Positions 1-64,000 of a DNA stretch of 64,000 nt are shown in pieces. The position numbers and the translations under genes are program-made. Source of the stretch: an uncultured Acidimicrobiia bacterium (GTDB lineage: Bacteria > Acidobacteriota > Terriglobia > Versatilivoradales > Versatilivoraceae); the NCBI GenBank assembly GCA_963786955.1, contig CAWBAT010000009.1, forward strand, positions 64,001 through 128,000, given 5' to 3'. The notes beneath the pieces were generated by a model. The model did not search any database, was not told the DNA's origin, and saw nothing but the letters and a program-made list of their open reading frames with translations. The stretch's first letter is position 1; each line of letters opens with the position of its first letter.

Positions 1-435
1 GAACACCCTGCGATTGCGCCAGAAGTTTTCGGCGTCTCCAAAATAGTGCTGCTCGTGAGCTGGCACAGCGATCGGAATGGAACGCTCCACCGCTTTGTAA
101 TCCCCTTGGCACTGGTCGCGATGATGATGGGTATGTAAAATCCAGTCTACTTGAGTAATCCCTAACTGCGGGAGATAATCGAGTATCTTGCCGGATCCAA
201 AGTCAATCAATAGGCCGTGATTGCCATCGCGAATGAGATACACATTGCACGTGTCTTCCAGGTAAAAGAGATTTTCCGACACCTTCTTCAGTTCCGCATT
301 CGGTGTGAATGAAGTCCTACGCTGTGATTCCTTCTTCGCTGCAGAGACAGTCCCTTGACTGAGCGAAACGCCTGCGGGGGCCATGGCGGCGACTCCCGCG
401 GATTTAATAAAACCACGTCGTGAAGTCTTGCTCAT
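1..435 (-). CDS. Tat-exported MBL-fold metallo-hydrolase (runs off the left edge of the window)
   Basis: Manual translation from ATG 435: MSKTSRRGFIKSAGVAAMA (twin-arginine signal), then NVYLI, LIDFG and ILHTHHHRDQ (HxHxD motif). SD AGGAGGG upstream. Not in the ORF track. Confidence 0.85.
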   Translation of the reverse strand, partial: MSKTSRRGFIKSAGVAAMAPAGVSLSQGTVSAAKKESQRRTSFTPNAELKKVSENLFYLEDTCNVYLIRDGNHGLLIDFGSGKILDYLPQLGITQVDWILHTHHHRDQCQGDYKAVERSIPIAVPAHEQHYFGDAENFWRNRRVF

Positions 436-778
436 CGAAACCCTCCTTCATTATGTCCTGTTAACATTGAGTGAAAATGAAGTGTGGAAAACAGCCTAGG
501 ACCCCAATTCCCGGGCATTCATCCGGAGCGGCAACAAGCGGGTAGATCCTTGAGGCGTCTTCATTGTTCCTCAAGGGAGACTGACCCGTTCTTTCGAGCC
601 TTCGACCTCCATAGGAGGATGTGAATAGATTTCAAAGCGCCAATTGCGAGCACATGACCGCCTTCCAGTTCGAAAAATGGCTTAAACCTAATGCACCAAG
701 TCTTACGTCCTGACCAAAGTTATCTTAATCTCTTGGGGGCTGTCGTGAAGTAGTCTTCAGAGGTCGATTCCCGTGTGC

Positions 779-1519
779 TCAACTAACATGCCTTCCGCCG
801 TCTACTCGAATGCACTCCCCGGTAATGAAATCTGTTTCGATGAGACTGATGACGGCTTTGGCAATTTCATCTTCTCCACCCCACCGCCCGAGCGGCGTTG
901 CTCTCTTAACTTCAGCATCTTCTTCCGGGGTTAAGCCGGGTGGCGCCAAAATGGGTCCGGGCGCTATGGCATTCACCAAGATGTGATACGGAGCCAATTC
1001 CAGCGCTAAACTTTCGGTTAAACCAATCACTCCCACCTTCGAAACGTAATACTCGACAAACCCCTTGTAACGGGGGCGGCCACTGGCCGCAATCCAATCC
1101 GCGAAATTGATGATGCGGCCCCCCCCTTGGGCGCGCATTGCTGGAAGGACTGCTTTGGCACACAAGTAGGCGCTCTTAAGATTGACACTGATATTCTCGT
1201 CCCAATCTGCCTCGCTGGTTTCCAGAAAGGGTTTCGACAAATAAACTGAAGCCATATTCACAAGTATGTCGATCCTGCCCATCTGAAGGAGAATTTCCTT
1301 CACCATGGATTGGGTATCTTGTGAGAGCGAGAGGTTGGCCTGTAAGGTCATTGCCCTTCGGCCTTTGTTCCCGATCAATTCGGCCGCCGCCACCGCTTCT
1401 TTTTTGGACCGGTTGTACGTCAAGACTACATCCGCGCCCTTTTCGGCCAGACGTAGACCGACAACACTTCCGATCCTCTTCGTCCCCGTAATCACCGCAA
1501 CTTTTCCTTGGATGTCCAT
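779..1519 (-). CDS. SDR family oxidoreductase, pteridine reductase/FolM-like
   Basis: TGTKRIG nucleotide-binding variant, YxxxK (YYVSK) and VNAIAPG. ATG at 1519 with GGAGG upstream. Confidence 0.85.
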   Translation of the reverse strand: MDIQGKVAVITGTKRIGSVVGLRLAEKGADVVLTYNRSKKEAVAAAELIGNKGRRAMTLQANLSLSQDTQSMVKEILLQMGRIDILVNMASVYLSKPFLETSEADWDENISVNLKSAYLCAKAVLPAMRAQGGGRIINFADWIAASGRPRYKGFVEYYVSKVGVIGLTESLALELAPYHILVNAIAPGPILAPPGLTPEEDAEVKRATPLGRWGGEDEIAKAVISLIETDFITGECIRVDGGRHVS

Positions 1520-1679
1520 AGAGCCTCCTCCTCTCACGTTCTCCTATTTAAGGGCGAATCCATTCGTGAATGATCAAAACTACCTTCGCTCCTACAATGA
1601 ATGGCTATGACGGACAGCAGTGTATCACGCTCGTTTCATTCCTGCTTTTTTTTGGAAATACCAAAATCTACTTGCTTAA

Positions 1680-3770
<2,091 letters not shown>

Positions 3771-3816
3771 ACAGAAGTCTTTGGTAAACTTGTAAGGTTT
3801 ACGAGGGGCAGATAAG

Positions 3817-3990
3817 ATGCTGCATAGAAGCCCACATCTAATGTATCTCCTGCAGTTTGAGAGCTTTCAAAACTCGATTCGGATGTTGCTGAATAAACTC
3901 AGTGAGAATCGGCTGACGCGATTGGCCTGTGCGCTTGGAGGGATCATTGTCCTCACCCTCATTTTCCGCTTCCTGGCCCGCAAGAAGTGA
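3817..3990 (+). CDS. 57-aa small membrane protein
   Basis: Manual ORF MLHRSPHLMYLLQFESFQNSIRMLLNKLSENRLTRLACALGGIIVLTLIFRFLARKK. SD GAGGGG upstream; C-terminal hydrophobic helix followed by RKK. Confidence 0.55.
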   Translation: MLHRSPHLMYLLQFESFQNSIRMLLNKLSENRLTRLACALGGIIVLTLIFRFLARKK

Positions 3991-4066
3991 ACTTCGAAGT
4001 CATCTTCCTTTAGCTGCGTACCCGAACGTCTCCGGTAGCCAAGGTGAGCGCTTTCAGCGAGCCGCC

Positions 4067-4115
4067 GGGTGGCGAAAACATGTGCTTTTTCATCTCTTCG
4101 AACAAAGTTGCCTGG
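4067..4115 (+). repeat. Degenerate copy of the GGGTGG-GAAGACATG hairpin repeat
   Basis: GGGTGGCGAAAACATG...CATCTCTTCGAACAAAGTTGCCTGG resembles the copies at 25540 and 28609. Confidence 0.65.
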
Positions 4116-4282
4116 GGTAGTCAACTTGAAGGCGTTTTGCGAGGCGTGGAGTATCCGCAAGCTCGGAAAATGCCCACGGCTTGGAGCAACCCGCCACACC
4201 TTGACGACCTGATGCGACTGTGTCAAACTCTCACTCGATAAGGCGCTATCCTAACTTTGGAGGTTCAACCACCACACACCGT

Positions 4283-5302
4283 ATGAAGAAAAGTGTTGCG
4301 TTTGAGCAGGGTGCAGAAGCCCTATTCGGGACTCTAGACGAAAACCTGCATTTTTTGGAGTCAGCTTTTGATGTTCGCCTTTCCCTTACGGAGAACAACC
4401 TCGTCATTGAAGGCGCCGATACTCATGTCGCCGTTATTGAACGCTTAGTCCTGGATTACAACCAAGTTCGCCAAGATGGAATACAATTCTCCAATGGCGA
4501 TCTGAAGTCTATCATCAAGATCCTTTCTGAAGATTCCTCGCTACGTTTACAAGATTGCTTTCCGGCCGCCAAAACTCGTGTCTGCGGTCGAAAAACCATC
4601 ACCCCTCGTGGTCTGAATCAAAGACGGTATCTCGATGCCATCGAGAAGTCTGACATGGTTTTTGGAATCGGGCCCGCCGGGACAGGCAAGACCTATCTTG
4701 CTGTCGCCATGGCAGTTGTTTTTTTTGCTGCCAAGCGGGTCAATCGCATCGTCCTGGCGAGACCCGCTGTAGAAGCCGGCGAGCGGCTGGGTTTTCTGCC
4801 TGGAAGTATTCAAGAAAAAGTGGACCCCTATCTCCGGCCTTTGTATGACGCGCTCTGGGACTTGCTTGACGTCGACAAAGTGGATCGACATTTGGAGCGT
4901 GGGACCATTGAAGTGGCCCCCCTCGCATTCATGCGCGGCCGCACCCTGAATGATGCCTTCGTGATTTTGGATGAGGCTCAAAATACCACTTCGGAACAAA
5001 TGAAAATGTTTCTGACTCGAATTGGCTTTAATTCGAAGGCGGTAATCACTGGGGATATTACCCAAACCGATCTTCCCCACGGCAAGACCTCTGGACTGAT
5101 TGAAGCTCGCAGCGTTGTCTCCAAGATTGAAGGAATCGATTTCGTGACCTTTACCGAGAAGGACGTCGTCCGAAACCCGCTGGTCCAACGCATCGTTCGT
5201 GCCTACGATGAATATGGTCGCGCTGCCTCTAGTCCTCTGAATTCTGCAGAGAAGCATACCAGTGGATCCCCTGCTCTTCCTGGAAAGATCGAGAACGCAT
5301 AA
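4283..5302 (+). CDS. phoH: PhoH family ATPase
   Basis: GPAGTGKT Walker A, RPAVEAGERLGFLPG and DEAQN. Lies upstream of ybeY. Confidence 0.95.
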   Translation: MKKSVAFEQGAEALFGTLDENLHFLESAFDVRLSLTENNLVIEGADTHVAVIERLVLDYNQVRQDGIQFSNGDLKSIIKILSEDSSLRLQDCFPAAKTRVCGRKTITPRGLNQRRYLDAIEKSDMVFGIGPAGTGKTYLAVAMAVVFFAAKRVNRIVLARPAVEAGERLGFLPGSIQEKVDPYLRPLYDALWDLLDVDKVDRHLERGTIEVAPLAFMRGRTLNDAFVILDEAQNTTSEQMKMFLTRIGFNSKAVITGDITQTDLPHGKTSGLIEARSVVSKIEGIDFVTFTEKDVVRNPLVQRIVRAYDEYGRAASSPLNSAEKHTSGSPALPGKIENA

Positions 5303-5319
5303 TTTCCCCGCACCGCTCC

Positions 5320-5763
5320 ATGACAACCATCCAACCCAACATCTTCAACCGGCAGCGCAAGCATGCCGTCTCAGTTCCCCGGCTTGAACAATTTAGCCGT
5401 AAACTGTGCCGGCACTTGAAATTGCCTCATTGTGACTTCACTCTCATTCTCTCGAACGACCGGAAGATTCGTCGGCTCAATCGGTTGTTCCGCCATAAAG
5501 ATCAACCCACAGATATCCTTACTTTCCCATCGTCCCCGACCGATTGGAAAGACGATCCATTTGAAAACCGGAGTTTGGGTGATATGATGGTCTCCGTTGA
5601 AACTGCCTACCGACAGGCTATCCGGCAAAGACACAGTCTCGAACGGGAGATTGACATCCTATTGATCCACGGAGTGCTCCATTTGCTAGGTTACGATCAT
5701 GAGAGGGACCAGGGGCAGATGCGCCGGAAAGAGCGGCGCCTGCAAAAACAACTTCTATGTTAA
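5320..5763 (+). CDS. ybeY: rRNA maturation RNase YbeY
   Basis: HGVLHLLGYDH motif. Confidence 0.96.
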   Translation: MTTIQPNIFNRQRKHAVSVPRLEQFSRKLCRHLKLPHCDFTLILSNDRKIRRLNRLFRHKDQPTDILTFPSSPTDWKDDPFENRSLGDMMVSVETAYRQAIRQRHSLEREIDILLIHGVLHLLGYDHERDQGQMRRKERRLQKQLLC

Positions 5764-7055
5764 CAACCATTGCCATCCTACTCACCCTCACGCTCCTGTC
5801 TCTTGTCACCTGTCTATCCCTTTTTGAGATGAGCCTCACACGGATCAGTAAAGTGACCGTACGGCGACTCCAGGAAAGGAGCAAGGCGCATGCCTTGGAG
5901 CAGCTCAAGGTTCTGGTTGAAAACCGGCTCGAAGGGTTGGTGTCCGTTTATGTGGGCGTCCAGTTATGCATGGTCACCTTTGCCATCCTCGTAACAGGAT
6001 ATCTGCATCGCTTGTACCAGAGCTACGCGATTGCCCTCCCGGCCGCGGTTGGCATTATGTTTATGGTCGTGGTTATCTTTCGCCAGTTGATCCCTCGGGT
6101 GTTCACCTTTAAGAAGCCCGAGCGGGTCCTCTTCCTGCTCCTTCCAGTCTATGAAGTCCTCAAACCTGCCTTGAATCTTCTGGCCTATCCGTTGTCTTCT
6201 AGTTTGCGGCTTTTTCAGCAATTCAATGTGGAAAACGAAGCGCCCAAGACAGAAGAACATATTGAAGAAGAAATCCAGGCCTACATCGATGTGGGGAAGG
6301 AGCAGGGGCTGCTTGAAAAGGGCGATGAGCAACTGATCCAGTCAGTCTTTGAATTTGGCGACAAAGTAGCGGGTGACATCATGACTCCGCGGACGGAGAT
6401 AGTCACCGTCGATATCGACGCCTCACTGGATAGGCTCAAAGCCATCATGATTGAGACCAAGTATTCCCGTCTGCCGGTCTTTCGTGAGCATGTCGAAAAT
6501 ATCGTAGGGATGGTCTATTTGAAGGACGTCATCGATGTTTGGGATGATCCTTCCGTGACTCTAACCCTGGAAAAACTCCTCAGACCCATTGAGTTTGTCC
6601 CTGAAACAAAGCGCCTGGCCGAATTGCTCTCGGATTTACAGCACAAGGCCTCTCACATTGCTATCGTGGTTGATGAATACGGAGGAGTGGCTGGACTCGT
6701 CACCATCGAAGATATCCTTGAAGAAATTACAGGGGAAATTCATGATGAAGATGAAGCCGCTGACATCGTTCAAATTTTGCAGGATAAAGACGGCAATTAC
6801 CTGGTCCCGGGCAGGATCCCGATACAGCAGGTAGAGGAAATGTTTCACCTCGACCTTCGGGATGTCGAACATGCTACCATCGCCGGATACGTGACATCGG
6901 TCTTTGGCAGAGTTCCTAAGAGGGGTGAGCACTGCGAATTGCAGGGTCTTCGCTTTGAGGTAAAAGAGGCGGATCGTCGCCGAATTCATAAGTTGTTGGT
7001 TCGACGTTCCACGGTTGCGTCTGAGGATAGTCCGCCTCGGCAAGCCGCGAAATAA
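5757..7055 (+). CDS. Hemolysin family/CNNM transporter (CBS pair, CorC_HlyC domain)
   Basis: N-terminal TM helices, IMTPR, YSRLPV and VVDEYGGVAGLVTIEDILEE. Confidence 0.93.
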   Translation: MLTTIAILLTLTLLSLVTCLSLFEMSLTRISKVTVRRLQERSKAHALEQLKVLVENRLEGLVSVYVGVQLCMVTFAILVTGYLHRLYQSYAIALPAAVGIMFMVVVIFRQLIPRVFTFKKPERVLFLLLPVYEVLKPALNLLAYPLSSSLRLFQQFNVENEAPKTEEHIEEEIQAYIDVGKEQGLLEKGDEQLIQSVFEFGDKVAGDIMTPRTEIVTVDIDASLDRLKAIMIETKYSRLPVFREHVENIVGMVYLKDVIDVWDDPSVTLTLEKLLRPIEFVPETKRLAELLSDLQHKASHIAIVVDEYGGVAGLVTIEDILEEITGEIHDEDEAADIVQILQDKDGNYLVPGRIPIQQVEEMFHLDLRDVEHATIAGYVTSVFGRVPKRGEHCELQGLRFEVKEADRRRIHKLLVRRSTVASEDSPPRQAAK

Positions 7056-7212
7056 TGATTTTTGTTTTGGGTCGGGGGGACGCCCGCAAAGGGAATGCAC
7101 CCATTAAAGTTTGTAGGAAAAAGTGCTCTCCGTCTGGCCAAAAAAGTGGGCGCGGGCAGCATAGAGCAGTTCATTGTTGTCTCATTGTGATAGTGTCCAA
7201 ATCATAAAACTC

Positions 7213-8103
7213 ATGTTCAAATCCGGTTTTGTCTCCATCATTGGGCGTCCTAATTCCGGCAAGTCCACCTTGCTCAATCAGCTTTTGGGCGAGAAAGTGT
7301 CGATTGTTTCTGATAAGCCCCAAACGACTCGTCACAACATTCTCGGAATTCAGACACTCAAAGAAGGACAAATCGTTTTCAAGGATACCCCGGGTATTCA
7401 CAAGCCGGAATTCGAATTGAATCGCCGAATGATGCAGTTGCTCTACGATGCGCTGGAAGGTGTTGACCTCTTGCTGGCGATCGTGGACGCCTCCACTACC
7501 TTTGGCGCCGGGGACCAGTTTGTGATTGAGCTGTTACAGAAACAAAAAATTCCAACTTTTCTGCTCTTGAATAAAGTGGATTTAGTTCAGAAGCAGAACC
7601 TGTTGCCGCTCATGTCCTTCTACTCGGGGAAATTTAACTTCGCCGAGATTGTTCCCATCTCCGCTTTGAAAAAAGAAAATTTGGATTTACTTCTCACGCT
7701 TATCTTGAAACACCTTCCAGAGGGTCCTCCCTATTTTCCCGAAGACCAATTTACTGACAAACACGAGCGATTTCTGGTTGGTGAACTGGTTCGCGAAAAG
7801 ATTTTGCATCACACTCGGGAAGAATTGCCGTTCTCCATTGCCGTTTTCGTCAATCGCTTCCAAGAGCGCGACGATCAGCTCGTTTTTCTTGCCTGCGACA
7901 TAGTTGTCGAGAGGCCTTCACAGCGGAAGATTGTCATTGGCAGTCACGGTCAACTGCTCAAGCAAATTGGAACCGAAGCCCGTACCGATATTGAGAAACT
8001 TCTTGGGAAGCGGGTCTATTTGGAACTCTTTGTTAAAGTCCAGCCCGACTGGCGGAATGACCCTAGGTTTCTCGACAGCATTGAAATCAATCGGTCAGTC
8101 TGA
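7213..8103 (+). CDS. era: GTPase Era
   Basis: GRPNSGKS, DTPG, NKVD and the KH domain (IVIGSHG). Confidence 0.97.
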   Translation: MFKSGFVSIIGRPNSGKSTLLNQLLGEKVSIVSDKPQTTRHNILGIQTLKEGQIVFKDTPGIHKPEFELNRRMMQLLYDALEGVDLLLAIVDASTTFGAGDQFVIELLQKQKIPTFLLLNKVDLVQKQNLLPLMSFYSGKFNFAEIVPISALKKENLDLLLTLILKHLPEGPPYFPEDQFTDKHERFLVGELVREKILHHTREELPFSIAVFVNRFQERDDQLVFLACDIVVERPSQRKIVIGSHGQLLKQIGTEARTDIEKLLGKRVYLELFVKVQPDWRNDPRFLDSIEINRSV

Positions 8104-8738
8104 TGAAGATTAATGAAATCTACAAGAGCATTCAGGGAGAGTCTACTTATGCCGGCTTGCCTTGTGTCTTTGTACGCCTCACCTACTGCAACCTGCGGTG
8201 CAGCTATTGCGACACGGCCTATGCCTTCTATGAAGGTCAGGAAATGAGTTTGGAGCAAGTGATCCAGGCAATTCGCGAATGCGATTGTTCCCTGGTCGAA
8301 ATTACCGGCGGCGAACCCTTGCTCCAAAAAGAAGTCTACCCATTGATGGACCGGTTAATCGCCGATGGTTTTTTGGTGTTGCTCGAGACCGGAGGGAGCC
8401 TTGATATCGGAGAAGTCCACCCGAGTGTCATCAAGATTATGGACCTGAAGTGTCCCAGCAGCGAGGAATCGCAAAAGAATTGCTATGACAATCTCCATAA
8501 ACTGCAGCCACACGACGAGATCAAATTTGTTATCGGAAATCGGGCAGACTACCTTTGGGCCCTAGACATTATTCGCAAGCATCATTTAGACGAAAAATAT
8601 CGAGTCCTTTTTTCCACCGTCTTTGCCACCCTGCAGCCAAGCGAGTTGGTGAACTGGATCTTAGAGGATAAACTGAACGTCCGGTTCCAACTTCAGATCC
8701 ACAAATACATATGGAACCCGGAGAAGCGCGGCGTTTGA
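8103..8738 (+). CDS. queE: 7-carboxy-7-deazaguanine synthase (radical SAM)
   Basis: SIQGE, CNLRCSYCDT, TGGEPL and QLQIHKYIW. Confidence 0.92.
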   Translation: MKINEIYKSIQGESTYAGLPCVFVRLTYCNLRCSYCDTAYAFYEGQEMSLEQVIQAIRECDCSLVEITGGEPLLQKEVYPLMDRLIADGFLVLLETGGSLDIGEVHPSVIKIMDLKCPSSEESQKNCYDNLHKLQPHDEIKFVIGNRADYLWALDIIRKHHLDEKYRVLFSTVFATLQPSELVNWILEDKLNVRFQLQIHKYIWNPEKRGV

Positions 8739-8818
8739 GATTGACGCAGCAATCTTTTTTCCTGTATTCTTAGTGCGTTGTAACTGAATTCAGTACGATC
8801 TTTAGCGAGGAATGGTTC

Positions 8819-9004
8819 ATGGCAGAGAAAAAAATCAGTAAGACGGCTCGCTCCAGCATGGGAGATAAAGGCTCCGCTTTTGCCGGCAAACCTTGCCCCG
8901 CCTGCAGCACGGCTATGGTGGCCACTAAAGTCATTAAATCTGAGGAGCGGCCGGGCGGAATGTATTGGATCTGCCCGAAGGACGACACACGCGTTAGGAT
9001 ATAA
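8819..9004 (+). CDS. Small zinc-ribbon-like protein (61 aa)
   Basis: CPAC...CPKD motifs; GAGGA SD upstream. Confidence 0.65.
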   Translation: MAEKKISKTARSSMGDKGSAFAGKPCPACSTAMVATKVIKSEERPGGMYWICPKDDTRVRI

Positions 9005-9015
9005 GAACTCGGTTC

Positions 9016-9196
9016 CCGCTCAAGCCAGTATCCCCCGGACATAGAAACCAATTCCCCTCACGAGACCTTTCCCTCAAGGGCACCCGAGGTCTTTTCCCCT
9101 GGTTTCACATTACGCTGTGACGCAAGGTGTGGTGACATCCCAACTCGTGGCGATTGACAGAGGCAGCTTCACCCCAAGTCCCGGTGAGTCAAGCGG
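9016..9196. ncRNA. Candidate structured non-coding RNA, family unassigned
   Basis: Several nested complementary segments in the gap between convergent genes (see findings). Strand uncertain. Confidence 0.4.
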
Positions 9197-9238
9197 CAGG
9201 CGCAAAGTGTTTTACTTTTGAACCCGGAACGACACGCC

Positions 9239-9694
9239 TCATTCTTCCTCCCCAAAATACCTCAACCATTCCTTTGTATTTCCGATGCTAAGATCCCGGT
9301 TCTCTTCGACCTTGCCGCCTCCGGACTCACGAATCATTCGGTTAAATTCGTGGCATTTAAGAGCCTTGACACCGCACGTTTTGGCATACCCATAGACGGC
9401 ATTGTCCGAGGAAATCACGCACAGATCTTTTCGGTCCTTTGAGGATTCTACCCGGCGACGGATGACTTCATCCGCATTGGATTGAGGTCCAGAGAATATG
9501 AGCTGGATTCGGGAAGTTTTACGTAGGGGGGCACTTCTCCCGTCGAAAACAACGATGGCTTTCCGATGGGTCGATTCCAGAAAAGATGAGACATAATCCA
9601 CCAAGAATTGACGGGTGTTGACCGACGGTTGACTGGCAACCGACTTGGTATGTCCAATAAGATTGTTCCCGTCGATTAGGTACATTGAATCCAT
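9239..9694 (-). CDS. NYN domain RNase, YacP/Rae1-like
   Basis: YLIDGNNL, VVFDG, ADEVI and VISSD acidic motifs. Confidence 0.85.
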   Translation of the reverse strand: MDSMYLIDGNNLIGHTKSVASQPSVNTRQFLVDYVSSFLESTHRKAIVVFDGRSAPLRKTSRIQLIFSGPQSNADEVIRRRVESSKDRKDLCVISSDNAVYGYAKTCGVKALKCHEFNRMIRESGGGKVEENRDLSIGNTKEWLRYFGEEE

Positions 9695-9699
9695 TGCAA

Positions 9700-10833
9700 T
9701 CAGTTGGATTGGACCTGCTGAATCACGCGATCATAAAAATCCTCATAGCGGACGATGATCTTATGCGCGCAGAAGCTTTCCTGGGCACGGTCTCGGGCGT
9801 TATTTCCCATTTGGTGGTGCAAGGAATCGCTCGATAATAGCTCGATCGCTTTTGCCGCCATTAAGTCCACATTCCGGGGGGGGACCAAAAACCCGTCAAG
9901 CCCATCGCGTACGACTTCCGGAATGCCTCCCACTGCAGAGGCAATGACCGGCACTTCACACGCCATGGCTTCCAGCGCCACCAACCCAAACGACTCCGTT
10001 TCGCTTGGTAACAGCATCAAATCGGAGATGGAAAGAATTTCAGAAATCGAATCTTGTTTTCCTAGGAAGTTAACCTTGCATCCCAAAGCCTTATTTCGTA
10101 CCAACCATTCGGCGCTCGATCGTTCTGGACCGTCTCCCACCATGATGAGCCGTGATGGAATTCTCCGTTGCACCTGATCAAATATCTCAATGACGTCCAT
10201 CACACGCTTTACCGGACGGAAATTGGAGATGTGCACCAGGATTCTTTCTCCGCTGGGTGCAAATTTTTCTCTCAATTCCTGGTTTCCCGACCTTTGGAAG
10301 ACATCACAGTTAACAAAATTGGGAATCATTTCAATGGAGTGTTTAATGTCAAACTCTCTGTAGGTCAGATCGCGCAAATAGACAGAGACTGCCGTCACTC
10401 CATTACTCTTCTCGATAGAAAATTTGGTAATGGGTAAATAAGAACGATCGTTCCCAACCAGGGTGATATCAGTCCCATGCAGAGTGGTAATCACGGGCAG
10501 CTTCAAAGGGAGGAGCATCTGCTTGGCCAGATAAGCGCTCACCGAATGCGGGATGGCATAGTGGACATGGAGCAGGTCGAGTTCATGATTTACTGCCACG
10601 TCCGCCATTTTGGTTGCCAAAGCCAAGGCATAGGGAGGATGCTCAAAAAGCGGATAATTTAACATTTCCACTTCATGGAAATAGATTTTCTCACTCGTAC
10701 TGTCGAGTTTGATGGGAATGGCATAGCTGATAAAATGAATTTCATGTCCTCGCCCTGCCAACTCTTTTCCGATTTCTGTAGCGACAACTCCGCTACCACC
10801 ATAGGTTGGGTAACAAGTGATTCCGATTCTCAC
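9700..10833 (-). CDS. bshA: N-acetyl-alpha-D-glucosaminyl L-malate synthase
   Basis: CYPTYGGSGVVATE, HVHYAIPH, TTLHGTDIT and HISNFRPVKR. Confidence 0.95.
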   Translation of the reverse strand: MRIGITCYPTYGGSGVVATEIGKELAGRGHEIHFISYAIPIKLDSTSEKIYFHEVEMLNYPLFEHPPYALALATKMADVAVNHELDLLHVHYAIPHSVSAYLAKQMLLPLKLPVITTLHGTDITLVGNDRSYLPITKFSIEKSNGVTAVSVYLRDLTYREFDIKHSIEMIPNFVNCDVFQRSGNQELREKFAPSGERILVHISNFRPVKRVMDVIEIFDQVQRRIPSRLIMVGDGPERSSAEWLVRNKALGCKVNFLGKQDSISEILSISDLMLLPSETESFGLVALEAMACEVPVIASAVGGIPEVVRDGLDGFLVPPRNVDLMAAKAIELLSSDSLHHQMGNNARDRAQESFCAHKIIVRYEDFYDRVIQQVQSN

Positions 10834-11549
10834 TTTTTTCCCCCTTTGCCAAAAAATTCAACAGGGTCCGGGATGCCTATGGGATCCTTGCAATAAAAGC
10901 CTTCGGCGTATTCGGCCTGAATCAATTTTCCATAGTATCGATCCACGCTCTCATGCGCGGAAAGAAACTGAGGAACACTTAAGTAAGTCTCCGGTTCCCT
11001 CGAATTCGGATCATAGAGTTGCGACTTGAAGCAGCGGACGGCTTCCATTTTCCGTGTATACTGCGCACTGACATCGACATAAAACGAAGGTTGAACGGGG
11101 TACGGCAGCTGAAAGTAAAAGATCTTGCCAGGTCGAAACCGCTCCTGCCCTGTTTTGATCTTGGCCAATCCGGCAAGGTAACAGGCTTGGGTAACGATCC
11201 TGCTGGTATAGACGTGGTCCGGATGCTTGTCGTCCCAGTAGTGCGTGAAAACTAACCCAGGCCGGTATTTCCTCAAAACTTTGACCACGCGCAGTCGTGC
11301 ATCTGGTGTATCAAAGATTTGCCCGTCTTTCAGCCGGAGGTTTTCTCGGACAACAATTCCCAGCACCTTGGCGGAGGCCGCGGCCTCCCGCGCGCGTAAT
11401 TGTGGAGTCCCCCGACTTCCCAATTCACCCCGGACCATATCCACGACACCCGTTTTGTGCCCCAGGGCGGCAAGTTTGATTAACGTCCCCCCTACATATA
11501 ATTCAATGTCATCGGGATGCGCACCGATGGCAATCGCATCAAGCTTCAT
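10830..11549 (-). CDS. bshB1: Bacillithiol biosynthesis deacetylase (PIG-L family)
   Basis: AHPDDIEL and HPDH motifs; overlaps the bshA start. Confidence 0.9.
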   Translation of the reverse strand: MKLDAIAIGAHPDDIELYVGGTLIKLAALGHKTGVVDMVRGELGSRGTPQLRAREAAASAKVLGIVVRENLRLKDGQIFDTPDARLRVVKVLRKYRPGLVFTHYWDDKHPDHVYTSRIVTQACYLAGLAKIKTGQERFRPGKIFYFQLPYPVQPSFYVDVSAQYTRKMEAVRCFKSQLYDPNSREPETYLSVPQFLSAHESVDRYYGKLIQAEYAEGFYCKDPIGIPDPVEFFGKGGKK

Positions 11550-11997
11550 CAAGGCTCTTTCCTTTCCAAGGACCAATGGTGATCTGGCGAACGTTCTCTC
11601 CACCGCTCAAGATTCTGACGTGGACGGCATCGTTGATTTTCATCTCGGCCAACTTTTCAGCCCATTCCACGATAATGACAGCTGGTTCCTCGAAAAGATC
11701 TTCTAACTCCAAGGTCGTGATCTCTTCCAGTCCTTCCAAGCGATAAAGATCGATATGATACACCTTGAATTTTTGGGTGTATTCATTAATCAGAGTAAAA
11801 GATGGACTGGGAACATCATCCGGGTCCGCTTGGCCCAATCCGCAAATCATGCCCTTGGCGAAGACGGTCTTTCCAGCGCCCAGGTCTCCTTCCAGGAAAA
11901 ACTTGGCAGGGGTCTCTAGTAAGCGGCCTATGGAATGCGCCAATTCGAAGGTTTCTTGTGAGTTATGGGTGAGGAATTGCCCGCATGGAATGGACAT
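11539..11997 (-). CDS. tsaE: t6A biosynthesis ATPase
   Basis: GDLGAGKT, SPSFTL, HIDLYRL and VEW. Confidence 0.96.
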   Translation of the reverse strand: MSIPCGQFLTHNSQETFELAHSIGRLLETPAKFFLEGDLGAGKTVFAKGMICGLGQADPDDVPSPSFTLINEYTQKFKVYHIDLYRLEGLEEITTLELEDLFEEPAVIIVEWAEKLAEMKINDAVHVRILSGGENVRQITIGPWKGKSLDEA

Positions 11998-12230
11998 AGA
12001 TTACTGAATTGCAAAAAACAACACGAAAGTTGCTGGAGGCCGAGGCATGCATGCCCCTTGGCTCAAAGTCTGCGGTCCATAGTTAAAGATCGATCGGCCG
12101 GGGTAGAGGGCTCAAATCCCCACTTCAAGTTCAACGATCGGAAGCCTCACCCGCGAGCGTTCAGCTACCGGAAGCCGACCTTTCGATGCGCGTAGATCGA
12201 TGCTGGAATCTAACGGCTGAGATAAGAATC

Positions 12231-13853
12231 CTATACCTTGACCGTTTCTCGCAGAACCAGAAAAGCATTTGATATCGAGTCCATAATATCCCCGGCGATT
12301 AAAGAATGCTGACCGACTCGAACTGCTGCCAAGTCCCCAGCATTTCCATGAAGATATACTCCCAGTGTAATCATCTCTTCCAGGCAATCTCTGGCCGCGT
12401 CGTCACCCTCCGGTAATTGTATTCCCTGACCGATCAACCCCGCCAGGATGCCTGTCAAGACGTCGCCAGAACCTCCCGTTGCCATGCCAGGGTTACCCGA
12501 CAAGTTGACATAGACCTGTCCGGAAGGAGCAGCATAAACCGTGCGGTGACCTTTCAAAACGAGATGGACGTGATGGTCTATGGAGAATTGCCGCGAAATC
12601 TTTATCCGGCTCGCCAGAACCTCCGAAGTGGTTCTTCCAATCAATCGGGCAAACTCACCGGGATGTGGGGTGAGGATGAGCTTGCGAGCTTCTCCATTCA
12701 ATAGCTCATCACATCCCGCGAATGCATTGATTCCATCCGCATCGAGCACAACGGGAAGAGTCGTTTCTTTGAGGAGTCTTCGAACGAAGTCTTTTGTCTC
12801 AGGGTCCGTTCCAATCCCAGGTCCCAGCGCAAGCACATCCTTCCCTTTGAGTAGCTCAGAAATCCTCCCATAATCATACGCCTTTATTGATATGCCTCCC
12901 GACTCAGTGGCTTCGAGGGGCTCCGTCATGACTTCTGCCGATTGTGCTGCCACAATGGGAAGGCAGGGAGCAGGGGTAGCCAAGGTGACCAATCCGGCCC
13001 CGGCCAGCAGCGCGGACTTCGCAGCCATGACCGCAGCTCCCGTCTTTCCTAAAGATCCGGCGATCACTAAAACATGCCCGAAATTCCCCTTATGCGATTC
13101 TGGCGAACGAACTATTTTTGTCAAATGTTGTGCAGCTTCTTGGGAAGAGACCGCATTCAGCCAGTACCTTGGCTCCTCCAGCAGTTCAGCGGGAGAACCA
13201 ATCGGAACAACGACCCACTTCCCTACACAAGCCGCTCCGGGATAAAGGATGTGTGGGATTTTAGGAGCCGTGAAGGTGACCGTTAATTCGGCATGGGGCG
13301 CCATCGCAATCTGGCGTTCCTGGTCAATCTCCTCACAATCCAGTCCGGAAGGTATATCGATGGCAACCACTCTCGGAAATGATTGAAAGCTCCGAATGAC
13401 TTCAGAAAATGAAGAACTTACCGGCAAACGCGCCCCCGTTCCCAACAAACCATCAATGACGAGGTCGGTTCCCAAGTCCCGGAGTAGCCCACCTAATTCC
13501 TCCGCAGTACAAGCCACTTCTGACACGAATCGAACAGGAAGATTCAACTTCTGTAGTATCTCTAGGTTGATCCGGGCATCACCTTTGATGTCGGCCGGAT
13601 TTGCAAATAAGAGTACGGCCGGCCGGCACCCCCTCATCATTAGATGACGCGCGGCAACCAATCCGTCTCCTCCGTTGTTCCCTTTTCCACAGAAAATGGC
13701 AATTTTAAATTGGCTTAGATCGGCGTAATGAGACTGCATCGCCTCTACAACGCTTCGGCCCGCATTTTCCATTAACAGAATGCTTGGGATGCCGTAGCGT
13801 TCCGTTGTCTGACGATCCACGTCGCGCATTTGTGAAGCAGTCAAAATCTTCAT
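12231..13853 (-). CDS. nnr: Bifunctional NAD(P)H-hydrate epimerase/dehydratase
   Basis: LMENAG, GKGNNGGDG, DIPSG, TPHPGE and GGSGDVLTG. Confidence 0.95.
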   Translation of the reverse strand: MKILTASQMRDVDRQTTERYGIPSILLMENAGRSVVEAMQSHYADLSQFKIAIFCGKGNNGGDGLVAARHLMMRGCRPAVLLFANPADIKGDARINLEILQKLNLPVRFVSEVACTAEELGGLLRDLGTDLVIDGLLGTGARLPVSSSFSEVIRSFQSFPRVVAIDIPSGLDCEEIDQERQIAMAPHAELTVTFTAPKIPHILYPGAACVGKWVVVPIGSPAELLEEPRYWLNAVSSQEAAQHLTKIVRSPESHKGNFGHVLVIAGSLGKTGAAVMAAKSALLAGAGLVTLATPAPCLPIVAAQSAEVMTEPLEATESGGISIKAYDYGRISELLKGKDVLALGPGIGTDPETKDFVRRLLKETTLPVVLDADGINAFAGCDELLNGEARKLILTPHPGEFARLIGRTTSEVLASRIKISRQFSIDHHVHLVLKGHRTVYAAPSGQVYVNLSGNPGMATGGSGDVLTGILAGLIGQGIQLPEGDDAARDCLEEMITLGVYLHGNAGDLAAVRVGQHSLIAGDIMDSISNAFLVLRETVKV

Positions 13854-14081
13854 ATCCTCTTCACCCCCAAACTTCAATAAAGGGGTATTCCTTTGAGCAA
13901 ACCCCCACAAAATCCAATCTAAGCGGTTGACAAACTCGGCGTCAAGACAAATTGACGCTCATGCGGTCTATATGCCCTTGCCAACCCAAAAGGAAATCTC
14001 TAACTTGGCAAAGAGCCATTGACGATCTTAGATAGCAGATTCAGACAAATTCTAGCCATGGTTAGCGGTGGGTTCGGCAGC

Positions 14082-14147
14082 GTGAAAGTTTCACATTTGC
14101 TAAAACAGTGAGAGCGTATTGACAAGGCCCTGGGAGTGACTTACAGT
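14082..14147 (+). promoter_or_regulatory. Sigma70-type promoter with an upstream palindromic operator candidate
   Basis: GTGAAAGTTTCAC palindrome at 14082-14094; TTGACA (14119)-17 bp-TACAGT (14142). Confidence 0.5.
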
Positions 14148-14237
14148 TTAACTGAGGGGTAAGAAGTCGATTTTGAATGTACTCTTGAGGACCGAAAACG
14201 AGTCCGGCTTTGATTGCCTGCGTCCCGGAAATGATTT

Positions 14238-14510
14238 ATGCAGAACATGAGATTCTATATATCCATTCTTATTGGCCTAGCCATTTTCATTGTTGTGGCG
14301 CTTGCTTTGCTTCAACGCAAGAGAAGACATCCCCAATTGCCCCGGGTCAGCAAGAAGGAACAGGCGACCCTAGAGGAATTCCATTGCATCAAGAGTTCGA
14401 TGAAAAAGGTGAATGAAAACATTTTCATCGGCCAGCTCGTTTACACAAACCGTCTGGATGTCACTCTCAACGCACAGTCAAAAGTCCCACGAGAAATTTC
14501 TGAAGACTAA
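14238..14510 (+). CDS. Hypothetical protein with an N-terminal TM helix
   Basis: Hydrophobic stretch FYISILIGLAIFIVVALALL followed by QRKRR. Confidence 0.55.
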   Translation: MQNMRFYISILIGLAIFIVVALALLQRKRRHPQLPRVSKKEQATLEEFHCIKSSMKKVNENIFIGQLVYTNRLDVTLNAQSKVPREISED

Positions 14511-14565
14511 GCATTCCTCTTCATCAATACGGTGACGCATCTTTGGATAGACGCTGCGCGCGGTT

Positions 14566-14620
14566 GGGTTTTTGAGAAAACCCCCATCCTACAAAGTTGT
14601 AGGACGGGTCACCGACCCGG
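14566..14620. repeat. Divergent pair of GTAG-type REP elements
   Basis: GGGTTTT-TGAG-AAAACCC...CCTACA, then TGTAGGA-CGGGTC-ACC-GACCCG. Confidence 0.6.
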
Positions 14621-14721
14621 CGTTCATGCCACCCGGATTGAGGAAGCGCATTACTAACGATGGGAATGGCACCTTTTCCGCAGAACATTGCGAATCGGCT
14701 GCCGCTAGAAACCTTCTTTGT

Positions 14722-15603
14722 TCAGCTGAAATATTGCTTCATCTTCGCACGCAGAAACGTTACGGATTGGCGCATCTCGTCCATTCCGTTGATGCCGTCC
14801 TCGATTGAAATCCAGCCATTAAATCCCGCGCTTTGTAGGATTGAAAAAATCTTGTCGTAGTCATTTAGCCCTTTGCCAATGACCCCATGTCTTAGAGTTT
14901 TCGCGTACCCTGCAAAACCATCCTGGGTCTTCAAGTCTTCGAGGGTTCCGCTCTCCAGGTAGCGGTCTGACGCATGCATTGTGAGAACGCGATGCTTAAC
15001 AGCCTTAAGTAAGGCAATCGGATCTTCTCCGGCTATGATGGCATTCGACGGGTCGTAATTCACGCCGAACCAGGGCGAGTTGATCTGATTCACAATTTCA
15101 AGGAATATTTCCCGTTTGATCGCAAACTCAGGGTACAGCCAGTAGTTATCCTTGTAATGGTTTTCCATGATCAAGACAATCCCCTTCTTGGCAGCATGAT
15201 CCAAACACTGCGTAATACAGTCAACAACCCAGTTGATTCCATCCTGGCGGGAAAGGTCTGGATAGCCCTGCCCCGACAAGACCCGGCAATACTTGCCGCC
15301 TAGCTCGGCAGTCAGATCGACCATGGCGTTTTGCTTCTTGATTTCTCCGCGACGTTCTTCCGAATCGGGATTCGTAAAATTCGGAGAATAGCACATCATC
15401 GGCATCTCCAGTTTCTTCTCCTGGAGGCTGCGCTTCACTTTAATGAGATCCTCACGGCTGAGAGAATCCACGAACCCGGAGTAGAATTCGAGGCCATCGA
15501 CGTCCAGGGTTGAAGCCATATCTATCCACTGGAAGATCGTCATTGTATGATCCACGCAGAGTTGATCCATGTAGCATTTCGGAAAAGCCGCCAGTTTAGC
15601 CAT
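14722..15603 (-). CDS. Sugar phosphate isomerase/epimerase (TIM barrel)
   Basis: MENH, YDPSN, MHASD and ISIE metal-ligand pattern. Confidence 0.88.
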   Translation of the reverse strand: MAKLAAFPKCYMDQLCVDHTMTIFQWIDMASTLDVDGLEFYSGFVDSLSREDLIKVKRSLQEKKLEMPMMCYSPNFTNPDSEERRGEIKKQNAMVDLTAELGGKYCRVLSGQGYPDLSRQDGINWVVDCITQCLDHAAKKGIVLIMENHYKDNYWLYPEFAIKREIFLEIVNQINSPWFGVNYDPSNAIIAGEDPIALLKAVKHRVLTMHASDRYLESGTLEDLKTQDGFAGYAKTLRHGVIGKGLNDYDKIFSILQSAGFNGWISIEDGINGMDEMRQSVTFLRAKMKQYFS

Positions 15604-15714
15604 GACGCTCCTTCTTTCTATTTAAATATGATGTGGTTGTTTGGGATGATTTCTATTTCTGAAACGAAATACGGTGTGAGTCAAAAGAAGACCTGTCGGC
15701 AATTAACTAGACAC

Positions 15715-15797
15715 AAAAAAAGGCAACTGATAAATGTTCCAGAAGGATTGGGTACTGTCAGGGCTAGAGCTCTGACGACTCATTTATCAATTGCCTT
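15715..15797 (-). terminator. Long hairpin plus T7 tract downstream of tRNA-Gly, probable terminator
   Basis: AAGGCAACTGATAAATG (15720-15736) / CATTTATCAATTGCCTT (15781-15797), 16 of 17 complementary, followed by a T7 run on the minus strand. Confidence 0.5.
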
Positions 15798-15832
15798 ATC
15801 GTGGGCTCTTTCGAGCCGAAAATTCAGGTAAG

Positions 15833-15907
<75 letters not shown>

Positions 15908-16179
15908 ATTCCAACAAAAATATAGTTCTGCCCAAGGGTTGATGTCAAACAAATTTTGGATAGGATATCCCCATCACTCAGGTCAACAGAATCTTTTCCC
16001 CTCATGCTTCCGAGGGAATCCTCTCCCCTCCGATTCTCCCAGGGAAGCGGCGGATCTCTTCTTCCTTCCTTCTGACCTTAAAGGAAAGGGCTTGACATCA
16101 GGTTAAAACCTGTTTCATCGTAGCGGCCGTCATTGGGATCCATTCCAGGACGACTGTCATTCATTGGAGAGGACACCTT

Positions 16180-17535
16180 ATGGATACTCTGAAATATCTG
16201 CTTCATGAAGATCGTATCCCGAAGTTCTGGTACAACATCTTGGCAGATTTGCCCGGTCCGATGGCGCCGGTATTGCATCCCGGAACGCTGAAACCCATCA
16301 CACCGGATGATCTCCTAACCCTGTTCCCCATGGACCTTATCCTCCAAGAAGTGAGTCTGGAACGTGAAATTGAAATTCCGGAAGAAGTGCGGCGAGTGTA
16401 TCGGCATTGGAGACCGGCGCCTCTCTATCGGGCGCGTCGACTGGAGAAGGCTCTCGATACGCCCGCTCGCATCTACTACAAATATGAAGGCGTCAGCCCG
16501 GTGGGCTCACATAAACCCAATACGGCAGTCCCTCAGGCTTACTACAACAAGATCGCCGGGACCACGCGGTTGACGACCGAGACCGGCGCCGGGCAATGGG
16601 GATCGGCCCTGGCCATGGCCTGTTCCTTCTTTGGATTGGAATGTAAAGTCTATATGGTGCGGGTCAGTTATAATCAGAAGCCGTATCGTCGGGCCCTCAT
16701 GGAAACTTTCGGGGCCGAGGTCGTTGCCAGTCCGAGCCTGGAAACCGCGGCTGGCCGGGCCATTCTGAAAGAGACCCCAAACTCTACCGGCTCACTCGGC
16801 ATTGCCATTTCCGAAGCCGTCGAAGTGGCGGCGCAAAACCCCGAGATTCACTATGCGCTAGGAAGCGTCTTAAATCATGTTCTGCTTCATCAAACGATCA
16901 TTGGGCTGGAAGCTCTCGAACAAATGGAAATGGCGGATGATTATCCTGATGTCATCGTGGGTTGTACAGGGGGCGGTTCCAATTTCAGCGGCATTGCTTT
17001 TCCGTTCATTGGCAAGAAACTGCGGGGAGAAAGAAATGTGCGTGTGATTGCAGTCGAACCAACCGCTTGTCCAAGCCTCACGAAAGGCCGTTTTGCCTAT
17101 GATTTCGGAGACACAGCACACCTGACTCCTCTCGTAAAAATGCATACCTTGGGAAGTACGTTCATCCCTCCTGGTATTCATGCCGGAGGTTTGCGTTACC
17201 ATGGAATGGCTCCATTGGTAAGTCATCTGCTCGACCTTGGGGTCATCGAAGCGACGGCGGTCGAACAGCTCGACGCCTTCGCCGCCGGCCTAAAGTTTGC
17301 CCGGGCTGAAGCCATTCTCCCGGCTCCCGAGGCGAATCATGCCGTGGCTACAACAATTCAGGAAGCTTTGCGCTGCAAGCAAGAAGGGAAGGGTCGAACC
17401 ATCTTGTTCAACCTGTGCGGTCACGGTCACTTCGATATGCAGTCTTACATCGACTATGCTGCTGGCAAACTACAGAACTACGCCTACCCAGATCAGGAAA
17501 TCGCGATGGCCCTGGCTGGGTTACCCGCTGTTTGA
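16180..17535 (+). CDS. trpB: TrpB-like PLP enzyme (TrpB2 type)
   Basis: [20 protein letters not shown] and LCGHGHFD. Stand-alone, no trpA adjacent. Confidence 0.92.
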
Positions 17536-17586
17536 ATAAAGGGTTGCGGGTCGTCCCGGAGAGTCTGATTCAAGGAAACGCCTGTT

Positions 17587-18621
17587 TCACTCACTTACCA
17601 ACTTGGCTTGTTTGGTGTCAATAGGCGATCGAGCTTCTCGAAGAAACTTGGCGGAATCTTCTGGAGGAACCGGATTGATATAGAATCCGCTCCCCCATTC
17701 GAATCCGGCAATCTTAGAAAGCTTTGGCATGATCTCGATATGCCAATGGTAGAAGTTTTTGACAGGGTCCGTGAAGGGTGAGGTGTGGATGACAAGGTTA
17801 TAGGCGGGCTGGTTGAGAACCAGATCAATTCTCTGAAGTGTCGTCTTCAGGATACGCGCCAAATTCTCATATTCGAGTTTTTGTGCATCCTCAAAGCAAG
17901 CATCGTGGGTCTTGGGTAGGATCCACGTTTCAAAAGTAAAGCGCGGAGCATAGGGAGCGATCACCACAAAGTCCTGATTTTCATCGATCACACGATCCCC
18001 TGAGTTTAATTCCTGGCGGATAATGTCGCAATAGACGCAACGCTCCTTGAAGGCGTAATGAATTTTGCTGCCTTCAATTTCTTCCCGCACGAGGTTCGGA
18101 ACAATCGGAAGCGCGATGAGTTGAGAGTGCGAGTGCTCGAGTGACGCTCCCGCATCCACGCCGTGATTCTTGAAGATCAAGATATAACGGAGTCGCTTGT
18201 CCTTCTTAAGATCAAGCATGCGGTCCCGGAACGCCCACAAAACATCTTGAACGGCTTGCTCCCCCAGGGTAGCCAGTTGCGCATTATGATCGGGTGTTTC
18301 AATAATGACTTCGTGAGCTCCCACACCGTCCATTTTGTCAAAGATCCCTTCTCCCTGACGGTTCAAATTCCCCTCAACCCGGAGAGCTGGAAATTTATTG
18401 GGAACCACGCGTAGCATCCATCCGGGCGCATCCCGCTGACTCCCATCTCTACGATAACTGAGAATTTCAGGCGGCGTATTGTTTTCATTTCCGTAACAAA
18501 AAGGACAGAATCCTCCCTTGATATGAACCGCCGTACCGGGGAAGTCCGTTGGACGCTTGCCGCGATCCGTCGCGATAATGACCCAGCGTCCAGTGATGGG
18601 ATCTTTCCTAAATTCCGACAA
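17587..18621 (-). CDS. galT: Galactose-1-phosphate uridylyltransferase
   Basis: CPFC, VPNKFPAL and GASLEHSHSQ. TTG start with GGAGG. Confidence 0.93.
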   Translation of the reverse strand: MSEFRKDPITGRWVIIATDRGKRPTDFPGTAVHIKGGFCPFCYGNENNTPPEILSYRRDGSQRDAPGWMLRVVPNKFPALRVEGNLNRQGEGIFDKMDGVGAHEVIIETPDHNAQLATLGEQAVQDVLWAFRDRMLDLKKDKRLRYILIFKNHGVDAGASLEHSHSQLIALPIVPNLVREEIEGSKIHYAFKERCVYCDIIRQELNSGDRVIDENQDFVVIAPYAPRFTFETWILPKTHDACFEDAQKLEYENLARILKTTLQRIDLVLNQPAYNLVIHTSPFTDPVKNFYHWHIEIMPKLSKIAGFEWGSGFYINPVPPEDSAKFLREARSPIDTKQAKLVSE

Positions 18622-18622
18622 A

Positions 18623-19093
18623 TTAGCCTCCTGAGCCGGGTAGAGGATCCTTAAAGGCATCCTTCAGGATCTCGATCCTTTCCTTTCCAGGGCTCCCTTG
18701 AATGCTCACGATGTCAAAGCGGTAGTTTATATCATGAAGGTGATGGCGCCTTCTATACTCTTTTGCAACATGAGCGATCTGCCGCCGCTTGGCAAGATTC
18801 ACGGCATCTTGTGGCAACCCGTGATCAGAATTGCTGCGTAATTTGACCTCAATAAATACCAGGATACTTTTCTCCCAGCCGATCAGATCGATCTCCCCGT
18901 AATGCTTCCGGTAATTCCGCGCCACAATCCGGTAACCGTTTTTTCTTAAGCAGAGATAGGCCAGCTGCTCCCCGGTCTTTCCCCGTTTCAAATGAGACGC
19001 CATCTCAGGGGCAGACTTGAATGCGCCCCCGACCACACGCCATAGTGACGCAAACTGTTGCATGAAATCAGAGAGTAGCTCACGAATTCTCAC
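18623..19093 (-). CDS. YraN family nuclease (start uncertain)
   Basis: GEQLA, RNYR, GEIDLI, FIEVK and RFDIV. Confidence 0.9.
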   Translation of the reverse strand: MRIRELLSDFMQQFASLWRVVGGAFKSAPEMASHLKRGKTGEQLAYLCLRKNGYRIVARNYRKHYGEIDLIGWEKSILVFIEVKLRSNSDHGLPQDAVNLAKRRQIAHVAKEYRRRHHLHDINYRFDIVSIQGSPGKERIEILKDAFKDPLPGSGG

Positions 19094-19139
19094 AGCAATT
19101 AGCCCCCTTCCCTCTCCGCCTGCGGATCATCAATCAGGG

Positions 19140-20483
19140 TTACGATGCTTCCTTCTCAATTTCGGAAAAGACCTCGTCAAGAATTTCCAGCGCAACTTCA
19201 GCTTGCTCCCGATTCACAATGAGCGGCGGCATCAGTCGCAGACTGTTCTCTCCACAGCCCAGGATCAAAAGCCCTTTTTTGAAACATTTTTGTACGGCTG
19301 TGTCCCTCCAATCTCCAGCCCTTATTTTAGTGTGCCTGTCTTTGACCAATTCGATTCCAATCATCAAGCCCAGGCCACGGACATCCCCAATCATCAGGTG
19401 CCTGTCCGATAGGGTCCGCAAACCGGCAGTTAACATGGCGCCCATGTCCGCCGCATTCTGCATCAGTCCTTCCTCAAGCAAACGGATGGTTTCCAGTGCC
19501 GCCACACAGCTGATCGGGTTTCCGCCGAATGTAGAAGCATGGGACCCCGGCGACCAAGTCATGAGCCGGGAAGACGCCACGGTGGCCCCCAACGGGAGGC
19601 CTGATGCAATTCCTTTGGCAATCGCGATAATGTCAGGAACGACGCCGAAATGCTCAATGGCGAACATCTTGCCGGTTCGTCCCATGCCCGATTGAACTTC
19701 ATCAACAATAAGTAATATCCCGTATTTGTCGGCGGTCTTTCTTAAGTCCAACAGGAATTCCGAGGGCGGAACCACATACCCACCTTCTCCCTGAATGGGT
19801 TCGAAAACAATCGCAGCCACCTCCTCCGGCGCAACCACGGTTTTGAAAACTGTTTCTTCAAGCACCCGCATACACACAGCGCCACAGCCCTGAGTTCCCG
19901 ATCCATGCGGGCAGCGATAGGTTGAAGGAAACGGGATATGCGTGACCCCTTCCAAAAAAGGTCCGAACCTTTTCCGCTGAACCGGTTTGCTGGCTGTCAA
20001 GGAGAGAGCCCCATAGGTTCTTCCGTGAAACGCATTGTAAAAAGCAATAAATCGATGGCGACCCGTGACGTATCGAGCCAATTTCATTGCGGCTTCAATG
20101 GCTTCCGTGCCGGAGTTTCCGAAATACACTTTTTTGTCATGATCTCCTGGCGTAATTTCAGCCAGCTTCTGTGCGAGTTGTGAAAGCTGCGGATAATAGA
20201 AATCTGTTCCCGACATGTGAATCAACCGGGCAGCTTGTTCTTGGATCGCCTGAACAATTCGGGGATGGCAATGACCGGTTGCGCACACGGCAATTCCTGC
20301 TGAAAAATCCAGAAATTGGTTGCCATCCATGTCCGTGACACACATTCCCAGGGCTTCTCTTGCCACGAACGGATAGGGACGACTGTACGACGGGGAAACG
20401 TATTGACGGTCTTGATCCAGCACCATGCGAGACTTGGGGCCTGGCAATTCCGTTGTGATTTTAATCCATTGATTCTGGGTCAT
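19140..20483 (-). CDS. Class III PLP aminotransferase (acetylornithine/4-aminobutyrate type)
   Basis: FEPIQGEGG, DEVQSGMGRTG, AKGIASG and STFGGNP. Confidence 0.92.
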   Translation of the reverse strand: MTQNQWIKITTELPGPKSRMVLDQDRQYVSPSYSRPYPFVAREALGMCVTDMDGNQFLDFSAGIAVCATGHCHPRIVQAIQEQAARLIHMSGTDFYYPQLSQLAQKLAEITPGDHDKKVYFGNSGTEAIEAAMKLARYVTGRHRFIAFYNAFHGRTYGALSLTASKPVQRKRFGPFLEGVTHIPFPSTYRCPHGSGTQGCGAVCMRVLEETVFKTVVAPEEVAAIVFEPIQGEGGYVVPPSEFLLDLRKTADKYGILLIVDEVQSGMGRTGKMFAIEHFGVVPDIIAIAKGIASGLPLGATVASSRLMTWSPGSHASTFGGNPISCVAALETIRLLEEGLMQNAADMGAMLTAGLRTLSDRHLMIGDVRGLGLMIGIELVKDRHTKIRAGDWRDTAVQKCFKKGLLILGCGENSLRLMPPLIVNREQAEVALEILDEVFSEIEKEAS

Positions 20484-20637
20484 GGGGTTGTCCTTTCCGC
20501 AAGAAGCGATGTACTGGGGATGAACGGGAAAGGGAGGACAAGTTAAGAAGCGCGAAAAAGCGACGGGCGCTCGGAGGAGGGAAGCAAACAAGGCCAACAG
20601 GGTCGGAGCAACTCCGTCTTAACGGGTTTCATCGGGG

Positions 20638-22029
20638 TCAACTCTTTTTCCATCGAACACCATCCTTGGTATCTTCAATGATATACCCCATTTCCAAAAT
20701 CTGATCACGAATCTTGTCCGCCAGTGCATAGTTTCTGGCTCCCCGCGCCTGGTTGCGATCTTCGATGAGCTGTCGAATTTTCTCGTCGGGAGTCCCTTCC
20801 TGCGGCCGCCACAGGACCAGAACCTCATTGATTCGATGCATGACACTTAACGCTGCGGAACGATCATCCTCACCAATCGCGCCCTCCGCCCCCGCTGTAT
20901 TGAGGTCTCGGACCCAATCGAAAATGGCGGCCAACGCCTGGGCGGTGTTGAGATCGTCGTCCATGGCTCGCTCGAATGACTCGAGCACGGATGCATTCAA
21001 TTCCTGGATCCTTGCATTTGAGCCAGGTTTCAGTTTGGCCGTCGTTAAGCCGAGCCGACAATCTTCCAATCGATCGAGGGAGCTCTCGGCCTGCCGTAGC
21101 AAATCGAAGCTGAAGTTCAACTGACGCTTGTAGGGAACACTCTGGAGTGCATAACGAACTTGCCAGGGGTCAATTCCCCGCCCCATCAGGTCCCGCAACG
21201 TGAAGAAGTTGCCCTTTGATTTCGCCATCTTCTCGCCATCAACAATTAAATGTTCTCCGTGTACCCAATATCTTACAAACGACTTCCCGCTAGCCCCCTC
21301 ACTTTGAGCAATTTCATTTTCATGATGGGGGAAAATCAAATCTACGGCCCCACAATGAATGTCGAAGCTTTCTCCTAGGTACTTCATACTCATCGCCGAG
21401 CATTCAATATGCCAACCGGGGCGTCCTGGGCCAAATGGAGATTCCCAAAAAGGCTCCCCATCGCGAGTGGATTTCCACAAAACGAAATCCCGAGCATCCT
21501 GCTTGTCGTATTCGTCCACATCGACTCGAGCACCAGCCAGGAGACCGGTTACATCGAGTTTCGATAACTTCCCATAGTCCCGAAACGAAGCAATCTTGAA
21601 GTAAACCGAACCATCCTTTTCATAGGTATGGCCATTTTCCTTCAGGCGCTGGATCAAGGTTAACATCTCTTGAATATGGTCGGTCGCGTGCGCTACCTTA
21701 TCGGGAACCTGAATGTTGAGTTGATCACAGTCTTCAAAAAAAGCCTGGGTGAAGCGATCGGTATATTCCCTGAGTTTCTTAGGCTCATCTGCGTGGGAAT
21801 TTCGAATCGTCTTGTCGTCGACATCGGTAATATTCATCACATGATAGACGGGGTACGCCTTATACCGAAGAAACCGCTTCAAGACGTCAATAAATATAAA
21901 GGTGCGGAAATTCCCGATATGGGCAAAATCATAAACGGTGGGTCCGCAACTGTACATCCGGACCTCGTCTTTTTGAAGCGGATGGAATTCTTCAACTTGT
22001 CCGGTCAGGGTGTTTGAAATTTTCATCAT
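20638..22029 (-). CDS. cysS: Cysteine--tRNA ligase
   Basis: CGPTVYD, HIGN, GRPGWHIECSAM and KMAKS. Confidence 0.98.
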   Translation of the reverse strand: MMKISNTLTGQVEEFHPLQKDEVRMYSCGPTVYDFAHIGNFRTFIFIDVLKRFLRYKAYPVYHVMNITDVDDKTIRNSHADEPKKLREYTDRFTQAFFEDCDQLNIQVPDKVAHATDHIQEMLTLIQRLKENGHTYEKDGSVYFKIASFRDYGKLSKLDVTGLLAGARVDVDEYDKQDARDFVLWKSTRDGEPFWESPFGPGRPGWHIECSAMSMKYLGESFDIHCGAVDLIFPHHENEIAQSEGASGKSFVRYWVHGEHLIVDGEKMAKSKGNFFTLRDLMGRGIDPWQVRYALQSVPYKRQLNFSFDLLRQAESSLDRLEDCRLGLTTAKLKPGSNARIQELNASVLESFERAMDDDLNTAQALAAIFDWVRDLNTAGAEGAIGEDDRSAALSVMHRINEVLVLWRPQEGTPDEKIRQLIEDRNQARGARNYALADKIRDQILEMGYIIEDTKDGVRWKKS

Positions 22030-22061
22030 GAGTCACTTTCCGTTTCTGCAGCTTCCCGCAG

Positions 22062-22090
22062 AGGATAGACTTCCATCCCCGAAAAGTCAA
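22062..22090 (-). promoter_or_regulatory. Sigma70-type promoter for cysS
   Basis: TTGACT-17 bp-TATCCT on the minus strand. Confidence 0.55.
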
Positions 22091-22112
22091 TATGGGTGGG
22101 CGTAGAGACAGA

Positions 22113-22150
22113 TTGACAAAACCATTTCTGCTAACTATAGTTTCAGTTAG
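22113..22150 (+). promoter_or_regulatory. Near-consensus sigma70 promoter with an overlapping palindrome
   Basis: TTGACA (22113)-17 bp-TATAGT (22136). CTAACT-N8-AGTTAG (22131-22150) overlaps the -10. Confidence 0.65.
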
Positions 22151-22288
22151 TATATTCAGACAAAGTGCATGAGGAACAAGGGCCACTTTGCGCGCTAAGC
22201 TCAATTCTCACACCCGTTAATCTATGATCGCTGCAACGAGCCGGTGAGACCCTCCCCTAGACTCGCCGCTGCTCGTATAGGACGTCGT

Positions 22289-24163
22289 ATGAAGAGAATA
22301 CAGTCTCAAGGGAACGGCTCACGCTCATACCATCCCGGGACGAGATACCTTTCTGCGCGCTCGCTGCTGGCACTCTGTTTCCTTGTTCTTATTGCATGTG
22401 GTCATGTTGCGCTGGCTGCCGAGTCGGGACAACAGAAGAACATCCTGGTCCTGTACAGCTTCTCCGACCGCGGCGTATTTGATCCGCTGGAACGTCTCAA
22501 GTCGGCGATTCGATCTCGTCTCAACTTGCCGGTGAATTTCTATGTGCATTACATGGAGGCACAAGGATTTGAAGATCCGAATTACGAACGGAGCCTGAGC
22601 GAAACTTTGAGCCACGAGTATAGTGGCGTGAAATTAGACTTAGTGATCGTCGCAGCCTATCCGGCGCTTCAATTCGCTGTGAGATATCGCGATCACATTT
22701 TCCCGGGTGTCCCAGTGCTATTCAGGTCTGTCCACGACGGCAGGTTAGAGGGCAAGCATTTATGGCCCGGTGTAACCGGAGTGACGATTTCCATAGGAGT
22801 TCGTGAAACATTAGACCTCTCCTTTAGACTTCATCCGGGCACGCAAATTCTCGCAGTTGTCACAGGGACCTCGGAATTTGAGAGGTACTGGCAGGCGGCG
22901 ATTCGTAATGAGTTCCGTCTGTATGCCGGCAAGGTGAAGCTCATCGAGATCGTGGGACTTCGGAATGACGAGATTCTCAAGCAGGTCGCCGTGCTTCCTG
23001 CTAACACCGTGGTTTTCTTTCAAGTTGCGCCCAGGGATTCGACGCAGCCTGAAGTCGGCGTCTATGACACTATGGCAGCGATCAGCCAGCGTTTCCCGAC
23101 ATACAGCATCTTTGGGAACTATTGCATTGATCATGGTGGTATTGGCGGGTCGTCTGCGGATAACGGTGAGCAAAGTTCGAAAACCGCCGAAATGGCCGCC
23201 CGACTCCTTTCTGGCGAGAAACCCGAGAACATCCCGGTCGCGCACGGCCCCGCGCCCCGCCCTATTGTCGATTGGCGCCAGCTTCGCCGGTGGAACATAC
23301 CCGAGTCGGCTCTTCCGCCCGCCACCATCGTTTTGTATCGCCAGCCAACGGCCTGGGGACGATACCAGAAGTACATCCTTGCCGGAGTCGCGGTGATCAT
23401 CCTCCAGTCTTTGTTGATCGCTGGATTGCTGTGGCATCGCGCCCAAAAGAGGTCTGCAACGGAAGATCTCAAAGCCCTTGGTGGGCGTTTACTTAATGCC
23501 CAAGAGGAAGAACGCACTCGCATCGCCAGGGAGCTTCACGACGACTTCAGTCAGCGATTGGCAGTTCAGTGTATTGAGCTCGAACAGCTACACAATGACC
23601 TCCCCGAGTCAGAAGCTGAGAAACGAGCCCGGGCATTGACAATACTGAAGGAGACAAAGGAAATGTCTGCGGACATTCGTTCTCTCTCTCATCAACTCCA
23701 TTCCAGTAGGCTGGAGCTTGTAGGACTAGTGCCGGCTCTCAGTGGTCTTTGTGAAGAAATCACTAAGAAATACAAGATCGCAGTTCGTTTTACGGAGCCT
23801 GAATTTCCTCCTAATCTCAGAAAGGATGTGGAACTGTGTCTATTCCGAGTCGCCCAGGAAGCGCTTGCCAACATCGTTAAGCATAGTCAGGCGAGTAGCG
23901 CGCACATTGAACTCCGTGCCAACGCGAATGGCGTCAGACTTCACATCTCGGATCCGGGCAAGGGATTTGACCCTGACTTGAAAAGAACGAGTGCAGGAAT
24001 CGGATTGATGAGTATGAGCGAGAGGCTGCGGCTTTTTGGTGGCAGGTTTTCGGTACATTCGGAACTCATGCGAGGGACAGAAGTTCTCGCCGAAATACCC
24101 ATCTCCGCCTCCGCGAAACAAGCACAAGCAACTAAGCACAAAGCGGGGGGGATGGAATCTTGA
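22289..24163 (+). CDS. Sensor histidine kinase (substrate-binding-like periplasmic domain, HisKA_3, HATPase)
   Basis: EERTRIARELHD, QEALANIVKHS and DPGKGF. Signal/TM segments flank a large extracytoplasmic domain. Confidence 0.92.
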   Translation: MKRIQSQGNGSRSYHPGTRYLSARSLLALCFLVLIACGHVALAAESGQQKNILVLYSFSDRGVFDPLERLKSAIRSRLNLPVNFYVHYMEAQGFEDPNYERSLSETLSHEYSGVKLDLVIVAAYPALQFAVRYRDHIFPGVPVLFRSVHDGRLEGKHLWPGVTGVTISIGVRETLDLSFRLHPGTQILAVVTGTSEFERYWQAAIRNEFRLYAGKVKLIEIVGLRNDEILKQVAVLPANTVVFFQVAPRDSTQPEVGVYDTMAAISQRFPTYSIFGNYCIDHGGIGGSSADNGEQSSKTAEMAARLLSGEKPENIPVAHGPAPRPIVDWRQLRRWNIPESALPPATIVLYRQPTAWGRYQKYILAGVAVIILQSLLIAGLLWHRAQKRSATEDLKALGGRLLNAQEEERTRIARELHDDFSQRLAVQCIELEQLHNDLPESEAEKRARALTILKETKEMSADIRSLSHQLHSSRLELVGLVPALSGLCEEITKKYKIAVRFTEPEFPPNLRKDVELCLFRVAQEALANIVKHSQASSAHIELRANANGVRLHISDPGKGFDPDLKRTSAGIGLMSMSERLRLFGGRFSVHSELMRGTEVLAEIPISASAKQAQATKHKAGGMES

Positions 24164-24799
24164 GTCGGCCACGTGTACTACTGGCAGATGACCATCGGAT
24201 GTTGACAGATGCGTTGAAGAGCCTTTTGGAGCCTCGTTGCGAAGTTGTGGGCACGGTGAGTGATGGGCGGGCACTTGTTGAGGCAGCGGGCAAATTGCAA
24301 CCTGACATCGTTGTGCTGGACATTGCCATGCCCTGTTTGAACGGGCTCGACGCTGCCAGACAACTCAAGGCCAAGCTGCCCAAATTAAAACTTATCTTCA
24401 TGACCATGCATGAAGACCCTTATCTTGTGGGGGGAGGCCTTTCGGGCCGGTGGCTCTGCATTTCTACTGAAGGAGGCGGCAGCGTCAGAGCTGGCCGCTG
24501 CGCTTGACCAAGTCTTGAAAGGCAGTTCCTACGTAACACCAAGCGCCGCCGAAAGCTTGACCACTATCTCCCTGCGCGACCCTAAGAACCGGCACCATGC
24601 CCCGCAACCCACTGCTCGACAGCGGGAAGTCATTCAACTATTGGCGGAAGGATTCTCCATGAAGGAAGTAGCCGACGCGTTGAAAATCTCCATTCGAACC
24701 GTGGCGGGGCACAAATACGCCGTTATGGAACTCCTGCAATTGAAGACCAACGCCGAACTGGTCCAATACGCCATCAAGCACAGCATCATCTCGATCTAA
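24160..24799 (+). pseudogene. NarL/LuxR-family response regulator split by a +1 frameshift
   Basis: REC domain (LADDH, VLDIAMP) in one frame; the rest and the HTH (RQREVIQLLAEG) in another. The junction is at a G6 run near 24429-24434. Confidence 0.8.
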
Positions 24800-24918
24800 C
24801 TAGCTTCAGCGAATTTTCCTGCCGCACCGTCAGAACTACCTATAGACAACCTCCTCGATCGCGCGTAAGGTCGGTCCGCGCGCAAATAAAGTGACCTCCA
24901 AGCAAAAAGGTATTCTGG

Positions 24919-25392
24919 ATGCCAAATATGCCCCGAAACTCTGTTCCCGGGGAGGAACTGATAAACAGCTCAGGTGTGCTCTCAGCGCTGCCAAGGCGAG
25001 TACTCGTGGTGGATGATCAGCCTCGCATATTGGAATTAGTAGCCGCAATGTTGAGGAAGTCATTCGATGTCGTTGGCTTGGTCTCCGACGGGCCAGCGGC
25101 TCTGGATGCCACGCTGATGCTCGATCCCGATCTGGTCGTCTTGGACATTTCAATGCCAGGTATTAGCGGGATAGAAGTCGCCAGGGAACTCAGAAAACGC
25201 GCGAGTACCGCCAAGATCGTCTTTATCACGGGTCATGAGGACTCTCAGATTGTGGCGAGTTGCCTTGCGGCGGGTGGACTTGGCTTTGTCGTGAAACAGC
25301 TCATGAATAGCGACCTGATTCCCGCCATGAATGAAGCTCTTGCTGGTCGGGTATTCGTCTCCCGTTTCTCTTCTGAGCAAGCATCGCCTTAA
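24919..25392 (+). CDS. Stand-alone response regulator receiver protein
   Basis: VLVVDD, VLDISMPG, FITGH and FVVK. No output domain. Confidence 0.88.
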   Translation: MPNMPRNSVPGEELINSSGVLSALPRRVLVVDDQPRILELVAAMLRKSFDVVGLVSDGPAALDATLMLDPDLVVLDISMPGISGIEVARELRKRASTAKIVFITGHEDSQIVASCLAAGGLGFVVKQLMNSDLIPAMNEALAGRVFVSRFSSEQASP

Positions 25393-25539
25393 GGACAAAG
25401 AGTGATTTTCCAAACGTAGTCCAGAGCATGGGATCATGAAAGGGGCAGCAGACCAGGCAAGACTGGGAAAGAGGGTGCCTCCGGGGAGCGAGTGACGGCG
25501 GTCACCCGCGACCGCGGCCCTGGGTTTTGAAAAAGGGCT

Positions 25540-25589
25540 GGGTGGTGAAGACATGCGTCGTATGCATGTCTTCGAATAACAGTGCCTGG
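25540..25589 (+). repeat. GGGTGG-hairpin REP-like repeat
   Basis: GGGTGG-T-GAAGACATGC-gtcgtat-GCATGTCTTC, a perfect 10-bp stem. Confidence 0.7.
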
Positions 25590-25631
25590 TGGCCATGCAG
25601 ATCTCTTTACGCGAGGAGTGGATGTTTTCAT

Positions 25632-25785
25632 TGCGAAATGCGGATTGCGAATTGAAGAACGGTTCATCGGTTTCATTCCCGTTATGACCAACGGGTTTTC
25701 TGGTTTGGATGATGAGCCTAGCTGGGCTCTCGAGTCATGAGTGATACTTCAAATCCGAAATCGACAACCCGAAATCTGCAATTCA
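25632..25785. repeat. Inverted degenerate heptamer tracts
   Basis: TGCGAAA TGCGGAT TGCGAAT ... AAATCCG AAATCGA CAACCCG AAATCTG CAATTCA. Confidence 0.55.
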
Positions 25786-26000
25786 ACTGCCCACGGCTCA
25801 CACAAAACACCCGCCGTAGCACCCCTAGGAAGGAATTTGCACGGATGGGTTTTAAAGTTCAATGAGTTTAAAGGAGCCCTGTGAAGGGAGGTGAGAAGTC
25901 ATCTAGGAGCCCATATTAGACAATCAACGGGTGTTGAAGAAAACGAAACAGCAAACAAATTGAGGTCGTAATAAAGCGAAAGAGAAACTGAGGAGAGAAA

Positions 26001-27647
26001 ATGAAAAACCTTACAGAAATTCGATCGATGCTATTTATTTTGGTTGCGGTTGTGGCGCTGGCAGCAGGGCCGGCCGCAGCGCAGAAGAAACCCAATATCC
26101 TTTTTATCGTATCCGACGACACCGGCTACGGCGACCTCGGGCCCTATGGCGGCGGCGTTGGACGTGGCATGCCCACTCCTAACGTTGACCGGCTGGCAAA
26201 AAATGGCATGCAGTTCTGGTCGTTTTACGCTCAACCAAGTTGCACGCCGGGCCGTGCGGCAATGCAGACCGGACGCATCCCGAATCGCAGCGGCATGACC
26301 ACAGTGGCCTTCCAGGGCCAGGGCGGCGGACTGCCGGCGGCGGAGTGGACGCTCGGATCAGTGCTCAAGACCGCCGGCTACAAGACCTACTTCACCGGCA
26401 AGTGGCATCTCGGCGAAGCGGACTATGCGCTGCCCAATGCGCAAGGCTATGACGTGATGAAGCACGCCTTCCTTTACCACTGTAACGCTTACACCTATGG
26501 CGACCCGGAGTGGTTTCCTGACATGGACCCAAAGCTCCGCGAGATGTTCAACAAGGTGACGAAGGGTTCGATGTCCGGCAACGCGGGCCAACCGGCGAAG
26601 GAGGACTTCAAGGTCAACGGGCAATACGTGGACACGCCGGAAAAGGGCCTCATCGGCATTCCATTCATGGACAAATATGTTGCGCAATCCGGGATGGAGT
26701 TCCTGGAGGATGCGGCGAAGAACCCGGACAAGCCCTTCTTCATCAACATCAACTTCATGAAGGTTCACCAGCCGAACATGCCGGCGCCTGAGTTTATCCA
26801 CAAATCCATGTCAAAGAGCAAGTATGCCGACTCGGTTGTGGAACTCGATGCGCATATCGGGATGATCATGGACAAGCTGCACGCGCTCGGTTTGGACAAG
26901 AACACCCTCGTGTTCTACACGACCGATAACGGCGCGTGGCAGGATGTCTACCCAGATGCCGGTTACACGCCGTTTCGCGGCACCAAGGGAACGGTGCGCG
27001 AAGGCGGCAGTCGTGTACCCGCATTCGCCGTTTGGCCTGGTAAGATCGCGCCCAGCTCATCAAGCCACGACATCGTCGGAGGTCTGGACATAATGGCGAC
27101 GTTTGCCTCCGTGGCCGGTGTGAAGTTGCCGGAAAAGGATCGCGAAGGCGTGCCGATCATCTTCGACAGCTACGACATGACACCGCTTCTGACTGGCACC
27201 GGCAAGTGCGCCCGCAATTCTTGGTTCTACTTCACCGAGAACGAACTCTCGCCTGGGGCCACACGCGTCGGCAATTACAAGGCGTGCTTTAATCTGCGCG
27301 GCGACGACGGCGCACAGACCGGCGGCCTCGCAGTGGATTCCAACCTCGGTTGGAAGGGCGCGGAAAAGTACGTTGCGATTGTGCCGCAGGTGTTCGACCT
27401 GTGGCAGGACCCGCAGGAGCGCTACGATATCTTCATGAACAACTACACTGAGAGAACCTGGACGATGGTGACGATCAGCCAGGCAATTCAAGACCTGATG
27501 AAGACTTACGTTCAGTATCCGCCCCGCAAGATGCAGAGCGAGGGATACAATGGCCCGATCACACTTTCGGGTTATGAGAAGTTCGAGTGGATGAGGGAAC
27601 AACTCAAGAAAGGTGGCGTCAACCTAGCGTTACCGACGGGCAACTAG
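26001..27647 (+). CDS. Arylsulfatase (Cys-type, secreted)
   Basis: Signal peptide, KPNILFIVSDD, SCTPGRAAMQTGR, GKWHLG and TDNG. Confidence 0.95.
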   Translation: MKNLTEIRSMLFILVAVVALAAGPAAAQKKPNILFIVSDDTGYGDLGPYGGGVGRGMPTPNVDRLAKNGMQFWSFYAQPSCTPGRAAMQTGRIPNRSGMTTVAFQGQGGGLPAAEWTLGSVLKTAGYKTYFTGKWHLGEADYALPNAQGYDVMKHAFLYHCNAYTYGDPEWFPDMDPKLREMFNKVTKGSMSGNAGQPAKEDFKVNGQYVDTPEKGLIGIPFMDKYVAQSGMEFLEDAAKNPDKPFFININFMKVHQPNMPAPEFIHKSMSKSKYADSVVELDAHIGMIMDKLHALGLDKNTLVFYTTDNGAWQDVYPDAGYTPFRGTKGTVREGGSRVPAFAVWPGKIAPSSSSHDIVGGLDIMATFASVAGVKLPEKDREGVPIIFDSYDMTPLLTGTGKCARNSWFYFTENELSPGATRVGNYKACFNLRGDDGAQTGGLAVDSNLGWKGAEKYVAIVPQVFDLWQDPQERYDIFMNNYTERTWTMVTISQAIQDLMKTYVQYPPRKMQSEGYNGPITLSGYEKFEWMREQLKKGGVNLALPTGN

Positions 27648-27670
27648 CCGGCCACTTCGGTTGTGAAACG

Positions 27671-27707
27671 CGCGGGCCGCGAGTCTCCGAACCGGATGCG
27701 GCCCGCG
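27671..27707 (+). other. GC-rich hairpin after the sulfatase
   Basis: CGCGGGCCGC / GCGGCCCGCG, a perfect 10-bp inverted repeat without an adjacent T tract. Confidence 0.45.
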
Positions 27708-27830
27708 AACTTGGGATTGATCTCGCCTATTTTTGCTTTTAATTAGTGATCGAAGGACATTCTCTGCTTTTGTGGAGGTCGAGCACCGGTGCATCGCCTT
27801 TACACTCGACGGCGCCGCAAGAGTAAATTC

Positions 27831-28538
27831 GTGATCCACTTTCAGCGGGCATGCCTGAGAATTGCATTGTTATTCTTCAACGCATGCATTCCTGTCTGCG
27901 CCCAATCCGTTCAGTTCGTGCCGGAGATTGACGGCCATCTTAAGCTCAATTCCGTCTTGCGAGCTTATCTGGAGGCCAAAGATGACCGGGATGCGGGCTC
28001 GCCAGACCAGTTCGGAATCGGTCCAAGTATTCAGCTCTATTTGAAACCCCTACTGAAACTGAAAGACATTACGGCATTTGACCTGGACGATTCAAAAAAA
28101 AGAACCTTGGTTTTGGAAACGGGATTCCGCCACATCATCGCTCCAAATGCGCGGTCGACAAACCGCATGCTCACAATGCTGACCTTTCACTTTCCGATTA
28201 AAGCGGGATTTCTAATTTCCGACAGGAACCGAGCGGACCTGGACTGGAAAAACGGAGAATTCACCTGGCGCTATCGGAATAAGCTGACGCTCGAACGCAC
28301 CTTTGCGATCCATTCCTATCATCTCATCCCGTATGTCGCTGCGGAACCCTATTACGAGAGCCAGTACGACAAATGGAGCACGACCGCCTTCTATGCCGGT
28401 TGCTTGTTCCCCGTGGGCAAACACGTTCAATTCAACGCCTACTATGAGCACGAAAACAACACGGGGAAAAGTCCTAATCAACAACAGAATGCCATTGGCC
28501 TGGCGCTCTATCTCTATTTTTCGATGGAAAAGAAATGA
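27831..28538 (+). CDS. Outer-membrane beta-barrel protein (DUF2490-like)
   Basis: Signal peptide, alternating beta pattern, WRYRNKL and an aromatic C-terminal strand (LALYLYF). Confidence 0.7.
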   Translation: MIHFQRACLRIALLFFNACIPVCAQSVQFVPEIDGHLKLNSVLRAYLEAKDDRDAGSPDQFGIGPSIQLYLKPLLKLKDITAFDLDDSKKRTLVLETGFRHIIAPNARSTNRMLTMLTFHFPIKAGFLISDRNRADLDWKNGEFTWRYRNKLTLERTFAIHSYHLIPYVAAEPYYESQYDKWSTTAFYAGCLFPVGKHVQFNAYYEHENNTGKSPNQQQNAIGLALYLYFSMEKK

Positions 28539-28608
28539 AGACTCAATTCATGAAAAGGCACCGATGAGATAACGCGAAAACGTGAGAAAGTTCTCTAGCG
28601 AGTCGCGC

Positions 28609-28658
28609 GGGTGGCGAAGACATGTGTCGTTTACATGTCTTCGAACAGAGTTGCCAGG
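28609..28658 (+). repeat. GGGTGG-hairpin REP-like repeat
   Basis: GGGTGG-CGAAGACATGT-gtcgttt-ACATGTCTTCG, a perfect 11-bp stem. Confidence 0.7.
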
Positions 28659-28930
28659 GAGAGGGACATCCCCCTTAAACGGGGAATACCTCGCAGGGTG
28701 GCTTTCCGCGTTTCTGTGTTTACACCTCTTTTTATTCTGTGCTAGGCTGCGCCAACTTTGCATCTAGGATATTTCGATGAATGAGCGAAGGGGTAGCCTG
28801 TTTTCGTTTTTGTCATTGCCAGAGTTCTCGTTTCCGATCACACTCCATTCATTGCGCAGCGTGTGGAGGCCTCTCGCTTCCACTTCTTGAAGCAAAGGAA
28901 ATCACATCAACTCCTTCCAGGATATTGCCC

Positions 28931-31900
28931 GTGCTAAAGCTTAAGCGAATTCAGATTCAGGGATTTAAATCATTTGCAGACAAAGTGGAGATGGTCTTTG
29001 AGGACAACGGGATCACCGCCATTGTGGGTCCCAACGGTTGCGGGAAAAGCAATATTTCCGATGCCATTGCCTGGGTCTTAGGAGAGCAGAGCGCCAAATC
29101 ACTCCGGGGCGGCCGGATGGAAGACGTGATCTTTAATGGAACTCGCGCCCGACTACCGCTGGGCTTCGCGGAAGTCATTCTGACTCTGGCGGATCCAGAA
29201 GTGCTGAAAGAAGCCAATGCCGACAACGCACAGACCGCAGCGGCTCAACTTCCTATGCCCCTCCAGGCCACCGCGGACCCGTTCGAAGAGTCTGCTGCTG
29301 AAAGCGAGGAGGAGATCCCGAGGGAGACCACCCTTGCCGGAGGAGCCGGCACGGCGGTACTCGTTCGGCGGAAACGCCGGCCGAAGTTTCAGCCCAAACC
29401 TGGAGAGCTGGTGGTTTCACGCCGCCTTTTTCGCTCCGGCGAAAGCGAATATCTTCTAAACGGGAAAATTGTTCGCTTACGCGACGTTCAAGATATCTTC
29501 TTCGGGACGGGTCTTGGGCCGGATACTTATGCCATTATCGAACAGGGACGGGTGGGACTGATTCTCAGCTCAAAACCCTCTGACCGGCGCGCCCTCATAG
29601 AAGAAGCCGCGGGCATTACCAAGTTTAAGACCAAACGCAAACTGGCTGAATCCAAGCTCGAACAAGCCAAGCAAAACTTGCTTCGCGTCAATGACATTAC
29701 CGAAGAAGTTTCTCGCCAGCTCGGCTCTTTGAAGCGTCAGGCCGCCAAGGCCAGACGTTATCGGGAACTTCGTGACCAATTTCGCGAGCTTTCTCGCCAA
29801 TTGTTTCGAGAGCGCGCCCAAATTCTTAATGATTCTCTGCAGTTAAACCAACAGCAGTTGGATGCCGCATCAGACCAGTATTCCTCAAAGCACGCGGAAA
29901 TCGAAAATCAAGAAGGCCGTTATCGCGAAAACAATGCCCAAATCTATAAGGTCGAAACCCAGCTGACAGCGCTTCGCAAACAACTCGCGGCGCTTAATTT
30001 AGAAGTGGAACGCGGCCAACAGCGTATTCATTTTCAAAAGGAGCAGTTGACTGAACTGGATGCCCGGTCTCAAGACAATGATCGTGAAATCGCTCATCTC
30101 GACATGCAGGAAACTCAATATCAGAATGAGATTCTCGCAAAACAGCAGGCGGTTGAAGAGGCGGCGGGGCAGTTTGAACGGCTGCAACAGGAATTTCTTT
30201 CTCAAAACTCCAATTATCAACTGATCCAATCCAAGGTCCAGGAGATGGAAGTCTCTCAGGAGACAAATCAGCGAAAACTATTGGATTGCGTGAGCCTGGC
30301 TGCAACCCAGCGTAATCAAATCGAACAATTAGATGAATTGGAAACTCGATTAGACAATCAACTCAAGCGGTTAGAGCAGGAGGTTCAAGACTCGGTTCTG
30401 GCCAGAGGACGCCTGTTCGAGGAAAAGCAGGTCTCACAACTTCGCGAAAAAGAAGCCGATCAGCGGTTACGGGAGCTCAAGGGAGAGATTTCAGCAGAGA
30501 GCGCCACCCTTTCCGGCCTCAAGGAAGAGTCCACCGCGGCCCAGCAAATTTTGCTGGAGCAGAAAGACCAGATGAACGCGTCTACCCACCGTTTAAAATC
30601 CCTCGAAGACCTGGACGCTCATCACGCGTACACGTCTGAAGCTGTCCGCATGCTTTTAGCGCAGACTCAAGAAGAGTCGACGACGCATTTCCAGACCCCC
30701 GGTATCCTGGCAGACTTGGTGGAAGTCGAAAGCCCATACGAGGCGGTCGTTGAGGCTTTTCTGAAACAGGAATTAGAATATATTCTGGTCGAGTCCGATG
30801 AGCGGGTCAATGAAGGCATCCAGTTGCTTAAGGAGAAGAGTGCGGGTCGTTCCACATTCTTAGTTTACGGTGAGGGCTCCACTCCCCACACGGACTTCAG
30901 ATTGGATGAGCAGGCCAACGCAGCCCTTCAGGCAGACGAGACCCTCGTTCCGCTGAGAGCAATCGTAAAGCTTCCCGATTCCTTCGAAACAGCGATTCGA
31001 GAGGGCATGTTTCATCTGGCGCAGGCATTTATCGCTTCCAGCTATGCCCAAGCCGGCAAACTGGCCCGCAAATTCCCGGGCCTGATATTTCTTTCTCCGG
31101 ATGGAGAAGTGGCCCGGGGACGCCTGATCACAGGCGGAGGGAAACCGCCCAGTGGGCATTTTTCTCTCAAACGCGAAATTCGCGAACTGGGCCGGAAAAT
31201 CGGGCAACTGGAGAAGTCGATCGTCACCGTTGAAGAAAAACATCAAGCTTTGCAGGAATCCATCCACTCGGGTGAAGCCCGGTTGACAGAGTTCAAAGAC
31301 AAAGCACAAGAGCTGGAAAAAGAGCTTTTCGCTGTCGACTTGCGCTTTAAACAGATTCTCGGTGAGATCGAGACCCTGGGACAGCGTCATCACCTCGCCC
31401 AACTGGAGTTGCAGCGAACCGAAGTCGAAAAGGGCCAAGTCCAGATACGCCGAACTCAATATCAATCCGATATTGAGAGCGCTGATGCCGAGCGACTTGA
31501 TATTGAAACTCAAATCGGCACTCAACAGGAGGCCTTAAAACAGCTCAAGGAGCAGGCCAATATCGAAGCCCAAAATCTAGGCGAACTCCGCTCCGAGCTC
31601 GCCACTTTTCGAGAAAGGAAGCAAGCTGCTGAAGTTGAGTTGTCCCGGCTTACAGCCAGCTTAAGCGAATGCTCCGATCGGAAAATCCGCCTTGAAGCCC
31701 AGAAGGCCGGGTGGAAAGCTCAATCCCTCGACATTCAAGCTGCGATTGAGCAGGTTGAGCAAGCGCTCTTTAATCAGGCGGTCCAAAAGGCCTCCCTGGA
31801 AGCCGAAATACGCTCCGCCGAGACTTCCTTGAATGAAGCGCGGATTCTCCAACAGGAGATTGAAGAAGAATTGAAAAAACTACGCCTTGAATTAGAGCAG

Positions 31901-32692
31901 CTCCAGAGCCTGCGGACTGGTTACGAAATTGAGCGAGCTCGACTCAGTTCAGACCACAACCACTTAGAAGAAACCTGCCTGACTGAACTCGGGATCAGAC
32001 TGTCTGAGATTCAGCAGGAAGCAAGTGAACGTTTGGTTGAAGCTCAATTCAATGAACTCAATACCCAATACCTGGAACTCAAACAGAAGATTGAAGCTAT
32101 GGGCCCCGTCAATATGATGGCTTTAGAGGAGTATCAGGAGTGTGAACAGCGATTCCAGTTCCTCACGACTCAGCGGCAGGACTTGATCGATTCCATCGAG
32201 GATACCACTGCGGCGATTCGCGAAATTGATCAGGTTTCTCGCGAGCAGTTTCGTGAGGCTTTCACTTCGATCAATGCCAACTTTCAAGAAACCTTCCGAA
32301 CCCTGTTTGGAGGCGGGCATGGAGAAATGAAACTGCTGGACGAGTCCGATGAACTGGAGAGTGGCATTGAGATTATCGCCCAACCTCCCGGGAAACGTCT
32401 GCAAAATGTCTTACTTCTCTCCGGAGGTGAAAAGGCACTCACCGCCATTGCGCTGCTGCTTGCCATTTTCAGATTCCAGCCGAGCCCATTCTGTGTCCTG
32501 GATGAGGTGGATGCCCCGCTAGACGAGGTCAACACGGGACGTTATGCACAGATGATCAAATCGATGAGCTTCAATACCCAATTTCTTCTGATTACCCATA
32601 GCAAGAAAACAATGGAAGTCTGTGACACCCTATATGGTGTAACGATGCAAGAGGCGGGTGTATCTAAGATTGTGTCCGTGCAGTTCCAGTAG
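28931..32692 (+). CDS. smc: Chromosome segregation protein SMC
   Basis: GFKSFA, GPNGCGKSN, coiled coils, hinge, LSGGEK and LDEVDAPLD. Confidence 0.97.
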   Translation: MLKLKRIQIQGFKSFADKVEMVFEDNGITAIVGPNGCGKSNISDAIAWVLGEQSAKSLRGGRMEDVIFNGTRARLPLGFAEVILTLADPEVLKEANADNAQTAAAQLPMPLQATADPFEESAAESEEEIPRETTLAGGAGTAVLVRRKRRPKFQPKPGELVVSRRLFRSGESEYLLNGKIVRLRDVQDIFFGTGLGPDTYAIIEQGRVGLILSSKPSDRRALIEEAAGITKFKTKRKLAESKLEQAKQNLLRVNDITEEVSRQLGSLKRQAAKARRYRELRDQFRELSRQLFRERAQILNDSLQLNQQQLDAASDQYSSKHAEIENQEGRYRENNAQIYKVETQLTALRKQLAALNLEVERGQQRIHFQKEQLTELDARSQDNDREIAHLDMQETQYQNEILAKQQAVEEAAGQFERLQQEFLSQNSNYQLIQSKVQEMEVSQETNQRKLLDCVSLAATQRNQIEQLDELETRLDNQLKRLEQEVQDSVLARGRLFEEKQVSQLREKEADQRLRELKGEISAESATLSGLKEESTAAQQILLEQKDQMNASTHRLKSLEDLDAHHAYTSEAVRMLLAQTQEESTTHFQTPGILADLVEVESPYEAVVEAFLKQELEYILVESDERVNEGIQLLKEKSAGRSTFLVYGEGSTPHTDFRLDEQANAALQADETLVPLRAIVKLPDSFETAIREGMFHLAQAFIASSYAQAGKLARKFPGLIFLSPDGEVARGRLITGGGKPPSGHFSLKREIRELGRKIGQLEKSIVTVEEKHQALQESIHSGEARLTEFKDKAQELEKELFAVDLRFKQILGEIETLGQRHHLAQLELQRTEVEKGQVQIRRTQYQSDIESADAERLDIETQIGTQQEALKQLKEQANIEAQNLGELRSELATFRERKQAAEVELSRLTASLSECSDRKIRLEAQKAGWKAQSLDIQAAIEQVEQALFNQAVQKASLEAEIRSAETSLNEARILQQEIEEELKKLRLELEQLQSLRTGYEIERARLSSDHNHLEETCLTELGIRLSEIQQEASERLVEAQFNELNTQYLELKQKIEAMGPVNMMALEEYQECEQRFQFLTTQRQDLIDSIEDTTAAIREIDQVSREQFREAFTSINANFQETFRTLFGGGHGEMKLLDESDELESGIEIIAQPPGKRLQNVLLLSGGEKALTAIALLLAIFRFQPSPFCVLDEVDAPLDEVNTGRYAQMIKSMSFNTQFLLITHSKKTMEVCDTLYGVTMQEAGVSKIVSVQFQ

Positions 32693-33001
32693 TCTCCTTC
32701 CCTAGCCCAGTCTGGATTGAATCCCCCATCTCCGGGTGAAAGACCGCGCCAGCGATACGTCGACTGAGGCTGTTTAATAATTCAACATTTACTCCACTCT
32801 CTCGCCTGTCTCTTCTCCTTTGCCATCGTCCAATCAACTCATTGAGATCGCCCACTAGGTTGCTGTAGAGCTCTTCCTCTCCTCCCTCGAGGGAGGCAGG
32901 ATCGTTCTTTCCAGCGTAGAATGACCTCTATCCACCGTTTAATATTTGGCACCTAAAATGATGAGTAATTCTTGGAGAAAATCGCAAAAGGAGGGCTGGA
33001 C

Positions 33002-33937
33002 GTGAAAAAAAGTGAGCGTTTACGAATAGCCATCATGGAACGACGGGCTCTAGTCGTACCCGGATGCTACGATGCCTTGAGCGCGAAGGTCATTGAGCAT
33101 TGTGGGTTTGAAGCAATCCAGATTTCTGGATTTGGTGTGGCTGGGTCTCGCCTGGGAAAACCGGACGTGGGATTACTCCAGATTCAAGAACTCCTCGACC
33201 TCAGTTGGAACGTGGCTCAAACCGTCCAGATTCCTGTGATGGCTGATGTGGATACCGGGGGAGGAAATGCCATCAACGCCGCCTGGGTGACGGAACGCCT
33301 GATTGGCATGGGACTGGCCGGAATGAATATCGAAGATCAGGGATTCCCGAAACGCTGCGGGCATCTGGCGGGAAAGACCATTATCCCGGCGGAAGAAATG
33401 GCCGGTAAAGTCAGAGCATGTGCCAAGATTCGAAACAATCGCGACGCGGAATTCATCATCAATGCGCGTACCGACGCCTATGCTGTGGCGGGAATAGAGG
33501 AAGCGATTCGCCGCTGCAATCTCTACTTCGAAGCCGGTGCCGATTTGGTGTTTATCGATGGGATTGGGACTCTGGCCGAGATAGAGAAAGCAACCCAAAC
33601 CATCCATGGTCCGCTTTCCGTTAATCTAATGGATGCGGTGACTGGCGTAAAGACCCAGTTGATTCCCGTCCCTGAACTTGCCCGTCTCGGCGTTGCTCGA
33701 GTTTCTCTCCCGGTGGCTTCGATATTGGTTGCCCACCAAGCCTTGATGAATTTTTTCAAAGCCCTGAAAGCTTCTCCAGAGGGACTCCTGGCGGGCCAGA
33801 CCCACTGGCTATCCTCCTTTTACGATTACACAGATTTCGTAGGTCTGCCAGAATACCAAGCGCTAGAGAAAGAGTTTCTGCCCAAGGAACAATTGGATCC
33901 AAATCCCAGCCAGGGGAAGAAGAACCGAGCTGCCTGA
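33002..33937 (+). CDS. Isocitrate lyase/PEP mutase family enzyme (PrpB-like)
   Basis: DVDTGGG, IEDQ, KRCGH and NARTDA. Confidence 0.9.
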   Translation: MKKSERLRIAIMERRALVVPGCYDALSAKVIEHCGFEAIQISGFGVAGSRLGKPDVGLLQIQELLDLSWNVAQTVQIPVMADVDTGGGNAINAAWVTERLIGMGLAGMNIEDQGFPKRCGHLAGKTIIPAEEMAGKVRACAKIRNNRDAEFIINARTDAYAVAGIEEAIRRCNLYFEAGADLVFIDGIGTLAEIEKATQTIHGPLSVNLMDAVTGVKTQLIPVPELARLGVARVSLPVASILVAHQALMNFFKALKASPEGLLAGQTHWLSSFYDYTDFVGLPEYQALEKEFLPKEQLDPNPSQGKKNRAA

Positions 33938-34349
33938 ACTAGGGCTCCGCCTGAGTACCCGCTAACCCGGCTCTAGAGGCACGCAGGGGAAGTCGAGGAA
34001 AAATCCCTTGAAAAAAATCCGAAGTCAGGGGATCTCCCTGACCGATTGCTCATGGCCCAATCATTTTCTTATCGTCATTTGACTTCCGTGAGCACTTAAG
34101 GAATGATCGGGCAATAGAATCAGATGCAATCGTTATCATGTTTTTGCCGCTCCCTTGTCAGGTGCAATCAACTTAGAGTTTTAAATGTGTGCTCCAGTCC
34201 GGAATCTTACTCTCAGTAGGCAAATCACATCAACGAGCGTAAAACCAAGACCCTCGCTAATCTCCGGGCAGGAGAACCTGCTCGCGAGGATTTTGATCCT
34301 TTCTTTCTAGCTACGGACGAATCGGGTTTACAGGGTGGCTTGTAGCCCC

Positions 34350-34377
34350 TTGACAAGCAACCTAAATGTACTAAAAT
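34350..34377 (+). promoter_or_regulatory. Sigma70-type promoter upstream of purC
   Basis: TTGACA-16 bp-TAAAAT. Confidence 0.55.
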
Positions 34378-34502
34378 GTCGGCTCACTTTTGCGAAAGGA
34401 CCAATCCATACTCTGTTGACTACTTTTTAAAAAGATCCAGTAGCCCGCAAACGAATCTCCGCATCGGGCTGTTGGATCCAGATCCATTCGTCATGGAATG
34501 AT

Positions 34503-35402
34503 ATGAATACACCGTCTGCTCAATTACAAATCGAGCTTCCAAATTACAAACTTCTCGGCCGAGGCAAAGTCCGCGACATCTATGAAGTCCATGAGTATCT
34601 TCTCATCATTGCCACTGACCGAATCTCGGCTTTTGACTTCATCCTGGGAACAGCCATCCCTCAAAAAGGAATCATTCTGACCCAGATGTCTCTCTTCTGG
34701 TTTCAAATGATGCAGGAAATAGTCCCCAACCATCTCGTCACGGCCGATATCCGCCAGTTTCCGGCGCCTCTGCCTGAATTCAAAGGGCTCTTAGAAAACC
34801 GATCGATGCTCGTCAGGCGGGCTCAACCTTTTCCCGTCGAATGTGTCGCTCGAGGCTATCTGGCTGGCTCGGGATGGAAAGAGTATCAAAGCCAGCAATC
34901 GATTTGCGGGATCCCGCTGCCACCCGGGTTGAAAGAATCTTCTGAGTTGCCAGAGCCCATCTTTACTCCGGCAACCAAGGCTGTCACCGGGCATGATGAG
35001 AATATCTCTTTTGAAACCATGTCGGAACTGATTGGGAGGGATACAGCAACTCGCCTCCGTGAGTATACTTTGAAGATTTATGCCCAAGCCCGCGATTACG
35101 CGCGAACCCGAGGGATTATCATCGCGGATACCAAATTTGAATTCGGACTTTACGACGGAAACATCATATTGATTGATGAAGTGATGACCCCCGATTCATC
35201 TCGTTTCTGGCCGGCCAAGGATTATGAACCGGGAAGACCGCAGAAATCTTTCGACAAGCAGTTCGTCCGGGATTATCTCGAGGAAATTCGCTGGAATAAG
35301 CAGGCCCCAGCCCCATCGCTGCCAGACTGGGTCGCGGAAGCCACGAAGAATAAGTATCTTGAAGCATACGAATTGCTGACAGGCAGTAAGCTTCCGGAGT
35401 AA
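34503..35402 (+). CDS. purC: SAICAR synthetase
   Basis: GKVRDIY, TDRISAFD, DTKFEFG and TPDSSRFW. Confidence 0.98.
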   Translation: MNTPSAQLQIELPNYKLLGRGKVRDIYEVHEYLLIIATDRISAFDFILGTAIPQKGIILTQMSLFWFQMMQEIVPNHLVTADIRQFPAPLPEFKGLLENRSMLVRRAQPFPVECVARGYLAGSGWKEYQSQQSICGIPLPPGLKESSELPEPIFTPATKAVTGHDENISFETMSELIGRDTATRLREYTLKIYAQARDYARTRGIIIADTKFEFGLYDGNIILIDEVMTPDSSRFWPAKDYEPGRPQKSFDKQFVRDYLEEIRWNKQAPAPSLPDWVAEATKNKYLEAYELLTGSKLPE

Positions 35403-35405
35403 GCG

Positions 35406-36077
35406 ATGGCCGCGCTCGAGGACTTGACTAATCTGGACTGGCTCGTCCTCGCAATTCTTCTGATATCCATGGTCGGTAGTTATATCCGGGGATTCGCTCG
35501 CGAGCTCATCTCCTTGACCGCTGTCATCGTCGGGCTTGTGCTGGCATGTTGGCTCTATCATGACGTGGGGTCGTTTCTGATTCCCTATGTCAAAACTGAA
35601 GACATTGCTTCCTTTTGCGGCTTCGTCTTTGTTTTCGTGGTCACCGTTCTAGTAGGCGGCATCCTCTCTTTCTGGGTTCGTAATTTTTTGCGTTTTGTAG
35701 ACTTGCAATGGATTGACCGGCTTCTGGGATTGGCGTTTGGGCTCCTGCGGGGATGTTTGATTAGTTCTGTCTTGTTTCTGGGTTTGACGACATTTCCATT
35801 TCACATCCAAACCGTCCAAAAAGCCAAGTTTGCACCGTACCTTCTGCTGGGTGCCAGAGTCCTTTCTGTTGTGACTCCGCCGTCCATCAAAACGAAATTC
35901 ATGGACGAATATCAGAAAGTCAAGCAGCTTTGGCTAGACGAGATCAAGAGCAAGGCCGTAGCCAACAGACTTAACGGCAGCCCTCCGGAAAAGAGCCGTG
36001 AGACCGGTCAAGCGAGTTCACTTTTTTTCAGCAGATTTCTTTGCCATTATATATTTCAATTAGAGCTAATTTCTTAG
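35406..36077 (+). CDS. cvpA: CvpA family membrane protein
   Basis: RGFARE and DRLLGLAFGLLRG; adjacent to a pur gene. Confidence 0.88.
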   Translation: MAALEDLTNLDWLVLAILLISMVGSYIRGFARELISLTAVIVGLVLACWLYHDVGSFLIPYVKTEDIASFCGFVFVFVVTVLVGGILSFWVRNFLRFVDLQWIDRLLGLAFGLLRGCLISSVLFLGLTTFPFHIQTVQKAKFAPYLLLGARVLSVVTPPSIKTKFMDEYQKVKQLWLDEIKSKAVANRLNGSPPEKSRETGQASSLFFSRFLCHYIFQLELIS

Positions 36078-36092
36078 AGCTGGGAGCGGGTT

Positions 36093-36299
36093 GTGAAAGA
36101 TCAATTGGAATCCTTAGTCACACAGATGATCGAGAAAGGTCTCTATCTTGAAGAAGCCATGGGCGAGATGGAGCGGCGCTTTATTCTTACCGTCCTTGAA
36201 AAGCATAAGGGGAATCAAACGAAAGCCGCCAAGGCCATGGGTATTCATCGAAATACCTTGAATAAGAAGCTGGCATCTTATAACCACCGTAAGAGATAG
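36093..36299 (+). CDS. Fis-family HTH protein
   Basis: GNQTKAAKAMGIHRNTLNKK. Confidence 0.9.
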   Translation: MKDQLESLVTQMIEKGLYLEEAMGEMERRFILTVLEKHKGNQTKAAKAMGIHRNTLNKKLASYNHRKR

Positions 36300-36342
36300 C
36301 GATTCCTCCCTTCTCTAGGCACGATTCTCTCCTAAAAATCGC

Positions 36343-36371
36343 TTGACACGACAGTGCTCGTTTAATAGTAT
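36343..36371 (+). promoter_or_regulatory. Sigma70 promoter of groESL
   Basis: TTGACA-17 bp-TAGTAT immediately before the CIRCE element. Confidence 0.8.
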
Positions 36372-36397
36372 TAGCACTCGTATGTAGAGAGTGCTAA
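36371..36397 (+). promoter_or_regulatory. CIRCE element (HrcA operator)
   Basis: Perfect TTAGCACTC-N9-GAGTGCTAA upstream of groES. Confidence 0.98.
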
Positions 36398-36453
36398 CAA
36401 GCCTAGAACATAATCGAAAAAAATCGCAAGCTTATGAAAGGAGAAGAGCTAAG

Positions 36454-36768
36454 ATGAAAGTCAGACCTCTGCATGATCGCATTCTGGTCAAGCGTATCGA
36501 GGAAAAAGAGACCCTGAAGGGTGGAATCATTATCCCAGACACCGCCAAAGAAAAGCCCCAGGAGGGACTGGTGGTAGCCGTTGGTAATGGAAAGATTCTC
36601 GATAATGGGACCAAAGTCAACCTTGACGTGAAAGAAGGAGACCACATTTTGTTCGGAAAGTATTCCGGGTCGGACATCAAGATTGAGGGTGAAGAATATT
36701 TGATTCTTCGCGAGGATGAAGTGTTAGGTATCCTGGCGGAATCCGCAAAATCGAAAGCATCGAAGTAA
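36454..36768 (+). CDS. groES: Co-chaperonin GroES
   Basis: [25 protein letters not shown] and FGKYSG. Confidence 0.98.
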
Positions 36769-36799
36769 TACCGGAATCTAACACGCAAATATTGAATGA

Positions 36800-38446
<1,647 letters not shown>

Positions 38447-38471
38447 TCCCCTGCCTTATCCTGCTCTTCCC

Positions 38472-38503
38472 AAAAGCCGCCTGCGCTGCAGGCGGCTTTT
38501 TTT
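38472..38503 (+). terminator. Intrinsic terminator of groESL
   Basis: AAAAGCCGCCTGC-GCT-GCAGGCGGC followed by T7. Confidence 0.92.
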
Positions 38504-38776
38504 GTTTTCAAAAGATGTTACGGAAGAGCGCAGGGGGTTAAAACTGGATTTTACGCTCGTCAGCCAGGATAATGCACTGATGCAAGAGACTCTCTTGAAT
38601 GACTTGGAGTCATACACATCATGGGCGCGAACAGAAAACTGGCTGGGTAATCCACCGGATCTAATTCTTGGCGAAAGGACACCCCTTGACTCATCGAGGT
38701 GCCGGACGGAAGACAATTGAGATAGTAGGTAAACCTGCCCAGTGACTTTTAGATTGTTCAATGAGGAGATACGAAA

Positions 38777-39382
38777 ATGAGGGTTCTAGTTGTCGGGGCA
38801 ACGGGCACTATCGGCCGCGCAGTTGTGGCGGCTCTTTCCCCACGGCACGAAGTGGTGCCAGTGAGCGGCCATCACAGCGCAATCACGGTCGACCTTGCAG
38901 ATTCGGGGTCGATTCGGGCCATGTATGACGCAGTCGGGATGGTGGATGCGGTGGTGAGCGCCGCAGGTCTCGCGAAGTTTGGACCACTGGATCAACTTAG
39001 CGACGACGATTTCGAATTTTCCCTCAGCAACAAACTGATGGGGCAGGTCAATCTCGTCCGCTGTGGTTTCGAGCATGTTCGAGATCGTGGCTCCTTCACT
39101 TTGACCAGCGGCGTGTTGGCGCGATTGCCTATGCCGGGCAGTGCCGCTATTAGCCTAGTCAATAGCGGAGTGGAGGGTTTTGCGAGAGCGGCGGCCCTAG
39201 AGGCGCCTCGGGGGATTCGGGTAAACGTCGTCAGCCCCCCTTGGGTGACCGAGACCCTTCAAAGCTTGGGAATGGATCCTTCGCAGGGTTTGCCAGCGGC
39301 ATCCGTCGCACGATATTATGTCGAGAGCATCGAAGGCACTCAAACAGGCGTGATCCTGGAAGCCAGCGAAATGTCACGCTGA
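38777..39382 (+). CDS. Short-chain dehydrogenase
   Basis: VGATGTIG, NKLMGQVNLV and RVNVVSPPWV. Confidence 0.9.
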   Translation: MRVLVVGATGTIGRAVVAALSPRHEVVPVSGHHSAITVDLADSGSIRAMYDAVGMVDAVVSAAGLAKFGPLDQLSDDDFEFSLSNKLMGQVNLVRCGFEHVRDRGSFTLTSGVLARLPMPGSAAISLVNSGVEGFARAAALEAPRGIRVNVVSPPWVTETLQSLGMDPSQGLPAASVARYYVESIEGTQTGVILEASEMSR

Positions 39383-39410
39383 CTGAAAGACTATCCGCAG
39401 GAGTTCCAGA

Positions 39411-39614
39411 ATGAAGCTCGACTTCACTGTCCTTTGGCTCCGCTTTCTGGTGGGTTTTCTACTTGGGAATATCCTCTTCCTTTTGCTACTCTTCTTGTTG
39501 CCTCTCAAGATCTCTGGTTTCATTCCACTTATTGTCGGACTACTCGCTATGATCTGGGGTGATCGATTCATCGCGGCCTTTCTGAAGCTTATTGGAAACT
39601 GGCCGGCTCACTGA
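39411..39614 (+). CDS. Small two-TM membrane protein
   Basis: AGGAG SD and two hydrophobic helices. Confidence 0.7.
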   Translation: MKLDFTVLWLRFLVGFLLGNILFLLLLFLLPLKISGFIPLIVGLLAMIWGDRFIAAFLKLIGNWPAH

Positions 39615-39626
39615 TGGGAGGGATAG

Positions 39627-40031
39627 ATGCTGATTTCTGTGACTCGATTGCGTATCCGCTCACCGCGCTACCTGCCGATGTTCATCATCTATTCGATTCT
39701 TTCATCCCGCCAGGCCAGGCGTGCGCCCGGCAACTGCGGCATCGATTTGTTGCGCGATGCCAATAACACCTATTGGACCAAGACCGCATGGAGCGATGAG
39801 AAGACGATGCACTCTTTCATGTTGGGAGGGATGCACCGTCGGGCGATGCCGAAATTATTGGACTGGTGCGATGAAGCAGCCACTGTGCACTGGACTCAAG
39901 AAAGCCCGCAACTGCCCGCTTGGCAGGAAGCCCATCAAAAACTTGTCAGCGAGGGACACCGCTCCAAGGTGAGGCATCCTTCCCCCGCCCACCTCGCATT
40001 TGAAATTGCGGAGCCGAAAATCCCCTATTAA
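39627..40031 (+). CDS. DUF3291/ABM-like dimeric alpha-beta barrel protein
   Basis: SVTRLR, YWTKTAW and HRRAMPKLLDWCDEA. Family assignment from memory. Confidence 0.65.
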   Translation: MLISVTRLRIRSPRYLPMFIIYSILSSRQARRAPGNCGIDLLRDANNTYWTKTAWSDEKTMHSFMLGGMHRRAMPKLLDWCDEAATVHWTQESPQLPAWQEAHQKLVSEGHRSKVRHPSPAHLAFEIAEPKIPY

Positions 40032-40160
40032 CATTTAAGACGCCCACCCCATTTTTCTTTACGTTTCTTTTGACTGGGTGGGAGGAAAAAGAATGGCCCA
40101 AACTACCCGTACCGCCATTAGCGGTGTGCCAATGCTCATAGTCGTGTATTCTCTACACTT

Positions 40161-40700
40161 ATGGTTCTGACGGCAACCATCTACAACCTTGCGATTCAAT
40201 TGGCAGATATTGACCGGGGGGTTTACGAAAAGCTCGATTTGCGTATGGCTCGCCAACCGTCTGAAACCGTTGAGTACATGCTCACCCGGGCGCTGGCTTA
40301 CTGTTTAGAATACCAGGATGGTATTGCCCTGACTGAAGGAGTTGCATCAGGAGATGAACCTGCCATTCTGGTGCGTGATTTGACCGGTCGCATCATTGCA
40401 TGGATCGAAGTGGGTGCTCCGCCCGCAGACCGGTTGCACAAAGGCAGCAAACTCGCAGGCCGCGCCGCCGTCTATACGAATCGTAACCTGGGTCAAATGA
40501 TGAATCAGCTAAGTGCAAAAAAAATCCACCGGGCGGCCGAGATACCGATCTACTCATTTGGCCCGGGATTCATCGAAGAAATCGCAGGGGCGCTCCAGCG
40601 GCGCGCCGAAATGTCGATCTCAATTACTGAGCGCCAGGTGTACCTCGATGTGAACGGGCAGGCATTCTCTACGACCATCGAAGAGCGTCGGATTGGGTAG
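40161..40700 (+). CDS. yaeQ: YaeQ family protein
   Basis: ARQPSET, DEPA, DLTG and WIEVG. Confidence 0.88.
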   Translation: MVLTATIYNLAIQLADIDRGVYEKLDLRMARQPSETVEYMLTRALAYCLEYQDGIALTEGVASGDEPAILVRDLTGRIIAWIEVGAPPADRLHKGSKLAGRAAVYTNRNLGQMMNQLSAKKIHRAAEIPIYSFGPGFIEEIAGALQRRAEMSISITERQVYLDVNGQAFSTTIEERRIG

Positions 40701-40811
40701 TCACTAACCAGGGAAATTCTCCACTGAGAGTAAAACCTGGGACCGTGGCAGGGGAGAACGAATACAGACGCAGTAAGTTTTGTGACAATTTCCTCCTCAC
40801 CCCCAGCCACT

Positions 40812-40921
40812 GGAGGTGTGAAGAAATTGTAGCGGCGCTCTATGAGCGCCGACCAAGTCGTTGAAATGCAAAGAAGACGGCGGTCACAGACCGCCGCTAC
40901 AGCCAATTCTTGCACATTCCC
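40812..40921. repeat. GTAG REP doublet (REPIN) inside imperfect terminal inverted repeats
   Basis: TGTAG-CGGCGCTC-TAT-GAGCGCCG ... CGGCGGTC-ACA-GACCGCCG-CTACA (40828-40901), preceded by AGGTGTGAAGAAATT. Confidence 0.8.
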
Positions 40922-41067
40922 TGCTCTGGAATGAATATACAAGGGGGAAGGATTTGAGGATGACCCAAAGTGTAACTTTACTTCGTGCGTTTGTATTATT
41001 TCGCTTGATTCATCTGGAGCGGACAGGCTCGACTTATTGTCGATAAAAAGCGAGTGGTGCAAAACCG

Positions 41068-42468
41068 TTACGTATTTAGCCAGATCGTAAACTCTGTCCC
41101 CCCTTCGGCCAAATTCTTCCACTCGATCCGTCCCCCGTGGCTTTCGACGATGCGCTGAGCGATTGGAAGTCCTAACCCTGTGCCTCCCCTCTTCGTTGAA
41201 TAAAAGAGCTGGAACAGGTTTTTGGCTTCTTCGGGTCCAATTCCCTTTCCGTTGTCTGCAATCTTGAGAAATGCCTCACGGCTCTCGACTCCGCTGCTCA
41301 TGGTGATCACGCGCTCGCCTCTCTTCTTGAATCGGAGCACGTCCTGGGCGTTGACGATCAGGTTTAGGATCGCCTGCTTCAATAGATCGTGATCTCCTTT
41401 GAGCGGAATTGACGACGGAGCAAGGCGGGATTCAAGAAGGATCTGACTGGCTTCACACTCTCTCGCAACGAGCTCCGCAACTTCTCTCAGTAACTGGTTC
41501 AGTTCCAATGGTTTCTTTTCCATCTCGAACGGCCTGGCAAAGAACAAAAAGTTTGTTGCTAAACGGTCCAAACGCCTGATTTCCTGCTTCGTCCCTTCGA
41601 GAAGAAGTCCGGTTTCGGCCGAGTTGGGTTCTTCCGAACTAATTTCCTCCTCAATCATCTGAAGATTCAAGTTGATCGAGTTGAGTGGATTCCGGATTTC
41701 ATGGGCCAATCCGCTGGCCAGAGTCCCCAGATAGGCCAGTTGATCCGCCATATGTGCTTCGGCTTCCACCATCTGAGCGCGTTTGAGCAGCCAGAGGACA
41801 TAGAACAGAGCTAGAGTCAGAATCAAGACGACAAAAGAAGAGCCTAGCCAGATGCGTTTTCGCACCGAGTTTCGGAATCCGGCAAAGCGGATTTCCATCA
41901 AGTGCGGATCGATTCCGACATGAACGATTAACTGAGGTTGATCGTTCAAGACAATCGGCTCGATGATATCCAGATAGGACTGTTTGATATTGGTCAACGA
42001 ATTGACAACGATTTTCGGAGGGCGTGAATTCCGTGAGGTAAACAAGATCCGTGAAAATTGATTTTGTTCCAGCGCCATGCCTTGGCGGACGGCAGTCCAT
42101 AAGATGTCGCCCTGTAAATCCTGAACAAAGATGTAAATCAGCTCTTCTTGCTGCGCGACGAGGCCTTCAATGAACACACGAATTTCGTTTCCCTTCTGAT
42201 CTTGATTCTGAGGGGACGTCTCTTTGGCGCTTATCCGCATATTCACGCTTTGAATCTGATCACGAATCTGCTGCGACAAGGATTCACAAGTCAAAATGAT
42301 CTCCCCGTCGATGCGTTCATGGAAGACATCGTCAGTCAAGCGAATGAGCAATAATGTGACGAGGACGATGACTAGAACAAAAAGAATCGTGCTGACATAG
42401 AGATGCCTCTTGAATACCGGGCGCCCCTTGATGATATGACGAGTTCCAGCTTCTCTTCGGCTAACCAA
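41068..42468 (-). CDS. Sensor histidine kinase (NtrB/HydH-like HisKA)
   Basis: LAHEIRNPL, NLIVNA, DNGKG and GTGLGL. Two TM segments. Confidence 0.93.
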   Translation of the reverse strand: MVSRREAGTRHIIKGRPVFKRHLYVSTILFVLVIVLVTLLLIRLTDDVFHERIDGEIILTCESLSQQIRDQIQSVNMRISAKETSPQNQDQKGNEIRVFIEGLVAQQEELIYIFVQDLQGDILWTAVRQGMALEQNQFSRILFTSRNSRPPKIVVNSLTNIKQSYLDIIEPIVLNDQPQLIVHVGIDPHLMEIRFAGFRNSVRKRIWLGSSFVVLILTLALFYVLWLLKRAQMVEAEAHMADQLAYLGTLASGLAHEIRNPLNSINLNLQMIEEEISSEEPNSAETGLLLEGTKQEIRRLDRLATNFLFFARPFEMEKKPLELNQLLREVAELVARECEASQILLESRLAPSSIPLKGDHDLLKQAILNLIVNAQDVLRFKKRGERVITMSSGVESREAFLKIADNGKGIGPEEAKNLFQLFYSTKRGGTGLGLPIAQRIVESHGGRIEWKNLAEGGTEFTIWLNT

Positions 42469-42599
42469 ATACCCCTCCTCACCCGCTCAAAACAACGCAG
42501 CAGATCTTATCCCATCTGTGGACAGATGAGAATCCGATCCTCTCACCTGCGGGTTGACAAATGGAGGGGCCAACGCTAATCTCACAGCCATCGATTCTT

Positions 42600-43721
42600 A
42601 TGCGAACTGAAGTTTTAGATTTTCTCATTTTGTCCCTGGCAGACGGCTTGGGTTGCCGCAGTGCCAATCGATTGTTAGAAGCGTATGCTTCTCCTGCGTC
42701 GATACTTGCAGCCCCTCAGGCAGAACTCATGGGACAGGGGATCTCCGAGTCCATTGTCCATTCTCTGCAATCCCAGGAAACGCGACGGAAGGCCGAGTTG
42801 GAACTCGGAAAGTGCCTGCAGAACGGAATCCACCTCCTTGCTCAAGATGACCCGGAATATCCAAAACTTCTGAAAGAAATTTATGATCCGCCGATAATCT
42901 TATTTGTCAAAGGGGATGTAAAGTGCTTAAATACGCCGGCTGTTGCGATTGTTGGCTCGCGACGCGCCACGCCGTACGGTGTGAATACCGCTGAAAGAAT
43001 CTCCCGGGATCTCGCCTCCCGTGGCGTGCTGATCTGCAGCGGGCTGGCAAGAGGGATTGATACAGCGGCACACCGGGGCGCCCTAGAGGCTCGCGGCCTG
43101 ACGATTGCTGTTTTGGGGAGCGGGTTAAACGTTATTTATCCCAAGGAGAACAAGCGCCTGGTGCAACAAATTGAGCAGCAGGGCTGCGTGATCTCTGAAT
43201 TCCCTTTGAACGCAGGTCCGGTGCCGCAGAATTTTCCGATTCGCAACCGAATCATCAGCGGTCTTAGCTTGGGGGTTTGTCTGGTGGAGGCCGCGGAATA
43301 TAGTGGTTCTTTGATTACGGCGCGGATGGCACTTGAACAGGGCCGTGAGGTCTTTGCGGTACCGGGAAACATTACCTCGCGGAATAGTTTTGGGCCTAAC
43401 CTCTGGATCAAGCAAGGGGCCAAGCTGGTGCAGGATTGGCAGGATATCGTGGAAGAATTTCCTCGATCCTTGAAAGAGTTCTTCCTCTTCAATCCGCAGG
43501 AACACCAGCCCGCTGGGCAGGAGGGGTCAACATTCGGACTTCTGACCGAGGCTGAAAAGGCTGTGTTGAAATGGGTGCCCGATGACGAAGCAATTCATAT
43601 TGACCGTTTGCTGGATCTCACTCACCTAAGTTCAGCAGAACTGTTGTCTGCGCTGTTGGAGCTCGAGATGAAAGATAAAATCAAACAACTCCCGGGTAAA
43701 AGTTTCTTGAAAAAGTACTAA
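42600..43721 (+). CDS. dprA: DNA-processing protein DprA
   Basis: AIVGSR, SGLARGID, FPIRNRIISG and SGSLITA. Confidence 0.96.
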   Translation: MRTEVLDFLILSLADGLGCRSANRLLEAYASPASILAAPQAELMGQGISESIVHSLQSQETRRKAELELGKCLQNGIHLLAQDDPEYPKLLKEIYDPPIILFVKGDVKCLNTPAVAIVGSRRATPYGVNTAERISRDLASRGVLICSGLARGIDTAAHRGALEARGLTIAVLGSGLNVIYPKENKRLVQQIEQQGCVISEFPLNAGPVPQNFPIRNRIISGLSLGVCLVEAAEYSGSLITARMALEQGREVFAVPGNITSRNSFGPNLWIKQGAKLVQDWQDIVEEFPRSLKEFFLFNPQEHQPAGQEGSTFGLLTEAEKAVLKWVPDDEAIHIDRLLDLTHLSSAELLSALLELEMKDKIKQLPGKSFLKKY

Positions 43722-43746
43722 GTTAAAGGTTGGCTGTCCAGGAATC

Positions 43747-46176
43747 ATGTCAAAATCAATCGTTATTGTTGAATCACCGGCCAAAGCAAAGACTATTAAT
43801 AAATATTTGGGCCCGGACTATGTCGTCAAGGCTTCCATGGGACACGTCAAAGACCTGCCCAAAAAAGGCCTGGGCGTCGATGTCAAAAAAGACTTCGCGC
43901 CAACTTATGAAGTTATCCCCGGAAAAGAAAAGGTTCTTAAGGAACTTAAAGCTGCCGCGCGGGATGTGGAGGCTGTTTACATCGCAACCGATCCGGACCG
44001 GGAAGGCGAAGCGATCGGCTGGCATATCGCCGAAGAGTTAGCCTCCAAGAAACGCAAAGTCTATCGGGTCCTTTTCAATGAAATCACCCGCAAAGCCATC
44101 CAGGAATCCTTTAAGAATCCTGGAGTGATTGATTCCCACTTGGTGGATGCACAACAAGCCAGGCGGATTCTCGACCGCTTGGTCGGCTACAAGGTGAGCC
44201 CGCTACTTTGGGAAAAGGTCAGGCGTGGTCTTTCGGCAGGCCGCGTCCAGAGCGTGGCCTTGCGGCTGGTGGTGGACCGCGAGAATGAAATCCGGGCCTT
44301 CATTCCCAAGGAATACTGGTCCATTACGGCCCACCTCACCGGACACAATCCGCCTCCCTTCGAAGCGCGTTTGCACAAATTTGCGGGAAAGAATATTGAG
44401 ATTGGCAATGCCGCCCAATCCAAAGATATCGTCACAGAGCTTGAAAAAGCCCATTACATCGTCGAAAAGGTCGAGAAAAAGGAAAAGAAACGCTATCCCG
44501 TCCCCCCATTTATTACCAGTAAGCTGCAACAGGAGGCCTCCCGAAAACTCCGCTTCACTGTCAAGAAGACGATGATGGTGGCGCAACGCTTATACGAGGG
44601 GATTGAAATAGCTGGCGAGGGCAGTATTGGATTGATCACCTATATGCGAACGGATTCAACCCGAGTCTCCGATGACGCACTCTCGGAAGCACGCCAATAT
44701 ATTGGAACGACTTTTGGAAGCGAGTATCTCCCTGAGAAACCCATTTTTTACAAAAGCAAGAAATCTGCTCAGGACGCCCACGAAGCCATAAGACCCACCT
44801 CCACGGCCTATCATCCGGACGAGGTGAAACAGCATCTGTCTCCCGACGAATACAAGCTCTACAAACTGATTTGGCAACGATTTCTCGCTTCCCAAATGAA
44901 TCCCGCTCTTTTCGATCAGACTTCAGTGGATATCGGCGCCGGAAAATATCTATTCCGAGCGTCGGGTTCCCTGCTGAAGTTCGACGGCTTCCTCAAAGTC
45001 TATGATGAGAGCAAAGACGAAAAAGATGAAGAAGACGATGAACTCGAGCACAGATTGCCCCAATTGACGGAAGGCGAGAGCCTCGATCTGAATCAGCTTG
45101 TCCCGGAACAACATTTTACGCAACCTCCGCCGCGTTTCACCGAAGCCACACTCGTGAAGACCCTGGAAGAGAAAGGAATTGGCAGACCCTCCACCTACGC
45201 GACCATTCTGACCACCATTCAGGATCGCGAGTATGCAGTGAAAGAAGAAGGCAAATTCAGACCGACAGAATTGGGATTTGTCATCACCGAGTTGCTCGTG
45301 ACGAGTTTTGCCGACATTTTCGACGTTCAGTATACTGCCCGGATGGAAGAAGAACTGGACGAAATCGAAGAAGGCAAAATGGCCTGGACCGATGCGTTGC
45401 ATGAATTCTACGCGAAGTTTGCGGCCGATCTAAAAATCGCCCAGAAGCAGATGAAAGATATTAAAGCCATGGAAGAACCCACGGGCGAAGTGTGTGAAAA
45501 ATGTGGTAGCCCGATGGTGATCAAGTGGGGAAGGCATGGGAAATTCGTGGCTTGCTCCGGCTATCCAGAGTGCAAGAACACTCGCGAACTCGCTACGGAG
45601 GGGAACGCCACTTCCAGTCAGACGAACGAAGTTGAGGCCATCAATGAAGTTTGTGAGAACTGTGGACGCCCCATGACCCTAAAACGGGGCCGGTTCGGCC
45701 AGTTTTTGGCTTGCACGGGCTATCCCGAGTGCAAGACAACCAAGCGAATTGCCGGGAGCCAATCAGCAAAATCCAACCAACCGGATGTTCCCCTGACGGA
45801 AAAATGCCCGCAGTGTGGCAAGAACCTCGTAATGAAATACGGTCGATTTGGAGAATTTACAGCCTGTAGTGATTATCCAACCTGTAAATTCATCAAGAAG
45901 AAAACACTGGGTATTTCCTGCCCCCGCCCCGACTGCAAGGGCGAACTGGTGGAAAAACGTTCCCGCAAGGGAAAGACATTTTACGGCTGTGACCAATATC
46001 CAAATTGTGATTTCACAGCCTGGAACAAACCGATTTCCAAGCCCTGCCCTCAATGCGGAGCCCAATACCTCCTCGAGAAAACAACTAAGAAACAGGGCAC
46101 TATTCAGTATTGCAATAACGAACCCTGCGACTACAAAGAATCGATTGAACTGGTAGAAGAAACGACCCCTGTTTAA
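43747..46176 (+). CDS. topA: DNA topoisomerase I
   Basis: VESPAKA, DPDREGE, SAGRVQS, ITYMRTDS and C-terminal zinc ribbons. Confidence 0.98.
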   Translation: MSKSIVIVESPAKAKTINKYLGPDYVVKASMGHVKDLPKKGLGVDVKKDFAPTYEVIPGKEKVLKELKAAARDVEAVYIATDPDREGEAIGWHIAEELASKKRKVYRVLFNEITRKAIQESFKNPGVIDSHLVDAQQARRILDRLVGYKVSPLLWEKVRRGLSAGRVQSVALRLVVDRENEIRAFIPKEYWSITAHLTGHNPPPFEARLHKFAGKNIEIGNAAQSKDIVTELEKAHYIVEKVEKKEKKRYPVPPFITSKLQQEASRKLRFTVKKTMMVAQRLYEGIEIAGEGSIGLITYMRTDSTRVSDDALSEARQYIGTTFGSEYLPEKPIFYKSKKSAQDAHEAIRPTSTAYHPDEVKQHLSPDEYKLYKLIWQRFLASQMNPALFDQTSVDIGAGKYLFRASGSLLKFDGFLKVYDESKDEKDEEDDELEHRLPQLTEGESLDLNQLVPEQHFTQPPPRFTEATLVKTLEEKGIGRPSTYATILTTIQDREYAVKEEGKFRPTELGFVITELLVTSFADIFDVQYTARMEEELDEIEEGKMAWTDALHEFYAKFAADLKIAQKQMKDIKAMEEPTGEVCEKCGSPMVIKWGRHGKFVACSGYPECKNTRELATEGNATSSQTNEVEAINEVCENCGRPMTLKRGRFGQFLACTGYPECKTTKRIAGSQSAKSNQPDVPLTEKCPQCGKNLVMKYGRFGEFTACSDYPTCKFIKKKTLGISCPRPDCKGELVEKRSRKGKTFYGCDQYPNCDFTAWNKPISKPCPQCGAQYLLEKTTKKQGTIQYCNNEPCDYKESIELVEETTPV

Positions 46177-46269
46177 AGAATACATCCCAAAATGATCCCT
46201 AGCAAAATCGGACGCCAGGTGTGGACGCCTGTCACCTCGCATGAAAGTAGCAACAGGACTCTGGCCTGT

Positions 46270-46582
46270 TGTCCGGGGCCAGCGGCAACCGGCTACAACT
46301 TTTCAACACCCGCTGTAGCCGGCCTCGATGAGGCCGGTCATGGTCCGGGGCCATCGGCCCCGGCTAACACTTTTCAGCACCCGCTGTAGCCGGCCTCGTT
46401 GAGGCCGGTCCATGTCCGGGGCCAGCGGCCCCGGCTACAACTTTTCAGCACCCGCTGTAGCCGGCCTCGTTGAGGCCGGTCCATGTCCGGGGCCAGCGGC
46501 CTCAGGCTACAACTTTTCAGCACCCGCTGTAGCCGGCCTCGATGAGGCCGGTCCATGTCCGGGGCCAGCGGCCCCGGCTACA
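46270..46582. repeat. Tandem array A of 71-72-bp REPIN units (about 4.5 copies)
   Basis: TGTAG starts at 46314, 46385, 46456 and 46528. Unit TGTAGCCGGCCTCGWTGAGGCCGGTCCATGTCCGGGGCCAGCGGCCCCGGCTACA plus a 16-bp linker. Confidence 0.93.
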
Positions 46583-46770
46583 ACAGCGCTACGTAATCTT
46601 GTACAAAAAATGAAAGTACAGAGAGCCCGTGCCATTAAGTCCTCTCCGATGACTTCCAATAAGTTGACATGGGGGCCATCTCATTGTTCATTATTTGAAG
46701 ATGAGATTAGGTTTCATTTTCCCTTCCAATTGATCCCTGGCAACATCGCACGACAGGCGTGGACGCCTGT

Positions 46771-46940
46771 TGTCCGCGACCAGCGGCCCCGGCTACAACT
46801 TTTCAGCACCCGCTGTAGCCGGCCTCGATGAGGCCGGTCCATGTCCGGGGCCAGCGGCCTCAGGCTACAACTTTTCAGCACCCGCTGTAGCCGGCCTCGT
46901 TGAGGCCGGTCCATGTCCGGGGCCAGCGGCCCCGGCTACA
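46771..46940. repeat. Tandem array B of the same REPIN unit (about 2.5 copies)
   Basis: TGTAG starts at 46814 and 46886. Same leader and trailer as array A. Confidence 0.93.
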
Positions 46941-47094
46941 ACAGCGCTACGTAATCTTGTACAAAAAGTAAAAATACAGAGAGCCTGCGCCACTAGGTCC
47001 TCTCCGATCACTTCCAACAAGTTGACTAGATAGAAGATCATGAGCCGTATGGGTAGTTTTTTGATCCCTTGGAAATTGATGCTAAACTGAATCC

Positions 47095-48456
47095 GTGAAA
47101 CCTGAACCCATACTCGTCATTGGTGGTGGACTGGCTGGGTGCGAGGCCGCTTGGCAGATCGCCCAGCGCGGCTTCAAGGTGCAGCTCTATGAAATGCGCC
47201 CGATAACCCCCACACCGGCTCATAAGACCGACCAATTAGCCGAAATCGTCTGTAGCAATTCCTTTAAGTCTGACCAGGAAGGGAGCGCTCCCTGGCTCTT
47301 GAAGGAAGAGTTGAAAAAGCTGGATTCCTTACTGATACGCCTCGCCTACGAGCACCGTGTTCCAAGCGGTGCCTCGCTTTCTGTAGACCGGGAACGGTTC
47401 GCGGCTGCCGTGACGGAGTGCCTCGCCCAGTGCCACGGCATCGAAATCCGTCGCGAGGAGATAGGGGCGGTTCCGCAAGGACCCATTTCAATAATTGCCA
47501 CCGGTCCTCTTACCTCGGAACGGCTTTCCCAGTCGATCAGTGATTTTGCCGGCGAAAGCCATCTCTATTTTTATGATGCCATCAGCCCCATCGTGGACGC
47601 CGACAGCATTGATTATTCAAAAGTCTATCGGGCGTCTCGTTATGACAAAGGGGAGGCTGATTACCTGAATTGTCCCTTCAGCAAAGAAGAATACCTGGTG
47701 TTTTATGACGCCCTCATTCGGGCTGAATCCGTTCCGTTGCACGGCTGCGAAAGCGCCGCCTACTTTGAGGCTTGCCTCCCGATCGAAGAGATGGGGCGCC
47801 GAGGCGTGGATACCCTGCGCTTTGGCCCGATGAAGCCGGTGGGCCTACAGGATCCCCGAACCGGGAAGAGACCTTATGCTGTTCTCCAGTTGAGGCAAGA
47901 GAATTTGCGAGCGGACAGCTACAATCTGGTCGGATTTCAGAACCACTTGCGCTTTGGAGAACAAGAAAAAGTCTTTCGGTTGATCCCAGGACTTGAAAAT
48001 GCTCGATTTTCAAGACTGGGACAGATTCATCGAAACACCTTCATTAATGCGCCCAGACTCCTTGGCCCTACTTTGCAGTCCAAAAAGGATCCGCGAGTTT
48101 TTTTTGCCGGACAGATTTCAGGTGTGGAAGGTTATGTCGAATGCATTGCGACCGGACTGATCGCCGGTGTGAACGCCAGCCTGCTGGCTGCAGGCGAATC
48201 TCTTGGGGTGCCTCCCCGTTCGACAGCCATTGGTTCTCTCATCAATTACCTGGTTTCGGCCGACCCCCAAAACTTTCAACCGGAGAATATTAATTTTGGG
48301 ATTATGCCCCCTCCGGAACTGCCCTTACCCGCAAGAAAAATGGGTAAAATGGAAAAGCACCTCCTGCAAACGAAGAGGGCGTTAACAGATATCGACGATC
48401 TCGCTCAGGATTTGAAGAACACCTTTTCGATCAGGTGCATGGAACAGAATGGATAG
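47095..48456 (+). CDS. trmFO: tRNA (uracil-5)-methyltransferase TrmFO
   Basis: GGGLAGCEAA, EIVCSNS, FGPMKPVGL and GQISGVEGY. Located between topA and xerC. Confidence 0.97.
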   Translation: MKPEPILVIGGGLAGCEAAWQIAQRGFKVQLYEMRPITPTPAHKTDQLAEIVCSNSFKSDQEGSAPWLLKEELKKLDSLLIRLAYEHRVPSGASLSVDRERFAAAVTECLAQCHGIEIRREEIGAVPQGPISIIATGPLTSERLSQSISDFAGESHLYFYDAISPIVDADSIDYSKVYRASRYDKGEADYLNCPFSKEEYLVFYDALIRAESVPLHGCESAAYFEACLPIEEMGRRGVDTLRFGPMKPVGLQDPRTGKRPYAVLQLRQENLRADSYNLVGFQNHLRFGEQEKVFRLIPGLENARFSRLGQIHRNTFINAPRLLGPTLQSKKDPRVFFAGQISGVEGYVECIATGLIAGVNASLLAAGESLGVPPRSTAIGSLINYLVSADPQNFQPENINFGIMPPPELPLPARKMGKMEKHLLQTKRALTDIDDLAQDLKNTFSIRCMEQNG

Positions 48457-48469
48457 AAGCCCATATCGC

Positions 48470-48574
48470 AAGGGGGACGGCGTTCCCCCTTTATAGTGGG
48501 ATTATTGTAGGGGCAAGGCATTCGATGGAGTAAGCAGCGATGAGCCTCCGTCAAGATCACGAATACTGTGCCCT
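48470..48574. repeat. Hairpin followed by a GTAG-type REP
   Basis: AAGGGGGA...TCCCCCTT, then TGTAGGGGCAAGGCATTCG...CGAATACTGTGCCCT. Confidence 0.5.
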
Positions 48575-48613
48575 TCCGGCAGGAACTGACAAAAGGTTTT
48601 GAGAACTAGGATC

Positions 48614-49531
48614 ATGCCCTCATTCGTTGAATGGATTGTCCGATTTGAAGATTATTTACGCTTAAAGAACGCCTCGGGACATACCGTGCGGAACTACGTA
48701 AGCGATCTTACGCAGTTCCAGGAATACCTAACACCACCTGGACATGAGGGAGAATCTATCTCTTGCACGATCGAAAAGCTCGATCATCATCTCATCCTTG
48801 AATATCTGGTTCATTTACACTCGCAAGAAATTGAAAACTCATCAAAATCTCGTAAAATTTCTGCCATCCGTTCATTCTGCAAGTTTCTATGCAAGGAAGG
48901 CGCGCTCGAACAAAACCCTGCAAAGTTGATCCGGCTCCCGAAAGTATCTAAGAAGATTCCCGGCTATCTTTCCGTCGACGACTGTGTTCGATTGATTGAA
49001 TCTCCAGACTTAGGCACCCCGATGGGACTTCGAGACCGTTCAATTTTAGAACTACTCTATGCCTGTGGGATTCGTGTCAGCGAGTGCGCGGGAATGAATC
49101 TGGAAGACATCAATTTCAAAGAAGACCTTATCTTGGTGAGAGGGAAAGGCAAGAAGGAAAGGGTTGTGCCATTTGGCCGCCATTGTCATGCCGCACTGGA
49201 AGCGTATTTGCAGGCTCGGCGGAGCTTCTTCAGAAACCGAATCACAGAAGAAAAGTCTCCACTCTTCTTGAGCCATGTCGGAACGCGTTTGACAACCCGC
49301 TCCATCGCTCGCATGGTGGATAAATACGTACGGACATCCGGACTAGCTCAAAAGATCAGCCCGCATGGTATTCGCCATTCGTTCGCGACCCACTTACTGA
49401 ATTCAGGGGCCGACCTCCGTTCCATTCAAGAGTTGCTTGGTCACAAAAGCTTGTCCACAACTCAAAAATATACTCATCTTTCGATCGGCCATTTGATGGA
49501 GCAGTATGACAAAGCCCACCCAAAAGCGTAG
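48614..49531 (+). CDS. xerC: Tyrosine recombinase XerC
   Basis: GIRVSE, GKGKKER, HGIRHSFATH, LLGH and TTQKY. dprA-topA-trmFO-xerC synteny. Confidence 0.9.
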   Translation: MPSFVEWIVRFEDYLRLKNASGHTVRNYVSDLTQFQEYLTPPGHEGESISCTIEKLDHHLILEYLVHLHSQEIENSSKSRKISAIRSFCKFLCKEGALEQNPAKLIRLPKVSKKIPGYLSVDDCVRLIESPDLGTPMGLRDRSILELLYACGIRVSECAGMNLEDINFKEDLILVRGKGKKERVVPFGRHCHAALEAYLQARRSFFRNRITEEKSPLFLSHVGTRLTTRSIARMVDKYVRTSGLAQKISPHGIRHSFATHLLNSGADLRSIQELLGHKSLSTTQKYTHLSIGHLMEQYDKAHPKA

Positions 49532-49611
49532 GGAGCTTTTTTCAACGATAATCATTCTATCTGTCTATGTAGTGATGTTTTCAATTCAACTTCGCCAAAA
49601 TTGTTGAACGA

Positions 49612-49698
49612 ACCCACCCCTACGCCCCTCCAATGGAGGGGAATTAAGACGAGTCCCCTCTTGGAAGGGGAAGAGGGGTTTAGCCCTCAGGGGTGGAT
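49612..49698. repeat. CCCCT/AGGGG nested palindromic element
   Basis: CCACCCCT [CCCCTCC-AAT-GGAGGGG] [TCCCCT...AGGGGA] AGGGGTGG. Confidence 0.7.
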
Positions 49699-49747
49699 AG
49701 GATTCATGATCGTATCAATGAATCCAAGTACTAAGTAATCTCTTTCC

Positions 49748-50897
49748 ATGTCTCTAACGCAAGAAATCAAGGCGAAAGCTCTCGACATAGGATTTTCCAA
49801 GGTAGGAATTAGCCCTGCGGAGCGGCTCGACGAACGGAACGGCCTCCAATCCTGGCTTGCCGCAGGACGAGCCGGTGAGATGGAATGGATGAACCGTTAC
49901 CCTGACAAACGGGTCGATCCCGCGAAAGTCCTTCCCAAAGTACAGTCGGTCATCGCTTTGGCTATGAATTACTACACCCCGCTTGTCTCATTCTGAAAAC
50001 GGCCAACATGGCAAAATCTCTCGCTACGCCTGGGGACGCGACTATCATCAGGTCATGAACGATCGTTTGAAACAGTTGTGGGAATGGATCAGAGACTGCA
50101 ACCCCTCAGCGGAAGGCCTCTTCTATTCGGATACCGGTCCGCTCATGGACAAGGCTTGGGCTCACAGGAGTGGACTTGGCTGGATCGGCAAACACTCCAA
50201 TGTGATCACGCGCGATCGCGGATCATGGGTTTTCTTAGGAGAGATTCTTATCAGTCTGAAACTCGACTATGATGTCGAAAGCCGAAATTATTGTGGCAGT
50301 TGCCGGCGATGCATCGACTGTTGCCCGACTAAAGCCATTGTTGCCCCTTATGTCGTAGACGCCCGTTTATGCATTTCGTATCTCACGATTGAACTCCGTG
50401 GCCCGATTCCCCGTGAGCTTCGATCGATGATTGGCTCTCGAATTTTTGGCTGTGATGACTGCCAGGACGTCTGCCCTTGGAATCGCTTTGCAACCGCCTC
50501 GACGGAGAAGGAGTTTTATCCGGACCCAAGGAATCATGTGCCTGTTTTACGCGATCTAATGGAGATGACTGAAACCGAATTTAAAGAACGTTTTCGCCAC
50601 AGTCCGGTAAGACGTGCCCGGTATGCTGGTTTCTTGCGCAACGTTGCCGTTGCGCTTGGAAACAGCCACGATTCCTCGGCTTGTGACGTATTAGAGAAAT
50701 CGTTAACACACGACGCGCCACTTGTTCGGTCCCATGCGGCCTGGGCCTTAGCAGAAATTGGCAATCCAGATTCACTGCCCGCATTGATTAGAGCCGCCTC
50801 GACCGAGCCCGAAACGTGGGTGCGTGATGAATTCCAGGAGGCCATCAACTCCTTCCAATCCAAGCCTTCTTTGACGTCGAACTTTTCGCCGACGTAG
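49748..50897 (+). pseudogene. queG: Epoxyqueuosine reductase split by a +1 frameshift
   Basis: N-terminal 82-aa ORF ends MNYYTPLVSF*. The next frame continues ISRYAWGRDYH, CGSCRRCIDCCP and GCDDCQDVCPWN, then HEAT repeats. Confidence 0.85.
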
Positions 50898-51000
50898 ATC
50901 GTATTTGTAACAAGCGGCCCTTTTTGCTAGAACGACAGACTACCCGCTTGGGGTCTCATTTCTTCCAATTCACATAAGGCTTGAAACACCCCGGTGCCTC

Positions 51001-52245
51001 ATGAAGAACCTATTCTACTTTTTCCTGGATGCCACAACGATCGCTTTGCAGGCGATTTTTTCCCACAAACTTCGCTCGTTCCTGACCCTCATTGGCATCA
51101 TCATTGGAGTCGCATCGGTCGTTTTAGTTGGGGCTTCCATCAGCGGCTTAAACACCTACGTTCTTACCAATGTTACCAAACAACTGGGTGCCAACACCTT
51201 TTACTTCACCTGGTTGGGGGCCATTGGAGAGCTCAGCGAAGAAGAATGGGAAAAGATGATGAGAAGGAACAAGCAAATTGAGTGGGATGAGCTTCGTTTC
51301 GTCAAGGAGAGTTGCCACTCCTGTGTGGATGTGGGCGGCGAACAAAGAGCCACAACAGACATCAAACATGAGGGTGAGGAAATGTTTGGGACAACCATCT
51401 ACGGGTATACTGCCGAAATGTCTGACATCGCGGATTTGACGATCACGGAAGGGCGCTTCTTTATCCCTTATGAAGTCGAGCACTCAATGGAGCTCTGTGT
51501 CATCGGTCAAGACATCAAGGAAAAGTTCTTTCCGAATGTAGACCCTATCGGCAAAACCCTGCGGATACTGAACACGGAAATGAATATCATTGGAGTCCAG
51601 GAAAAGTTGGGCTCGATGTTCGGTCAGTCGATGGACAACAGAATTTACATTCCAATTACTACCCATGAGCAGATATTTGGGAAGCAGAGAGGATTTGGAA
51701 TTCGCGGTAACGCTTCAGACCGTGACTCGTTTCAGCCCACCATTGATGAAGTGAGAGTGCTGCTACGAGCGCGGCGCGGCCTTAAGCCAAATCAGGAAGA
51801 TACATTTGCCACTCTGGACACTGGCCAGATCGACAAACAAATAGGGCAATTTACAGGAGCTATCGCCATGGTGGTTACCCCGGTCACGCTTATTTCACTG
51901 CTGGTTGGCGGGATCGTTGTAATGAACATTATGTTGGTGAGTGTTACTGAGAGAACCTTTGAGATTGGGCTAAGGAAAGCTGTGGGAGCTAGAAGAAACC
52001 AGATTTTAACACAGTTTCTCATCGAATCTTCGACTCTGGCCTCTGTAGGTGGCTTGTTGGGTTTGCTTCTCGCAGCCGGGCTTTCTTGGGTGGTGGAAAT
52101 TGCCACTCCGATTCCTATGACAATTACCATCCCGTATGTCCTGCTCTCGCTAACTGTCTCCGGAGGAATCGGAATGATCTTTGGGATTTATCCTGCGTAT
52201 AAAGCTTCAAGACTCGATCCCATCATTGCGTTGACGAAGAATTAG
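51001..52245 (+). CDS. MacB/FtsX-family ABC permease
   Basis: KLRSFLTLIGIIIGV, MNIMLVSVTERTFEIG and LDPI. Confidence 0.93.
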   Translation: MKNLFYFFLDATTIALQAIFSHKLRSFLTLIGIIIGVASVVLVGASISGLNTYVLTNVTKQLGANTFYFTWLGAIGELSEEEWEKMMRRNKQIEWDELRFVKESCHSCVDVGGEQRATTDIKHEGEEMFGTTIYGYTAEMSDIADLTITEGRFFIPYEVEHSMELCVIGQDIKEKFFPNVDPIGKTLRILNTEMNIIGVQEKLGSMFGQSMDNRIYIPITTHEQIFGKQRGFGIRGNASDRDSFQPTIDEVRVLLRARRGLKPNQEDTFATLDTGQIDKQIGQFTGAIAMVVTPVTLISLLVGGIVVMNIMLVSVTERTFEIGLRKAVGARRNQILTQFLIESSTLASVGGLLGLLLAAGLSWVVEIATPIPMTITIPYVLLSLTVSGGIGMIFGIYPAYKASRLDPIIALTKN

Positions 52246-52249
52246 AGAT

Positions 52250-53512
52250 ATGCACTCAAACCGTTTTCAACAAGGGGTACCAATCGAGAACATCCGAATG
52301 GCGCTCAGCAACCTCTGGGCCAATAAATTCCGAAGCTTCCTGACGTTGCTTGGAATCATGATTGGCGTGATGACGGTAATTGTGGTCGCCTCCGTACTCA
52401 CGGGATTGCGGCAGAATATCGTCAACTTGATTGAAGAGTACGGTACGAATAATTTGTGGGCATTTCATTTAACGACCGGTATTCAAATTGGTCCTCGAGA
52501 CCGCAAGGAACTGACTCGAAAGCCTCTAAACTTAGCCGACGTCGTTGCGATCCAACAGAGTGCACCCGCTGTCAGAGAAGTAGGCTACAAACTCTTCTTA
52601 TGGCGGCTTGAACACACGATAACTTTCGGCGGAAATACTTACAGGCAAGCAAACCTCCAGGGGGTTTCACCCAATTGCGGAAAACTGGATAACGCTGTCA
52701 TTCGGGATGGCCGCTATATCAATGAAGTCGACGACTTGCACCGTCGAGATGTTATGGTGATCGGAATGAATGTAGTAGATGCATTGTTCTCTAACCGCAC
52801 GCAGATTGTGGGAAGTCAGGTAAACCTGGCGGGAAGAACCTATGAGGTTGTTGGCGTCCTAGAGAAAAGAAGAGCAAGTTTTTTCGGAGAAAATGAGGAA
52901 GATAATGCGGTCATTATTCCATACCGTACGGGCGCCAAGTTATCGAACCGCCTTGATGATTTTTTGATCGTTATGCAGGCATATCCTGGAAAGCTCCAAG
53001 AAGCTGTGGATCAGGTGGAAGCTGTGCTCCGCCGCCAGCGAAATGTGAAATATGATCAGCCAAACAATTTTGATATCAATACGCCCGAAAAAATCGTTCG
53101 CCATTTCGACAGTATTACGGCAGCTATTGGATTGATTGCGATTGCCATTTCCGGGGTCGGGCTTTTAGTCGGCGGAATTGGCGTCATGAATATCATGCTG
53201 GTTAGCGTGACGGAAAGAACGCGTGAGATTGGTATTCGCAAAGCCCTTGGAGCAAAGCGTAACGATATTGTGACTCAGTTCCTCTTTGAGGCCATGACCC
53301 TGACCGTTTGTGGTGGGATTGTGGGAATTCTTTTGTCATTACTCGCAAGCATCCTCCTGATGTTCCTCCTCCCGAATCTGCCCTCAACGATTCCCCTTTG
53401 GGCAGTGATCACCGGATTGACCGTCTCGGTCTTGATCGGTCTCGTGTTCGGAGTCTGGCCGGCACGAGTCGCTTCCCTTCTGGATCCTATCGAATGCTTG
53501 CGCTACGAGTAG
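52250..53512 (+). CDS. MacB/FtsX-family ABC permease
   Basis: KFRSFLTLLG, MNIMLVSVTERTREIG and LDPIECLRYE. Confidence 0.93.
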   Translation: MHSNRFQQGVPIENIRMALSNLWANKFRSFLTLLGIMIGVMTVIVVASVLTGLRQNIVNLIEEYGTNNLWAFHLTTGIQIGPRDRKELTRKPLNLADVVAIQQSAPAVREVGYKLFLWRLEHTITFGGNTYRQANLQGVSPNCGKLDNAVIRDGRYINEVDDLHRRDVMVIGMNVVDALFSNRTQIVGSQVNLAGRTYEVVGVLEKRRASFFGENEEDNAVIIPYRTGAKLSNRLDDFLIVMQAYPGKLQEAVDQVEAVLRRQRNVKYDQPNNFDINTPEKIVRHFDSITAAIGLIAIAISGVGLLVGGIGVMNIMLVSVTERTREIGIRKALGAKRNDIVTQFLFEAMTLTVCGGIVGILLSLLASILLMFLLPNLPSTIPLWAVITGLTVSVLIGLVFGVWPARVASLLDPIECLRYE

Positions 53513-53527
53513 AATTAGCCTGAAAGC

Positions 53528-53608
53528 CGCAGAGTCACAGTACGACTCTGCGCCACTTCATCCTCTCCCGACAAATTACGACAGCGGTCTCGGTGAGATC
53601 GCCCTACC
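53528..53608 (-). repeat. Two single REP-like hairpins (GTGG- and GTAG-type) between convergent genes
   Basis: CGCAGAGTC-N7-GACTCTGCG-CCAC and GCGGTCTC-GGT-GAGATCGC-CCTACC. Confidence 0.6.
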
Positions 53609-53627
53609 CATTCTCGGAAACCGCTTG

Positions 53628-54749
53628 CTACTTGAATAACCGGCTCATCACTTGTCCCCCATAGCCGGTCATTTCAAGATACCCTCGACCCTTCACAGGC
53701 CTTCCCTCTCGACTCCCGGCTACTTCTACCGCCCCCTCCCAATAGTTGACTCCGGTAGATTCCTTCGTTCGGAGTTCCTGATTGAGGACAGTGGGTTGCA
53801 CGGTAAGGTTCAACCTGAGCGGAGCGCACTGAATTTCCCACTTTGTAGGGTATTGGGCGCCACTCTGGTCCGACTGCCAGAGCTGTGTCCCTTTCATCTC
53901 AAAGTCACGCATCCGGAGAGGGGTCGCATGTCCAGAGGCATCCACCCAAGTCCCGCTGGAATGCGAATCGATACGGCCATCTGCTCCCCTTAATTGAAAA
54001 AGCATCAAATCCATCCCATCTTCGAGTTGAATTGAGAACCAATCCCATCCAACCTGTCCCTCCTCGAGGAAGCTGGTTCCAAATTCGTGATCCATCCAAC
54101 TGAGCCCCTGGACGGTGAAGGATCGTCCCTCGAAACTCAACCGACCTGAAGTCGGCATACGAGTCAGAGAATAGTAAAGGGATGCATTACCGCTCTGTCC
54201 GCCCTTCTGACTGAACCCATTTTTTCCATGCCGCACTAGGCGTTTACCTGGAGAGAGAACCAGATCAATACTGATCAGGTCATTGCGGGCAACGAGATGG
54301 TGATCCCCTCGCTCATCCAACCGGACTTCCCAACCCTGATTCCAAACGTGATACTGTTCGCTCGACGCTCCAGCCCAGCCTACGCCCGCCCGATTCATTC
54401 GTTCAGAAAAATGATATTTCTTTCCAGAAATATCCGTAATTGCAAAATGCGTCATGAAAAGATCACGCACCGCCCAGCGCGAAGGGTTCACTGGCTGTGC
54501 GTCCATTCCGACACGGAAAAAGGTTAATTGATATCCAAAACGCTCGCCCGTCGCGGAGAGCAGATTCCCCGTGTAGTACCACCATTCGATCTTGTAGTCC
54601 GGATGGCTCGCATGGTCCTTAGGAAAGCTCAGATTAAGCCCTGGTTGGGGTTGTTTCCAGTTCTCCTGTGGGATCGCTACGAACTGGAGAGCCAAAAGCC
54701 AGATAGAGCCTGACATTATCGCCACTCTCGTCCTACACCGACGCAACAT
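53628..54749 (-). CDS. Lipocalin-like/CrtC-like secreted protein (AttH type)
   Basis: FPKDHASHP, EWWYYTG, WMDHEF, GWDWFS, YWEG and GYLEMTGY. Confidence 0.88.
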   Translation of the reverse strand: MLRRCRTRVAIMSGSIWLLALQFVAIPQENWKQPQPGLNLSFPKDHASHPDYKIEWWYYTGNLLSATGERFGYQLTFFRVGMDAQPVNPSRWAVRDLFMTHFAITDISGKKYHFSERMNRAGVGWAGASSEQYHVWNQGWEVRLDERGDHHLVARNDLISIDLVLSPGKRLVRHGKNGFSQKGGQSGNASLYYSLTRMPTSGRLSFEGRSFTVQGLSWMDHEFGTSFLEEGQVGWDWFSIQLEDGMDLMLFQLRGADGRIDSHSSGTWVDASGHATPLRMRDFEMKGTQLWQSDQSGAQYPTKWEIQCAPLRLNLTVQPTVLNQELRTKESTGVNYWEGAVEVAGSREGRPVKGRGYLEMTGYGGQVMSRLFK

Positions 54750-54789
54750 TGTGATTCCTGATCTCAACTTTTTTAATCCCTCCAATCCA

Positions 54790-54899
54790 GTCCACGTCCG
54801 GGGCTACCGGCCCCGGCCACAACTTCTTGACGTTAGCTGTAGCCGGCCTCGTTGAGGCCGGTCCATGTCCGGCGCCAACGGCCCCGGCCACAACTTTTC
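54790..54899. repeat. Diverged copy (about 1.5 units) of the 71-bp REPIN
   Basis: TGTAGCCGGCCTCGTTGAGGCCGGTCCATGTCCGG is identical to the array unit. Confidence 0.9.
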
Positions 54900-54916
54900 T
54901 TCACAATAACATTCAT

Positions 54917-57499
54917 TTACTCTTCGGCTAATTCAGAAATTGCGTTCAAACGCGCCGCGCGTTGTGCGGGATACCATCCCGCCACAAACGCGGCCGCCAA
55001 AATGAGCAGCGAGGACTGCACTACAAAGTGCAAGGGAAAGTGAAACTGGATCGTCCAGCCAAAGCTTTGAACATTAATCACATGGATCAGAACCCATGAC
55101 AGCGCCAGCCCAATGAAGACGCCAATCACCTGGCTCACTCCCGCCAACAAGAGAGCCTCTATAAAGACCATCTTTTTAAGCTGGCGAACCTCCGTACCGA
55201 CCAGTCGGAGGTAAGCCAATTCCTTTCTCCGCTCCAATATCAAGGTCAACAAAGTACTCGCCACACCGAGAATCGCAACAAAAATAGAGATTAGCTCAAG
55301 GGCATAAGTGATCTCAAAAGTGCTGTCGAAAATCCGCAAAATCTCCCGACGCAAGGAGGAATTTGTATGGATGAAAACATGGTAAGTCTTTCCCAGCGAT
55401 GCCAATATTCTGGAACGAGCGCCTTCTGCCGATACTCCTTCCTGAAGATAGATAGCGAGACTGAAGGGCTGAATTTCCCCAAAATTCCGGGTGAAGGTAC
55501 GATTGTCCATCAGGATCGTGCCACGATCATTCGTGTAGTCATAGAAAATCGCTGTCACAAGAAATATCTTTTCCCCCGAAGGCATCGCGAGCTTCAACTC
55601 ATCGCCCACCTGTTTGTTATATTTGTAGGAGAAGCTTTCTGAAACGATGACCACATCCTGACCGATCGCTGCTCGCAATGCTTCCCTGCCCTCCTGCGGA
55701 TTCTTGATCAAAAGCTGTCCGCGCTTTCTAAGCACCTCAAAGTCACGGGCACCCAGATTAATCATGCTTTCCCCAAACGGAAGAGTGAAACTCCGAAAGC
55801 CGTCAACCGCAGCCACATCCGGATTCTCGCGAAAAAGAGTCACCAGCTGGGGTGAAAGGTGCGTTTCTGTCCCATTCGCAGAACGCCCGGCAGGGCGAAC
55901 ATAAAGGTCAGCCTGCAAGGTTTGGCCGACCCAATAGATCACCGTGTCGCGGAAACTTTCGATCATGATGGCAATAGCGGCCATCATCGATAGACTCACC
56001 GCGAGCGCCGCAACCGAAATAGAAATACGCGAGATCCCTCCTTTGAGATTTGCGTTGGCCAGTTTTCCTTCCACTCCAAACATTTTTGACAACGGGATTG
56101 AGCCGACCCGTCCTAAAAGGTAAAGAACAGCAGGTGTCAGAAATGCAGTGCCAAATACAATGGCCACGGCAGAAAGGTATCCGAATACAGGGATACTGCC
56201 TTTAGGCTTCACGTTAGCAAGCCCGGCCCCCAGCGCGAAGAATACAGTGGGAAGAACAATATGCCTCTTCTTCAAGCGGAATCGAGTCTCCAGGCGATCC
56301 GCCCCCGTGATGGCCGACAAAGGAGTGACTCTGGAGGCTTCCCAGGAGGGGATCAATGCCGCAAGCAGTGAGAGAGGCATTCCCATTCCAAAGGCAAGCG
56401 CCACATCCGCCCAGCCTAGTGACGGTAGCTTGGAAGCCGTGGCAATATAGAGAACCTTAACAGTAGTTCCGGTGATTTTTAGAGCCAACTCAGCCAGGAA
56501 GCGGCTACCCAGCAGTCCCGTGAAGCATCCACAGATCGCAATCAGTGCGGCTTCGGCAAGAAACAAGAGCATGACGGTTAACCGCGAAGTCCCCAAGGCC
56601 CGCAGGATACCGATTTCCTGACGCCGGCTGATCACTGAAATGGAGATCGTGTTGTAAATCAAGAAGAGCCCCACCAGCATGGAGATGTAAGACAAAGCGG
56701 TTAGGTTAAAGTGAAACGCCTCCAACATCTTCTCGACTTGTTCTCCCCGGCGAGAAGGAAGCTGGATAATCCAACCCGGGGGTAAGTTTTGGGAAATTTT
56801 CTCTTGCAGCGCTGAGGAAGAGATCTTAGTCCCAGGTATGATCTCGAGCCGGTCAATTTTTCCCAATCGATCGAACGCCCACTGTGCGGCAGCAATGTCC
56901 ATCAACAAGAAATTCCCATCCATGGCCCTGGCGGGTCCATCATCGCGAAGCAATCCGCGAACCAGGAACTTCTGGGATCGATCTCTAATGATAAGATCGA
57001 GTGGCGAACCTACGGTCAGTCCGTAACGAGATGCAAATTTTTCTGTGATCACAACGCTTTGGGGGTCTAGAAGAAGCCGCAGGAACTCTTCAGGGGTGGG
57101 GTCTCGTCTTTGGGCCTCAAATTCCAACAGACGATATTCCCGAAAAGGCCGGTCGCGTAAAATGTCGACGCCCAAGATGCGTAGAGACTCTGCTTCGCCC
57201 TTTGGCCCAACAAATTCGCCTTCTCCCTCAATGACTGGACTAAGCTCTCCATATTCGCTTAGCCAGGAAAGACTGGTTAAGAGGTCTTCGTCGAGGCCTA
57301 TTCCGCTGGATCTAATTTCCAACCCGGCCTTTCCTGATAGAGTTTCCACGGCGGTCGCAAACCCGAGCAGAGAGGCCCGGTTGGCCATCTGAATGGCCAA
57401 GACTACCGCTACTCCCAAAGTAATCCCCAGAATAGAGACGGCAACCCGAAGGCGCTCTTTAGCAAGGGTCCGCAGGATAAACTGACGCAGAAGAGTCAT
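54917..57499 (-). CDS. Duplicated FtsX-type ABC permease (AttF/G-like)
   Basis: Two permease repeats, [12 protein letters not shown] and [10 protein letters not shown]; [10 protein letters not shown]. Confidence 0.9.
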
Positions 57500-58170
57500 T
57501 CGTTGACCATTCGCCCATCACGCATATGTAGGACTTTTTTGGCGCTAGAGGCTATTTCCGGAGAGTGAGTGGCCAACAACACGGTAACGCCCAATTGCTC
57601 ATTCAGGTGTTGCAGGAGTTGAATCACCCGCTCCCCGTTCTGCGAATCGAGGCTACCCGTGGGCTCATCGGCAATCAGTAAAGCCGGCCTATGGACCAAC
57701 GCCCGAGCGATCGCGGCGCGCTGCATTTCCCCGCCGGAAAGCTGTTGCGGATAGTGAGTCAAACGTGCTTCCAACCCTACCTTGCTTAGCCAGTCCTCCG
57801 CTTCCTTGGTGGAGTGAATGTTGCCATGACCAGCAAGCTGCAAAGGCAAAGCCACATTCTCGAGAACCGTCAAGGTAGGCAAAAGGTTAAAAAATTGAAA
57901 AATAAATCCAACCCGACTGCGGCGAAGCCGGGTGAGCTGTGAATCCGTCAAGCGGTCCAAACGGACATTCTCAATAGAAACGCTTCCGGAGGTTGGCAAA
58001 TCCATTGCACCACAAAGGTGGAGCAACGTGGACTTGCCGCACCCCGAAGGGCCCATCAGAGCCACAAAGTCCCCACGTTTCAACAGGAGACTGACTCCTT
58101 TGAGCACTTCGACAGGTTCAAATCCATTGTTATAATTTTTTCGAAGCTCTTCCGCGTCTAAAATGACCAA
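57496..58170 (-). CDS. ABC transporter ATP-binding protein (LolD-like)
   Basis: [16 protein letters not shown] and ADEPTG. TTG start with GGAGG. Confidence 0.95.
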
Positions 58171-58441
58171 ACAGGCCTCCAATTCGAAGTAATAGCCGGC
58201 AATACCAACAAAACCTTTCAGCCTCAAAACAAGGATATCGAAATTACTTTCATATGAGAATCAACGGACTGCTAAAATGTGACCGATGTTTTCTTTCCCC
58301 GCAATAATGGGATGCAAACCACCTCATTTTCGTCTAGCCCAGGGAGTTTTGCTCGGAGGAGCAGCCCATTTGCAGTGGCTAACACCAAGAGACTAGTTTC
58401 ATTCATTGGTCACGGTCAATCACTAGAAAGGTATCTGAAGT

Positions 58442-59863
58442 TTGAAAAAACGGTTCTTTATTAAGCGATCCCGCATCGAATCACCGGCGGAAAAAGTATT
58501 TCGTTGGCATTGCCGGGCTGGTGCGTTTGAGCGCCTTCAACCTCCATGGGAATCGGTTCGAATCCTCGAAAGAACCGGAGGGATTGAACCCGGGTCGAGA
58601 GTGGAACTCAGTGTGGGAATCGGCCCGCTACGCCAACGCTGGATTGCCGAACATCAAGGATTCCTCATGCCCAAAGCAGGTCAGGGAGATGCGACAGCCG
58701 AGTTCTGGCAATTTCAAGATGTCCAAGTCCAGGGTCCTTTTGCTCATTGGATTCACACTCATAAAGTGGAAGCCGACGGCAATAATGCTTGCTATTTGGA
58801 AGATCGTATAGAATATGCATTGCCATGGGGCAGGATCGGGGATTGGATTGGCAATCCGATTATGATTTCTAAATTGAAGCGTCTATTCACGTATCGCCAT
58901 CGGGTAACGGCAAATGACGCAGCATATCAGAGTGGCCCGAAAGGAGATCGCGTCATGAAGATTCTCGTTACTGGATCAACAGGATTCATGGGTTCTGCCC
59001 TGGTACCTTTCCTCACAACCGCAGGACATCAAGTCAGCCGTCTGTTCCGATCGAAGTCGACAAAGTTCCATGGCATGGAATCAGCAATTTCGTGGAATCC
59101 AGAAGCGGATGTGCTCGACTTAGCAAGCTTGGAAGGCTTTGATGCTGTTATTCATCTTGCCGGGGAAAGCATCGCGGGCGGTCGTTGGAGTTCGCAACGA
59201 AAGACCCAAATCCTGGAGAGCCGTTCCAAGGGAACGCGATTGCTTTCCGAGACTCTCAGCAGACTCGCTCATCCTCCCAAGGTGCTTATCAGCGCCTCCG
59301 CCATCGGGTATTATGGCGATCGTGGAGAAGAAAGGCTGAATGAACAAAGCTCCCCCGGCTCCGACTTCCTCGCAAAGGTTTGCCAGGAATGGGAAAAAGC
59401 TTCAACTGCCGCATCCGACGCTGGAATTCGGGTTCTAAACCTTCGTTTTGGCATCGTCCTTTCGACTACCGGGGGTGCCTTGCAGCGGATGCTGACCCCT
59501 TTTCGTTTGGGAGTAGGTGGTATTATAGGCAACGGCAGCCAATTCATGAGTTGGATTGCACTGGATGAACTTCTCGGCGTGATTCAGCACACACTGGTGA
59601 CTGATCAGCTGAGAGGTCCGATAAACGTGGCCTCACCCAACCCGGTAACGAATCGGGAATTCACCAAAACGTTGGGTCGAATTTTAGGACGCCCGACGAT
59701 TCTTCCAATGCCTGCTTTCGCCGCTAAATTGGCATTCGGGGAGATGGCCGAGGCACTGCTGCTTTCCAGCCAGCGAATAGAACCGCAACGTTTATTGCAG
59801 ACAGGTTACTCTTTTCGTTTTCCCGAGCTCGAAGGAGCGTTAAGATACCTGATGGGAAAGTAG
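58442..59863 (+). CDS. SRPBCC domain fused to a TIGR01777 oxidoreductase/epimerase
   Basis: N-terminal RLQPPW, QGPFAHWIHTH and FTYRH; then TGSTGFMG, HLAGE, SASAIGYYG and WIALDE. Confidence 0.92.
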   Translation: MKKRFFIKRSRIESPAEKVFRWHCRAGAFERLQPPWESVRILERTGGIEPGSRVELSVGIGPLRQRWIAEHQGFLMPKAGQGDATAEFWQFQDVQVQGPFAHWIHTHKVEADGNNACYLEDRIEYALPWGRIGDWIGNPIMISKLKRLFTYRHRVTANDAAYQSGPKGDRVMKILVTGSTGFMGSALVPFLTTAGHQVSRLFRSKSTKFHGMESAISWNPEADVLDLASLEGFDAVIHLAGESIAGGRWSSQRKTQILESRSKGTRLLSETLSRLAHPPKVLISASAIGYYGDRGEERLNEQSSPGSDFLAKVCQEWEKASTAASDAGIRVLNLRFGIVLSTTGGALQRMLTPFRLGVGGIIGNGSQFMSWIALDELLGVIQHTLVTDQLRGPINVASPNPVTNREFTKTLGRILGRPTILPMPAFAAKLAFGEMAEALLLSSQRIEPQRLLQTGYSFRFPELEGALRYLMGK

Positions 59864-59903
59864 TTTCGTCGTTTAAAAATAACATTCATCAAGGGGAATG
59901 CAA

Positions 59904-60251
59904 ATGAGTGCCATCGATTGGTCTTATCATCGTCCGGGTTGAAAGACCTGCGCCAGAACGCAGGAGTTTCTTGCGAAGAAAAAAATCAACCCGACCACCC
60001 AAATTGACGCCAGGAAGACGACTTTGAAGGAACAGGATGCTTTGGCGTTAATTCGCGATATTGATGAAATCTATGCCATGAGAGGAAAGAAAATACTGCA
60101 TGTTGACCTCAAGAAAGAGAAGCCTGACAACGCCACACTTTCAGGCATGCTTCTTGGCCCAACCGGAAACTTGCGCGCCCCGACTCTCCGAAAAGGTCGC
60201 ACCCTTATTGTTGGGTTTGATCCGGAAACCTACTCGAAATTACTACCTTGA
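59904..60251 (+). CDS. ArsC/Spx-like thioredoxin-fold selenoprotein (UxxC), 115 aa
   Basis: ATG with AAGGGG SD. MSAIDWSYHRPG-TGA(59940)-KTCARTQEFL continues in frame into the track ORF with LGPTGNLRAPTLRKG...VGF. A hairpin follows the UGA. Confidence 0.85.
59943..59972 (+). promoter_or_regulatory. Putative bacterial SECIS element
   Basis: CCTGCG-CCAGAA-CGCAGG stem-loop (59947-59964) just after the UGA, with a G in the loop and a possible lower AAGA/TCTT stem. Confidence 0.6.
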
Positions 60252-60354
60252 CGTTGCTTCATATCCAGTCGTTTTCAAAGAATTATGAAAGGGACCAAAG
60301 CGCAAATCCAGTACTATTCCTGTCCGCTGATTGACTGCCTACCCTCTTTGCAAG

Positions 60355-60531
60355 GGAAGGTGTGAAGAAATTCAATTTTGGTTCCCCTCCTTGGTTGTTT
60401 TCTTTTGGGACATAGGTAAGGAGGGGGCAAGGGGGTGGTCGTAAGTCCTGCGGGACGAACCCCCTGAAGTCCCCCTTAACCAAGTGGGACACTCGCAGAG
60501 CAACACCGAATCCAATTCCTTCAAACCTTCC
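60355..60531. mobile_element. MITE-like element with 18-bp terminal inverted repeats and a CCCCT/AGGGG palindromic core
   Basis: GGAAGGTGTGAAGAAATT / AATTCCTTCAAACCTTCC (16 of 18 complementary). Confidence 0.6.
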
Positions 60532-60792
60532 GGGGTCGGAGGGGAGCCCACGCCTATGGAGGTTTACGATGATTTTTATTCCCACTCCGACGGGAACAGT
60601 TTCGGCCAGAGTTGTGGGGCCAACTTGACTTATTGTATTCATTTATCTGTAGCTTAGTGTCATTTCGACCGATTAGTTATTGTTCTCGCGAAGGGCTGGA
60701 AGATTAACCGCACACGGCCAAAACCGTGTGGCGCTATTGACGAACACCTCATTCAATCCAAGTTGGAATCACTTTCTAAGGAGCCTATCGTT

Positions 60793-62043
60793 TTGTCTAA
60801 TCCAGAGATTGTAATTGTCGGTGGTGGAATTGCTGGCCTCTGCTGTGCCAGACGGCTACACCAAGAAGGCATTGCTTGCTTAATCTTGGAAGGATCGGAC
60901 GCCATTGGTGGAAGGATTCGGACCGATTCTGTAGACGGATTCTTATTGGATCGCGGTTTTCAAACTCTGTTGACCTCTTACCCTGAAGCCCAGAAATTCT
61001 TGGATTTTCCTTCGCTCGATCTCCACTCCTTCTTTCCCGGCGCCTTGATACGACTGAATGAGGGATTCCGCAAGCTTTCGGACCCCTGGAAAAGCCCCAT
61101 GGCAGTAACCCGGCAACTTTTCTCTTCCGTGGGCAGTCTTTCAGACAAATTGCGGATCGCCAAACTTCGCTGGAGAGTCCTCTCGGCTTCACTCGACGAC
61201 CTGCTGACCGCTCCAGAGACTACAACCCTGGCCGACTTACAAAACAGCGGTTTCACTCCAGCGATCATCGAACAGTTCTTCAGGCCTTTCTTTGGAGGGG
61301 TTTTCCTGGAGCCCGACTTGCAAACTTCAAGTCGGCTTTTTCATTTTGTATTCAGAATGTTCGCCACCGGAAAGGCCTCATTACCCGCATTGGGAATGGA
61401 AAGAATTCCGCAGTCGATTGCCTCTGGATTGCCCCAGGGCTCCATTTTAGTAGATGCCAGGGTGTCCAAGATTGAGGCTTCTGGAGTAGTTTTGGAGGCC
61501 GGAGAACGAATTCCAGCCCGCACCATTGTCCTTGCGACCGATGGCCCCCAGGCCGCTCGGTTGTTGAGCCATATTCCTCGGCCCGCTTCGCGCAGTGTCA
61601 CTTGCCTTTATTTTGCAGCCGACAAATCGCCGCTGAAGGATCCGATCCTAGTTGTAAACAGCACCGGCAAAGGTCCGATTAATCATTTCTGTGTTCCCAG
61701 CCAAATCGCTCCGAGTTACGCTCCCTCCGGGGCAGCCCTGCTGTCCGTCACGGTGCTGGGGAAACTTAAGCAGCAATATGAACCATTAGAGACGGCGGTC
61801 AGGACTCAGTTATACGATTGGTTTGGATCGGAATCTCTCGGCTGGAAGCATCTCAGAACTTATAATATCCTTCATGCTCTGCCCGCCCAAGAGCCTCCCA
61901 CGGTGCCTTCTTTGACCCGTGCGACCCAATTGAATCGTGGGCTTTACATTTGTGGAGATTACACCGACACCGCTTCAATCAACGGAGCTATGGCGTCTGG
62001 TCGGCGAGTGGCAGAAGCCATCATTCAAGACTTGCATCAATAA
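60793..62043 (+). CDS. FAD-dependent oxidoreductase (flavin amine oxidase/phytoene desaturase superfamily)
   Basis: VGGGIAGL, GGRIRT, LDRGFQ, CGD and GAMASG. TTG start with AAGGAG. Confidence 0.9.
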   Translation: MSNPEIVIVGGGIAGLCCARRLHQEGIACLILEGSDAIGGRIRTDSVDGFLLDRGFQTLLTSYPEAQKFLDFPSLDLHSFFPGALIRLNEGFRKLSDPWKSPMAVTRQLFSSVGSLSDKLRIAKLRWRVLSASLDDLLTAPETTTLADLQNSGFTPAIIEQFFRPFFGGVFLEPDLQTSSRLFHFVFRMFATGKASLPALGMERIPQSIASGLPQGSILVDARVSKIEASGVVLEAGERIPARTIVLATDGPQAARLLSHIPRPASRSVTCLYFAADKSPLKDPILVVNSTGKGPINHFCVPSQIAPSYAPSGAALLSVTVLGKLKQQYEPLETAVRTQLYDWFGSESLGWKHLRTYNILHALPAQEPPTVPSLTRATQLNRGLYICGDYTDTASINGAMASGRRVAEAIIQDLHQ

Positions 62044-62180
62044 ACAGCCCTTGCGGTTGCGCTCTAATGCCGGCGAAAGTTGCCCGTCGCAACAGAGAAT
62101 GGCAACGCAGGCAGTTGCACTTCGGGGCGCAACTTGCCCTGTCTTCAAACGGCAATCACTGATCCCGATTCGAAAATGGG

Positions 62181-64000
62181 CTAAAACTCGTCAGAGTTTA
62201 CTCGAGGGAAGCGCCCAAAATAAAGCGCATGAGCGAAGAGGGCTGTCACCTGAAAATCCAACCACAAGTTTGTCACGAAACGCACGGGCGACAGGCCGAA
62301 GATACTGCGCCGTCGGAATCGATCAATGATGCGCATCCAATTACGATTGATATCTTCGCGGGTGTAAACAAGCTGGGTGGCATAAAACAAGTTCCATTGC
62401 TGCCAGTATAAAATGATTTTAGATGGCACTTTCATAGCCGGCAAATGGGTGCGCGCACGTTGGTACGCCAATTGCAGTTCAGCAACCGTCAGGCGCCTCT
62501 CCACAGAAGCATAAACCCGGCGCAACTCTTCCGACAACACTTGTTCAGCCGCGCTGCGGGGTCGAGTCTGGATCCATAGTTCCTGCATTTCCCAAATCAG
62601 TTGGATCATCCCCTTAAAATACGTACTCAGTTCATGGAAACGCATTCTCGAAAATGCCCAGAAAGCGGGGGCCACGACTCCGCTTCGCATGGCACTCCTG
62701 CTCTTCTTTCGCAGGAAACCTGCCATCATGGGGTGACGTTTTTCTAGCAGCGAGGCATTTTTATACCAAATGAAGTTCTTCATGATGTTCCAGTAGTTCC
62801 GGGCAGAGGCATTCGAGAGAACACGCTTCATGTTCTCGAAACTGTAAAAGGTTTCCCAGGCTTCGTCGTAGATCCGCCGGAGCGACCCCGGCTCTGGAAA
62901 ATTTGCGAAATTCATAAGCTCATGCATGGAATCATACTTATTGTAATCCGGATCCATGTATTCACCCCGCTTCACCATTTCCTGATGGTCGCGGGATCCT
63001 GGCAGGGGGATTAGAATAAAAAAGGAGGCCTGCTCAACCTTAATCTCATGCATCAACTTTTGGAAGTCCGCGCGCAAAGATTCCGCCGTATCGTGCGGAA
63101 ATCCGAGGATAAACCCGACATGCGTCGCGATCTCGGCATCATGCCAGGCCTGGATGAGATTAACATAGTCACTGGCCTTGTTTTGCGTCTTGCCGGCATC
63201 TTTCAAGCTCATCGGGTTGATACTTTCCATTCCAATAAAGACCTGCGTGCAACCGGCCTGCCGGGCCTTGGCCACAAAATTCGGGATCTTGTAGGAGAGC
63301 ACATCCACCTGCATCATGAACTGAACCTTAATTTGTTCCGTCTCTCGAAGGGAAATCAGGGCATCGAAAATGGATTCCCAAGCCGTATTGCGAGCAAAAT
63401 TATCGTCGGTAAAAAAATAGAAATTCACCCGGCGGCGGCGCCAGTTTTCCCGCAGGGCCTCCGCGACGGTTTCCGCTGACCGAACCCGCATCTTGCGTCC
63501 CTGAACATTGATGATTGTACAGAAGCTGCAGTTAAACGGACAACCCCGCCCGCAATCAATGGTCCCGTAGTTGGAGGCCATAAAGCGCTTCATGAGTCGC
63601 TTGTCAACCAACGGAATGGGTTGATAGCGCAGATCCGGGCTATCACTCACAAAATCGTAGAGCGGCTTCAGCTGCCCATTCACCGCGTCATTCAACAATC
63701 CAGACCAGGTCTCTTCCACTTCACCTTTGACGATCGTGACCCCTTCGTCCATGAGAGACTGGATATCCTCCGGGATGCCGGGGATCATCGAGAGAAGACC
63801 GCTGACATGAAATCCCCCAATCAGTACGGTGATTCCGGCAGCTCTAAAATTTCGGGCCAGGTCGGAAGCGCGAGGGAATTGATTACTCTGCACGCCCACG
63901 AGACAAACAATCACCTGCTGATCCTTGTTCCGGGCCGACTGGCAGATTTTTTTTACGGGAATCTTCTGAACCGTCTCATCGAAGAGATGCACATTCAAGT
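62181..64000 (-). CDS. B12-binding-type radical SAM protein (5' end outside the window)
   Basis: IGGFH, RGCPFNCSFC, FTDDNF and FIGMES. Confidence 0.88.
   Translation of the reverse strand, partial: LNVHLFDETVQKIPVKKICQSARNKDQQVIVCLVGVQSNQFPRASDLARNFRAAGITVLIGGFHVSGLLSMIPGIPEDIQSLMDEGVTIVKGEVEETWSGLLNDAVNGQLKPLYDFVSDSPDLRYQPIPLVDKRLMKRFMASNYGTIDCGRGCPFNCSFCTIINVQGRKMRVRSAETVAEALRENWRRRRVNFYFFTDDNFARNTAWESIFDALISLRETEQIKVQFMMQVDVLSYKIPNFVAKARQAGCTQVFIGMESINPMSLKDAGKTQNKASDYVNLIQAWHDAEIATHVGFILGFPHDTAESLRADFQKLMHEIKVEQASFFILIPLPGSRDHQEMVKRGEYMDPDYNKYDSMHELMNFANFPEPGSLRRIYDEAWETFYSFENMKRVLSNASARNYWNIMKNFIWYKNASLLEKRHPMMAGFLRKKSRSAMRSGVVAPAFWAFSRMRFHELSTYFKGMIQLIWEMQELWIQTRPRSAAEQVLSEELRRVYASVERRLTVAELQLAYQRARTHLPAMKVPSKIILYWQQWNLFYATQLVYTREDINRNWMRIIDRFRRRSIFGLSPVRFVTNLWLDFQVTALFAHALYFGRFPRVNSDEF

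Follow-up and report, generated by a model that had tools for sequence, protein, structure and literature searches.

A probable ArsC-like selenoprotein gene truncated by standard gene calling and its SECIS-type hairpin

The locus and its truncated annotation

The window (the whole stretch of DNA analysed here, 64 kb) contains, close to its 3' end, a small gene of the ArsC superfamily whose frame runs across an in-frame TGA, preceded on the same strand by a gene with SRPBCC and TIGR01777-type domains (Table 1). ATG 59904, the internal TGA (59940-59942) and the closing TGA (60249-60251) lie in one frame on the plus strand which, going by the sequence and its translation, encodes 115 aa, with residues 9-16 of the read-through product being HRPG-U-KTC. 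The start codon, the internal TGA, the HRPG-U-KTC motif and the ORF start at 60024 that is given by standard calling are all present in the sequence as the original prediction had described them, and the good Shine-Dalgarno sequence claimed for ATG 59904 is found as well (AAGGGG, 7 nt ahead of the start codon). Another in-frame ATG, at 59898, is too close to AAGGGG, with 1 nt between them, and the N-termini of homologs, of the form M-x-x-[IVL]-D-W, are in register with a start at ATG 59904. The Cys residue of the motif, C16, is invariant in the protein alignment A2, and columns 10-11 (TG) are invariant in alignment A3.

Table 1. Features of the ArsC-like locus, in window coordinates
Feature	Position	Strand	Remarks
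SRPBCC (polyketide-cyclase-like) + TIGR01777/YfcH-type SDR + DUF1731 gene	58442..59863	+	probable operon partner; Pfam domains
Shine-Dalgarno-like AAGGGG	59891..59896	+	7 nt ahead of ATG 59904
Full ArsC-like (seleno)protein CDS	59904..60251	+	115 aa + stop, internal TGA as Sec; NF041106 match
In-frame TGA, codon 13, proposed selenocysteine, U of UxxC	59940..59942	+	aligned codon alternates TGA/TGC/TGT
Perfect 6-bp hairpin CCUGCG/CGCAGG	59947..59964	+	59947-59952 pairs with 59959-59964; loop CCAGAA
TGC, Cys16, resolving Cys of UxxC	59949..59951	+	invariant in homolog alignments
SECIS-type hairpin	59959..59975	+	59959-59965 pairs with 59969-59975, 7 bp, one G-U; loop GUU 59966-59968
75-aa ORF, TTG start, as given by standard ORF calling	60024..60251	+	standard ORF list; equals P0009 and P0010

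The protein collection stores the window gene as a 75-aa fragment, P0009, and also P0010 (99% identity). Of 1895 candidates in a protein search, 1888 were relatives at E up to 0.001, and 24 of the 120 listed were fetched. Ten of these 24 homologs are full-length (115-124 aa), with Cys in eight and Trp in two at the position of U13; six are 102-103 aa long and begin right after the Sec position, and the start of the remaining eight (75-88 aa) is still further downstream. Such lengths are expected where gene callers stop at the TGA, and for this reason many relatives, too, are stored as fragments of 102 aa or 75-88 aa. Two ArsC-like database homologs, P0003 and P0007, read HRPGWKTC, with Trp exactly at the Sec position; presumably, the gene caller of the depositor rendered the TGA as Trp. 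The practical value of the present analysis lies in annotation: the stored 75-aa fragment lacks the active site, and the thioredoxin-fold protein becomes complete once the UGA is read as Sec.

Family, predicted fold and Sec/Cys alternation

The read-through protein matches the NCBIfam model NF041106, 'ArsC family (seleno)protein', with 143.5 bits (cutoff 85; E 3.1e-42), and residues 4-110 align with profile positions 1-107 of 107, that is, with the full length of the model. The 75-aa ORF alone reaches 82.7 bits, under the cutoff, covers profile positions 38-107 only and lacks the UxxC motif, in agreement with the earlier claim that standard callers truncate the gene; therefore, about 60 bits are carried by the 40 N-terminal residues that include the TGA position. 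U13-K-T-C16 provides the U/C-x-x-C motif that NF041106 requires at the N-terminal loop/helix 1. The window protein shows the same UxxC and the same Sec/Cys alternation as this family, and no difference was found, which makes it an ordinary member.

In a confident AlphaFold2 model (pLDDT 89.5, pTM 0.81), for which a 15-row alignment was used, U13 is after strand 3-9 and directly before helix 14-25, the predicted location of U13 being the classical place of CxxC in the thioredoxin fold. The model also contains a beta hairpin mid-protein (residues 55-68). According to the same model, the 75-aa piece would be left without strand 1, helix 1 and the entire redox motif. The best matches of the model in a Foldseek search against the PDB were Spx, the ArsC-related 3gkx and YffB (1rw1), all at TM of about 0.55 and rmsd of 6-7 A, a structural likeness that, for a predicted model, is only moderate.

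With Spx/MgsR (TIGR01617; PDB 6ghb, 1z3e), the window protein has in common an N-terminal CxxC-type motif at the equal place of the fold (E 2.4e-4, TM 0.55), but it scores 31.3 bits against the TIGR01617 cutoff of 75.05, and its model has the beta hairpin 55-68. With glutaredoxin-coupled ArsC/YffB proteins (PF03960; 3gkx, 1rw1), it shares the superfamily fold, and in the alignment with 3gkx the active Cys of the N-terminal loop is opposite U13; it differs from these proteins in remaining below the Pfam ArsC gathering score (20.8 bits against 24) and in lacking an ars operon context, given that ars genes are absent from the 51 window ORFs scanned and from the recurrent neighbours at other loci. 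Arsenate reductase equivalog models gave no match to the read-through protein at E up to 0.1. A more specific role, either as an arsenate reductase in the strict sense (ArsC proper) or as a regulator that binds RNA polymerase in the manner of Spx, is therefore quite improbable for this protein in comparison with that of a general selenol/thiol oxidoreductase: the sub-cutoff Pfam and TIGR01617 scores do reflect superfamily similarity, and Spx chains are the best structural matches, but these scores, the equivalog result, the genomic context and the low TM and high rmsd values all argue against so specific an assignment. As the fold and the motif suggest, the window protein would act as a selenol/thiol oxidoreductase that cycles via a selenenylsulfide between U13 and C16.

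The window gene belongs to an already catalogued selenoprotein family, and tables of ArsC-like or arsenate-reductase-like selenoproteins date back to 2006-2008 (PMC1794560, PMC2398784). In the parts of the respective papers available to us, 'ArsC-like' selenoproteins of Deltaproteobacteria are tabulated in PMC1794560; a survey of ocean metagenomes (PMC2398784) includes the selenoprotein family 'Arsenate reductase 2, cd03032, UxxC'; ArsC-like or arsenate-reductase-like selenoproteins are tabulated again in PMC9312934 (2022); and a 2026 review (PMC13188914) lists NF041106 with the UxxC motif and describes the functions of such families as largely uncharacterized. Compared by description only, as given in the available parts of both papers, the PMC1794560 and PMC2398784 sets resemble the window gene in being of the ArsC superfamily, in their N-terminal Sec and in the same logic of Sec/Cys alternation combined with a SECIS element. 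Because the family, the UxxC motif and the Sec/Cys alternation are already catalogued, the case is ordinary, and the original prediction overrated its novelty, the family having both an NCBIfam model and, in the accessible text of these papers, published selenoprotein tables.

A scan of one genome per species produced 599 pattern matches, among which 576 were confirmed as relatives, and the best 80 loci were used for comparison. In these best 80 of the 576, which are not all independent because MAGs with different phylum labels share near-identical ArsC-like copies, U13 is aligned with TGA in 64 loci, with TGC in 13 and with TGT in three, and the peptide DWSYHRxG upstream of the Sec codon is conserved in frame. 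Thus, the alternation of Cys and TGA, which the original prediction had proposed as a check, is found at the exact codon (64 TGA against 16 TGC or TGT in the best 80 of 576). By phylum label, the TGA forms come from Planctomycetota (20), Acidobacteriota (12), Methylomirabilota (9), Rokuibacteriota (4), Gemmatimonadota (3) and others, and the nearest relatives of the window protein among the best 80 of the 576 loci belong to NC10 and Acidobacteriota, with about 71% identity. Across the nearest genome-encoded relatives, identity is about 60-70%. Mapped on a maximum-likelihood tree (81 sequences), the Sec/Cys state must have changed five times or more, and two of these changes are forced by well-supported branches; 12 of the 16 Cys forms make up a single Planctomycetaceae clade that is nested among Sec forms. 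Judging from these sequences, the nearest relatives in soil and groundwater phyla appear to have Sec more often than Cys, a predominance that was not found in the accessible portions of the literature on ArsC-like selenoproteins.

The ArsC-like proteins of six loci (L023, L030, L033, L047, L049 and L051) are nearly identical, with end branches of 0.009-0.06, and the labels of these loci include Methylomirabilia, Rokubacteria, Nitrosotalea (an archaeon), Verrucomicrobiia and Dormiibacterota. The same tRNA-Asp is nearby in four of the six, and these copies seem to stem from mis-binned contigs of a single lineage and not from transfer.

Two overlapping hairpins downstream of the UGA

The perfect 6-bp stem-loop that the original prediction reported 3' of the UGA is present, at 59947-59964. 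It has a folding energy of -9.0 kcal/mol, with one of 200 shuffles folding as well, and the minimum-energy fold of 59940-59980 as free RNA (-14 kcal/mol) uses this hairpin and not the one at 59959-59975. The proposal that it serves as the SECIS element did not hold. Across the 65 TGA-form sequences, its pairing amounts to 81.5%, compared with 81.3 +/- 0.4 in column shuffles (199 of 500 reach the observed value), and the cells changed on both sides number five, with 5.2 expected; there is thus no covariation, and the pairing is present because the codons are fixed. As a SECIS candidate it was also rejected on two of the four constraints of the model in the available part of PMC13188914, since its loop does not start with G and the spacing is only 10 nt. 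The true conserved element is the next, overlapping hairpin at 59959-59975, and the two compete because the CGCAGG arm is common to both.

The bacterial SECIS consensus, as set out in the accessible text of PMC13188914, comprises a loop of 3-9 nt with a stem of 4-16 bp, G in the first two loop positions, a distance of 16-37 nt between the UGA and the loop, and a minimum free energy of -7.5 kcal/mol or lower. The hairpin at 59959-59975 begins 16 nt past the UGA, with its loop 23 nt past the UGA, and is like this consensus, so far as that text describes it, in its 3-nt loop starting with G then U, its 7 bp and its 23-nt spacing, but it is very compact and competes with a stronger upstream hairpin. 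Its energy is -7.1 kcal/mol when the 17 nt are folded alone and -8.2 kcal/mol within the 46-nt stretch 59955-60000, compared with the -7.5 kcal/mol asked by the model in the same partial source; the median across the TGA forms is -8.8 kcal/mol.

The hairpin overlaps the codons for Thr-Gln-Glu-Phe-Leu-Ala, and across the family it dictates the codons used for Thr-Gln-Glu/Gly-Phe-Leu-Ala. Covariation between its two arms (columns 20-26 vs 30-36) was assessed in 65 TGA-form sequences (64 loci and the window; 64 distinct rows). Pairing was observed in 91.7% of the cells, compared with 87.0 +/- 0.5 in column shuffles, and 26 cells were changed on both sides, compared with 9.7 +/- 2.0; neither value was reached in any of 500 shuffles, a control that ignores relatedness, so that 0/500 is not a probability. 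When the 3' partner was slid by 1-3 columns as a control, 30-67% of the cells were paired. At pair 26/30, 34 rows have A-U and 20 have G-C, and this covariation implies that the Glu/Gly replacement goes with a synonymous change of the Phe codon. RNAalifold independently chooses the hairpin 59959-59975.

The Cys forms provide a contrast. At least six of the seven pairs are kept in 58 of the 65 TGA forms (all seven in the window), compared with none of the 16 Cys forms, and in the remaining seven TGA forms the stem is shifted in register and closes an AGUU loop, with energies from -7.9 to -12.5 kcal/mol. A fold of -5 kcal/mol or lower is found at the hairpin site in all 65 TGA forms vs two of the 16 Cys forms. 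Third-codon-position entropy in the TGA forms is 0.69 bits inside the hairpin vs 1.56 outside; in the Cys forms, it is 1.37 bits inside the hairpin region vs 1.48 outside. In these alignments, the predicted hairpin constrains synonymous sites only in TGA forms. Both the Cys-form contrast and the constraint on synonymous sites are independent of the shuffle control.

A permissive Rfam scan of 59890-60060 returned chance-level matches only (best E 2.9) and no SECIS family. A covariance model of the SECIS region gave 70.3 bits for the window and 14.9-41.9 bits for the 16 Cys-form loci; this model adds little because the window is in the training set and the model captures coding similarity. Taken as a putative regulatory element, 59959-59975 is strongly supported as a conserved hairpin of the SECIS type that directs recoding. 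Its position and covariation were not found in those parts of the literature on ArsC-like selenoproteins that were available.

Selenocysteine decoding and genomic context

Recoding of UGA at codon 13 to Sec, which gives U13-K-T-C16 at the start of helix 1, is strongly supported. We consider it highly likely that the locus as a whole is a 115-aa gene of the NF041106 family, truncated by gene callers, in which UGA13 is decoded as Sec via the hairpin 59959-59975 and which encodes a predicted oxidoreductase and is probably co-transcribed with the SRPBCC-TIGR01777 gene. The original prediction of a Sec protein of the ArsC/Spx/YffB superfamily with a UxxC motif is supported by the full-length NF041106 match, the alternation of TGA and Cys, and the SECIS-type hairpin. 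In such decoding, SelB loaded with Sec-tRNA(Sec) would bind the hairpin 59959-59975 while the ribosome has the UGA in the A site. From what is known of ribosome footprints, the competing hairpin 59947-59964 would by then have entered the mRNA channel or reached its mouth, where it would be melted, freeing the shared arm, and the downstream hairpin could then form.

TGA terminates 15 of the 39 family-matched ORFs of the window, including the ArsC-like gene itself; as TGA is a normal stop, the organism uses the ordinary code. Neither selA, selB and selD nor a tRNA-Sec was found within the 64-kb window (Rfam and 51 ORFs scanned), and the Rfam scan of the whole window at gathering scores yielded one tRNA-Gly only. 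None of 141 other TGA read-through candidates from the window (a set that left out nine long ones, which are few-codon extensions of known genes, and 12 of the shortest) matches a family across the TGA; with no second selenoprotein gene in the window, there is no independent sign there of Sec decoding by the organism. These two absences within 64 kb are what would be seen also if the gene were a fossil, with Sec decoding lost, the UGA at 59940 acting as a terminator and at most the 75-aa C-terminal ORF being expressed; this is very improbable, however, because the frame is intact on either side of the UGA, the 12 N-terminal residues match those of homologs, the SECIS hairpin of the window retains all seven pairs, and the 75-aa piece, as noted above for the predicted model, would have no redox motif. 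It is barely credible that the TGA arose by an error of sequencing or assembly, or that a nonsense mutation has recently struck an ordinary Cys-type gene: two other window genes, those for QueG and a response regulator, do appear frameshifted, but these suspected errors are frameshifts and not substitutions, TGA occupies exactly this codon in 64 of the best 80 of 576 loci, and the window has the hairpin typical of the TGA forms and not of the Cys forms.

Returning to Sec decoding, a tRNA-Sec gene is located near one of the TGA-form relatives, in a Methylomirabilis MAG (L018), at 9186-9280, 1.8 kb downstream of the ArsC-like gene; it is found by ARAGORN and scores 71.4 bits with Rfam RF01852 (gathering score 47), and is the only one among the 64 TGA-form and 16 Cys-form loci. 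The nine ORFs around it gave no family match. In the available part of the 2006 survey PMC1794560, a table counts three selenoprotein families in Acidobacteria. The genes of the window, which include ADOP permeases, point to this phylum.

The two frameshifted-looking genes show that the assembly is not error-free. The LuxR/NarL-type response regulator is split at 24160-24796 into ORFs 24160-24504 (profile positions 3-86) and 24410-24796 (96-204), with a run of six G at about 24429-24434 within their overlap; the split probably reflects a frameshift or a homopolymer sequencing error. The gene queG (epoxyqueuosine reductase), at 49748-50897, is in two frames, with 49748-49993 matching positions 1-72 of TIGR00276 and 49983-50897 matching positions 81-336, an apparent frameshift and not a TGA read-through.

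The gene upstream of the ArsC-like gene scores 334.9 bits with TIGR01777 (cutoff 207), and its TIGR01777-type enzyme is fused to a lipid-binding SRPBCC domain. As originally described, it ends 40 bp upstream, at 59863, on the same strand. In the 40-nt gap, no promoter-like or terminator-like site was found. A TIGR01777 homolog is on the same strand within about 3.6 kb of the ArsC-like gene in 13 of the best 80 of 576 loci, at least 1.5 kb of upstream sequence being present in 67 of the 80. Given this gap and this linkage, the co-transcription of the two genes that was suggested earlier is judged plausible from the sequence. The TIGR01777 homolog is directly adjacent in eight of the 13 loci, ending 29-274 nt upstream in seven and being 46 nt downstream in one. 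The 13 loci are labelled Planctomycetota (5), Methylomirabilota (5), Acidobacteriota (1), Bacteroidota (1) and unplaced (1), and include both Sec and Cys forms. In four Planctomycetota loci (L008, L032, L034 and L040), a ferrochelatase gene is directly upstream of the TGA-form ArsC-like gene, and in L034 and L040 this gene separates the ArsC-like gene from the TIGR01777 homolog; other neighbours vary among the loci. The recurrent linkage to a TIGR01777 oxidoreductase was not found in the accessible text of the literature on ArsC-like selenoproteins. It is unlikely that the ArsC-like protein is a dedicated redox partner of the TIGR01777/YfcH-type SDR and that the two genes form a conserved module; if they did, the selenol would reduce or activate the TIGR01777-type enzyme or its substrate.

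The two largest clusters of neighbours comprise 20 and 9 loci; they have no Pfam match, overlap the ArsC-like gene in antisense on the minus strand, and were taken as ORF artefacts. In L034, the upstream genes also include one for MsrB (SelR domain). Downstream of the ArsC-like gene, the window encodes a protein of the flavin amine-oxidase family (60763-62043) that weakly resembles HpnE/protoporphyrinogen oxidase, below the cutoffs, and in the NC10 locus L005 a homolog with 50% identity to it is likewise downstream (10882-12072). Side by side at 9700-11603 of the window are bshA (554 bits against 273.7) and bshB1 (251.9 against 182.5); to judge from these genes, bacillithiol is probably synthesized by the organism and would be a candidate for the reductant of small thioredoxin-fold proteins, the ArsC-like one among them.

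Elsewhere in the window, two arrays of 71-72-nt tandem repeats are located between topA and trmFO, at 46270-46584 (4.4 copies) and 46771-46942 (2.4 copies), with 92-93% matches. Each repeat unit holds G+C-rich palindromes, and a 256-nt segment is duplicated at 95% identity; the arrays had no Rfam match at E up to 0.1, and spurious ORFs over the repeats yield repeated peptide strings.
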